Assembly: GCA_951406725.2 (NCBI GenBank)
Contig: OX597818.1
Coordinates: 4,402,001-4,466,000 of the forward strand
DNA from: Octopus vulgaris
Lineage: Eukaryota
DNA length: 64,000 nt
Direction of reading: 5' to 3'
Below, piece by piece: positions 1-64,000 of the stretch (its first letter is position 1; each line of letters begins with the position of its first letter). Made by a program: the position numbers and the translations under genes. The notes under the pieces were generated by a model. The model had not been told where the DNA came from. It ran no database searches and saw only the letters and a list, made by a program, of their open reading frames with translations.

Positions 1-500
1 CTAACTAACCCTAACTCTAATCCTAAATCTAAAATAGATTGAAATGCAATAGATCGATACTAGGGTTATAATTATGGGTGACAATTTCATACGACACCGC
101 TATAAAAAACTTAGCTGTGTCGTATGAAATTGTCACCCATAATTATAACCCTAGTATCGATCTATTGCATTTCAATCTATTTTAGAGTTAGGGTGGGTTA
201 GGGGTGGGGGAAGGGTATCTTTTTTTCTTCACAAATGTAAATAAACCCAATCTGTTTCTTAAAGGAGGGACATATTCATTATGCACAGAATTTTATTTAC
301 GTCAATGGAGGTAATTGATTGGTTAAAATTGCTGAAATGCAAGAAATTTTAGACGAAATATGTTACAACCTATAGAATTTTCTCAGTAAAGCCAAGAGAA
401 AATGATGTTTTATAAACACATTCTACCAGTATACGAAGTTTAAAATTTTTTAGTTACCTAGAAATTATGTTACAAACTGCCGTTCAAAAGGAAAAGATCC
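1..500. mobile_element. Non-autonomous TIR DNA element, left end outside the window, with a central palindrome (29-185) and telomere-like flanks
   Basis: About 74-bp inverted arms at 29-102 and 111-185. The right terminus ...AAAAGGAAAAGATCC (500) and subterminal ACACATTCTACCAGTATACGAAG resemble the element at 38315-39202. Confidence 0.6.
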
Positions 501-942
501 AAAAGTTTATAGATAGTGTGAAAGGAATAATAATAACAATAATACATATAGGAGCCCAGGAAATGAGGCAGGAGGAAATGATTCACACATTTTATGTAAT
601 TTCAAATTTTTCTGTTGTTGCAGTTTCATTCCATGAAACTTTTTTTTGTCTCTTAAACACACTGTGTAATCTCTGTTTTCATTTCATTAATTTCATTCCT
701 TGTTATGGTTCACCTTAGGATTTAGACATGTTTCTCATTCAGAAATAATAGCTAAAAATATTGAAGAGGATCTTGTTGATGTGAAATTCTTCATTTCATT
801 CTTATATCTAATTTTAGGTTTATCTAAATTTAGTAATCAATGTTTTACCATTTTTGGTATCTAGGATCATTGGATTTAATCGAACACTGATCCTTTAATC
901 ACTTTCTTGATGAGTGTCTGGAACTTTTAAATTTATATTTAG

Positions 943-1134
<192 letters not shown>

Positions 1135-1137
1135 TAA

Positions 1138-4100
1138 CTCTTGCTGGATTATTATATTTATATGCTGGATGCATTAGCTTATGTTTGTTTTTGCCCAGTA
1201 TCTTTTCATGTATATGAATAACAATATTGTTGTTTGCACAAATTTAAGGATGCTGTAGTCTAAGAGGTCTTCAGTTTTAATTCTTAACGTCATAAACCAC
1301 TCCAATCTGCGGTAGACACTCATTCATGAACCACCTGAAAACGAGCCTTGTCATTAGGTACACAAACTGGTTGCACAGGATATGACCCATAACATTAAAG
1401 TTGCACCTACGCACAGAAAGCTTTGTAAAAGCTTGATTTCTGCTTTACCCTGGCCATACTTGTTTTGGTTGTGCTTTGAGATCATTTTTCAATATTTTTT
1501 ACAAATTTATTTTGGGCAAGTTTGTTGTGAAAATGGTTGATGCTGCGTCTGATAGCAATTCTTCATTTAGCAATTTTGTTAGTCATGATTGAGGAGAATG
1601 TACAAGTGATGTATCTGTGTCGTCAGTGTATACAAGTGATCTTTTGGATTTCAGTGAGGCAGAAATTTCAGACTTGTCAAGTTCAGATGATTTGGATTAT
1701 GATGATTTGGAGTAGACTGGCATTATCAGAGGCACCATAATGGGTACGTTTAATGAAGCTAGTGGGTCTACAAGACCTCTGTCAGTGACAGCAGAACCAA
1801 TTGATTACTTTATTCAATTGTTTCCAATTACAATGTCTGAGGGATCAGTTGAGCTGACAAGCTTGAATGCTAGTTAGAAGAACAATGAAAACTTTACAAT
1901 CAGTGTGGCTGAAATGAAAGCGAATGTGGGAATTTTATTTCTTGTGGGGATTGTGCGACTACCTAGTTATAGGCAGTAGTGGGGTAAAGATGAAGTCTTC
2001 CACCAGCAGTCTATTGCCAAGGTGATGACTGTAAATAGGTATTGTAGCAAGTCTTAATAAACTGTTATCGGCAGTGATATGACATCATGGTCATGTTGGC
2101 CAAATAGGTATAATTATTAATTTCCCATTAGTTAAAATTACTGTTCATATTTGAATTCTAACTTTCATCAAAGAGAAATCTTTCATGAAATACAGTTCTT
2201 AGAATTCAGATATCAGCAGTTATAAAAACCCTGATTTTTGGGAAATAAATCAGTGTTCGTTGGTTGTCACTTGATTCCATGACACTCACTTTCCTGAGAT
2301 TTGTTATTATGATGCTAAGTCTTTTGTCTAACTCAACAAGGCTATTTTGAATTGTTGTTTAAAACTCTTTGTAGCTTAGTTATGAAAGAATTAGATAATA
2401 CATGTAAACATTAACCATACAATTTTTATGTCATAACTCTCTATGACAGTCTCTTTTTTTTACTTATAAAAATGTACTGCAAATATCAAGTGTACGTAAA
2501 TAAATTAATTTAGTAAATGATTTCTTTATCTTCCTTTCTTTAACCTGTTGATGAAATTTATTTCTGTAACTATTGAAACTGTATAGCAGTGAAAAAGAGT
2601 GAGCTTGTTTATATTCAATATACATGCATGTTCAGCATCCTGGTGTATATAATTCACCACAGTGTTTATGTAGTCTGAGCTAGAATTTATGTAAGGTGAT
2701 AAAATACTTATAATTAAGTTATAAGTGATGGATTTACCACAGATTCCTGCTAAAGAAATATTTATATTCATTATATTTTCAAGTTGAACACATTATAAAC
2801 AGATTAAATGATCTAATTGTTATTGGTAATTTTCCACTGTTATAAATTGCCACTCATCATTCTTCTCAATACACACACTGTTATAAATTTGGTGACCCTT
2901 GTGAAAAATATTAAAAAAGATGAAAATAGATGACAGTTTCATTATACAAAATTTTATAAACAGAAATATTTGATATTAAAGGTTGAAGGAAGAAAGAATG
3001 CTGAAGAAATAAAACAATAATAGTCGTAAAAAGTTTTAGCTGCACTTTCTAGCAAGCTAAATTTATACTTCATAGCTGTTGAAAGCATTATTTCACTAAG
3101 GGAAAAATTTTCTTTTTGTAAATTTTAATACATTTGAATGGAAGAAAATATTAAAGAGTTTGAAATGTCTTATTTCAATAGAGGGTATATGCAAACTTCT
3201 GTGATAGTTTTGCCTCCTCCTTGGACAGGAGACACCATTATTTGGTTTGCTCAATTAGAAGCAAGTTTTGCAGCAAACAGAATAACAGAGGCATAAAAAT
3301 ATAACATTATGTTAAGCAACTTACCACCACCTGTGAGCAATGAAATTAGAGACTTATTAATAGATCCTACTGACCCATTTTCGTATTCTTCTGTGAAAGA
3401 AGAGATGCTAAAGAGAACTTCCAACTCCAAGCAAAAAGAATTCGCCAAGTTGTTCAATAACGAACAAGGTGACAGAAAACCTACTCAACTTTTTTGTAGA
3501 ATGAAAGAACTTCTCGGGAATCAACAGATAGAAGAGTCTTATCTTAAAGAAGTTTTCTTTGGTAAGTTGCCTCATAGAACTCAAACTCTACTTTCAGCGG
3601 TGAAAGAGCAAAACTCTCTCAAGCAGCAGATTTAGCAGATGGTATATTGGAATTATCATCTAGAAAGTCTGTTAATGCTTTACCATCCATTTCTTCAGAA
3701 TTACAGAAGATGAAAGAAACTTACGAAAAACAATTAAAATTATTAACAGACAAAATTGAAAGTTTTCAACTTAGAAGAGATAAGCGTTCTCATAACAGAA
3801 ATAAGGCAAGATGGCGTGGATGATCAAAAAGTCCCAGAAGAAATGCTATATGCTGGTACCATTCAAAATTTAGTGTCAAATCTTATTGTTGTATTAAACC
3901 ATGCTCATTTGATTTTCTGAACAAAGAAAAAGCTGGGAAACTTCTCAACCACAGATTAGACACAATGAAATCCGTGGACAACTTCATAAAAAGTCACATA
4001 TTCTTCATATTTGACTCTAACTCCAAACAAAGATTCTTAGTTGATACAGGAGTGGCTTGTTCAATTTGGCATGCTAAAATTTATAACAGAGAAGCCTAAA

Positions 4101-6269
4101 CCTGCTTATTTGACCCTACAAGCAGTGAAGAATCAGTCTGACATCCAAACATTTGGAGAAATTAGTTTAACTCTAGATTTATATTTAAGAAGAGAATATA
4201 AGTGGATTTCTTTGTAGCTTAGCTATGAAAGATTTCTCTTTGACGAAAGTTAGAATTCAAATATGGGTAGTAATTTTAACCAATGGGAAACTAATAATTA
4301 TACCTATGTGGCCAACATGACCATGACGTCAAATCACCGCCGATAAAGGTTTATTAAGACTTGCTACAGTATGAAGAAATTACGAAATACTTTCATGCCA
4401 ATGATTTTACCCAAAACTCACCAAGGGGAAACCCTTGACAAACTCCACAAGGTGCACCCCATCATCAACAATGCCAAGAAGCAGTTTTCAAGGTATTACA
4501 AGCCACATAGAAACATGGCAGTGGATGAAGCAATGGTGAATTTCAAGGGAAGATGCTTGTTTCTTCAGTATATTCCATCAAAGCTGTACAAACGGGGAAT
4601 AGAGGCCTGGGCAATGTGACTGCGAGTTGTTTTACCTTGTGGACTTTGGCATGTACACAGGAAAAGAAATTATGTCTGAAGACAACCTGCTTCTTGGTAC
4701 TAGAGTAGTGAGAAAACTCGTGCCCCCATACTACAAGAAATAGCATTACAGCTATTTTGACAACTTATTCACCTCCATGGATTTGATGGAAGGTCTTTTG
4801 AAGAAAAATAATCTACTCCTATGGCACAATCAGAAGCAACTGATGTGGCATACCTGTGACCATATATACCAGAAACCCATTGCAATCCAAGAATACAGCA
4901 CAAACTACAATGCTGTTGACAAAGACAATCAGCTGTGGTCCTACTATGGCATTGCTGTCAGTGCATGAAAATGGTGGAAGTACATGTTCTGGTTTTTCTG
5001 TAACATCACCATGATCAACACATACATTTTGCACAAGGAAGCACCAGGTGGGTCCCACCCTAAACTGCTGTCTCACCTGGCTTTTCATGTCAAGGTCACT
5101 AAGAGTCTCATCAACAACTTTTCATCCAGGAAAAGGGAGTCCCATACTGATGTTGAAGAACCCATCATATCATGAGCCAACAAAAATCCAGACCAAGAGA
5201 GGACTATGGAATTGTGTCTTGTGTTCAAAGGGCACAGTTCATACACCTGCTGGTAACAAAATCCAGACCTCATGGGAATGCAAATGTTGTGGAGTAGCAC
5301 TTTGCAAAGGCAGTGGATGTTTTGCCACATTCCACAATTACCAACTATAGTTTTGTTTCCTTATGGATGCATTTCAAAGGAACGAGGCTCACCTGTGCTC
5401 CCTTGTAACGATGTCACAGACAGTAACAAGGACAACAAGCCAAAACTCACTCAGTACATGTTTGTGTAGCAGAACTTTTGTGTGTTGTACAGTAAACATT
5501 CATTATTCATAAAGTGACTGTGACTTTGAAAGTGGCTCAAGTATGATTCTCAAGCTATGGATTACTTACCTGTTTGCACCTTTTATTGGAATACTAATTT
5601 TGCATTCAAGCATCATATAGGTCAGTAAATATTTTTGTTGTTGCTGTTGTTTGTTCATCAGTGCTGTTTATTTTACTAGCAATTATTTTACTAGTTTATT
5701 AAATTTTCATACTAATTACAGGTAAAATAAACAAATCCATCAACATATGGCAATGACAATAAAAATAATACTCTCAACATGGATAACAATCATATCCTTG
5801 AATAATTCAAAAATATCATTGAAATCTATCCATTAGAAGAAAAGTTATTATATTCTAAACATACCCACCTGTTTTTAGTCTCTTTTTGCCAAATCCTTCT
5901 ATGAAGAAGGAGTTAAAACATAGAGAACTGTACATGAGAGTAAGAGTTAAAATAACAAAGTTACTCACTAATCCCAGTATTATTGCAGAGCAATTCATTT
6001 TGAAAAAAAGTCTCTCTAATGAAACTAAAAACAGGGAATCTTTATTCAAAAATCGTTTCCTTTTTATATTGATTTCTGTTCTTGTGGCAACAACAGACAG
6101 AAATAATTTTCCAATTAAAATTGCTACCAGGTAAAAATATTATCTTCATCTATATCCATAGATTACTACAGATTTATTGGAAATCTTATTGGTTATTGTG
6201 AAATATATATAGTATATTATATGTTGCTGGTTAGAATTTGAGCAGTTGAAGGTCAGTTACTAGAAAGAG
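1138..6269 (+). mobile_element. Decayed piggyBac (PGBD4-like) transposon, interrupted by the 2043-4368 insertion
   Basis: Transposase motifs EMKANVGILFLVGIVRLPSY (~1910-1970), VDEAMVNFKGR (~4520), YFDNLFTS (~4752), YNAVDKDNQL (~4905) and the C-terminal Cys-rich domain CVLC...CKCCGVALC...CFATFH (5048-5350). Candidate TTAA at 1134-1137 and 6270-6273 with weak TIRs, so the ends are tentative. Confidence 0.8.
2043..4368 (+). mobile_element. CsRN1-type Gypsy derivative (LTR-like 5' region, PBS, gag, protease) bounded by 144-bp inverted repeats
   Basis: TG...CA ends and GTAT TSD (2039-2042, 4369-4372). IR 2043-2186 versus 4225-4368. TATA 2221, AATAAA 2244, PBS TGGTGACCC 2890-2898. Gag WFAQLEASF and CWYH-x9-C-x3-C (~3850-3905); protease FLVDTG (~4035). 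Confidence 0.88.
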
Positions 6270-7118
6270 TTAATGTTTTAAAACTCTATTAAGCATTCCC
6301 TAGAGATTTTATTAAAACAAAATTAAAAACATGCTTTATTCAGCTTTAAGGAATCTGAAATGCAATAAGTCATATACTCTTTGAGTGAGAGCTATACTTT
6401 ATCTTAATCATTCCCATTTTTCCTTTTGGTGTTGATTAAGGTGTATTTGTTGTTGTTATTAAATCCGTGATGAAATATTGGTTGTAGAATATTTATCTTC
6501 ACTGTATGTATTTGGTATTTTAGGTTTATTCTATCTGATAATATTTGTGTGATTGCAACCTCTATTACATTAGGAGGAATGTATAAGTAGAAAAATAGAT
6601 TAACTTGTAACATACTGTTGAGAATTTTGTAAATCAAAAGCTCAGTCTTACAGTCTTGACCAGAAATTACATAAATAATAGGTTTATTTAAATGCTAATA
6701 ATGTCTTTCTGTACTTGTAAAAATTGATAGTATTGCAAAAAAGGCTTAATTTTTTAAATATAAATGGTCATTTGTACTAAAAATAATGTTGTGCATGTTA
6801 GCTGTTAATTAACTCTATTGATATGAATCTGTTTGAGACTGCTCCTGGTTCTATGATACAAACTTATTGTTATAAGCTAATTTAAATTGAAACATTCTAT
6901 CAAAATTTCATGTTAATTTATCTTCTAAATAGTGATAGTTATTTTACTAAATTCTTCATTATTTTCAGAATTAATTGAAATGAAAGTTGTGTATTTCACA
7001 AGAAATATAGTAGAAACTGGGTTAGTTACATGAAACAGACACACTAAAAAAAGATAATGTAAAGAAAAATGCTAGTTATATAAATCAAATGCAATTTAAA
7101 AAATATGGATTTATCTCA

Positions 7119-8981
7119 CCTTGCAGCCACCAATGAAGCAAATAGTGGAGTATCTTCAAAGAAAGATATGATATATATGAAACAGTTCAACAAAGTGTAA
7201 AACACAGTTTCTTTTTGATGGTGTAGTATAAGAGTTTAGTATGGCCCTCATCATTTCTCACAGAGTTGATGGAAAATTCAATCAGACAAGAGATTGGACT
7301 TCAATTTGTTCACAGTCTTGATAACTAAGTGTAGCACATCATTCAACCTACCGTTCATATTTTTTGTCACTAAATGCTGCCAGTATGCCAAGCAATGAAC
7401 AATTAGTATCTGGTAGGAAATTTCACACTTTAAGAGAAATGAAAACCTCTGTATCTTCCTATCATTGAAGGGGCTCCATCAGAAGCACAGGCTAGAATAT
7501 TACTGAGTGGGATATTATGTTCAAAAAGTAAAGACTTGAGAGTGTGAAAAATAGTTGCACCTCTTAAAATCAAGTGGCAATTTCTCTGTGAACAGCCTTT
7601 CCTCACAAGGTTGAAGTACTGAACATATACCATCATCAAATATGTATTGACAACAACAGTTGACTCATCCACTTGTATGGGAAATCCAGAACGCTGGAAA
7701 ATACTAACGAGCTGATGTTTGACATCGTTGACCATTTCATCGATGCTTCAAGAAATTGTGTTATTACTAAATGGGATCTTCATAATGTTATCGGGTTTTA
7801 GGTACATAACGGTTGACAAAATTTCTTTGATAAGTGGGTGAAGTAATGTTTCTCCAGTTGTATGAAACTTCCTAGACTTAGCAACAAGCAATGCAATATT
7901 GTATGATGCAATGAACCCGTCATTCTCCTGTTTATTAGTTTACTGGAGTAGCATGTTGAATGTTTGTATTTACTTTTTGAAAGTGGAGTTCATTTGCAAG
8001 ATGTATGATAATGGCTTGTCCTTCTTGTCAGAATGCTTTGCATCAAAGTGATACTTCAGGCGTGAAGGTTTCATTGCTTTGTTGGTCAATGTCTGATGGC
8101 AAAGATGGCACATTGGTAACTGACAGTTTTGAGGAGAGGGAATAAATCCAAATGATAAATAATCACTACTGTACTGTTGAAAAATTTTCTTGACTGGCGG
8201 CATCAATAAAGTGAAAATGTGAAAACAAATTTTTACAGATGGTGTCAGAAAGGCAGTATGGTATTCCCAAAGAGAAGAAGTCAATAGGGCAGAGTCAGGT
8301 GACACGTCTTTACTAGAGCAAATATGGATCTAGATTGTTTGGCTGCCAGCATTTCAAAAATTAAAGTTTATAGAAAATTTTGAAATTTGGCACATTAATG
8401 TACCTTTCCAAGCTAAATTACTGGAGTTGTTCAACTTTCGCCAGAAAAATGTTTTAAAAAAGTTATAGAGGTTTAAAGTTTGATCATTTTCACCCAGTCA
8501 AGAAACACGATTTCAAAGCTGTCATTTTGTGCGTGACTGTACATTTTGTCAACATCCTGAAAATAGCATTTGTGTTTTGATACGAAACCACAGAATTAAG
8601 CACAACATATAACCCCTCATAACTTTTTTATTTTTTGGAGTTTTCAGGAAATTTTTGCGAATTTGAATTCTACACATGGGACTTCATATAATTATGCCAA
8701 AAAAAGTTTGTAGTGGAGTGATTTAAGGCGTAGGCCTATTTGACTGCTATTTTTAGCACATATGACAACCATCTCAATGACTGCGACAAAAATATTTGTT
8801 CGATAAACAAGTTTGCATTTTTAATACAAAGGGATGTCTCATGTGAGTGCATCCTTATTCTAGGCACACCTAGATATCAGTAAATGCACACTTAATTTCT
8901 AAAAATTCATTGTCACTCAACAAATGTTCATATCGCCTGCCGAAATCTCTAATCGCCCATCATCCACTTTGGGAAGCTGTG
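7119..8981 (-). mobile_element. Decayed hAT Buster/Charlie (ZBED5/SCAND3-like) transposon
   Basis: BED finger YLSFGF...CHLC...MKPSRLKYHFDAKH (ORF 7970-8305); IQVDEST and ASDGAPSMIG (ORF 7430-7735). Terminus rc CACAGCTTCCCAAAGTGG at ~8981. An unrelated repeat appears inserted at ~8340-8760. Confidence 0.8.
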
Positions 8982-9010
8982 TTGTACCGGATCATTATAG
9001 AGATAATTAA

Positions 9011-9400
<390 letters not shown>

Positions 9401-9634
9401 TGACAGTGTAGAATAATATATATTTTCATGCAAAAGTAGAATTGAATTATAGTGTTTTTTTCCCCTTCATTTTCTAGTCAATGTATTGTGCATAAGTTTT
9501 GTTTTGATAATTTAATATGTAGGGGAAGAACAAAAAACATTCCATGCTGTGTAAATCAGGAATCACTACCAGTATAGTCTGTACATTTACAGTAACCTGG
9601 GAGAAGTGATAGTGACCTTGATGTCTGCTAATAG

Positions 9635-9826
<192 letters not shown>

Positions 9827-10910
9827 TGAGTGTCAAATATTAGTATTGTATTATATATCTTAGCTTATGTTAAATGTGAATCTAATTATGATAAACAGTT
9901 GATGGAAAATGATTTTTTAAAACCAATCACTTTGAAATTAATGTTATTTCATTAGTATTGTATGTTGTTTATATTATATGTATCATAAAGTGATGTTAAA
10001 CTAAAGAAAAATTTGAGAGTTCTAAGAACACAACTTAGCAAATGAATGATCACAGTTGTTAAGAGGGCCTCTGACACCTTTGTTTGACTTGCCGCAAGCA
10101 AGTTCCCCTTTAAACATCCCATTCTATTTGACAAAAAAAAAGGAAAGGACGTATCATCATCATCATTTACCGTCTGTTGTCCATGCTGGCGTGGATTGGA
10201 CTCATTTGATAAATATAGTTTTAGACACTGTCTGAGAAAGAATGGGATGGTTACACATGGAATGTCTGTTCAGAGTTCTGCTAGATCAGAAGTGACCTAG
10301 ACCTAAATAACAGTTAGGAGGTGGTGGTAAGGGAATGAAACCATTAAATGTTTACTTCAGTACTTCTATTACCTTTCACTATATAATATTATTACATTTC
10401 AGAATCTGCTTGTGTACATTCAAATTTTATGAAAACATTTGATTGTACTGCAGAAATGCTTCTTGCTTAAAATCACTTCCAGTTCATTTCTGAGTCCTGG
10501 AACCCTCCAAATAGAAGATCTTTGATCTTTATTTTATCAACACAGAAAGATATAATTATTCCTTAGAAAATAGAAAATAATGTATTTATGCACAAACATT
10601 AATGGGAAAACAGATAGACACATACAACTTAACTTATGAAGTGTACTGGCCAAGATTAGGAATGGTTCCTCCAATGGCCTTCTACCCTCTGTCTACTGAA
10701 TGTCACTCTCAATGTTTTGATCAATCTAAGACTATGGTTGACAACTCTTGCTCAAAGTTCCAGGCAATGCAAAATTCACAGCTATGGCTGACTGAAGACT
10801 TTTTAGTATATCACTTAACGGTAAATGCTTTGATTTGTTATCTGTTTCAGTTTGTTAGCCACATCAAAAAAAGAAAAGTACGATGTCTTGGGATCATATT
10901 TTAAAGATTT

Positions 10911-11047
10911 GTAGCTTGCTAACCAGCCACATGGTTCTGGGTTCAGTCCCACTGCATGGCATCTTGGGCAAATGTCTTCTGCTATAGCCCCGGGCCGACC
11001 AATGCCTTGTGAGTGGATTTGGTAGACGGAAACTGAAAGAAGCCTGT

Positions 11048-11110
<63 letters not shown>

Positions 11111-11320
11111 ATGTATATGTTTGTGTGTCTGTGTTTGTCCCTCTAGCATTGCTTGACAACTGATGCTGGTGTGTTTACGTCCCCGTCACTTAGCGGTTCG
11201 GCAAAAGAGACCGATAGAATAAGTACTGGGCTTACAAAGAATAAGTCCTGGGGTCGATTTGCTCGACTAAAGGCGGTGCTCCAGCATAGCCGCAGTCAAA
11301 TGACTGAAACAAGTAAAAGA
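10911..11320 (+). mobile_element. tRNA-derived SINE, family A (internal (TA)n), slightly 5'-truncated
   Basis: B-box-like GGGTTCAGTCCC, body TTGGGCAAATGTCTTCT, tail ...ATGACTGAAACAAGTAAAAGA. Near-identical copies occur elsewhere in the window. Confidence 0.85.
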
Positions 11321-11379
11321 ATATATATTAGAAAGATATTAAAGATATTTTAAAGATATATTAGGAATTTCATTTCTGA

Positions 11380-11598
<219 letters not shown>

Positions 11599-14177
11599 TA
11601 AAATTTAATAATACGAAATCTGAATGCGGCTAAAATACCACCACAAAATAACCATATACAATTTCTGGTTAAAGCTATTTTACTGGAGTCACTAATATTT
11701 TCAAGGAAAGTCATAAACTTTTAATTTTCTTTCTCATAATTCTATATTACAAACAATTTTATGATTTAGAAATCATTACATTTATTCAAAAGACATGATG
11801 TTTCAGAAGTTATTAATTAGAGCAGTTGATATAGCCTATTATAATAGCTATCACTATGAAGTTTTGAAAATATTTAAATGTAATTTCTACTTGGTTGTAT
11901 TTTACACCATTTGTCTACAGTGAGAAATTTTCTCCATGACAAAACACAGTGACTGACTTGTTTACAAGTCTGAACATGCTCCTGGCATATTTGAACTGGT
12001 ATTAACATTGTAATTTTTGCTGTATTTTTTGTTTGAGAGCATCTAAAGAGAAACATTTTGAAACATCATTTGTGAAATTTGGATGAATATTTTAGGAAAT
12101 ATGACAATTTCAGTAGTTAGCAAATTGTTTGAAATCTTGCCTAATTGGCCTAAATGAATAATTAGCCATATTTGTGATGTCATATCTTTGAAACTGAGGT
12201 GATAATCATCTTCAAGTTACATAAATTAATAGTGACCATGGTATAGCAGTTGCCTAACTTTTTTTTAGGTTCTTGGAAAGAATTTTTTGTTTGGCAATTT
12301 TTTAGATATTTATGTAAAGCTTATTTTGTTACATGCAACAAATGGTTGATTTTGCAGCGTTTTAAGACCTAGCCAAATCCAAAAACACAGGCCACAGAAA
12401 CTTGAGTTTTGGCATATTTGTAATAGGTATGGAGGTAAAAAAAAATCATGAGATTTTGGGAATTGACACCATTTCAATAAAATGTTAATGAACTATTAAA
12501 AATGGCAATAAATAGTTGAATTTCAGATTAGGATGTCCACATAAGTTGGATTTTCCCAATTGTTTTGCATCATGATCTTGGAAATGATGGGGGTAAAGCT
12601 TTTTATAAAAATTTTTTTTTAAAATTTAGGATTCCCCCTTCCTCTCTCCTCCCACCCACCTGGACCAATTTTGGTCAATTTTGTTTGTACTATACTCTTA
12701 AAAAACGATGAGAGAAGCCTTTTTGGTTAAGAAAGAAAAAAAAAATTGAAAATATTTTCAAATGGAATGGTGTGTGGTTTAAGGGAGATTTAGCTGGTGT
12801 TTCTAGCACATCCTACGACCACCTAATATGTTTCTCAGAATTGCATGTAGACCTAGATTAAAAAACAAACAAAATGTGAAATCTAATTCCTTGCTTTAAA
12901 AATATAAAGACATTAAAAACATCTGTAGTTTATAGCAAACTTGTTAGTTGGAGAGAGACCCCCACCCCCACAAATATGTAAACACTAACACAAATTATCC
13001 TGACTGTATTCAAAATCAAAAAAAATCGCATCTGACTTTAATAGTGTACAAAATTATATTCATTGCATAATATAATTTTTATTGGCAGAATTTGACCAAT
13101 ATTTCTCAAAGAAAGACGAAATTTACATGTACAAGAATATCTTGCTAGGTTTACCCATCCAGCCCTCCATGTGTTAAAACAACGAGAGGAAATAAACATT
13201 CTCAATACAATGATTCCATGCTAAGTTTGGGCTCTAGAAGACTTATTAAACTCAATTTAGCCTTGGATTTGTATTCCATTTGACCTCTTGTCATATGCAA
13301 ATATGTTAGTTTTGGGAAGTATATCAGTATACCACCCTTTTTGTCGGCTTTGCTTTTTTTTGCCATATGATGGCTAGATTTAACAATGACCATATTGAAT
13401 TTGTGAGAAATTTTTTCCCTTATGATATAAAGATCTTGAAAAAAAAAGTCTACACTTTTCAAAGTGAAAATTAATGATAAAAATCTTCACTTTTATATTC
13501 CATAACAATTATCTGACCTACCCCCATGGATTTTTATATCATAATAAAGCAAAAACATTTGTCTTCATGATTTTCAGATATTTATGGTAGAAGATATAGA
13601 TGTTTAATTTTGGTGTGAGGTTCCAGGACAATGGAGATAAATAGATGGATAGTCAGACAGACAGACAGATAGGTAGAGAGCAGGAGGGGGAGGGATTTCT
13701 TTTCAATTTGAAATTTTTTTACCATTTATTTATTTAGTTAGTTTTTTCCCCTGTTGTATAGTTACTGGCATGAGACATGAGTTCAAGGATGGGGAAAACA
13801 ATGAAAATAGAATGGGGTACAGTCATCATTAAAAGCATTTTTTCCCCTTAAAGTGCCAAGCAAAAGACAAAACAAAAATGATAGTTTTCAGTATGCTGGT
13901 CAGTATGTTGGCCACAGGAATTTCTGTCAAATAGACATGGTTTAACAAAGTTGTACATCATCTCACTCTTTCTCTCTCTTATTGTTACTTCCACTACCAC
14001 CCTCCCTGTCTTTTTCTTTCTCTCTCTCTCTCTGTCTTCACCACTGCCCTCGCTGTCTCTATGTCTACTATTACTCTTACCCCATCATGAGGAATTGTAG
14101 GAGTGTCATTGAATAGTGAAAGAGGGGATTAATGTGTGACACACAGAAATTAGTTATAATATTAGATGATGACATGA

Positions 14178-14846
<669 letters not shown>

Positions 14847-15661
14847 TATATATATATAGTAAATCTAAAAAAAGAACAACAACAAACAAAAAACAACAAC
14901 ACGAGGTCGAGGTACTGGTAAAGTATTAGCAGATGTTCTGGGAAGGAAAGAAAGATGGCTTAACATTTCGAGCAATGCTCTTTAGAAACAGAGGAAAGTC
15001 CAATAGAAAGGAAGGCAGAGGAAGAAAATCACTGACAATTCACATGTGGTTACATTTTGAAATGCATATATAAATCACATATACTTATATATATATGTGT
15101 GTGTGTGTGTGATTTATTAGAAATGAAAGTAATCCCTTGCTTAGAAGAATATGAAACATAGTTTATGTTATGCTCCAGTTGCATAATACATGAATAAACA
15201 AATTTTTGAGCTAATTTCATCTTTATACTAAAATATTTATCTTTTATGCTTTTATCAGTCTTTGGACTGTAGTCATGCCAGACTTTTAGAATTTTAATTG
15301 AAAGAGAATCTCTAAAATAAATCAATTCTTGGTTCGTATAGAGGGGCATTTTTGTTTGATGGACAAATTTATCAGCTATCCTTCACTGATACATACATAC
15401 TTACATAACTCTTACATAATTTCTGTCTATTAAATTTCATTTAGAAGCCTGTGGTAGAAGGCACTAGCCCACAGGCTGCACAGTAGGATGGAACCTAAAG
15501 CTCCATGGTTGTAAAGCAAATTTCTTAACCACATAGCCATCAGATTCCAGATTTCCTACAGATCTAAATTAGAATTATTTGCAGTGGTTTATATTTCAAT
15601 ACAGCCTTGAAAAAGAAAATTTCTGTTATGAATCTGAATCTTTGTTTTCAATTTTTTATAG

Positions 15662-15826
<165 letters not shown>

Positions 15827-17826
15827 TGACATGAAAGTTGAAAGCTTGTTTCAAAACTGGCATTTCCATTTCCAGCTGACTTTCTACTTTAATAAGTGTA
15901 TGCAATGATAGTTTAGAAACATAACTATTTTACATCTGCTTTCCATGCTGTCACTTGTTTGACACATCATATTTGGAGTTACTGCTCTCACTTCAAAGGT
16001 TAGGACCATGCCTCACTTGTACTTTACATTTCTAGTATGGTTTTTATGCCTGAATGCCCTTCCTATTGCCACTCACTTCACTGAGTGCATTTTATCATGG
16101 CAGCATCACTAAAGAAATTGTCATTCTACTGGCAAGAGTCCCCTCTCCTCTACTTTTCTCCACTAATTCATTCTTTTCTATCCTACACTGCTGTGTGAGA
16201 AGGGAATGAGAAAAAAAAGAGGTTAAAAGTAATGGAGAGAACAAGAAAGAGAGGTATGAGAGGGTAATAGAAGAATGAGTTACTGAGGAGAGAGAAGGAG
16301 ACATGATGGTTGTTATAATATGACATTGAATAAAAAACATAAGCAGGGGATTTTAAGAGTAGCTATTATGCATCTCTGCCAATGTATGTTTAACTCAGAA
16401 TTTGTTGAGGTGTCATGAAGATAGAGGATAGTGATGAGGAAGAGAGTGTTGATGGAAGATGTAGTATGAGAGGAGAGTGATGGATCACCATAAATATGTG
16501 TATTGAGAGAGATGGATAGCAATAAAACTGAGTGATGGTAAGAAAGTAATCATTGCCAATAACGTTATTTTCAGCAGAGCATGCTTATTTCTTTCCAGCC
16601 TTCATAATTCTACTCTCAAGGCTACTCTCCTGCTACCATGCAACATTGCACTTCTTACACAAGCTTACTCTTTACTAAGTAATTCTCTTGTAGTTACATC
16701 ACTGCATCTCATTTAGGTTATTTCTAGCTCCTAATCAGTTGTGCTGTAGCTTGTTTAGTATCTTTCATGACCTGGTCCATCAGTTTGATGTCACTCTATT
16801 TGCTTTTTCTTTATCATGCTTTAAACTATAAAGCCATCAGCTTAGATGGCTGATTCCTCTGTTGGAGTAGGCCCTCTATTTTTATTCACTATCTTCATTT
16901 AATATCTAATAGCAGCATTTTTTGACTAGTGACAAACATCTCCTCAATGGTATTTTGATTCTCTTTGCTATATTGCTTTGGTAAATAGCGATGCTGTTGA
17001 ATACACTTGACACTTAGTTTCTCTTTTAGTTAGTTGATTGTGTTCTTTGCTTTCTAGAACTATCTCTGTGATATGTATTATTTCATCACTATGTTAGCTT
17101 CTTTCTGGCTGGAGCTTTATACTAGCCACAGATATAGTCTGTATCTTACAGCAGACTGTCTTGTTGGAATTCCTTATTTCATCTATGAATGTCTTCATCT
17201 CCCTCCTGCTTTGAACTTCTCAGAATCACATGGTTAAGGTTTTTCATTGCATGTATGCTATCAGCTGGCATTCTGTATTACAGCTGCAAGTTGACCAATA
17301 TCTTGTGAGTGAAATAGATAGAGAAAAACTGAAGAAGTTTGTGTGTGTCAGTGTGTGTTTCACTCTTGATATGGTCTTTGTCAAAGATAAAGTGCATGAA
17401 TTGTTTTTCCTTTTAATATGTGATAGAATTCCTCAGTAGTCTTTCTGTCTCCCTCATTTCTTGTATAGTCTACCTAGCACCTACTGAATTTTCTTATTGA
17501 TTTACAGGCATTACTGATTCATATTATGCATGCATTTTATCTCATTAAGTTGTAATGATATAAAATGTAGAAATATTACCATTAAAAAATTTCTCGTCAT
17601 TAATAATCATAAAACTTGGTTGCAGAGAGTGATAGGGGTCCTTGTATTTTCCTTCCCCATTTCTTCCACCAGTGGCACCACTAATTAGCAGGATTCCTCT
17701 TGTCCTTTGAATGTGTACATTTTATTTATAAATTTAAATACATGCCTATTTGTGTGTGTGTTATATATATATAAATGAATAAATAAATAAATGGAGTTGA
17801 ATGAAGATGTTAATAAAATTCTTTTA

Positions 17827-17908
17827 CTTTCGACATATGTTTTGAAGACAACATGGTTTTATTCCAAAGGAATAAACAGTGTAAGATGCAATCTTCTCAT
17901 CAGGAAAG
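17827..17908 (-). ncRNA. Type I hammerhead ribozyme, inactivated copy
   Basis: Inverted twin of 18712-18793, but GAAA is mutated to AAAA (position 17843). Confidence 0.75.
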
Positions 17909-18711
17909 AAAGGGAGCCTCTCTCAACAACAAGACAATATAATAATTACAATGACTGCCTACATGATAAATAAAAGGTTAATAAGTGTTTAAAAAAAACC
18001 GTTAGTAGAATTGACATCAAAGTTAGATAGTAGGAAGAGAAGGGTTAAAGGAAAAATAGAGAGGGAGGGGTACGTTGATTAAAAGAATGTTCAAAGGCTT
18101 AGGAAAGGATTTCTCTATTGAAGTGAAGTGCACGTTAAACTAATTGTTCAAACTATGACTATCGAAATCATTTATATGAGTAAAATGTATGTTTCTGCCA
18201 GTGTTTACATTTGTACGATTTCTCGTACAAATGTGTGTTTACAAGGGGATCCTTAGAGAAGAGAATATGGAAGAGTTCAGAGTTGCAAATGTTACAAAAT
18301 CTCCTGCCCTTATCAAAAGGAAAGGATACAGACAGTATGAACCAATCTAACTTAAAATCTATATTGTTGTCTTTAAGACGCCAAACTAATTTACTTAGCC
18401 CTGTACTATGTCGTTTTTTGCTATCCCTAAATGATGAATAATGGTTTGAAATTCTCTTGGATAACTGGGAAGTGGATGCACCTATATAGAAGAAGACATC
18501 GGTACCGGAAGAAATTTTACACTGGTATATAGAATTCCTAATCTTAGAATTATTAGACAAAAATTTAATTCTGTTGGGGTTGTCCTCAGAGATCTAACTT
18601 TGATGTCAATTCTACTAACAGTTTTTTTTAAACACTTATTAACGTTTTGTTTATCATGTAGGCAGTTATTGTAATTATTATATTGTCTTGTTGTTGAGAG
18701 AGGCTCCCTTT

Positions 18712-18793
18712 CTTTCCTGATGAGAAGATTGCATCTTACACCGTTTATTCCTTTGGAATAAAACCATGTTGTCTTCGAAACATATGTCGAAAG
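18712..18793 (+). ncRNA. Minimal type I hammerhead ribozyme with intact core
   Basis: Stem I CTTTC/GAAAG; CTGATGA 18717-18723; stem II GAAGA...TCTTC; GAAA 18777-18780; palindromic stem III ACATATGT; GUC cleavage site ending at 18788. Confidence 0.85.
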
Positions 18794-19486
18794 TAAAGGA
18801 ATTTTATTAACATCTTCGTTCGACTCCATTTATTTATTTATTCATATATATAACACAAATTTCTGCACATGAACCTGGAGTTTCTACCTTTGAATAGGTC
18901 GCTTCAACCGTGTTTCTGACGTGAATTTGCTACTCTGGTATCGGTTCATCGAATTTTCCATGTTGATGGTAAACATAGGATAATTCATTCACCCATCGAA
19001 ATATATATATATATTTCCCCTAAAGTTTTTTGTTTTTTTTAAACAACTTTTGCTGTCTCTTAGTGCTGAGAAAAGGCAAGGAAATACTGCAAAATACAAC
19101 TTCAGGTTACAAGATTTAGCTCTTAGGGAAATTGTGAAGTCAATAGCTAAGATCAATGTATAGATAATTTTAATTTGAAAAAACTATAATCACAATACTT
19201 ACATGCAAACATACATGCAAGATATCAGGTGGAATATTTCACTGAATATCTGTGTATATTTTCTTGGATCGCAATGAATATCTATTCATCCATCCACTCA
19301 TTTATCTATCAGTGTGTTGTGCAATATATGGATTGATAAATTTGTGTGGTTATTAAAGAAAGCTCCCCTAGCAGTCTCAGCTAACAAACAGACCACATAG
19401 TATTTCCAATATAGAGGAATATAATGCAGAATTCCATGCAGCTGAAATTCAAGAGATCCAATTGATGAAATTATTTCATGAGGAGT

Positions 19487-19955
19487 ATATAAACAGTAAA
19501 AAGTGTGGAGGTATGAGAGGTAAATATGTTTAATCACTAGTCGTCCTTAGGATTACAGCCATTTCGCAGCCTTCTTCATGTTATAATAATTTCAGCATAT
19601 CATAAACTGTTTACATATTTGCACTAATATGTATGCTACACATTATACAAAACTATTTTATATTCATAAATCAATGTAGATAAAGAAAAGTAGCTCATTA
19701 GAACTGAATCACTGGTGTAACCATGATGTTGTTGTGATCTGATGAGCTAACTTTCTTTATCTGCATTGATTTATGAATATAAAATATTGTATAATGTGTA
19801 GCATGCATATTAGTGCAGACATGTAAGCATAATTTATTATATGCTGAAATTATTATTACATGGAGAAGGCTGTGAAATGGCTGTAATCCTAAGGATGACA
19901 AGTGGTTAAATATATTCACTGCTCATACCTCCTGACTTTTTATGGTTTTTATATA
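19487..19955. mobile_element. Non-coding palindromic Penelope-derived element with hammerheads
   Basis: About 215-bp diverged inverted arms (19487-19702 vs 19738-19955). Right arm has CTGATGA 19739-19745 ... GAAATGGCTGTA|ATC 19874-19888. Homologous to the PLE end at ~39665-39875. Confidence 0.7.
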
Positions 19956-21006
19956 TCAGACTGAATAAAAAGTAAGCAACATTTTGAAACATGAAATTCA
20001 TCACAATATATTTCAACAATGCAGAAATTTTATTCATCAAAGTAAATACCCTTACAATCAACACATTTTTGCCAACAAGTTACAAGTTTGTTTATTCCAG
20101 TAACATAAAAATCTGGAGTTCTGGAGCTGATGAACTCTTTGAACGCAGTGTCAGCATCCGTTTGATTTTTGAACTTCTTCTCTAGCAGGAAACTATCAAG
20201 GTGCTCAAAAAAGTGGTAGTTGTAAGGAGAAAGGTCTGAGGAATAAGCTGGGTGGGGAAGAACTTCTTAGCCAAATTCCCTCAACTTCTGGAGTGTCATT
20301 GGTGAAACATGTGGTCGAGCATTGTCATGAAAAATGATTGGCCCTCTTCTGTTGACCTGTCTGGGACAGAGGAGTAGACAGTTTTTCATTCATTTTGGCA
20401 ATTTCATGGCAATATGTTTCTGCACTAATGGGTTTTCCGGATTTTAAGAAGTTACAGTGGTTAAATCCAGCAGTACACCACCAAACAGTCACCATAACCT
20501 TCTTTTTGAAGAGCTTGGGTTTAGGAAAGGTTTTCCGGTTAACTTGAAATTCTTTTGCCAGTTCTTGAGTGGTTTTATGTGGATCTTTCTCAATGATGGT
20601 CTTTAATTGACTGTCATCAATGACAAATGGGCGTTCACTATGCTCATGATCTTCAAGGTTCAAGTCTCTACTGTGAAATCATTAAAACCACTTTTGAGCT
20701 AACCACTCACTGGTCATTTCTTTACCAAATGTTTCGTTGATATCGCAAACAGTTTCAGCTGCTTTACGTCCGTTTTTGAAGTTGAATAACAAAATTGCTT
20801 GAATATCATGCTTTGACAGTTCCGTTTCAGATGATTGTAATAACAGTGAAAAAAAATCAATGTTAATTTATTGATGCATTTGGGCAAGTCTATGTCTGTA
20901 TTATTGGGCAGTTTCAAGAAAATGTTTAAAAAATAATTCAAAACTGCAAAAATCTGGTACAAATTCTTCATGGTTCAAAACATTGCTTACTTTTTACACC
21001 CATTGT
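19956..21006 (-). mobile_element. Internally deleted mariner transposon
   Basis: TIRs TAAAAAGTAAGCAACATTTTGAAACATGAA / TTCATGGTTCAAAACATTGCTTACTTTTTA. ORF 20325-20663 has the HTH (IEKDPHKTTQELAKEF) fused to KKVMVTVWW. Confidence 0.85.
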
Positions 21007-21989
21007 TGCCAGGTAATATTCACAATAGAATGACTTGGTGAACTTTGGGAATAGCATACCCACATATGTTGAATTTTCTCCATTTTGCTGGTGATTTTTC
21101 AAATTTTCTTTTCACTGCACCCTTGCAAATGATGGGTAGGGAAACTTTTAATGAAAAGTTTTTTTGAAAATTTATGGATCCCCCTCCCCTGTTTCTGGGT
21201 TGATTTTGTCCACCTTTTTTGCTCTACGTTCTTGAAAACAATGAGAAATGCTTATTCAGTAAAAAACAAAAAATTAAAAAATTTATTTATGAATTTTTTT
21301 CACCCTGCCACACAGTACCAATTTTGGCCAATATTTATTTGCACTATGCACTTAGAATGATAGGAAAAGCCTTGAAGGTTTAAAAAAAAAAATTGGGGAA
21401 ATCAGTGATCATGGAATTGTAGATAAATCCAACAATGGTGCATGAGTAAGGAAGTATGGACTTCACATGAATGCAAAGAATGTGTGGGTGGGGAATGCAT
21501 TGATTGGTGAAACCTGAGTATATAAGAGGAAGTGGGGGACAAATCTCTCACTACCTTTCACCAATTTATATAAAATATATATAGAGATATATATATTTAC
21601 CCTTTGACACTGTGTATGTATTAATGCTCACACATTTTTGTTTTGTTTAAAACCTAGTCTTTTATCATAGCTGTTATGTACAAATCCTGTTTTCTGATTG
21701 GGTAAAAATAATCAAACTTCAAACCTCTCTAACTTTTTCTTAATTTCTTTTTAGAAATGAATGAATCACAAACTCAGATTCATTGTGAAAAAGTACATCA
21801 ATATATCAAATTTTCACTTAATTTTAAAATTTCAAAATCTATGACAGCAACAGAAAAGATCTCCCTCTTTCCTCCCTCTCTCTATTTGTCTATCGCTTTC
21901 ATTTTCTCATGGTAAACTTTCTTACTTTCCATAAAAGTATATCGCCCATGTTCAGTGTGTATGTGTTTGTCAGTGTGTGTGTATGTGTG

Positions 21990-22290
21990 TCATCATCATC
22001 ATCATCATTTAACATTCGTTTTCCATGCTGGCATGGGTTGGACGGTTTGACAGGAGCTGGATAGGCAGAAGACTGCACCAAGTTTCACTGTCTGTTTTGA
22101 CTTGGTTTTTATGGTTGGATGCCCTTCCTGACACCAACCACCTTACAGAGTGGACTGAGAGCTTTTTATGTGGCACCAACACCAGCAAAGTCTGTTTTGG
22201 CATGGTTTCTACAACTGGATGCCCTTCCAAACACCAACCACCAGGATACTTTTTATGTGGCACCAGCACTGACAGGATCACTAAGTAACT
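21990..22290 (-). mobile_element. 3'-UTR fragment or SINE of the RTE family seen at 25636-27528, with (GAT)n tail
   Basis: CATCATCAT TTAACATTCGTTTTCCATGCTGGCATGGGTTGGACGG matches the reverse complement of ~27475-27528. Confidence 0.75.
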
Positions 22291-22295
22291 TGCTA

Positions 22296-23483
22296 TGACC
22301 GTTGGATTTACTTACAGTTCCATTGTAAGTAAATACCTACAATTCAGGATGTCTAGAAAGAAACCATAAAATAGAATGAAAGTAGTTTAAAAATGAACCA
22401 TGAAAAAATTGTACTGGATACTAAACTTGATGTTTGAAAAAGTCTTCATACAGGTGAAAAAGCCAGCCACATTTCCAAAACAAAAGTTTGTAACATCAAC
22501 ACCTGGAATAATATGTGACAATAGGGAGAAAATTAAGTCAAGTGTTCAAAAACAATACTCTGTTAACTGTTCAGATCTTATTTTTTGTTTGGGTAGATGG
22601 TAAGGCTCAACACATGGTGTCAATAAACACATAGTAATTTTAAAAAATGCAAGAAGTTTGTATGAGTATTTTCAGAGAAAGTAAGGGGTAACTTCTAATA
22701 AAAACCTTTTCTGACTAGTAAAGACTGATTTGAAAGGTTGAAGAAGTGCTTGAATTTACACTACCTAAAATTAACTGGAGAAGCTGCCAGTGCTGAGACT
22801 GAAGCTGCTGCTAATTATTCCAAGCTGCTGAAAAAAAAAATGGTTACTGGAGAGGGCTACATACCAGAAGTTTACAATACTGATGAAACTGCACTTTTCT
22901 GGAAGTGCTTACCTGCTAGAACTTTTATTTCTCAAGAAGAAAAGTCAACATCAAGGTGTAAAGTTTCCAAGAATCATCAAGTTTCTAAGAGAAAATGTCT
23001 CTGGTGATATAAAATTCAAGTCCCCGACTCGTGTATCACTCCAAAAATTGAAGTGCAAAACTTGAATTTGCTTCTGATTTGGCATTCAAATAAGAAAGCA
23101 TAGATGACTAAGAATGATTTGCAAACATTTTTGTCTACTGTAGAAAGATACAGTGCCAATAAAATATTGCTCATTTTAGACAAGACATCAAACTACCTAG
23201 TGAACTTAAATGAGCTTTCTCCTAATTTGAGAGTAGAAGATATCCCTTAGAATACAACTTGTTTGTTCTAGCCAGTGGATCAAGGTGTAAAAGCTAACTT
23301 CAAGATGTATTATTCCCATAAGGTAGGGGATTTTTGTAGTTTCATATTCAGTTTGATAGAGATCTGGAAACAAAGGGCCTGGATTTTTGTTTGGACAGTT
23401 GCACAATGTCCAAACAAAAGTTCTAAAAACTTTTCTTTTAATTTTTTAGATCAGAGAGTAAGATTGAATTTGACTTATAACTG
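22296..23483 (+). mobile_element. Decayed pogo/Tigger transposon
   Basis: LTGEAASAE...YNTDETALFWKCLPARTF (ORF 22738-23007), LLILD (~23167) and QPVDQGVKANFK (~23270). Ends approximate. Confidence 0.8.
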
Positions 23484-24512
23484 AAGTCCTCTTTGTGCAT
23501 TTTAAAATCATTTTTATCATTAATAAAATAAAATAAAATAAAATGAAATGAAAATTACCCTTTCTCAAAAAATGAAACGCTGCAATACTTATACTCTTAT
23601 CATTGGTGACAGGAAAGGCATCTGGCAGTAGATAATATGCTTATAGAAATTCCATCTGACCCATGAATGCATGGAAAAATGGATATTAAATGATGTGGCT
23701 AGAACCTACAGTGGTGAAAGTTGCCTTTATGAGCCCAAGCCTGATGGATGAAATGGCACAAGACTGGGATTTCTGGCAATATGAGGTTCTCCAAAAGACT
23801 TGCCCTCCTCAGCAAAACTAAGTTTTGGGAGCACTATATTTTGGGTTCTCCACCTGTTACAGTGACTCCCTCCCCTCATGCATTATGTCTACCTCTTACC
23901 CCTGCTGCTTACTGTCCCTCACTCTCCTGCCGCTCCCTATCATCCCCAGCTCATGGCTCTTGACTCACCCTCCCTTCAAACTTAATCATTTTGGCAACCC
24001 CACTCCTCATTCATTTTCCCATAGACTTACAATCCACTTACCTACCCACTTCTACTTAGCTCGAGCCTTGTGGAGCTACATGAGCATCTTATTACATGCA
24101 CGCGCGCACACACACACACACACACAACTGGGTTTGTTACCTAGTTTCCTTCTCAAGCTTTCCCTACCACCCATCATTTCTCTAGCACTGATCCCTCTAT
24201 CACCTGAATTGCAGTATTTCTGCTGCTGTAATTGAGGGCTGAACTGCTAATTTCCTCAGTGTACAAGTGGACAGTGATGACAAATAGATTAAGAACTCTT
24301 GATGTAAATATTACTTGCCTTCATGGTTAATTTATAGTCTGCTCAAATACCTACATATGTGCAATTTATAATGATTCTATATAAATGAAGTAATGACTAT
24401 TTCACATTGATGCCAATAAAATAATATCAACATTATATTATTTAGAACTGTGCTTGAATGTGTTTTATTTTAACATTAATTTTCCTTATGTAATCTTTTT
24501 TATTACTTCCAG

Positions 24513-24535
24513 CAGAAAACATGGACACTAATTAG
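24513..24535 (+). CDS. RUVBL2: RUVBL2 terminal coding exon
   Basis: Polypyrimidine tract then TTCCAG|CAG AAAAC ATG GAC ACT AAT TAG. Phase 1 joins to give (A)ENMDTN*, resembling the vertebrate ...ETMDTS* end. Confidence 0.85.
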
Positions 24536-24660
24536 GTGTGAGGAAGAAGATAACGGAACACCTTGTATCAACACCTGAATGCATTGCCAACTTGGTGTGA
24601 AGCTTTATTTAGTACCATTAAGAACTATTCTATCTTCAATCATTCAAACAATTTTAAGTA

Positions 24661-24666
24661 AATAAA
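24661..24666 (+). promoter_or_regulatory. Candidate RUVBL2 polyadenylation signal
   Basis: First AATAAA after the stop codon (about 125 nt downstream), followed by a TG/T-rich stretch. Confidence 0.6.
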
Positions 24667-25635
24667 ATGAAATTTCAATTCAATCTGTGTAATCTTTTTC
24701 TACATTGTTATTCTAAAAAAGACATAGGTATGATTGATTGAGTGAGAAATTAGCACCTCTTCCTTGTTGATTTCTTTAACCCTTTCATTACTATATTTGT
24801 GACCAAAATATACCCCTCATGAGTTTCAATTAAATTCTAAAATAATCATGAATTCAGACTAGTTTCATTAAACAACTATAACTTTTTTACTTATCAACAT
24901 ATTGTGATATTTGGAACATAATTAAAGAAGGGGCTCTTAATTAATTCTATTGCATAACTTTTGTCTCAAAGTGACTCTAATTACAGGTAAATCCAGGTAA
25001 ACTGAGCAAAAGATAAAAATATTAAAGTTTTGTTTAAACATCACCATAGAAAATGGATCATCAGCTAATATTCAATTGGGTATGCAACAAAATTTTGATA
25101 AAGAAGAATTGTGCACATCACTAGATCATCAGTTGAATTTAATGCACAAAAGAACAGGTGTACCATAAAGGTGAAATAAACAGAAATACTGGAATCCCCC
25201 TAAATCCACTGCAAGTTTGACTGAACTAAAAAAAATCGGTCAAAAAACATACAGCCCTGGTTATGGTATGGAAGTGATAAATTCCAGACCACATCGTACC
25301 CTAGGTCATGCTGACTAAAAACTAAATCCACAGCAGTACCCAGTATTTGCTTCACAAATTTTCCAAACTTTGATCCCTCATTTCGTGGGCTTTCCTGGCA
25401 TATACTGTTTGCTTGCATTCTGTGTAACAGTTTGTTTCCGCAGTGATCACTTCAAACAACCATACTGAAAAAAATAAAAGTCTAACAGTTTCGCTTCCTA
25501 AGAAAGACTATGGATAGAAAAATTGCTAATAAAAACATTTTTAAAGTTTTTACTTCATTCCGATGTAAAATTGTCTTTGCTGTCACTATCGCTATTTCAG
25601 TTTCTTCAGAGTCACTGCTTTTGGTTTCGGATACA

Positions 25636-27528
25636 GAAATATCCCAGCCAAAGATAAGCCCCTGTACCTGGCTTTCGTTGACATGGAGAAAGCTTTCGAC
25701 AGGGTCCCCCGATCCCTTATCTGGTGGTCAATGAGGAAACTAGGGATAGATGAATGGTTAGTGAGAGCTGTGCAAGCCATGTACAGGGACGCTGCTAGTA
25801 AGGTGAGGGTTGGCAACGAGTACATTGAAGAATTCCGGGTAGAGGTAGGGGTCCACCAAGGCTCAGTCCTCAGCCTCCTCCTATTTATCATAGTCCTTCA
25901 GGCAATAACGGAGGAATTCAAGACAGGATGCCCTTGGGAGCTCCTCTACGCTGATGACCTTGGTCTAATTGCTGAGTCACTATTAGAACTGGAGGAGAAG
26001 TTTCAGGTGTGGAAGCAAGGATTAGAATCGAAGGGCCTTAGAGTCAACCTAGCTAAAACCAAAGTCCTAATAAGTAGGAAGGTAGACAAATCACAAACGC
26101 CTTCAGGTAGATGGCCCTGCTCGATCTGTAGAAAAGGTGTAGGTAGAAACTCTATAAGATGCACCAAGTGTAAGCTATGGACACATAAGAGGTGCAGCAA
26201 CGTCAAGGGAAGGCTAACTAGGAAAATAGTTTTTGTCTGTGGCAGATGCTCAGGAGCAATAAACACTGGAAATGTGCAGAGACCAACTTCTGCCACATTA
26301 CAGGGAGAAAATCTAGAAATAGTTGATAGCTTCCGTTGCCTAGGTGACCAAGTCAGTAGTGGGGGCGGGTGTGTTGAAAGTGTAACTGCTAGAGTAAGAA
26401 TAGCCTGGGCAAAGTTCAGAGAGCTCTTACCTCTGCTAGGGACAAAAGGCCTCTCGCTCAGAGTAAAAGGCAGACTGTATGACGCATGTGTACGAACAGC
26501 CATGCTACATGGCAGTGAAATATGGGCCGTGACTGCTGAGGATATGTGTAAGCTCGCAAAAATGAAGCCAGTATGCTCCGATGGATGTGTGATGTCAGTG
26601 TTCATACTCGACAGAGTGTAAGTACCTTGAAAGAAAAGTTGGACCTAAGAAGCATCAGTTGTGGTGTGCAAGAGAGATGTTTGCGCTGGTATGGTCATGT
26701 GGCGAGAATGGATGAAGATAGTTGTGTGAAAAAGTGCCACACCCTAGCGGTTGAGGAAAGCTGTGGAAGAGGTAGACCCAGGAAAACCTGGAATGAAGTG
26801 GTGAAACACGACCTTCGAACTTTAGGTCTCACCGAGGAAATGGCTAGAGACCGAGACCTTTGGAAGTATGCTGTGCATGAGAAGACCCGGCAGGACAAGT
26901 GAGACCATAACCCGTGACCTCAGTCCACTTATGCATACCTTTCCTTCTTGGGACACAAAACTCTACTTGTGAAGACCTGTTGAGGCAAGCGAAAATCAAA
27001 ATCAAAATTGATTAACATCAATGGAAATTGTAGCTGTGATACCAGTGCCAGTAGCATATAAGAGAACCATCCGAACGTGGCCGTTGCCAGTGCCAGTAGC
27101 ATATAAGAGAACCATCCGAACGTGGCCGTTGCCAGTGCCGCCCCGACTGCCCTCCGTGCTGGTGGCACGTAAAAAGCACCATCCGATCGTGGCCGTTGCC
27201 AGCCTCGCCTGGCCCCTGTGCTGGTGGCATGTAAAAAGCACCATCCGATCGTGGCCGTTTGCCAGCCTGGCCTGGCCCCTGTGCCGGTGGCACATAAAAA
27301 GCACCATCCGATCGTGGCCGTTTGCCAGCCTCGTCTGGCACCTGTGCCGGTGGCACGTAAAAAGCACCCACTACACTCACGGAGTGGTTGGCGTTAGGAA
27401 GGGCATCCAGCCGTAGAAACATTGCCAGATCAGACTGGGCCTGGTGTAGCCTTCTGGCTTCCCAGACCCCAGTTGAACCGTCCAACCCATGCCAGCATGG
27501 AAAGCGGACGCTAAACGATGATGATGAT
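25636..27528 (+). mobile_element. 5'-truncated RTE-clade LINE with a PHD-like finger in ORF2, tandemly repeated 3' UTR and (GAT)n tail
   Basis: AFVDMEKAFDRV, GVHQGSVLS, LYADD, LRWYGHVARM and RGRPRKTW (ORFs 25683-26621 and 26573-26902, one frameshift). Confidence 0.93.
27040..27370 (+). repeat. Minisatellite in the RTE 3' UTR (42-bp then ~62-bp units)
   Basis: Repeated AAAAGCACCATCCGATCGTGGCCGTT(T)GCCAGCC...GGTGGCAC units. Confidence 0.85.
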
Positions 27529-28849
27529 TCTCGTACACCACATGCTTTTGTACCTCATTCATTCTTTTTTTCAATATCTCCATATTTTCTGTTGAAAAAC
27601 CTTTAAATTTGGAATCACTACTTGATAGCATGAAACTCCTGTCCATTTTCAAAGTCGAAAATATAAATGACGCCAAAAAAAATGTGGAAAAAAATCTCCC
27701 AAAATTCACCAACTCAACTATTTACAAAGTGAAATCATGTATTTTCACGAATGTACTAATGAGATTTGTGCTTAAATTCACATTTAATGGGTACTCTCAG
27801 CTGGGTTGGACTTATGAACCAAAAAATTTTTCGGCTGGCTACGGCGGGTTACTATTGAAAGGGTTAATTAGTCTACAAAAAATTAACTTATTCTTTCTAC
27901 TCAGTCATACATTTCACAGAGATTGTGGTGGGCAGTGATTACATGCTGGTTAGGAATCTTGGGCCTTTATTCCTTTGCATTACAGTGGGCAGGAACTAAA
28001 TCACTCTGGAGTTTTGGTGCTCAATTGAGCTGTATTTGTAGGTTGTGTTCCCTGAAGATTCTAGTTGTGTTGCTGAACTATCATATGAACAACTGCCATT
28101 GTTTTGGCAGCAATTGGTTTTGTGTATATAATCAAATCATGATTTCTATGTGGTCAAACATGAGATAGAATCCAATTGTTTCAATCGAGTTGTAGAGAAA
28201 CTAAGTGACAATAAAAGAATAGAAAATGTGCATGAACAATGAGAAAAACATGAGCAACAGAAAAACATAAATGCAAAATGTACGTTTAATAAATAACAAA
28301 GAATTGTCCATGGAAAAAAAGTTTACAGCAGAGTCCATGCTGGATGTAAGATTTCACAGTTTGTGCTATTGAGAACGTCTTTTTACATTTTTTTTAAAGG
28401 TTAACTAAAAATAATTAGTGTGCATATATTCTTTCAGCCAATGAACCCTCCTGCTGCTTCGTGTAATTGACGTGTGTTGATAGTGGATGGTATGTCATGT
28501 ATGCATAAGAGCTGTGAATTTGTTAAAAAAATGAGTAGGGTGTTGTTGAAAGGATGACAAATTGATAAAAGCCTGCTTCGATTGATGCTAATTAATGTTT
28601 CCATTGAATGTTCATCACCATGAATTTGAGTTTTACTTTCAATACACAATAGGGGCCAGTATACGATGTCTTCAACCAATGTTTAATTGCATCATTACAT
28701 GTGTCCATATATGAATATCCGGTGGATCAAAAATCTTGATTGATTGTGGCCTCGTTACCAATGGAAATCAATAAATATAATCTGCTGGATCAAAATGTTG
28801 ATTGGCTGAAGTTGTAGCTAAATTCATTTGACCAGGTAGAATAAGAAGG

Positions 28850-30940
28850 CAACCATAAAGTACTTAAAGTACTTTTGCCTGTGAATATCTTAGGATCTCC
28901 TTAAGAGTGGACTGAAAACCTAATAAAACTTTCAACCAACAGTCTGAATTGGAATAAGCATGAAGAGCTGTTTTCAATTGGTGTTGAAAATGCTCTATTA
29001 ATCTGTTAAATATGGAGTGATAAACTGTTGTGCAGATGCACTGGGTGCCTAGGAAGCTAGAAAGGTTGTCAAACCGACTGAATTCAAACTGATGGCCCCT
29101 GTCAGTCATTATGGTCAAAAGAGCTCCAAAATGTGGAATCTATTTGGCCATGAACTGAGAGATGGTGTATTTAATTGGCACAGTTTCAGGCCATTTGGAA
29201 AAACTGTCTATACTAAAAGAGGAGAGCATTGTGGACAAATTGTTGCAAAACTTTGATATCTCTATCTGAAGCATCAACCATTAGAGCTAGTAATGGTGCT
29301 TCTGGAACTGGATGTGCCAACACAGTAACTCTTGATAATTTGCCCATAATATAATTGAAAGCTTTTTTTTTTTTTTCAATTACATAGCAATTTGGTGAGA
29401 TGAAAAATAGTTTCTGTACAATGTGGAATGTATTAACTTCAATAGAAGTTAATAAGTCCGAGAAATTCTTGTAACTTCCTTAGTGATGTAGGAACTGGAA
29501 TATCACAAATAACAGCATCAACTTACTCCTTTACCAGATGAATTCTATCTTTATCAATAACTTGTCCCAAAAATGTGATGGAAGGAGCACCAGGAAGACA
29601 TTTAGTGGCAATAGTTAATTACACCATGCTGTGATAATCCAGTAAAATACTGTTCCAAATGAAACAAATGTTGCTCTTCTGTGGGGGTAGCAATTAATAA
29701 GTCATCAATATAGGCAAAGACAAAATCCAAACCACAAAGTACTTCATTAATAAACCTTTGAAAGATATTAGCAGCGTTATGAAGGCCAAAAAGTATTCTA
29801 ATAAACTCATATAGTCCAAAAGGAGTAGTTATTGCTGTCTTGGGAACGTCTACTTGTTCAATAAGAATTTGGTTATAAGCATATATTAGATTGATCTTTG
29901 AAAAAAACAGTACATGAATATGCAGGATAAGATATCTGGTACTGTCAAAGCATTTAAATGCCTATAGTTGCCAATCTTCTTCAGATTTTTTGGACAAGAC
30001 CAGTTACTGCAAGAAGGTCAAATTTGCCAGGGTCCAACATATGATTGAATTCTTCCCTAGTAATTTAAGCTTATCTATGGCAAGAAGTATGGGATGAGAT
30101 GGAACAGGAGGACCTTTTGTAATGATATAGTGAGTAACCAAGTGCACTTGAATCTTATGGAATATTGTACAAGTAATGCTTGGAAGCTGCTGAAGAATCT
30201 CGTGAGGAGAAATACATGCATGTGCATTTATACCAAAATGACTGTGGTACCAGCAGAAAGAAAAATAACCTCTCCGGGGACTGGAAGATTGCCTTCTTTT
30301 ATTTCTATGGCTACCAGACTTCACGTGCGGACGATATCTTGGGAGCTCCTAATGTCAGAGTTTGTCTGTTGACTTATGAAATAAGGTTATATCTGAAGAT
30401 ATCAAAGATATAAACAAATAAGTTTCAGGATTGTTGGCACTTGAAATGTCCATGATACCATCAGCTAGTTCTCTAAGTTTCCGTATGGAACTTTGTTTCC
30501 TTATAGTAGTTAAAATTGCTGGTACATTAGTTAGAAGGCAAGAAAAGTTGTTATAACATATCATCTAGCAGATTATCTCCAACTAAACCTTGTATGCGTT
30601 GTAGCAATTATGAAAGTCATTGATCACCTTGGGTGTAACTGTATGTAATAGCTGATGAAGCCTTTTTTTGTTAGGACTTAGAAATACGTCTAAGGATCTC
30701 TAATTTCATAGTTTAATAATGATGGTTGTTCCAAATTACTAGTGATTGAATCTTTCACTTCCCCACTCAAGGCAGATGGCAAAACATTGTCTAGCAAATG
30801 AAATTGACTTGTGTCTGATGAAATTTTATAAGCAGCAAAAATTCGCTTCAAACTGGGATAACCAAATTGCTGGATGTCCTGTACAGGGAGGGGATGCAAA
30901 CAACAATGCTGTTTGCATGGTTTCAGAATCACTGAAGGAA
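28850..30940 (-). mobile_element. Decayed CsRN1-type Gypsy internal region (gag, RT, RNase H, integrase fragments)
   Basis: Gag CWYHSHFGINAHACISPH; RT PKTAITTPFGLYEF...FAYIDDLLIA (~29690-29845); MVDASD (~29270); integrase IMTDRGHQFE (ORF 28864-29118). LTRs not resolved. Confidence 0.88.
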
Positions 30941-31552
30941 CCAGAGAAGATGCCCTGAAATCAACGGTAAGATAAAGATATTTAAACATGAATGAAAAAT
31001 GTTTTTCTATGTTATTGAGCTAATTTAACAGCCATTTCAGGCAAACTGGAAATATAGCACATAACGGGAAGTCGTATGTCAAGCATGGTGGTAGGAATGT
31101 CAGTGATACTTGAGTGTAAAAAGTGCCTCGCATGCTACTCTGCTAAAGACAATTTTTTGCCAATATATTATCTCCGTGGGAATTTTCTGAATGAAATTGC
31201 TCTGTTGAACCGAAGGAATTCTTTCCTTCCTGGAAAAGGTGAACAAAAAGTGCATTCAGTGGAAACAGAAATTGTGGAGTGTCATCGTGACATTTAGGAA
31301 AGATCTTGTGAATGTATCTAAAGAATAACAAAACCAACATCAATGTAGTTAGTTTTTGAAATATTATGTTAGACATAACACAGCTAAAAAGACAACATTT
31401 TAGATTTGAATAGATTCAAAGGGTAAACATTGCCTTTATAAGAAAGCCAGGCGTTAAATTACAGTCAACCTACCTCTAGTATTGAAAGATTCAGTGAATA
31501 ACACTTCTTGGTGTATTTCTAACATTTTCTTAGAAGTGCATCAATACTACTT

Positions 31553-31840
31553 AAAAAAAAAAAAAAGGAGCACTCCGTCGGTTACGACGACGAGGTTCCC
31601 AGCTGATACGATCAACGGAACAGCCTACTCGTGAAATTAACGTGCAAGTGGCTGAGCATTCCACAAACATATGTACCTTTAACGTAGTTCTCAGGGAGAT
31701 TCAGCGTGACACAGAATGTGACAAGACCGGCCCTTTTGAAATACAGGTACTACTCATTCTTGCCAGCTCGCCGGGAATTGAACTCATGACCTTACGATTG
31801 TGAGCCGAATGCCCTAATCACTAGGCCACGCTCCTTCACA
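31553..31840 (-). mobile_element. tRNA-derived SINE, family B (possibly Deu/Nin-domain-like)
   Basis: The reverse complement begins GTGAAGGAGCGTGGCCTAGTGATTAGGGC (A box) ... GAGTTCAATTCCC (B box) and ends in a T run. Confidence 0.75.
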
Positions 31841-32322
31841 AAGGTGACAACAATACTAGGAAAGACAGTAGTTTCCATGAGGAAATAGAATACATACCTT
31901 CTCGTAACATACAGCAAAAATTAAAGTAACGTAAATTAAAGTAACGGTTTAATTCTCCTTGCAGTCAATATCAGAAAAAAAAGTTTAATCCCAGTGCACA
32001 ATTATTTTCCACTTGGTCATAGATAGCATAAAATAGCATAAAATCTTTAGCAAAATCTTGAATGATAGCTACTAGGCCACGCTCCTTCACAAAGGTGACA
32101 ACAATACTAGGAAAGACAGTAGTTTCCATGAGGAAATAGAATACATACCTTCTCGTAACATACAGCAAAAATTAAAGTAACGTAAATTAAAGTAACGGTT
32201 TAATTCTCCTCGCAGTCAATATCAGAAAAAAAAGTTTAATCCCAGTGCACAATTATTTTCCACTTGGTCATAGATAGCATAAAATAGCATAAAATCTTTA
32301 GCAAAATCTTGAATGATAGCTA
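31821..32322. repeat. 251-bp near-perfect tandem duplication
   Basis: 31821-32071 repeats at 32072-32322, with one visible substitution (CCTTGCAG/CCTCGCAG). Confidence 0.92.
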
Positions 32323-32709
32323 CAGTTGTGGTAGCAGCAAAAAAAAATTGATTTCTTGCATCATCAGGAGAAATTATATTGATAACACTTTTGTTGTGTC
32401 TTGTGATGCTATATATCTTCCATAAACAGTTGTCTTTACTACTGCATTGTATTTGGTTAAGATTCAATAATCCGGTTTCAAAATATTTTTAAGCCACTCA
32501 TAATTAATACGCTTCTCAAATTGCATTTTTAGCTGAAAAATTCAATTTTGTCAGGTAACTCTTAGAAGCATTCACTCGGCACAGATCACTGTAAACATGC
32601 TCATCCTTCATCAGTTATCGGTCTCAAATTATCACAATTTTGTGCCATTAACAAGATTGTTCATTTTTGTGACGTCAGCTGTAAATACTGTTGGGATAAG
32701 TAGCCGGAC

Positions 32710-34100
32710 GTATGTACATACGTATGTATATATGTATGTATGAATGCATGCATGCATGCGTAATACACACATACATAGTGGCTGGTTTCTCGGATATAAA
32801 GTCATTGCTAGAAAGAATCATTGAAATGAGTCATTGATAATGCAATGTGAGGTCCTTATATGACTCGTGAGCTCTGACAAAGATTTGCACATTTTACTGC
32901 AAAATGCACGGTTGTGCTGGCTGGCAGAAGGAACCGGTTCCACAGTACAAAGTTTTTTTGACATGTCTTTTTACTCCTCCAACTGAACGGCACACCTTTC
33001 CACAGGTTGTATATGTTCTGTTGTGAACAATAACTGTATCACAATTTATAAGGGGTTGATTCCTGTGGCTTCTTTGATGGCTGACCAGACTTGTACAACT
33101 TAAGCATTTCCTCCTGCAAACCACACACGTAAAAATCAACACGCCTTCAATTTCTACTGGTTCATTCTTTGTAAGCTTTTTTCTGATCTTCTCGTGCTTT
33201 ATTCTCTCTCTTTCAAATTTTGAGCAACCACTGGGCACTCTTTTCTTCCATCCATTTCAGTCTTATGCTTTTTTCTCCCAATTAAATTCTGCAATTCCTG
33301 TTTGTGTCAAAGAAGTTTTAAGGTAGTCTTTGAACCTCATTTTGAGTTTATGTGCTGGCCTTTTATGATCTTCCAACTCACCATACAAAATTTGCTTAGG
33401 AAGTCTTTTATCATTTGTTCTCACCAGATGTCCATCCCACTTCAAACGATTTTGCAGAATGGTCGATTCGACACTTCTACGACTTCTCTCAAGTGCCTCT
33501 ACATTACTGATCGTCATTCTCCAGTTTATCCCCAAAATTATCTGAAGACAATGTTGATGAATTCGTTTCAAATACTTCAAATGCTTATGATAAATAACCC
33601 ATGTCTCACTTCCATAGAGCAATGATGGCAGAACACGTGCTATAAACCCTAACTTTAATTTGGATAGATATACTACGGCGTGACCAGAGACGCTTGCCAA
33701 GCCTACCAAAGGCACCATTAGCTTTGCTGATTCTATACGAAATTTCATTATCAAGACCAGCAGTACTCAGAGTACTTCCTAAATAGATAAATTTGGTTAC
33801 AACTTCTAACCTTTGTCCATATACAGTTACAGAAAGTTCCATATACAGCTTAGAGGGGGCAGGTTGATATATCAGAACAGTTTTCTTCAAGTTAATTGTA
33901 AGGCCCAACACTGCATTCATCATGTGTTGCATATCTTTCTTGGAATGTGCTAACAAGTCACGATCATCTGCATGCAAGAATGATGCGAGAAGGAAAAACT
34001 TCCGTTTTGGTACAAAGTCTTTTGAGGTTGAAAGGTTTTTGCGCTGTCCTATATCTTATACATACATACATACATCATTTTAGTTTGTCTGCGGAAAACG
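32710..34100 (-). mobile_element. Decayed RTE-BovB-like LINE 3' fragment
   Basis: HADD, GLTINLKKT, FIYLGSTLS, LLYGSETW, RLKWDGHLVR...LPKQILYGEL and C-terminal C2H2 fingers (ORFs 33606-33977, 33263-33754, 32894-33238). Confidence 0.88.
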
Positions 34101-35149
34101 TTTTGAATATGCATATAAAAGCTCCTATTCTATTATACCGGCTACAGCCTTATGATGCTAACTGGCGATACCAGCCAGTTAAGATTCATACCGAGTTGTG
34201 TCGATACAATGTAGGATAAATATAGTAATAACAATAATAATCCTTGGATGGAATTTATAAATACTTCAGTGCATCACTACGCACGTTGCCACAAATCACA
34301 TGTTTCTTAAAAATGTAGTGAATCTTGCATGCATGAAATGGATTCGATCCACCATAGCCAAATTTAAATTAACGCTGCAACAGAACTGTTCCCATGGTGG
34401 AACAATGGTTTTTCTCTGACAACAGTTTTACATTTTCCAGATGCCTTTAGCTAGGCCGAAATAATGTTTTTTTCTACTTGACCCTTTCTAACCGCTTCTA
34501 TTTCACCAAAAGCTAGCATAGAGATAACAAGACCACCAACTAAATCTATTGTTCTCAATGATATACCTATCCTTCTAGATCTTTATATAAGCAAGCACAC
34601 CCCAAGCAAAAATCAGTTAGTCACTTGTCGACAACTGAACGAGGCAGTTCGTGACGACTCAATCAGTTAAGGAAAGGACTGCTAGAATATATTGGCCAGC
34701 GAGAGAAATGAAAATTCCTACCAGCAACTGTCAGACAACACCCTACAATTGCCTCTAGCTCTAATTCTGTCCCTTACAACATCATTCTATCTCTCTCGGT
34801 AATTACTACTACTAAACAATGAAGAGGACACATGCACAAACGTTACTTCACATGCTTTTAGATGTATCAAAACCTGCCCGTCGAGGCAAGGTATTGTAAC
34901 GTAACGGCAAATAAACATTTCCTTAAATTTCATGCATTGCTCATCTTACACATCTTACAGTATGCAATTATAACAACAAAATTTTTATCGCTACGATTGA
35001 CTCCGACACGACATTTAATAACATTGTTAACTAATAAATTTCTACCGTTACAAGATCATAGTTCATATTCCTAGAATGATTACAGTACAACCTATAGTAT
35101 CCATGGACATTGGGTAGATCATGTTCATGCATTCATTTCATCAGGTGAA

Positions 35150-37251
35150 ATAGCATTAAATAACATTAATGCTATATCGCCTGATTGCTAGGTTATCCTA
35201 TATTTTTGTAAAGTGACAAACAACTAATCTGAAATGATATTGAATGTTATGCATCTGAAATTTTCTCATGCATAAATGACAACTTCCTCCGAGGTTGATG
35301 CCAGATTTACATTATATTTGATTCTCTTCCTTGGTCTATTTGTTTCTGTGTTTCTGGCATCCAATTACAACTCTTCCTGATGTGATTTCAGAAAATATTT
35401 CAAGGAATCAATTAGATCGCTCAGATCAACTTCAACTCCCTGAAAAGCTTTTATTGTTAAAATTAAAATTAAATTCCAGATCTTAGCTATTAGAGAAGTT
35501 TCAAGACAGCCATCTTGCTGCCAGTTGTCTGAGCTTCATATTTTCCTTCAGTTTTGTGTTCTAAATCTTCTTCAACATTATTGAGTGTATTTTCAATGCA
35601 GTTATATCCATCAACAAGGGTTTAAGTATCATATACTCTTGCCGACTAACTTCCAAAGATTTCATTAAATTTGCCGACCTGTGTGTCAACGTAGAAAAAC
35701 GTGTATAAATTTTGTATGAAACCAAAGTAGCTACCAGCTTACACACAGCAAAAAGCAGTGGCATGTTCAACAAGATTAGTCGAATGAGCAGCACCGGGAA
35801 TGAAAATTGTAGTCAAGTTCCTTTTTTTAAAAAATCTGGCTTGCATTCCTGTGCCGTGATAGGATATATTATTGGCGCAATCATAGGACTGTCTCTCCAG
35901 TCTTCAATATATATATATATATTTTTAAAGAAATTGTAACCCAGATGTAACCAGTACTTCAGCTTTGTAGGAATCAGTTTGCAGGAAAGTTAAAGTCCTT
36001 TCTATTGGCTTCCCAGAAACAGCATAACGCACAATAACTGTTAGCTGATCAACATGAGCATGGTCTGGCGTTATGTCTAGAGAAACAGACAATGCTTACC
36101 AGTTCCGTGATTGCTAAATGTTTTCAAGTGATCCAATTATGCAACAAGTTCTATAACTCCCCCCAAATTCTCAATGTGTTTAGATATTATGATCTGTTCA
36201 CTGCCTCTAAATGTAAGGCTAGAAATATCACGGCCACAGCTAGAAAAGGAATTGTATATTTCGTGGGTCACTCTTGATTTCAAACAACCATGTAACGGTA
36301 TTTGAGCTCATAGCCAAATTTTTACTTTTGCTAAAAAATAGCGTCTGCAGATGTAACGGTTCAAATCATTTTGTGAGGGTATTTCGGATTGCATTTAATA
36401 GATTGCAAGTGACGTCATTGAATCTATTTTTATATTTTGACATGTTTTTCTGACTTTTTAAAAATTCACTTATTTACGACTAGGAACCTATAGTTGTGGA
36501 TATCCGCTGAAATAAGAACTAATGTTCAACAGAGATAGTTGAAAGCTGGCGCCCAGAAACAAATCGAAAAATAAAGTTGAAGATTAGTACTAGCACCAGT
36601 AAAAATTTTTTGCGAACGAAACACGAAAATAACAATAACAACAAACTGATAAGGTGGTAATGATGAAAAATATAGAAAAATAAATAAAGAAAAAGAATAG
36701 GTTTAATGGAATACAAAAATTTCAAAAGTCATATAAAGAAAAACAAAAAATGCAAGAAAATATTTTTTAAAAACTGCTTTTACATGTAGGGTGCTGTTAC
36801 GCAAAAGAGATACTATTATAATTAAAACGGTAAATTAAAAATTACCATTTTGGAAGCCAATCACCCTTACCTTTTTCTCATAAATATGACCAGCATACCA
36901 AAAGACTTCAATGTCAAATAGAATAATTGATGGGTCATTGCAGGTTCAAACCGTTTCTATCTACCTACTTTAATAGAAATACTGAATATTTTTCAGAATG
37001 CTTTCATTTTCGATACTTTGTTTCTCGTTGTTATTTTTTGTTCATCTATCTCCTTGTTTTATTCTCAGGATTTAAATCTCCTTTTCGGACAACTTTATTG
37101 CGCTAAAGTGGAGAAAATGTGGTATTTTTTAAAGATTTCTTTACGCAGACTTTTTTTAAGAAGTAGAGAGGGGTGGCCCTCTTCATGCAAGCTTGCTGCT
37201 CATGGTAGGGGGTCCAGGGCAATTGCCTCTTTTGCCCCATAAAATCCTCTG
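35150..37251 (-). mobile_element. Decayed hAT transposon (ZMYM1-like / Tip100-type transposase)
   Basis: Minus strand TPDHAHVDQLTVIVRY (~36030-36072), QSYDCANN...GMQAR (~35840-35895) and IPGAAHSTNLV...FGFIQNLYTFF (~35695-35805). Terminus-like GGGGCAAAAGAGGCAATTGCCCTGGACCCC near 37210-37250. Left end unresolved. Confidence 0.75.
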
Positions 37252-38314
37252 GAATCTCTTGATGATGACCCGGCTATCAGGTGACAAATTAATGAAATTC
37301 TGGTGTAATTTAATTGGACCATGTGACCGAAGATTCGGGATATGCAAACATGGGTGTGTAGCAATATCGTCTCTCATTGCTATCTTCACTGTTTGAGAAG
37401 AGTATTAAGAATAACCTCGGTCGAGATTACAAACATCTTCGGCTAGTTCAACATTGTTGTAAACACTAATTCGATTGGCTGACACGTTGGTCTCTACTAC
37501 GTTCGCACCGCTGGTTATCACTTGGCGCGATTTGCCTCCGTTTATTTTCGCGCCATAGTTCCAAGCAGCCAATCACAGCTTTCCATTTCTGAAGTTCATT
37601 GGGAGCCATATAAACCTTATAAAATAAGGTTTCTCAGACAAATATCCGTCTTAGGCTTTTAGTTCTTTTAAGAGCTAAGTCTCTGACCACACAGAGCATA
37701 CTCGACCAAGTTCCAGTTCGAAAGGCAGGCGACCACCATTAATACAAGATGTTACAGATACCTCTTATACTGTTAGTGTGAATTATCACCATGAAGAACG
37801 GTTACAGGATATCTATAACTAGAGAAAAATAACCAAGCCGAACATATGATGAAGACGCAGCGAAAACCAAGCGCCAAACATCGAAGATTTGATTTGTACA
37901 CAAGACGACTACAGATTCAGCTATAGCGGTTAGGTGAAATTCTCGCCACGGAAAAAACGGCTACAGTAACATATCTGGAAGTATGTTCATATCAAGAGAA
38001 AGATAAACACAACGAGTGATTCAATTAATCTCAACTGCGATACGCAATATCTTGATATGGAACTCTTACGCTGTACCTCATAAACGGTAAATCAATTATC
38101 TGTTCTTGGGTTCTAGTTTCTTCTAAGAACTACCTTAAGCCATCTGTTATTACCTGTTGCTAGGCCGATACCAACAACATGAACTGTGAATCAAATTCCA
38201 TCGTCATTTCACTGGTCAGTACCTTTTTACGCCTAACGAACACACAGACACAAAAACATGCTAACACTTACAAACTTCCAACATCAAGCATGATTGTAAA
38301 ATATGTAAAATAAA

Positions 38315-39202
38315 GGATCTTTTCAATTCTGAAGCCAGTTTTTTCAAATTTTTCCTACTGAACCAAACAATTTGAAACTTCGTATACTGGTAGAATGTGT
38401 CAAAAGTAAACTTAATTGTAAACCAGAATGAAAACGGAATTGTAACTTCTAAGTTTAACGTTGTTTAATAATTAGAATTTTAACCAATGATATTCCGTCA
38501 TTCGGCTTTATTTTATTTACTCCGTCTCGACCACCAATTTGGTGACGTATTAAACATCTTAAATGTAAACAAGCCGCATGTCTCCGTGAAATCTCCTTCT
38601 AATTATTTAACGTACTCATGTTTCCAGGATCCTATAGTCAGCCACCTTCTAATAACAATATTTAAAACTAGTTAATAAGCCACATGTATTAAATTGAAAA
38701 TGTTTCCATTCTGTTAGTACTTGCTTTCGTTTGCTATTAAGAAGTGGCATCTCAGTGACGAGGCTTCTAACAAGATTTCGTTTCTAAGCTAATGCGTTTC
38801 ATTTCACTTATTGTATTTATTTGTGCAAAAGGCAAGAAATTTAATATTAAAAAAGCAAAGAGCTGGCAGAAACGTTAGCACGCCGGGCGAAATGCGTAGC
38901 CGTATTTCGTCTGCCGTTACGTTCTGTGTTTGTTTACAGTTTTCCGAACGTTAGTACGTCACAAAAGCGCTTTCTACGTCACACTAATAGAATGCAGTCA
39001 AGTTTTACACATGAAAACAAACAATCTGATTGGTTAAAATTCGCAGTTTTAATCTACGATTAAAGTCATAAAATAGATTTTTCTCAAATAAACTAGTTCC
39101 AACCTGTGTCTTGTTTTGCTAGACTCTATCAGCATACGAAGTTTCAGAATATTTAGTTAAGTAGAAGGATCTGTGGTCCTGGCTTCAGAATTGAAAAGAT
39201 CC
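38315..39202. mobile_element. Non-autonomous TIR DNA element (superfamily unassigned) with a SINE head inserted at ~38860-38930
   Basis: Perfect 24-bp TIR GGATCTTTTCAATTCTGAAGCCAG / CTGGCTTCAGAATTGAAAAGATCC, plus degenerate subterminal inverted similarity. Confidence 0.85.
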
Positions 39203-39596
39203 AAAATAAATAATGTATATATCTTAAAAAGAAATCTTGTTGTCATTCCAAACTTATGTGTATTGCCGCTGCATGTATTATGTAGTCAGTAAATAAATTA
39301 TTAATGATGGGATCGCGTGCGACTGTGTCTTATACGGTACGACCAAGCGTGATCCTATTTTTATAGGTGAAAATATTTATTTATGAGTTACTTTTTCTAT
39401 TTTTCTCTCTTTCTTGCATTAATTCCATTGCCTTATTTTTCACGTACATATATTTGTAGGAAATTACATTACTTTCTGACTCACTTTAATATGTTTATGA
39501 GGTCTTACTGTGTATATTTATAAAACTATTGGTTTATATAGATTTATACAGGATGAGTACGTTTGTGTATATGTGTACGAATGTGTGTGTGCGTCC

Positions 39597-39664
<68 letters not shown>

Positions 39665-39672
<8 letters not shown>

Positions 39673-40260
39673 AGGATGAGATATGAGAGGTGATTGGTGA
39701 ATAAATATTTATTTAACCTCATGACTTCTTTAGGTTTACGGCTGCTTCGCAACCATTTTCTTGCAGTATGAATTTAAGTATGGAAGAAATTATGCAAACA
39801 TCTGCATTAATATATAAATTAATGCAAATAAAGAAAGCTATTTCATTAGATCACCAAAACATCATTGTTACACCAACAATTCACCTCATATTCACTCCTC
39901 CGCTTCATGGTCTCGTCAGTTACATCTAGGAGTGGCGACTTTGAGTGGCTTACGAGTGAAAATGTCCTTCATATTGGGGAAGCAGCTGTATGAAGTTTAC
40001 CCACTTGATCAGGACTGTTTGATAAACTCAGTCGTTTGTAAAGCTGAAGCGGTGCTCCAAAATAAGGTAACCGAAAAGAAAATTCACGTCCGTTTATACT
40101 AAAGCAATTTCAAAAGATGATATGCGAACCATCAGTCTTCTTCTCTGCATATCGACGAAAATAAAGCCTCTAAGTTGGCCAGCCATGTATGGGATCCGAA
40201 GCCCAACTGCGCACTGCATTCAGTTAAGTGGAGTTTCATAGAAAATTTACGATACTTTTT
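39665..40260. mobile_element. Old Penelope-like remnant (inverted pseudo-LTR plus GIY-YIG C-terminus)
   Basis: Plus strand 40103-40245 reads SNFKR*YANHQSSS...SKLASHVWD...VKWSFIE. Minus strand 39665-39875 is homologous to the 19738-19955 arm, with a degenerate hammerhead. Abuts (CT)n(TA)n. Confidence 0.7.
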
Positions 40261-40488
40261 GAACACACCTTGTAACTTCATACTTTTTTTCTGAAATTTC
40301 TGTCATTACTAAGTGAAAAAATAATTCCTAAACGTAAGGTAACAACTTTGATTCAGGTTGCTGATAGAGAAACTGACAATGTTTACCACTTCTGTGATTG
40401 CTAAATGTTTTCAAGTGACCCACTAGAAATAGATCCAATTGTGCAACAAGTTCTATAACTCCCCCCAAATTCTCAATGTGTTTAGATA

Positions 40489-40528
40489 CTATGATCTCTC
40501 TGTATTCGCAGCCAGGCATCGTCGACGT
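40489..40528 (-). other. Duplicated acceptor; candidate alternative terminal exon of the membrane-protein gene
   Basis: 40495-40792 copies ~42206-42510, including the branch point, polypyrimidine tract and AG. Reads (R)RRRCLAANTERS*. Confidence 0.55.
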
Positions 40529-41593
40529 CTACAAAAGGTGAAGTTTAGGTATAAGACAGGATCAGAAATTTTCAGTTGTTGCTAGGCGGTGATTTTGAAG
40601 TTCCACACACAATCGCATTGGAAGTGTTTCTGCAAAGATAGAGGACTTTCTAAGATTCAAAGAAGGAAATTTTATTTGCAGTAAATCATTGCTCTGCACC
40701 ATTGCAATAAGTTCATGATACTTTGAAAGATCAGAACTGTATAAACCCTTCAGTAACTTTTGACTAAATCCCTTTTTCTTTTCTTTTTTTTTTACTGTAA
40801 CTCATAATTCCTTTGAAAAAGATACAAATGTAACAGCGTTTCTTCTCTCTTCTTTAAATAAGAAAATGTATCAAAACAAAACAAAAGAAATAAACATATA
40901 GAAGAATAACCAACGGTATTTGTTAAGATAAATTTTATTAAGTTTTCTGTGTTGGTTGTAAACAGATTGAAATATTTTACGTTGTTTGTAAAGAAACTTA
41001 CTAAGCAAATCGTAATGGTGTTTTTAGTAAAAAAGGAATGAAATATAAAGAGCATTAACGCTTAACCTCTCTAGAAAAATGTTTAATTGTTGAAGAATAA
41101 ATAGCTAATACTGTGAATGCCTAATTAATTCAGATTTGATAAATATCAGACGATGAGCATTTTGCAGAGACAACAATCAATAATTAGAAGTAAAAAATTT
41201 GTATGTGGAGTAAATCAGTACCAGGACAGACATTGCATCAAATAGTTTTAGAGAATGTTCAAAAGGTTCTAGTTGGCATATATATATTTGAAGAGAGCAG
41301 TAGTTTTGAAATGAAACAATTCTTTAAAAAACGAATAAAAAGTTGATTAATATAAATTTTCAGGTTAATGATTTTAATAATTGGAGTTAATTTGAAGAAA
41401 TCAGGTGTTTTTATTACACTAAGAATTATAGCATGAATGTTTGATTTATTATATATATGTTATCTTAAAATCTACAGTTTAGATATATCTGCTACTTGAA
41501 CGAGACTGAGATAACAGATAATCTAAAGTCAATTATATGGATCAATTCCTTAGGCCTAAACTGGTTTCAATTAATCATATTTTTTAAATCCTG

Positions 41594-42239
41594 TTACACG
41601 GCCAAATTGAATCCTTTCGTCCATTCTAAAACATCTGAGTCATGCATGCTGCCACTACTATTACTTTTTGGAACCAAAGTAGTATTGTCACTTAGAAAAC
41701 CACTCTTAGATGTGCGGGTATCCTTTTTTACAAGAGCGTAGTCATCTCCATTGACATAAAAATGCTGAAGGTCACGAAATACGTCATCGTCACCTTTGCT
41801 TTCCTGGCTGTCCTTTCTTGTTAAAATGTCGGCATCAGAATTCTTCCGGCCAGTGAAAGTATTATCACCAATTTTCATGGTGCCCATGTCAGGATATTTA
41901 TTCTTTTCCTGAGTTGAATAGTCACTTTCTGGAAATTCGTCACCAGTTTTAGAAAACTGAAAAACATTGTCCTTGCTAGTTGCAGAGTCCATTGTCTTAC
42001 CAGACTCATTTCCTGATGAAATTAAAGAACTTTTCTTTTTTATGTGCTTTGAATTGGAACCAGTCTTTGAATCGTCAAGAAGATTATTTTCACTGTTCTT
42101 TGACCGACCATTCAGTGTTTCATTGTCTCCTTCACCAAAATTTTCTTTCAGGTACTGGAATGATGCTAAGGGTTCGTTTATGGCTTCACTGCTAGAGCGT
42201 TCTTCTCTCTCTGTATTCGCAGCCAGGCATCGTCGACGT
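41594..42239 (-). CDS. Terminal exon (cytoplasmic tail, ~214 aa) of an unidentified type I membrane protein
   Basis: CTAAAC...CTTCACCTTTTGTAG|A CGT CGA CGA. Open for 645 nt, RRRCLAANTEREERSS...NGDDYALVKK...GFNLAV*. Phase 2 matches the TM exon. Confidence 0.82.
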
Positions 42240-42632
42240 CTACAAAAGGTGAAGTTTAGGCATAAGACAGGATCAGAAATTTTCAGTTGTTGCTAGGAGG
42301 CGGTTTTGAAGTTCCACATACAATCGCATTGGAAGTATTTCTGCAAAGATAGAGGACTTTCTAAGATTCAAGGAAGGAAATTTTATTTGCAGTAAATCAT
42401 TGCTCTGCACCATTGCAATTGTTCATGATACTTTGAAAGATCAGAACTGTATAAACACTACAGTACTTTTTGACTAAATCCCTTTTTCTTTTCTTCTTTT
42501 TTTTTTTTACTTTACCAAAAAGTATTCATTTTAGTGGCACTGGAAACAAAAGGTAAACTTATGATTAAGTTGAGAATATGCATCAATTGCAAGGTGATTA
42601 TGTTTCACAGTTTACTAGTAGTATTCTAATAT

Positions 42633-43177
42633 CCAGTTCTATATTTAAGAGATGAGGAATTATGTACATTATTTACATTTGTCCTCATCTTGTTTGTTGT
42701 TAACACGTTTTGGCTGTTATACTCTCCAGCCTTCATCAGGTGTCTTGGGGAAATTTCGAACTTGGGTTCTCATTCCTAAGGTATTTTTCGATGTTGTTGT
42801 TGTTGTTGTTGTTATTATTATTCAGATCACTGCCTGGAATCGAACTCGGAATCTTGGGGTCAGTAGCCCGTGTTCTTAACCACTACGGCCATGGGCATAT
42901 GGTGTAGTGGTTAAGAGCGCGGGATACTAACCCCAAGATTCCGAGTTCGATTCCAGGCAGTGGTCTGAATAATAATAATAATAATGATAATAATAATAAT
43001 AATAATATAATAATAATAATAATAATAATAATGAGATTGAAAAATACCTTAGGAATGAGAACCCAGGTTCGAAATTTCCCCAAGTCACCCGATGAAGGCT
43101 GGAGGGTATATCAGCCAAAACGTTGTGTTAGCAACAAACAAGATGAGTACAAATATCCGTCAAATGTAAATAATGTA
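42633..43177. mobile_element. Palindromic tRNA-headed, hammerhead-tailed SINE (copy 1)
   Basis: Head-to-head arms about ~42892. Each arm is tRNA-like head, (AAT/AAC)n, hammerhead, then CAAATGTAAATAATGTA. 32-nt extra tail on the left arm. TSD TTCTAATAT (42624-42632, 43178-43186). Confidence 0.88.
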
Positions 43178-46156
43178 TTCTAATATTATTGAGAAAAGCA
43201 TAAATGCCACAGGAACCCATTTATCTTACTCTTAACAGTTTTGATCAAGTTTGTTGGAGGTTGCTTTGCAAAAGAAATATATATTCTCAAGCTAAATTAT
43301 AATTGACTGCACGTCTATGTGTTTTATAATTATATATAATGGTTGGTCGTATTGTGTATCACACAATACACTGAGAGTGCATGCTATATGTGGCTTATGT
43401 GCAATTTTTGTAGGAGTGTACGTTTTGTACACGTCCTACTATTTCTGTAGTTCCGTATGGTTGCTAATTTCCTTCCACTCACATTCCTAACTGCAAATCA
43501 ACTCCCAATAATATATTTTTATCTACAAACTTTTATGGATTAACTTTTGCCGTAGTAGACCACCTTTTTCCTTGGATGCCAAATTTACTTTACTGCACCA
43601 TATATTGTAGTCTCTCCATCTCACTATATGTCTAACTTAAAGCTATTGACCTATTTACTTAGGATTTACACCACAATCACTTTACCTTTTCTAACCTACC
43701 ATTATATACACTTCTTCAGCCTGTGATTCTATTGCCACGTCATTGGACATGTTTTTAGTCTTCTCACCAGTGTATGCAACTCACTTTTTATACACGACTG
43801 TATGCGTTCCATGTATTTCAAATGACTCAGTTTGCAAACCCAAAGTTACCCACTTTAATAAGCTTAACCAAGAAGATTTCGATTTCTTTAATAACTTCAA
43901 AACGCACAAACTCCAAGAATTTGCCGATCACTCCACACCGCTTTCTGCTGTAATCCCTTTACTTAGCAACTTATACATCTCTGGCTCGAAACTTTGCAGG
44001 GGTTTCCTCTTGTTTCATTTACATACACTGTAGACGTGCCGAAACCGAGTGCAAGTTCAACACTTCCTCTTGCAACATGCAACGCGGTTCCCAGAATTTT
44101 TACTGTTTCAAGGATTTCAATCAGCATCGTTCAAACTGGACAACTCACTTGCAGACGATTTCCCCTCCATCCCACCTCTATCTGCCAGCATTACTACTTG
44201 AAGTGTTCCATAATTCATCTGTAATTTTGCAACCATGGTATGAAATCTGTACTCTTTCTCTTAGAAGAATAGTACAAGTGTCTGAAACGCCTGGCAGGAA
44301 GTTAACTCACTGAAATATTTTTCTACGAACTTTTATGAAAGCTATAATGAGGATCTAACCAGATGCAATATTAAATTTAGTGAATCTGTTACCATCGAAA
44401 GGGACCAACAGCAAAGGCGGATTAGTTAGTGTTGAGTGTATAACACTAATAGAAATGGAAATCATGTCAATAACTATGTCTAAACTAAAGGATACGCCAC
44501 AATGTTCATCCTGATCTTGCAGAACAGGATGCATATATGGAAAATTAAAATTAAAAGCATTTTTGCCAATTAGTTTGTACCTTTGATTGGATATGCATGT
44601 AGTGATGTTTTTAAGGTAAACAAAGCAAAAAATTCTGAAAGGTAACGGGGTCTTTGGAGTTGGATTAAGTTGCCATTCAATAAGTGACCAGAAGTTAATT
44701 TTGTTGCTACAGTCGAAATTGGATCCTTTCTTACTCGAAAGTGATACTGAAGTAAAAGCTATTACTAGTTAAGGTAATCGGTTATATGCTACCTTGCTTT
44801 TACTGGAGTTCATGACGATGTGATGTGTAGTCCAATAATTTGATTTGGTAGGCAATATATCTTCTGTGAATTTTCAACTTACTTTTTTCTGTTAAAAAAT
44901 AATATTCATTAGTATGTTATGGTCATAAAAAATTATACGACTCATTTGAAACGTTCTAATGTTTATGAATTTTAACAATACTAAAGTGACTATCTAAAAA
45001 TATGATTCTGGTATCCAGTTTTTAGATTAAATCCAAATTGACAGAGGTTGAGGGAAAGTGATATACTTTTCATCCTTTTCACATCGATAAAACGAAGATT
45101 ATTGTTGTTTAGTCCGAGGCCCTGAAAGAATAACTATGATCAAAGACGCTTCAACCAGGAGAATCCTGGCTAAAACGTCCTTTTTCTTTCTACATGTATG
45201 ACATATATTTCTTGAAAAATCAAGTAACCACAAAGAAAGTCCTGCTTTAGCCCAAATGTCATGTAATAATATGAATACATGATTTTAACAGCTTCCAATA
45301 AAATTTGACAATTGTGAATAACTTTAATGTATTTTATAATTTTAAAACTTTTAAATCAGATGACCTTCAAATATATTTTATGTTGGCAAGCCTATCAGTA
45401 AGGATGACAGAATAGAGGGTAGTGAACGACCAGTGGCGTTCTGACGATGGCCAAAATACATACCTCAACTGCCGAGTCATTAATTATGAATCTACTGACG
45501 GTAAGGAACAGTTTAAAAAGTTTTTCCGTGCATAAACTAATAGCGTAGACCAGTTTCCTATCTAGGGAAAATTTACTTTATTTTTTGTTCAAAGGCATTG
45601 AGGCTTTTTCTGTGGATTCTTTATATAAGCTGAAAGACTCGAGTTCAGAGAGAGAATAGAGAATGATAACGTTTATGTCTTTTCAAAGGTAAGTTGTGAA
45701 ATAAATAAAGTAAATTAGCAGAGCAGTTTTAAATGCCTTGTGGTATTTAGCAATGTTTCGATTTGAAATCGAGCTAGAGTCTTAATAGTAATTGTACCAA
45801 CCTAATACTGAAGTCGATATAATTGACTGATCCCTCCCTCACCAAATGTGTAACCTCGTGCCTCTATTGGAAATAAAATAATTTTAAAATACCACATGGA
45901 CGTGAAATTCGTTTCTATTATGTTTATGTCTTCTAAAGAACAGTGTAGGAAAGGATTAGAAACTGGGCTGCTCACTTGGAACCTCTTAGATTGTCCACAT
46001 ATTTACAAATAATGGTGTATAGAGTGTAAATAAGGGTGTATGCTAATAGTCTCCTTAGCTAATCTTGAATGCATTTACTCTTTCAAAGTTCTATCATATA
46101 ATTCATTAATTCTTTCAATTTTGGAACCTTATTCTGAAAACAGCAGTTGTAGCAAA

Positions 46157-46604
46157 GACCTAAAATGGTTCCTACGGGTTAACTGATATTCTCGTTTTTT
46201 CACTTTCTTGCACTTCCATCATTCTTTAACGAGCTCTAGTAGTATTTTTATTCTCTAATTCTTTCTTATCTCTGTATTTTCTTACATGAGTTTTTTCTAT
46301 TTGTTTATTTCTTATAACCTGTCATGAGTTTGTTATTCATACGAACTTCAACTGTTTGATTTCGATTGTAATCAATGCAATTTTACTGTACCTAAGTCCA
46401 AACCTCTTCCAGTATTCACTAAAAACTAGCCTGCTCTAGATTATCTCCATTTGTTTACATTCTTTTTACACAATGGGTCGCAAGAATTAGATAAGAAAGA
46501 ATTAGAGAATAAAAATACTACTAGAGCTCGTTAAAGAATGATGGAAGTGCAAGAAAGTGAAAAAACGAGAATATCAGTTAACCCGTGGGAACCATTTTAG
46601 GTCT
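46157..46604. repeat. About 115-bp near-perfect inverted repeat with ~220-bp spacer; possible PLE remnant
   Basis: 46157-46271 is the reverse complement of 46489-46604, with one visible mismatch. Confidence 0.8.
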
Positions 46605-47489
46605 TGTAATGGAAGAAATTAAAAGAAGACTCTCCATAAGCAATATAAAGGAAAAAGTAATTTAAATATATCCCTCAGATCTATCTATCTATCTATCCAT
46701 CCATCCATCCATCCATCTATCTACACACACATGCACACGCACTTACACACACACACACACACACACACAAGCATATGCAAACGCAGGTTATGTTTAGCCG
46801 AGAAAAGAATCATAAAATTCTCGGTGCCTGAAAATCTATCTAAACTGGAGGAATGAGATTTTATCCTTTGCCTACATGAGAGAAAGGATAAATTATCTTA
46901 TCTACGGATGTCACCACAACTATAATCACTAAATTCTCCACCTCCGGCCCTCCCACTCTCACATCCTGAGAATCCAGGAAAGAGTTTAACCAAAACATGC
47001 ACAAATGAACACACATATGTAACTTTAAGTTCAAATATGGGCTTAATGGTTTGGGTACCCGACAATATCTCCGTCTTCTCGAAAACCCTTACACATACAC
47101 CGGCCTTACACAAATACAAATCTCTATCTCCTGCAGCATATATTTTTACCAGACTCGTTCTGCCTTACAACATCTTAAATAATTTGGCGGGCAAGAGACA
47201 ATTCATGATAAATCACTTGCCCATTTCGTGACAAACAAGACGTGACATTTTTCACCCCCAATAACAGGGAAGAATAACCATATTTTTACATATCTGCCAT
47301 CTCTGTTATTTAATATCCTGTTGTCTTATACCCAGTGTCTAATCAATTGGTAAAATCGGTTGAAATAGATCTATAAGTTTCTATACTTTGATTAGTATAC
47401 CCACCCTATTGTTAAATATATGAGTGCATATTTTTCAGTTTTATGGATTCTTAATTGACTATACACACACACACACACACATACATATA

Positions 47490-47625
47490 TAGAACGGGCT
47501 TCTTTCAGTTTCCGTCTACCAAATCCACCCACAAGGCTTTGGTCGGCGCGAGGTTATAGTAGAAGACACTTGCCCAAGGTGCCATGTGGCTGGTAGGCAA
47601 GCTACTTACCACACAGCCACTCCTA
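47490..47625 (-). mobile_element. SINE family A, 5' half with internal deletion
   Basis: ACGGGCTTCTTTCAGTTTCCGTCTACC...CTTACCACACAGCCACTCCT. Confidence 0.8.
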
Positions 47626-47630
47626 ATATA

Positions 47631-47700
<70 letters not shown>

Positions 47701-47719
47701 TGTATATATATATTTTATA

Positions 47720-48365
47720 TATCTCTCTTTCCCCGTCTGTCTTGATAGACAATGGGTTGCGCCAAGGGTGGGGCCTACTTTGATGATGTCCAGCGTCTGC
47801 TGTGACTGAACAGTCCAATTCTAGAGTGGCAGTCCTTGGTACATTTGCTGCACACGAACATCGATGAGTACGTGTGGGGTGTTGCTGCAGTTGTCCTCCT
47901 CCTGTCCCGCCTGTCCAACCACAGCTGTGCTCTCCTCTCCTCAGCCATGGAAACGCCTTTCCTCACCGTCCGACGCCAGGCAGAGCGGTCAGCAGCTGTT
48001 TCCTCCCACGTGTTCACACAGATGTTGGCAGTCCTCAGGTCGCGCTTGCACACGTCTCTGTATCGTAGCTGTGGACGTCCCTTGGGTCGGGATCCCGTGG
48101 TGAGTTCGCTGTACAGGATGTCTTTAGGCATGCGACCGTCCTGCATGCGGCAGACGTGTCCGAGCCAGCGCAGTCGTCTCTGCACGAGGAGGGCATACAT
48201 GCTTGGCATATTAGTCTGTTCCAGGATGACTCCGTTTGGTACTCGGTCCTTCCAGGAGATGCCAAGGATCCGTCGAAGACACCGCATGTGGAAGCCGCTG
48301 AGGCGGCATTCCTGCCGGGTGTATGTTGTCCAGCTCTCGCTGGACAACATACACCCGGCAGGAAT
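47720..48365 (-). mobile_element. GC-rich RTE-BovB-like LINE 3' fragment with fold-back 5' end
   Basis: Uninterrupted ORF 47775-48350 ESWTTY...FHMRCLRRILGISW...RLRWLGHV...CSKCTKDCHSRIGLFSH. Flanked by (TA)n on both sides. Confidence 0.92.
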
Positions 48366-48530
48366 ATATTATATATATGTATATATATATGTATATATAT
48401 GTATATATATATCTATCTATATAATATCTATATAATATCTATATCTATCTATCTGTCTGTCTGTCTGTCTGTCTGTCCGTCCGTCCGTCCGTCCGGCCAT
48501 CCATCCATCCATCCATCCATCCATCCATCC

Positions 48531-48588
<58 letters not shown>

Positions 48589-49450
48589 ATATATATATAA
48601 GCTTATGCTATGGATTTTGCATAACGTTTTAGTTTTACATAAATGTGAGTTTAGAAATACTCCCCAGTAAATGCTATATTACATCACAATTATCTGTTAC
48701 TTTTATCATTAAAATACATATTTCTGTTTATTTTCCCTCTATTAATAATTTACATCATAATTTTAATCAATAGAATTTCTTTGCAACGCCAAATTTTTAG
48801 TTTAACGGTTAAAATTTGAATTTGCAACATTATTATACATATTTCTACTTATTTGTCTTAAAATTATCATTTACGCATTGATTTAAAGTGATAGAATTCT
48901 TGTAACACTAAAATTTTAGTTAATATTTAACTTGTTTCTTTTGTCTAATTTTAGTTTAGTTTAATTTTAATTCGAAATTTTTAAAGTATAAGTTTAATTT
49001 TTAGTTTAACGTCAAAAATTCCATTTAACTGACATTAATAAGATAAATAACGTTTTTACTTTTCATAAATATTGGTTAATTTTATCTGATTATTTATTTA
49101 TTTAAATAAATTAACCACATAAATTAATTTTTTCCTTCATATATATATTTTTCCTATATTTTCCTATTTTTAGTCTTTTTAAAATGATCTCCCCAATACT
49201 GGAAATCTTTTATATAGAGGATAAAATTTTCTTTAGTACTGGTATTCATTAATAAGAATTATATCCTCTACATTGGAAATCATATTAATAGAGGACATAA
49301 TTTATTCACAAGCCATGTTTAATTTGTGGAGTTAACTGGCACTCATCAATAAGATAAGTTATGCTTCTACTTTTTTTAATACTGTTAAATCTTATAGATT
49401 ATTTCTAAATGTATAGTTTAATTATAATGTCTTCATTTATATTGTAAATA

Positions 49451-49561
49451 GCCACCTGAAGAGTGGCTATGTATCGTTGGCTCGAAGAAATATTAATTTT
49501 TGAAATTATCGATTTTGATATTGTCGATTTAAATATATCGTCATGAAACGCGCGTCGTCGT
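49451..49561 (+). ncRNA. Minimal type I hammerhead ribozyme (third PLE-type family)
   Basis: GCCAC CTGAAGA (49456-49462) GTGGC...GTCAT GAAAC GCGC GTC|GTCGT. Palindromic stem III ACGCGCGT; one stem I mismatch. Confidence 0.75.
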
Positions 49562-49797
49562 TTTAATCTGTATTATTTAGTCGAGCAAATCGACCCCAGG
49601 ACTTATTCTTTGTAAGCCTAGTACTTATTCTATCGGTCTCTTTTGCCGAACCGCTAAGTTACGGGGACGTAGACATACCAGCATCGGGTGTCAAGTTATG
49701 TTGGGTGGGGGGACAGACACAGACAAATAAACACACACACATATATACACATATACATATATACGACGGGCTTCTTTCAGTTTCCGTCTGCCAAATC

Positions 49798-50656
<859 letters not shown>

Positions 50657-51174
50657 TTCCTCTTCCGGACAATTTTTACTTAAAAAAGGCAGCCCCAACA
50701 TTGCTCTCTCATTCATTCATCTAGCACCCGAGCGCAGATAAGTTTGAATGCTTATTTATTTTCACTTCTCGATCGATCATACATGCTTTCTTATCTATCT
50801 AACTATTTCTATCTAATTTCTCTATCTATCTAATTATTTTAACTAATTTATCCATTTCTCCTCTCCAATATAATCAACCATCGTGTATTCGCCATCTTGA
50901 AGCCTGTTCCTTTAATACACTTCCGCCTTGTCCAAAAATTCCTCTTCCGGACAATTTTTACTTAAAAAAGGCAGCCCCAACATTGCTCTCTCATTCATTC
51001 ATCTAGCACCCGAGCGCAGATAAGTTTGAATGCTTATTTATTTTCACTTCTCGATCGATCATACATGCTTTCTTATCTATCTAACTATTTCTATCTAATT
51101 TCTCTATCTATCTAATTATTTTAACTAATTTATCCATTTCTCCTCTCCAATATAATCAACCATCGTGTATTCGC
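50657..51174. repeat. 236-bp direct repeat, period 282 bp
   Basis: 50657-50892 repeats at 50939-51174 with no visible mismatch; 46-bp spacer. Confidence 0.9.
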
Positions 51175-51421
51175 GGTGCACCCGCCCTGCCCACCCCCAC
51201 CACCAATACCGGATATCTCTATATTTTTGCTCCATCTATACCGGATGTCGCTTCTCCCACCACCATTATAGGTGTCTACTCTTCGAACCCCTCTTCAATA
51301 CGCTATTTCACCATGCATTACCCCTCTCTTGATATCCTACGTTCTACTTGCCTAGAACCTGTCATCATTTCTCTGAACCACCCCTCCCCACTGGTGCTCC
51401 CCTATATTTCTGCACCCCCCT

Positions 51422-52423
<1,002 letters not shown>

Positions 52424-52646
52424 TTCAACACGTAAATACTGATAGAACAGCATATAGAGGATAAAATCCTTTTAGAGCAGAAAAAATTTGTCAGCAACCA
52501 GCCATAAGGTCTTTCTGCTTTTAAAGGATTTTATCCTCTATATGCTGGTCTATCAGTATTTATGCATTGAAAAATACATGTTTCCACGTATACTACTATA
52601 CATTTCAACGCTTCAAAAACAAACGTATGTTTGTTTACATACGACG

Positions 52647-52728
<82 letters not shown>

Positions 52729-52729
<1 letters not shown>

Positions 52730-52792
52730 TTCGATGGGTGCATGAATTATCCTATTTATTAACATCTTCGTTCAACTCCATTTATTTATTTA

Positions 52793-52800
<8 letters not shown>
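52729..52800. mobile_element. About 70-bp inverted mini-copy of the 17762-19001 Penelope family inside (TA)n
   Basis: TTTCGATGGGTGCATGAATTATCCTAT is the reverse complement of ~18975-19001, fused to a direct copy of ~18803-18850. Confidence 0.8.
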
Positions 52801-52832
<32 letters not shown>

Positions 52833-52834
<2 letters not shown>

Positions 52835-53103
52835 CAGGAGTAGCTCTATGTGCAGTAGTGGTAAGTAGACGGAAACTAAAAGAAGCCCGTGGTATATATA
52901 TGTTTGTGTGTCTGAGTTTGTCCCCCTACCATTGCTTGACAACTGATGTTGGTGTGTTTACGTCTCCGTAACTTAGCAGTTTGTCAAAAGGAACCAATAG
53001 ATTGAGTACTAGGCTTACAAAGAATAAGTTCTGGGGTCGATTTGTTCGACTAAAGGTGGTGCTCCAGAATGGCCGCAGTCAAATGATTGAAGCAAATAAA
53101 AGA
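52833..53103 (+). mobile_element. SINE family A with internal deletion
   Basis: GTAGACGGAAACTAAAAGAAGCCCGT...GGGGTCGATTTGTTCGACTAAAGG...AGTCAAATGATTGAAGC. Confidence 0.8.
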
Positions 53104-53352
53104 AAATATATATATATACATTGCCAATATAACATATATCAGAATAAGAAGCACACTCTAAAGAATAGAGTATGCATCAAAAGAGAAAGTTAAAGTCTGG
53201 TCATAGAGTGACCAACGGTTTCGTATCCATGAAAGTTATAACCTTCTGGACAGCTCATCACACTCTATACAAAGACAATTTTAACTTTTTACCTTGCGGA
53301 GATGGAGAAACAGTAGGACAAAATGGTCAAACTGCTAACAAAGAAAAAAGTT

Positions 53353-53523
53353 CAGTTCTATACTTAAGAGATGAGGAATTATGTACATTATTTACATTTG
53401 ATGGATATTTGTCCTCATCTTGTTTGTTGTTAACACAACGTTTCGGCTTATAAACCCTCCATCTTTCATCAGGTGTCTTGGGGAAATTTCGAACTTGGGT
53501 TCTCATTCCTAAGGTATTTTTGA

Positions 53524-53576
<53 letters not shown>

Positions 53577-53719
53577 TTCAGGTCACTGCCTGGAATCAAA
53601 CTAGGAATCTTGGGGATAGTAGCCTGCGCTCTTAACCACTACGCCATATGCCCATGGTCGTAGTCATTAAGAACACAGGCTACTAACCCCAAGATTCCGA
53701 GTTTGATTCGAGGCAGTGA

Positions 53720-53784
<65 letters not shown>

Positions 53785-54502
53785 GCCTTGATGCAGTACC
53801 AGGCAGTGGCTCTCATGGCTTCTGATCTTAACTGATTGGAAGTGTTATCATGTACATTATTTTGTCTTGGTATAAAAGATGGGCTACAGCAAATATTCTG
53901 CTTAATACCACAGATTTGCTTGTCAGTTGTTTGACCTTAACCAGTTGAGCATGTCCCTTAGTGGCTGACGATATGTGCATCTCTGATCACGAGCAGAAGT
54001 AGTGGGGGAGCATCATAGCCGTGTGTTGAGAGGAATTCTTGGAGGCTTGGATAGTTCACCTTTGGAAACATGGGTGATTCGTTCAACATCCTTAAACAAA
54101 CCTTATTCAGGGACCTTTTGAGCGGGATGGGCTACTCGACCAGAAGAAAATTCTAACTGGGCCCCACCTGTAAGGTCATGCACTGTTTATCTTGATATGA
54201 GATCACCATGTTGCGCACATATGGTTGTGATGCATGTGCCTGGTGTACCCTTATCAGACGGGTAGTCATGATGGGTATACTGGGCTTCGTATATTTTTCC
54301 CCAGTGTCACTTTGATGGCATGCACTGCTCTCTCACTTAATGATAATAATAATAATAATAAATTCGAAAAATACCTTAGGAATGAGAACCCAGGTTTGAA
54401 ATTTCCCCAGGACACCTGATGAAGGCTGGATGGTATATCAGCCGAAACGTGTTAAGAACAAACAAGGTGAGGACAAATATCCATCAAATGTAAATAATGT
54501 AC
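53353..54502. mobile_element. Palindromic tRNA-headed, hammerhead-tailed SINE (copy 2); right arm interrupted
   Basis: Same ends as copy 1 (CAGTTCTATA...; ...AAATAATGTAC), centre ~53653, 30-nt left tail, TSD AAGAAAAAAGTT (53341-53352, 54503-54514). Confidence 0.88.
53783..54337. mobile_element. Unclassified ~555-bp insertion within the (AAT)n tract of the palindromic SINE
   Basis: Absent from the other three arms; flanked by (AAT)n on both sides; no long ORF. Confidence 0.75.
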
Positions 54503-55839
54503 AAGAAAAAAGTTATTGAGGACGGGCTATCTCCCCTGGTTTCAAACTTTGACCACCTAAAACTACGCTGTGTTCTGGTCCCTATGGCTACTGAAAGATG
54601 TTCCATTCCAGTAACCATTCCCACGTACTATTTCGGTTTTCACAACACACACACGCACATAGACACAGACACACAAACACACCTGCACACACACATTGAC
54701 ACATGCACTTAAATACACACCCACAAAAACATGGACATATGTTGTGAGTTCTAGAATGGAGGTGATGGGATTAAATTTACTCCTTTACGTTTGTTTTAAT
54801 AATACATATTTCAGGCACATGAATATCAATGATTGTGTAATATTACAATATATTTCATGTGATCAATGGTCATCTCGTTAGACAAATGACACCCAGAAAT
54901 TTATGATGCATAGTTGCTAGGACCACAGAGGAAGTGAATCTTCTGATATGCAAATGAGAAATAGGCTAGAACGCTATTGAGAATAGAAATTAATTTAATA
55001 GCAGTAAATTAGGTTAGTAGCAAATCTTGACTATTTATTTTATAGTACCAGATGTTGTCTGTTGGAAAAGAAAAGTGCAATAATAGAACTTGAGTATCAG
55101 CATAAAAGGAGCCATAAATGTGCTAAGATGGATAAATCTTCAAAGAACAATGATAATGATGGATCAAGTAAAGGAATTTAAAGAAAATAAAAGAACATGT
55201 AAAAGAAAAGAAATAAGTATACAAAGAAAAAAGGCGAGAGTATGTTAAGTGGGAGGGGTTTGGGCATGTCACTCTTACAGGGGCTGACAGTTACAACTGA
55301 ATTTACATGTATGTGTAATGAAGAATTGTATAGCAAATATGATTGATAAGCAGAACTTATATTTTAGTAAAAAAGAAATAGTAATTGATATGTAAGAATT
55401 GATAATATTGAAAGAATGAATAAGAACTGTTTTATTCTGCAGTTTCTTTTTTGGCTGTACAATGCTGCAAACGAAAGCAGGTGGCAAAAGAACTCTCTGG
55501 TTTAACAAGAAAGTTTAAAATGTTACCCGAGGAAAGAATACTTACGAAGCTTGACTTGGAAACAAGTCTGTCTTTTGCACACAACAAAGACAGCAAAAAC
55601 GTCCAAGGCTAAGTCATGGAAGGACTTTGGGGGTAACCTCAGCTCTGACTTTAGATTGGCCAAAAAGTATTCTTCGTAACAAGAAGCCTTCCACACCTGC
55701 CATTAAGAACTCGGCTGGGGCTATTCTGTCTACAGTGAAGAGCATCTTTGGGAGTTGGAGAAAATGCCCTGTTGATCTAAATCCTCAAAAAAGGAGAGGT
55801 GGGTAAAAAAAAGCCAATCATGCTATTTTAAATTAATAA

Positions 55840-56230
55840 TAGTTTCAAATTTTGACTCAAAGCCAGCGATTTCGGGGGATAAGTTAATTATATCGACCCA
55901 GTACTTGACAGGTACTTTTTGATCGATCCTGAAAGGATGAAAGGCAAAACTGAATTCATCAGTGTTTGAACCGGAAGAAATACCGCATATCATAGTGTTA
56001 AATGCTATAACGTCTCTGATAATATATCATCTAATAATAATAATAATAATTCTATAGTTACAGGACCAGAAATTTAGAGGATGGGGCCCGTTGGTTATAT
56101 TGATGTCTGTACTTAATTGGTACTTTGTTTATCAACATTGGAAAGATGAAAACTCAGAAGATAAAATGTTGTAACTAAATATCATAAGGTAAATTTCTGA
56201 CGCTTCAACGATATCTGTCGGCTGCACACT
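55840..56230 (-). mobile_element. Two decayed copies of SINE family C
   Basis: ATCGACCC...GTACTT...GAAAGGATGAAAGGCAAA core shared with 60980-61380. Confidence 0.65.
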
Positions 56231-57347
56231 CACATTTTATATCAGCGTATGTATTTTTATATGATGATATTTCAGTTTACATTTTTGAATACTATTTTAA
56301 AAATAATTTATTGTAATATGCTTTTTATTTCGCTAACTGCTATTAAAAAAACATGACACAACAGTAGTACTAAGAGTAGTTGTAGTTTTAATAGGAAGTA
56401 GTACTGGTGTTATATCTTAAATTCTAACACTGATATTCAATATTATGGATACTATATTATCTATATGAAAATAATGTAAAATAAAATAAATAGTATACTT
56501 AATATTGCCAGACTTTGAAAAGAAAAGAAAAAAAAACAACGTAAGGATAGCTGTGTTAAAAATTAAGGAATAACCAGAAATAAGTGTTAAAATAGCAAGC
56601 AACAAGAATGGTTGCTTAGTTTTAAGATGTCCAGACCACTTGAGCAGTACTTCGGGCAAGTATCTTCCGCCATTGGTTGTAAATATAATTTAGCAGATAG
56701 AGAATTTATTCACCAACGCATACCATCTTTAAGCATCAGCAAGAGAAAGCGATAAATTGGTGCTTTTGAGCAAAGGCATTTTGTGCTATGGATTCTGACG
56801 GAGTTGCACAGATGCCTGCTTTCCATTTTTGCCATGTAAATTTGATGGACTAGTGAATGAACTTTTGGAAACCTATCATCACGATGCTGTTATGATAAAG
56901 AAATTTAACTGCAACAATTTAATAATGGTTATTTTTAGAGTTTTTTCTTTTTATACTATTTCTATTTATAAGAAAAAAAAATTATATTATAGAACTTATC
57001 TATATAACTAATTGCATATTTGTTACACTGTTGCTGCATTGCTATATATAATTACTGTAAGCAATGGAGTTTCTTTGACGTAGGTGCATGATCTGCCAGA
57101 AATAGCAAACATATCTCTTTTGCTCAAGCCTTTACATCTTAAAAAAGGAAACACATATTGGCTAATATAGCCTACACTTGAAAGTGGTTGAGATGATCAG
57201 AACTTGAACACCGTTGAGGTCTGTTCATTGAAGGTCTTCCTGCGATCAAACAATAACGATGACAATAACATGCAATATTACAACTTTACTTCCGAAATAC
57301 TGATTATCAGGGCTGCATCACTAGAACAGCACTCCGTTGACACTTAC

Positions 57348-57423
57348 CGCTTCATGCTGGCAATCAGTGCTGTCAACAAAATTATCACGAGACATGCGAG
57401 AATTACAATTCCAGCTATCAGTC
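57348..57423 (-). CDS. Transmembrane-helix exon of the unidentified type I membrane protein
   Basis: TTTTTCATTTTTCAG|GA CTG...AAG CG|GTAAGT. Encodes (G)LIAGIVILACLVIILLTALIASMK(R). 76 nt, phase 1 to 2. Confidence 0.88.
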
Positions 57424-57574
57424 CTGAAAAATGAAAAAAAAATATATGAGTTTAAAAATTTTCAGAGCATTAAAAAAAAAATAAATGGATGTGGTAATTT
57501 TACTCCAAACTATTACTTTTAAGAAATCTATAGAAATGATATCCATTGCAAACCTTCATTTCAATAAAAATATA

Positions 57575-58690
57575 AGGCATGGAATTTGGCATAGATAAAT
57601 GTGCAGCATTAGTCATAAAAAAGGAGCAGGTAGTCGCCAGTGAAGGCATGCAATTACAAGATGAACAGACATTAAAATCACTGAAAGAAGGAGGGAGTTA
57701 TAAGTATCAAGGAGTATTAGAATCTGACAGAGTACTAACTATGGAAATGAAAACAAAGATTGAGGAATACATTAGAAGGTGAGGAAGCTAATGAAGTCAA
57801 AACTAAATGATCCAGATCTAGTGAAGGCTGTAAATACTTGCGCAGTATCGTTACTTAGATATTCAGCAGCTTTTGTAGATTGGACCAAATATGAATTAGC
57901 AAAACTAGACAAAAGAACTAGGAAGGAATTCAGTATGAATGGAGGACTCCATCCAAGAGCAGGAGTAGCAAGATTATACTTACCTAGAATGGAAGGTGGA
58001 AGAGGGTTAATATCAGCAGAGTTAGCTAGAATAGATACAGCCTCCTTTAAGGACTAATTGAATACAAGCCAAGATAGACAAAAAACCAAGTAGATTCCCT
58101 TGTAGGTTATGCAAATCAAAAGAGGATAGTGTTGCTCATATAGTAAGTGAATGTAACATGCTGGCACAGAAAGAATACAAGAAAAGACATGACAACCTTG
58201 GGAAAGTAATCCACTAGAAGTTATGTAGAAAGCTAGGATTTGATCATATTGATAAATAGTAATAATAGAAAGTAAGAAATATAAGATATTGTGGGACTTT
58301 TGACCTTCAGACAGAATAATTGAAACTAGAAGGCCTGATTTAGTAGTAGTAGATTAAAAAAATAGAAAGTACCAGAAAGTCAATATGAGAAGTTTAAAGT
58401 ACCAGGGCCTGGCCATTGAGTTACAGAGACTAAGGAAAGTGCGGGTAAAATGAATCCCTGCAGCTATAGGTGCACTGGGAACTATTCCTAAAGATTTGAA
58501 CAGATGGATAGAGGAAATAGTCATAAAACCCAGTTTAGTAAAGCTCCAGAAAACAGTGTTGTTAGGGACAGCCAGGATACCTAGGAGGGTTCTTGGCATC
58601 TAAGGTCACTTGTAGCCTGATGCTAGGAATTTTTCTTTTCCAACAGTCTAATCTGTTGAGCGTATATGAAATGATGATGATGATGATAAT
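57575..58690 (+). mobile_element. Decayed R4/Dong-clade LINE 3' fragment (copy 1)
   Basis: MEFGIDKCA, YKYQGVLE, RLYLPRMEGGRGL, zinc knuckle and ILWDF...RPDLVVVD (RLE). Ends in (GAT)n/(AAT)n. Confidence 0.85.
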
Positions 58691-58699
58691 AACGATATG

Positions 58700-59935
58700 A
58701 AATAAAAGACAAAAAAAGAGTACCTGCGGCGAGTGAGAAAAATATTGACTTCAAAGCTGAGTGCCAGAAACATCATTTCGGCAATAAACTCGCACGCAGG
58801 TGCAGTAGTTCGGTATGGCGCTGGAATCCTGAAGTGGACAGAGGAGGAGCTAAAGGAGATGGGCAGGAATACAATAAAGTTCCTAACGATGCATGGAACT
58901 CATCATGCAGACATTAATCGCCTATACATGAAGAGAGCAAATGGAGGAAAGGGACTGCGTACGCATCAATCTCGAGTGATTAATGAGACACCTATTCCAA
59001 AGTAAGGAAACCTTGCTAGTGTCAGGAATGAGGGCGCATTGAAAGCAGAGAAAAATGGAAAATCAAAGGAAGAAATACAAAAAGGACATGGAGCATTACG
59101 CAACAATTCCATGTAGCCACAACAGAAATTGCTAGAAAACATAGGTAGGATTGGCTGAAGAAAGGAACATTGAAAAGAGAGACTCAGAGTACTATACTGG
59201 CAGCGCAAGACCAAGCTTTGGCCACGAATTGGAGGGTCAACCTTCAGAATGAGCAAGTGTCTCAGATGTGCCGTATCTGTAATAGAGTGTGCGAAACAAT
59301 TGCCCATATCACGAACGAATACCCTAAACTTGACCCAAATCACTATAAGTTGTGGCAATACAATAAAGTAGCTAAAGTACTACATTGGAAACTGTGTGAA
59401 AAATGGAGGCTAGAGAGAGGCAAGACGTGATATGTGCACAAACTGCTGGGAGTGGTGGAGTCGGAGACTTGCAAAATCCTCTGGGATTTCCCAATCCAAA
59501 TAGATCAGGGGCTAGAGCATAACAGACTGGACCTACTGGTGGTCGACAAGATGCAGCACATGTACAATATAGTTGATATTACATGCCCCTACGACCTATG
59601 AATAGTCAAGAAGAAAGGCGAAAAAATAGACAATTACAACTCTATTAAGTATGAAATAGCCCGGATATGGAAAATGAAGAAGGTGAAGGTAGTGTTTATT
59701 ATTGTTGGGTCCTTAGGAGCAGTATCTGAAGGTATCAAGAGGAATATAAAGAAAATTGGAATAGAGTGTCTAGTAGAACTTTTACAAAAGGTTTGCCTCC
59801 TTGGCATGGCTAGAATAACCAGAAAAGTATTATATAGCTGAAAAGAACAGATAACATAGTACCGTAGGCTTCAGGCAGCAAGCCCGCTACACAGCAGTTC
59901 CAACAAAATATGACAGAAAGAAATAATAATAATAA
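58700..59935 (+). mobile_element. Decayed R4/Dong-clade LINE 3' fragment (copy 2, different family)
   Basis: RLYMKRANGGKGL, AAQDQALAT, CRIC...ETIAHI and ILWDFPIQ...HNRLDLLVVDK. Ends in (AAT)n. Confidence 0.87.
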
Positions 59936-61380
59936 TCCTTTCTGCTATAGGTACAAGACCTGAAAATTTTTGGGAGGAAGCTTGTTGATTACACGGAGCC
60001 CAGTGTTTGATTGGTATTTATTTTATCAATCCCAAAAGGATGAAAGCAAAGTTGACCTCGACAGCATTTGAACTCGGATGAAATGCTGCTAAGAATTTTG
60101 ACTGCTGTGTTAACAATTCCGTCAGCTTGAATAATGATAATAATTTTTTTTATCAGAATGCCTGGGTTAATTAATCGACACCGTTGACTTCAGTACTTGA
60201 CTGGTACTTTATTTTATCGATCTTAAAGGGATGAAAGGCAAATGTTTGGCCTCGGTAGTATTTGATCTTCGAACGTAAACAATCATAAAACCCGCAAGTA
60301 ATTTCTGTCCAATGCTTTAATGATTCCATTAATTGAGTTCTCCGTTTACCATTAAAATAATTAAAACAAGGCAACACCAACGTCCTCTCAACGATTAGCC
60401 GGGGAGGATTTTTAAAATGAGAATATCTGAAATAAACTCGACGACTCTCCCAAACGAAAATACTAAAAATGAACACGACCACTCTCAAAAATTCAGTAAA
60501 AAAGGGGGATAATTATCCAGAATCCTTGCCCGGTACCGGATCGATCCTCAAATCTAATCAGTTCGTACCAGTAATGAGGCCAAACATCTCTGAAAGTTTC
60601 ATCCGAATCCTTCCAGCGGTTCTTGAGATATCTTGTCCACGGACAAACAAGCAATCAAACAAGCAAACGTGACTGAATACAATACATCTGCCTTCGCTAA
60701 GGCGAAAGTAAAAACTAAAAACTTACATAAGCCAAAACTATAGAAATGACAACAAAAATATATACTAGACAGCTAACATACACAGTAATTATTCTTTCTA
60801 ATTTCAGCAAAAGGTTAGCGATTACAACTGGTACTTAATTTTATCGACCCGAAAAGATGAAAGGCAAAGTCAATCGGCGAAATTTGAACTTAAAACGTAT
60901 AGCCAAAAGAAATGCCACTAAGATTTTTGTCCGGTGTGGGTAGATAACAATTCTATTATCTCGATATAAACAGTAATAATATTCCTTTCTACTGAAAACA
61001 CAAAGCCCGAAATTTTGGAGGGAGGGGTCTAGTCGATTACATCAGCCTCAGTGTCTACCGGTACTTAATTTATCGACCCCGAAAAGATGAAAGGCAAAAT
61101 CGACTTCGGCGGAATTTTAACCCAGAACGTGGAAACAGACGAAATACCTATTTCTTTACTACCCATAAGGGGCTAAACACAGAGGGGACAAACAAGGACA
61201 GACAAACAGATTAAGTCGATTACATCGACCCCCAGTGCGTAACTGGTACTTAGTTTATCGACCCCGAAAGGATGAAAGGTAAAGTCGACCCGGCGGAATT
61301 TGAACTCAGAACGTAACGGCAGACGAAATACAACTAAGCATTTCATGCAGAATGCTAGCAATTCTGTCCGCTTGCCGCCT
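59936..61380 (-). mobile_element. Cluster of SINE family C copies (~59936-60130, 60165-60330, 60790-60940, 60980-61380)
   Basis: Recurrent GGTACTTAATTTATCGACCCCGAAAGGATGAAAGGCAAAGTCGACC...GAATTTGAACTC (B box on the minus strand). Confidence 0.8.
60380..60712 (+). mobile_element. Possible Helentron-associated (HINE/DINE-1-like) non-autonomous element
   Basis: (CAAA)-like short repeats followed by the terminal stem-loop GCCTTCGCTAAGGC and an A run. Family assignment is by resemblance only. Confidence 0.4.
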
Positions 61381-61740
61381 TATAAACAGTAATAATATTA
61401 ACTATACATGATTACTGACGTTCTGTTACTCAAATTACCGATGCACCAGCAGTGCTTTTTGTCATACTAGAGATTACTTTGAAGTATACTCAAAGATTTT
61501 GACCGTCATTGTATTGGTAAATTTATCAAATACATTAAATAGATTAACTAGATACACGGAACAGTTTTAAAGGTCTTTCACATTTATTTTACCTCATCGT
61601 GGTCAGTAAGAGAGGGATCGGCTGGATGCCGTCATTTCTAGTTTAGCAACCTTCCAGAATACTCGTAATTGCAATTTGATGACAAATACAGCGAGTGATA
61701 AAAATAGAAGGTAAACCGAAATAGTAAGTTTCCACTTTAC

Positions 61741-61791
61741 CTGTGATAATTTCTTTGCCAAACATTCCAGGCTGCGAAGATACACTTGTGT
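61741..61791 (-). CDS. Juxtamembrane exon of the unidentified membrane protein; further exons lie beyond the window
   Basis: TTTTTTTCAG|AC ACA...ACA G|GTAAAG. Encodes xTSVSSQPGMFGKEIIT(G). 51 nt, phase 1 to 1, in frame with the TM exon. Confidence 0.75.
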
Positions 61792-62348
61792 CTGAAAAAA
61801 AGTGTGGAAAAAAATCGACATTACGAAACAATGTCATAAGTTAGATCGATACAGAGGAGATAATTTGTTTGGAAGAAAAACGGTTACTTTCTCAATCTCA
61901 TGAACTACAAAGAGTAGCTAGTTACAATAATTTCCCTTCGTACATATACATTTTGAGAACCAAAATTTGACTATTTTCCATTCCAATCCGAATAGTCTAG
62001 GACATAACATGCCCAACCAACCTCAGATAATTCGAGTAAGGGTATAGACATCAGTTTGCTAGAAGTATTAGACAAATCTCCCTCAAATCCAATAATACTG
62101 TCTTGAATTATACCTTGCCAAAAACAAGATAAGCGTGACTTGAACACCTTAATTATAGGTCTGTTCAATCAAGGCTGACCTGTGCCTAAATGATAACAAT
62201 AACTTTGCACGCATCAACAGCACAGTAGGACGAAACTAAAAAATCATTTTAAAATATTAATTCACCTACCAGATCAAAGCAACTAATGTGAAACTCATAA
62301 TTATGTCCACATAGAAACAGCACAGATTGTCACAAATAATCCAAAATA

Positions 62349-62422
62349 CAGTGGACTCAAGTAAATTCTAAAAATTCAAAGCTGAATATAAATTCAGCTT
62401 TAGAATTTACTTGAGTCCACTG
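62349..62422. repeat. 74-nt hairpin
   Basis: 24-bp perfect stem CAGTGGACTCAAGTAAATTCTAAA / TTTAGAATTTACTTGAGTCCACTG plus inner stem AGCTGAAT/ATTCAGCT. Confidence 0.85.
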
Positions 62423-63134
62423 AAGATAGATGTAATATTTTTTTAAATGCTCTATTGTCATACTGAAAAAAAATGCGCAAAATTGTTTCAGGGCAGATTG
62501 AAATATGGAGTATATATATGATGTAAAATCTATGGTTTGTATGCAAGAGCTCTGTAGATTCCCACTGTTCCTCATTATCTCTCTCTGCTTCACAAATTCT
62601 CATTCTCTTTCTCTCAACCTATTTTCGTATTAATATTTTCTATGCAACTACATATTCGGCAATCTCAGTATTTCTATCCTTTTCCGATGCCACTGTTCTA
62701 TAAATCAAGAGAGTTGCTTCAATCAAACAAACCATTCTCTTTCTTAGAGGGGAAGTTGAATTTTGAACGAAACTAAATAATAATCAGTTCTTTTGACTAC
62801 ATTATACTTGATGGTAAATTGAATATTTTGATATTTATTCCTTTCTAAACATTATTAGTGTTATAATTAAAATTAAAAATATTGGTTGGTTTACGTCTTC
62901 ATAACTCAGCAGCTCAGTAAAAGATACCGATAGAATAAGTACCAGACCTAAAAATAAGTACTGGGGTTGAGTCATTCGACTAAAATTCTTCAAGGTGGTC
63001 TCCCAAAATAGCAGCAATGAATGAATGACAGAAACAAGAAAAGGATAAAATGAGCCATTGGGATTCATCTGAAACAATAGATTGTGTTTACAATTAATGC
63101 AGACTTCGAAGAAGGGAATATTATTATCAGGGCC

Positions 63135-63345
63135 GTCAGCTAGCAGAATTGATAGCATACCGGATAAAATGTTTAACGGCATTTATTCCGGCTTTACGTT
63201 TTGAATTTAAATTCCGATGAGGTCAACTTTGCTTTTCATCCTTTCTGGGTCTCTAAAATAAATATCAGTGAAGTACTGGAGTTGATGTAATCGACCAACT
63301 CTCTTCCCTTAAAATTGTTGGCATTGTGCCAAAATTTGAAACATT
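63135..63345 (+). mobile_element. Decayed SINE family C copy
   Basis: AGCTAGCAGAATTGATAGCA...GAGGTCAACTTTGCTTTTCATCCTTTC...GATGTAATCGAC. Confidence 0.7.
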
Positions 63346-63361
63346 ACTATTAATTTTATTA

Positions 63362-63697
63362 TAAAAAGGTAATCTTGATTTCCAACTCAATGTGAAAGTT
63401 GTGTTAGAACACAGAATACTGCGTTATTTACCTTGAGAGAATCTCTCATAAGGACTCGTAAACCAAAATATGTTCAGTAGTGCGATAACAGCTGTTGGGA
63501 CCCATGACAGGTTGAAATCACATGACCTGGTAGTTCCGGCGGCCGTAGCAGACGATTCTCATATGTCAACTGCATAATTTCGTGTACTTTTGTGCACCAT
63601 AAGTCCTTATGAGAGATTCTCTCAAGGTAAATAATGTAGAATTCTGTGTTCTAACACAACCTCCATGTTCAGTTTGAGACCAAGATTACTTTTTGAT
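63362..63697. mobile_element. MITE-like element with ~95-bp imperfect TIRs
   Basis: 63363-63459 versus 63599-63694 (core TTATTTACCTTGAGAGAATCTCTCATAAGGACT); ~140-bp spacer. Confidence 0.75.
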
Positions 63698-64000
63698 ATT
63701 AATACTCATTCTGTTACTATAAATTCATTTTGTTATATTTGCATTTGAATGGACTTTTCAACTTACTTTTAAACTACCTCCTTATATATGCGATCTTGTA
63801 ACGATGTATGAAATTTTATTAATATCCCATATGTTCCTCTCTTTTCCGAAAAACAAATTCTATCAAATCCCATTCTAACGAATTTAACTCTTGTTCTTTC
63901 TTGAAGAATATACAGTGGAGAACGTACAAACACAAATTTACTTTCACCTACTTCTGACTCTTATAACTCCTTGACAAACAGTGGATATTTGTGGCCAAAT

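What the first reader, a model, noticed from the sequence alone, without database searches (positions are those of the whole stretch)
2039..4372. Gypsy retroelement fragment packaged between inverted ends with a 4-bp TSD
Seen: a 2326-bp insert splits a piggyBac transposase. Removing it plus one GTAT restores ...VMTVNRY|EEITKYFHAND. It starts TGTAGCAAG and ends CTTGCTACA; the first 144 bp recur inverted at the far end (about 12 mismatches by eye). Inside are an LTR-like region (TATA, AATAAA), a TGGTGACCC PBS, a CHCC gag and a protease, but no RT, integrase or direct 3' LTR. The right junction is a 24-nt direct copy of 2366-2389 (4209-4232) that switches through ATGAAAGA microhomology to the inverted LTR start. 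Established: CsRN1-clade elements have a CHCC gag, a tRNA-Trp PBS and 4-bp TSDs; Ginger DNA transposons use Gypsy-like integrases, TGT..ACA TIRs and 4-bp TSDs. Inference: an aberrant template-switched cDNA with two U3 ends was integrated by integrase. If multicopy, it would be an LTR-derived TIR element, a possible model for how Ginger-like architecture arises.
Basis: partly seen in the sequence, partly recalled or inferred. Interest (0 to 1): 0.8.

Follow-up and report, generated by a model that had tools for sequence, protein, structure and literature searches.

The report
Retrotransposon copy with two front ends
This insert is a single, broken copy of a Gypsy-type jumping gene that carries the same "front" tip of its terminal repeat at both ends, likely through a copying error during reverse transcription; the same genome holds several independent scars of this kind, so such errors can turn a retrotransposon into something shaped like a DNA transposon, although none of the three tested copies has multiplied.

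Summary
Observation confirmed: insert 2043-4368 (2326 bp), GTAT duplicated, 144-bp inverted arms with 12 mismatches. The arm is the U3 start of the LTR of a CsRn1-like Gypsy family with ordinary LTR-gag-pol-LTR copies, not a foreign TIR. The window's junction is single-copy, so there is no replicating TIR family. But the structure recurs: 10 of 115 independent loci surveyed carry two inward-facing U3 arms, each with its own junction, spread over all three LTR sub-lineages; 4 have a 4-bp TSD (3 exact). Four switch at LTR nt 143-146 and four in the stem of a U3 hairpin; two retain exactly the 10-nt polypurine tract, which points to plus-strand strong-stop DNA. Best reading: recurrent template-switch by-products, integrated through two U3 ends, dead on arrival. 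Correction: only 14 of the "24-nt copy" are LTR-derived. No U3-U3 copy with integrase was found, so the Ginger link remains a hypothesis, though for a step Bao et al. 2010 call unclear. The scan noted the same kind of element in three other genomes.

The parts
1716..2042 (+). 5' part of a decayed piggyBac-type transposase (host of the insertion)
   Evidence: weak DDE_Tnp_1_7, E 0.19
2039..2042 (+). left target-site duplication GTAT
2043..2885 (+). complete 5' LTR, TGTAGC...GTTATA (843 bp)
   Evidence: matches solo and paired LTRs over its length; family U5 end (G/C)TTATA or GCTATA before the TSD
2043..2186 (+). left arm: U3 nt 1-144
   Evidence: lies upstream of the TATA-like box at 2221-2226 (U3 assignment is inferred from this)
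2137..2223 (.). U3 hairpin (stem LTR 95-119 / 157-181) with the palindrome TTTCATGAAA at 2181-2190; switch hotspot
   Evidence: I6; fold -15.8 kcal/mol, z -3.6, 0 of 200 shuffles as good; junction map
2366..2389 (+). LTR nt 324-347, the source of the short direct jump
   Evidence: (D10)
2890..2898 (+). primer-binding site, shortened to 9 nt, complementary to tRNA-Trp(CCA)
   Evidence: tRNA-Trp genes of this genome end ...CGGGGTCA
3138..3904 (+). broken gag; CX2HX9CX3C motif at 3851-3904
   Evidence: (DUF7041, E 1.2e-9)
3950..4218 (+). broken protease, cut off at 4218
   Evidence: relatives match up to 4218
4209..4232 (+). two-step junction: 10-nt microhomology (4209-4218), 14 nt from LTR 334-347 (4219-4232), 8-nt microhomology ATGAAAGA (4225-4232)
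4225..4368 (-). right arm: inverted U3 nt 1-144
4369..4372 (+). right target-site duplication GTAT
4373..5350 (+). 3' part of the decayed piggyBac-type transposase
   Evidence: DDE_Tnp_1_7 E 1e-12; zf-Tnp_2 E 0.054

Best explanation
The insert is a single-copy piece of a CsRn1-like Gypsy retrotransposon with the U3 start of its LTR at both ends and a 4-bp TSD, likely made as an aberrant cDNA by template switches during reverse transcription and likely inserted by the element's integrase using two U3 ends. Shown: structure, parent family, TSD, unique junction, independent recurrence, microhomologies. Inferred steps: (1) a jump at TTTGTAGC from the protease gene to LTR nt 334 removed RT, RNase H, integrase and the PPT (possibly in an earlier generation); (2) 14 nt later the strand paired through ATGAAAGA with a PPT-primed plus-strand strong-stop DNA, whose 5' end is exactly LTR nt 1, which gave the inverted 144 nt (the direction cannot be told: a growing plus strand copying a displaced strong-stop DNA, or a plus strand stalled at nt ~144 in the U3 hairpin priming on a plus-sense template, give the same junction); (3) integrase supplied in trans joined both TGTAGC...GCTACA ends in concert. 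Lacking a PPT, a 3' R region and pol, the copy is predicted to be a dead end. The family makes such products repeatedly, at a rough 4-8% of surveyed loci.
For: Parent copies with direct LTRs, PPT, RT, RNase H and integrase. Ordinary solo LTRs have 4-bp TSDs (12 exact among 87 arms with an intact start). U3-U3 with TSD: window GTAT, L061 GTAC, L157 CTAT, L104 CCAT/TCAT; the junctions differ (protease/LTR, RT, gag, RT-RNase H). The two arms fall in the same of three sequence clusters in 9 of 9 inverted pairs (0.34 each by chance), and the elements sit in different sub-lineages: independent origins. The window arms' differences are private or CpG-type, 11 and 5 changes against 4-16 in ten relatives: decay from identical arms. 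Inner arm ends at LTR 143-146 in 4 events (window, L157, L064, L129) and in the hairpin stem in 4 (L061, L084, L085, L086), most with 6-9 nt microhomology. L064 holds inverted U3 143-1 plus exactly 10 nt of PPT inside gag and then returns to gag; L084 keeps the same 10 nt at one end: marks of PPT-primed plus strands, and L064's piece is no integration end. Two copies of a sister family also join U3 nt 139-140 to internal sequence, with TSDs (L219, L223). Ty3 recycles its PPT and accumulates displaced dead-end plus strong-stop DNA (PMC5371799, passages).
Against: No cDNA or biochemical evidence; everything rests on old, decayed genomic copies. Microhomology and short templated inserts also mark host end-joining (own knowledge). 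The arms are not always each other's nearest relative (partner rank 3 and 7 of 124 for the window, 45 and 57 for L061), the window's arms are lopsided (branches 0.073 and 0.016), and the tree's bootstrap had not settled. L129 has both ends intact but no TSD, L084 has none, and several junctions (L129b, L104c, L114, L085b) show only 0-2 nt of microhomology. The window's internal junction was not seen in the listed read contigs.
Confidence: 0.7

Rival explanations
1. Two separate cDNAs each gave a U3 end to one concerted integration; the two free inner ends were then joined by host microhomology-mediated end-joining, which also templated the 14-nt insert.
For: Explains the TSD, two precise U3 ends, microhomology and a templated insert. 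The family's U5 end is TATA rather than TACA and could be the weaker integrase substrate (inference). Arms are not always nearest neighbours.
Against: Does not explain L064's internal U3+PPT piece, the PPT remnants of fixed length, the clustering of arm ends at nt 143-146 (resection should scatter them), or the sister family's direct U3(1-139)-to-integrase joins. Same-cluster arms in 9 of 9 pairs fit one particle, though copies active at one time would give that too.
Confidence: 0.2
2. Two ordinary copies inserted head to head (or one nested in the other) and a later deletion left opposite LTR starts, the route that Bao et al. 2010 suggest for Ginger TIRs.
For: Post-insertion deletions and nested repeats are common in these loci.
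Against: Two insertions would not share one TSD; 3 exact and 1 one-mismatch TSD among 4 such elements. Arms always come from one cluster.
Confidence: 0.05
3. The 144-bp repeat is the TIR of an unrelated MITE or Ginger family that captured a Gypsy fragment, or of a replicating LTR-derived TIR family.
For: TGT...ACA ends, 4-bp TSD and 144-bp arms fall within Ginger's ranges (PMC2836005). L084 is a 260-bp MITE-shaped foldback.
Against: The repeat runs on into the rest of the LTR in most copies and follows the PPT in 3' LTRs. Three junctions tested genome-wide are each single-copy; the only shared junction among the fetched loci (L140, L192, L193) has shared flanks too. No transposase in the insert.
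Confidence: 0.03
4. Assembly artefact (a foldback read or a collapsed repeat).
For: The internal junction is not among the listed read contigs.
Against: The arms differ at 12 of 144 sites; both host junctions lie in contigs of three studies; the host frame is continuous across the TSD.
Confidence: 0.02

Closest known systems
CsRn1-clade Ty3/Gypsy retrotransposons (PwRn1, AgCR; PMC2582038, passages read)
   Same: tRNA-Trp PBS, CX2HX9CX3C gag, 4-bp TSD, LTR ends TGT...ATA (the sister family TGT...AAA), GPF after the integrase core in a full-length relative
   Different: The window copy ends U3-U3 instead of U3-U5 and lacks RT, RNase H, integrase, PPT and 3' LTR
Complex LTR insertions made by template switching (Sabot and Schulman 2007, PMC1950507, passages read)
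   Same: An aberrant reverse transcript integrated as one unit with one TSD
   Different: Those are direct three-LTR tandems; 'invert' and 'opposite' do not occur in that text. Here the second end is an inverted U3.
Ty3 PPT recycling and dead-end plus strong-stop DNA (PMC5371799, passages read)
   Same: Supplies the displaced plus-sense template that starts at LTR nt 1, as the mechanism needs
   Different: Described as by-products in particles; the passages read do not report integrated U3-U3 products
Defective HIV-1 proviruses with inversions or asymmetric LTRs (PMC9278108, passages read)
   Same: Integrated errors of reverse transcription; two categories with inversions at 1.3% (n = 1) each
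   Different: The passages read give no U3-U3 termini and no hairpin hotspot
Ginger1 / Ginger2 DNA transposons (Bao et al. 2010, PMC2836005, parts 1-3 of 5 read)
   Same: TGT...ACA termini, 40-270-bp TIRs, 4-bp TSD
   Different: Gingers encode an integrase-like transposase and are multicopy; this copy has none, is single, and its arms are LTR pieces

Membership tests
CsRn1-clade Gypsy (parent family) | CX2HX9CX3C gag motif | tested here: met
   3851-3904; feature from PMC2582038
CsRn1-clade Gypsy (parent family) | PBS complementary to tRNA-Trp | tested here: met
   9 nt in the window, longer in L067; tRNA-Trp(CCA) genes of G000 in L232
CsRn1-clade Gypsy (parent family) | 4-bp TSD; LTR ends TGT...ATA or AAA | tested here: met
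   PMC2582038
CsRn1-clade Gypsy (parent family) | PR-RT-RNase H-IN order and GPY/F motif | tested here: met
   in sister-family copy L069, about 74% alike to the window's internal part; absent from the window copy itself
CsRn1-clade Gypsy (parent family) | RT phylogeny inside the CsRn1 clade | not tested
   no named reference RTs were fetched
Intact LTR retrotransposon insertion | two direct LTRs with a PPT before the 3' LTR | tested here: not met
   the right end is an inverted U3; no PPT
Ginger DNA transposon | TGT...ACA TIRs of 40-270 bp and a 4-bp TSD | tested here: met
   against PMC2836005
Ginger DNA transposon | Gypsy-like integrase as transposase between the TIRs | tested here: not met
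   none in the window or in the other nine loci with inverted U3 arms; none U3-U3 among 33 further pol-bearing loci
Ginger or MITE family | several copies of one structure with different TSDs | tested here: not met
Ginger DNA transposon | excision (cut and paste) | not testable with these tools
   no empty-site joint listed in three runs; a search for the empty host site found nothing

The most novel reading that the evidence does not exclude
Gypsy reverse transcription routinely, at a few percent of insertions and steered by a U3 hairpin, makes TSD-bounded elements with LTR-derived terminal inverted repeats in one step. A rare such product that keeps the integrase gene behind the left LTR promoter would be a ready-made proto-Ginger, which supplies the missing step in the 'reverse evolution' of DNA transposons from Gypsy.
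Probability: 0.2. Interest if true: 0.8.

Novelty: new variant of a known kind. Interest (0 to 1): 0.48.

Why it matters
Bao et al. [quoted passage not shown] This family shows a one-step route: inverted ends of Ginger-like length with a true TSD, formed again and again. The set of junctions is also a natural record of how plus-strand strong-stop DNA misbehaves (a hairpin hotspot, PPT remnants), and a warning that TIR+TSD detectors will file such by-products as MITEs or Gingers. It is not an active or multiplying element, and template-switch errors as such are known.

Tried and rejected
Multicopy junction: rejected for the window, L157 and L061 (only 40 of 195-212 candidates are scored, but a copy spanning the junction would rank at the top). 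A wide-gap pattern for inverted pairs was not accepted; pairs were found from site lists instead. Two matches were dropped as non-family by their sequence; 2 of 104 unfetched sites (near-identical repeats of fetched ones) stayed unfetched. Empty piggyBac site: no match at 3 mismatches, uninformative for an old element. My first idea that L061 switches at CATGAAA was wrong: it switches at AAATATG near LTR nt 110. My idea that L084 and L085 are right ends of full-length elements was wrong. Six short 'U3U3?' hits (L105, L111, L129-far, L153, L187, L199) lack family sequence and were rejected; its 10 one-mismatch solo TSDs include false ones and are not counted. INV flags of L123, L136 and L160 rest on weak 68-70% hits and are not counted. 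No missing outer arm was found in 7 of 7 extended loci. No U3-U3 element with integrase among the loci (20 of 41 integrase matches were newly fetched). Literature: searches gave no listing that describes U3-U3 Gypsy insertions (listings only; the library lacks most subscription papers and no supplements were read), so this is no proof of absence. Run X22 laid no reads.
Full report
OBSERVATION. The insert is 2043-4368 (2326 bp), flanked by GTAT, with arms 2043-2186 and 4225-4368 that differ at 12 of 144 sites. The flanks, translated separately, are in one frame of a decayed piggyBac-type transposase (Pfam E 1e-12 right, E 0.19 left). Inside are an 843-bp LTR, a 9-nt PBS complementary to the genome's own tRNA-Trp(CCA), a gag with CX2HX9CX3C and a protease cut at 4218. 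Both host junctions lie in contigs of three public runs from three studies under three organism codes (one may be the assembly's own sample); the right junction has 91 nt inside in X4 and 30 nt in X2 and X18. The internal junction is not among the listed pieces, and the raw-read run gave no test.

PARENT. The window is G000:C5:4402001-4466000 of a 2.8-Gb genome. The arm sequence is the start of an LTR with at least 239 sites (control 0). Most copies run on into the rest of the LTR. Copies with a PPT and a direct 3' LTR exist (L063, L066, L067; sister family L069, L072), with RT, RNase H and integrase. Solo LTRs read TGTAGC...(G/C)TTATA or GCTATA with 4-bp TSDs (12 exact among 87 arms with an intact start). 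These are the CsRn1 traits listed in PMC2582038 and PMC3630058 (passages), TGT...ATA ends included.

THE JUNCTION. Relatives' protease DNA matches the window up to 4218. The 24-nt 'direct copy' is therefore a 10-nt microhomology followed by 14 nt of LTR 334-347, whose last 8 nt (ATGAAAGA) are also the first 8 of the inverted arm. That is two switches: a forward jump that drops RT, RNase H, integrase and the PPT, then an inversion. Only the window spans this junction (1 of 42 listed matches, 40 of 212 candidates scored).

RECURRENCE. I listed 135 U3 sites (two non-family matches dropped), fetched all but 2 of the 104 not yet held and mapped 127 loci. After dropping 10 duplicated-segment twins and 2 fragments, 125 arms remain, which are 115 independent loci. 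Ten carry two inward-facing U3 arms: the window (TSD GTAT), L061 (GTAC; ends in RT), L157 (CTAT; ends in gag), L104 (CCAT/TCAT; 28-nt arm), L129 (both ends, no TSD), L084 (foldback, PPT at the left end, no TSD), L114 and L185 (one tip lost), L085 and L064 (inverted arm not terminal). Without the window this is 9 of 114, 3 with a TSD; two-armed copies are up to twice as easy to catch, so the rate is roughly 4-8%. Eight more loci hold inversions with ends lost (L086, L087, L124, L140, L154, L182, L194, L195). The L157 and L061 junctions are single-copy (1 of 42, 1 of 40); the one junction shared among fetched loci (L140, L192, L193) has shared flanks. In 9 of 9 inverted pairs both arms fall in the same of three clusters (0.34 each by chance), and the elements lie in all three; the tree is short and its support rough, and partners are not always nearest neighbours. 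The window arms carry 11 and 5 changes against 4-16 in relatives, mostly private or CpG-type.

MECHANISM. U3 nt 95-181 folds into a hairpin (z -3.6, 0 of 200 shuffles) with TTTCATGAAA at nt 139-148. Four inner arm ends lie at nt 143-146 (window, L157, L064, L129) and four in the stem (L061, L084, L085, L086); others lie at about 28, 290 and 543. Most have 6-9 nt of microhomology, four have 0-2. L064 is the most telling: gag switches at GTGAAAGA to inverted U3 143-1, copies exactly 10 nt of PPT and returns to gag; L084 keeps the same 10 nt. A template or primer that ends at the PPT boundary or at nt 1 is what PPT-primed plus-strand strong-stop DNA is; Ty3 recycles its PPT and accumulates such displaced strands (PMC5371799, passages). 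In the sister family two TSD-bounded copies join U3 nt 139-140 to internal sequence (L219, L223). I infer switches between a growing strand and plus strong-stop DNA, then concerted integration through two U3 ends (TSD present) or one-ended insertion with host repair (L084, L129). Relaxed substrate use by Ty1 integrase, and composite insertions ascribed to strand switching, are noted in PMC2939329 (introduction). The direction of the switch cannot be read from sequence. The main rival, two cDNAs integrated together and joined by host end-joining (0.2), fits the window alone but not L064 or the clustering.

COMPARISON AND NOVELTY. It works like the template-switch complexes of Sabot and Schulman 2007 (passages; those are direct) and defective HIV proviruses with inversions (passages). 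It looks like a Ginger (TGT...ACA, 40-270-bp TIRs, 4-bp TSD; PMC2836005 parts 1-3) but fails membership: no integrase, one copy. No U3-U3 copy with integrase was seen. Bao et al. call the LTR-to-TIR step unclear and propose two chance insertions (echoed in PMC6839031, passages); the shared TSDs here show a one-step route. Seven searches gave no listing on U3-U3 Gypsy insertions, in a library that lacks most subscription papers; no supplements were read. The scan's own notes report inverted-LTR insertions in three other genomes (AI notes, not checked here, read after my reading was fixed).

VERDICT. Real, a dead-end by-product, single as a copy and recurrent as a class: a new variant of a known kind, interest 0.48. 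The Ginger route is possible (0.2) but not shown.

Noticed in passing
window 1-201: A near-perfect palindrome (81-nt arms, 98% complementary, 9-nt loop) with TTAGGG-like ends; likely a young foldback or MITE-type repeat.
   Followed up: no
window 7430-8329 (- strand): Broken frames that resemble a hAT/Buster-type transposase (recalled resemblance; Pfam gave no relevant hit).
   Followed up: no
L219:4750-7035: Sister-family copy made of U3 nt 1-139, the integrase region only, the PPT and a 3' LTR, with TSD ATAC: an integrase-only insertion, but with ordinary U3-U5 ends.
   Followed up: partly
L223:2170-5480, L221, L222: Sister-family copies with large internal inversions; L223 has TSD GTAT and a foldback inside the integrase gene.
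   Followed up: partly
window 2790-2898 and relatives L027, L094, L067: The U5 end holds a variable number of short units that resemble the LTR end plus the PBS start, so LTR length varies between about 700 and 940 bp.
   Followed up: partly
window ~2530-2580 and ~2935-2990: An imperfect long-range inverted repeat between the LTR and the leader; L140 and L194 switched strands there independently.
   Followed up: partly
L232 (G000:C6:58378500-58388499): A tandem array of tRNA-Trp(CCA) genes, 8 in 10 kb; pattern matches run on to about 58.46 Mb.
   Followed up: partly
L202:611-864: An LTR segment (nt 213-298) amplified into six or more tandem copies.
   Followed up: no
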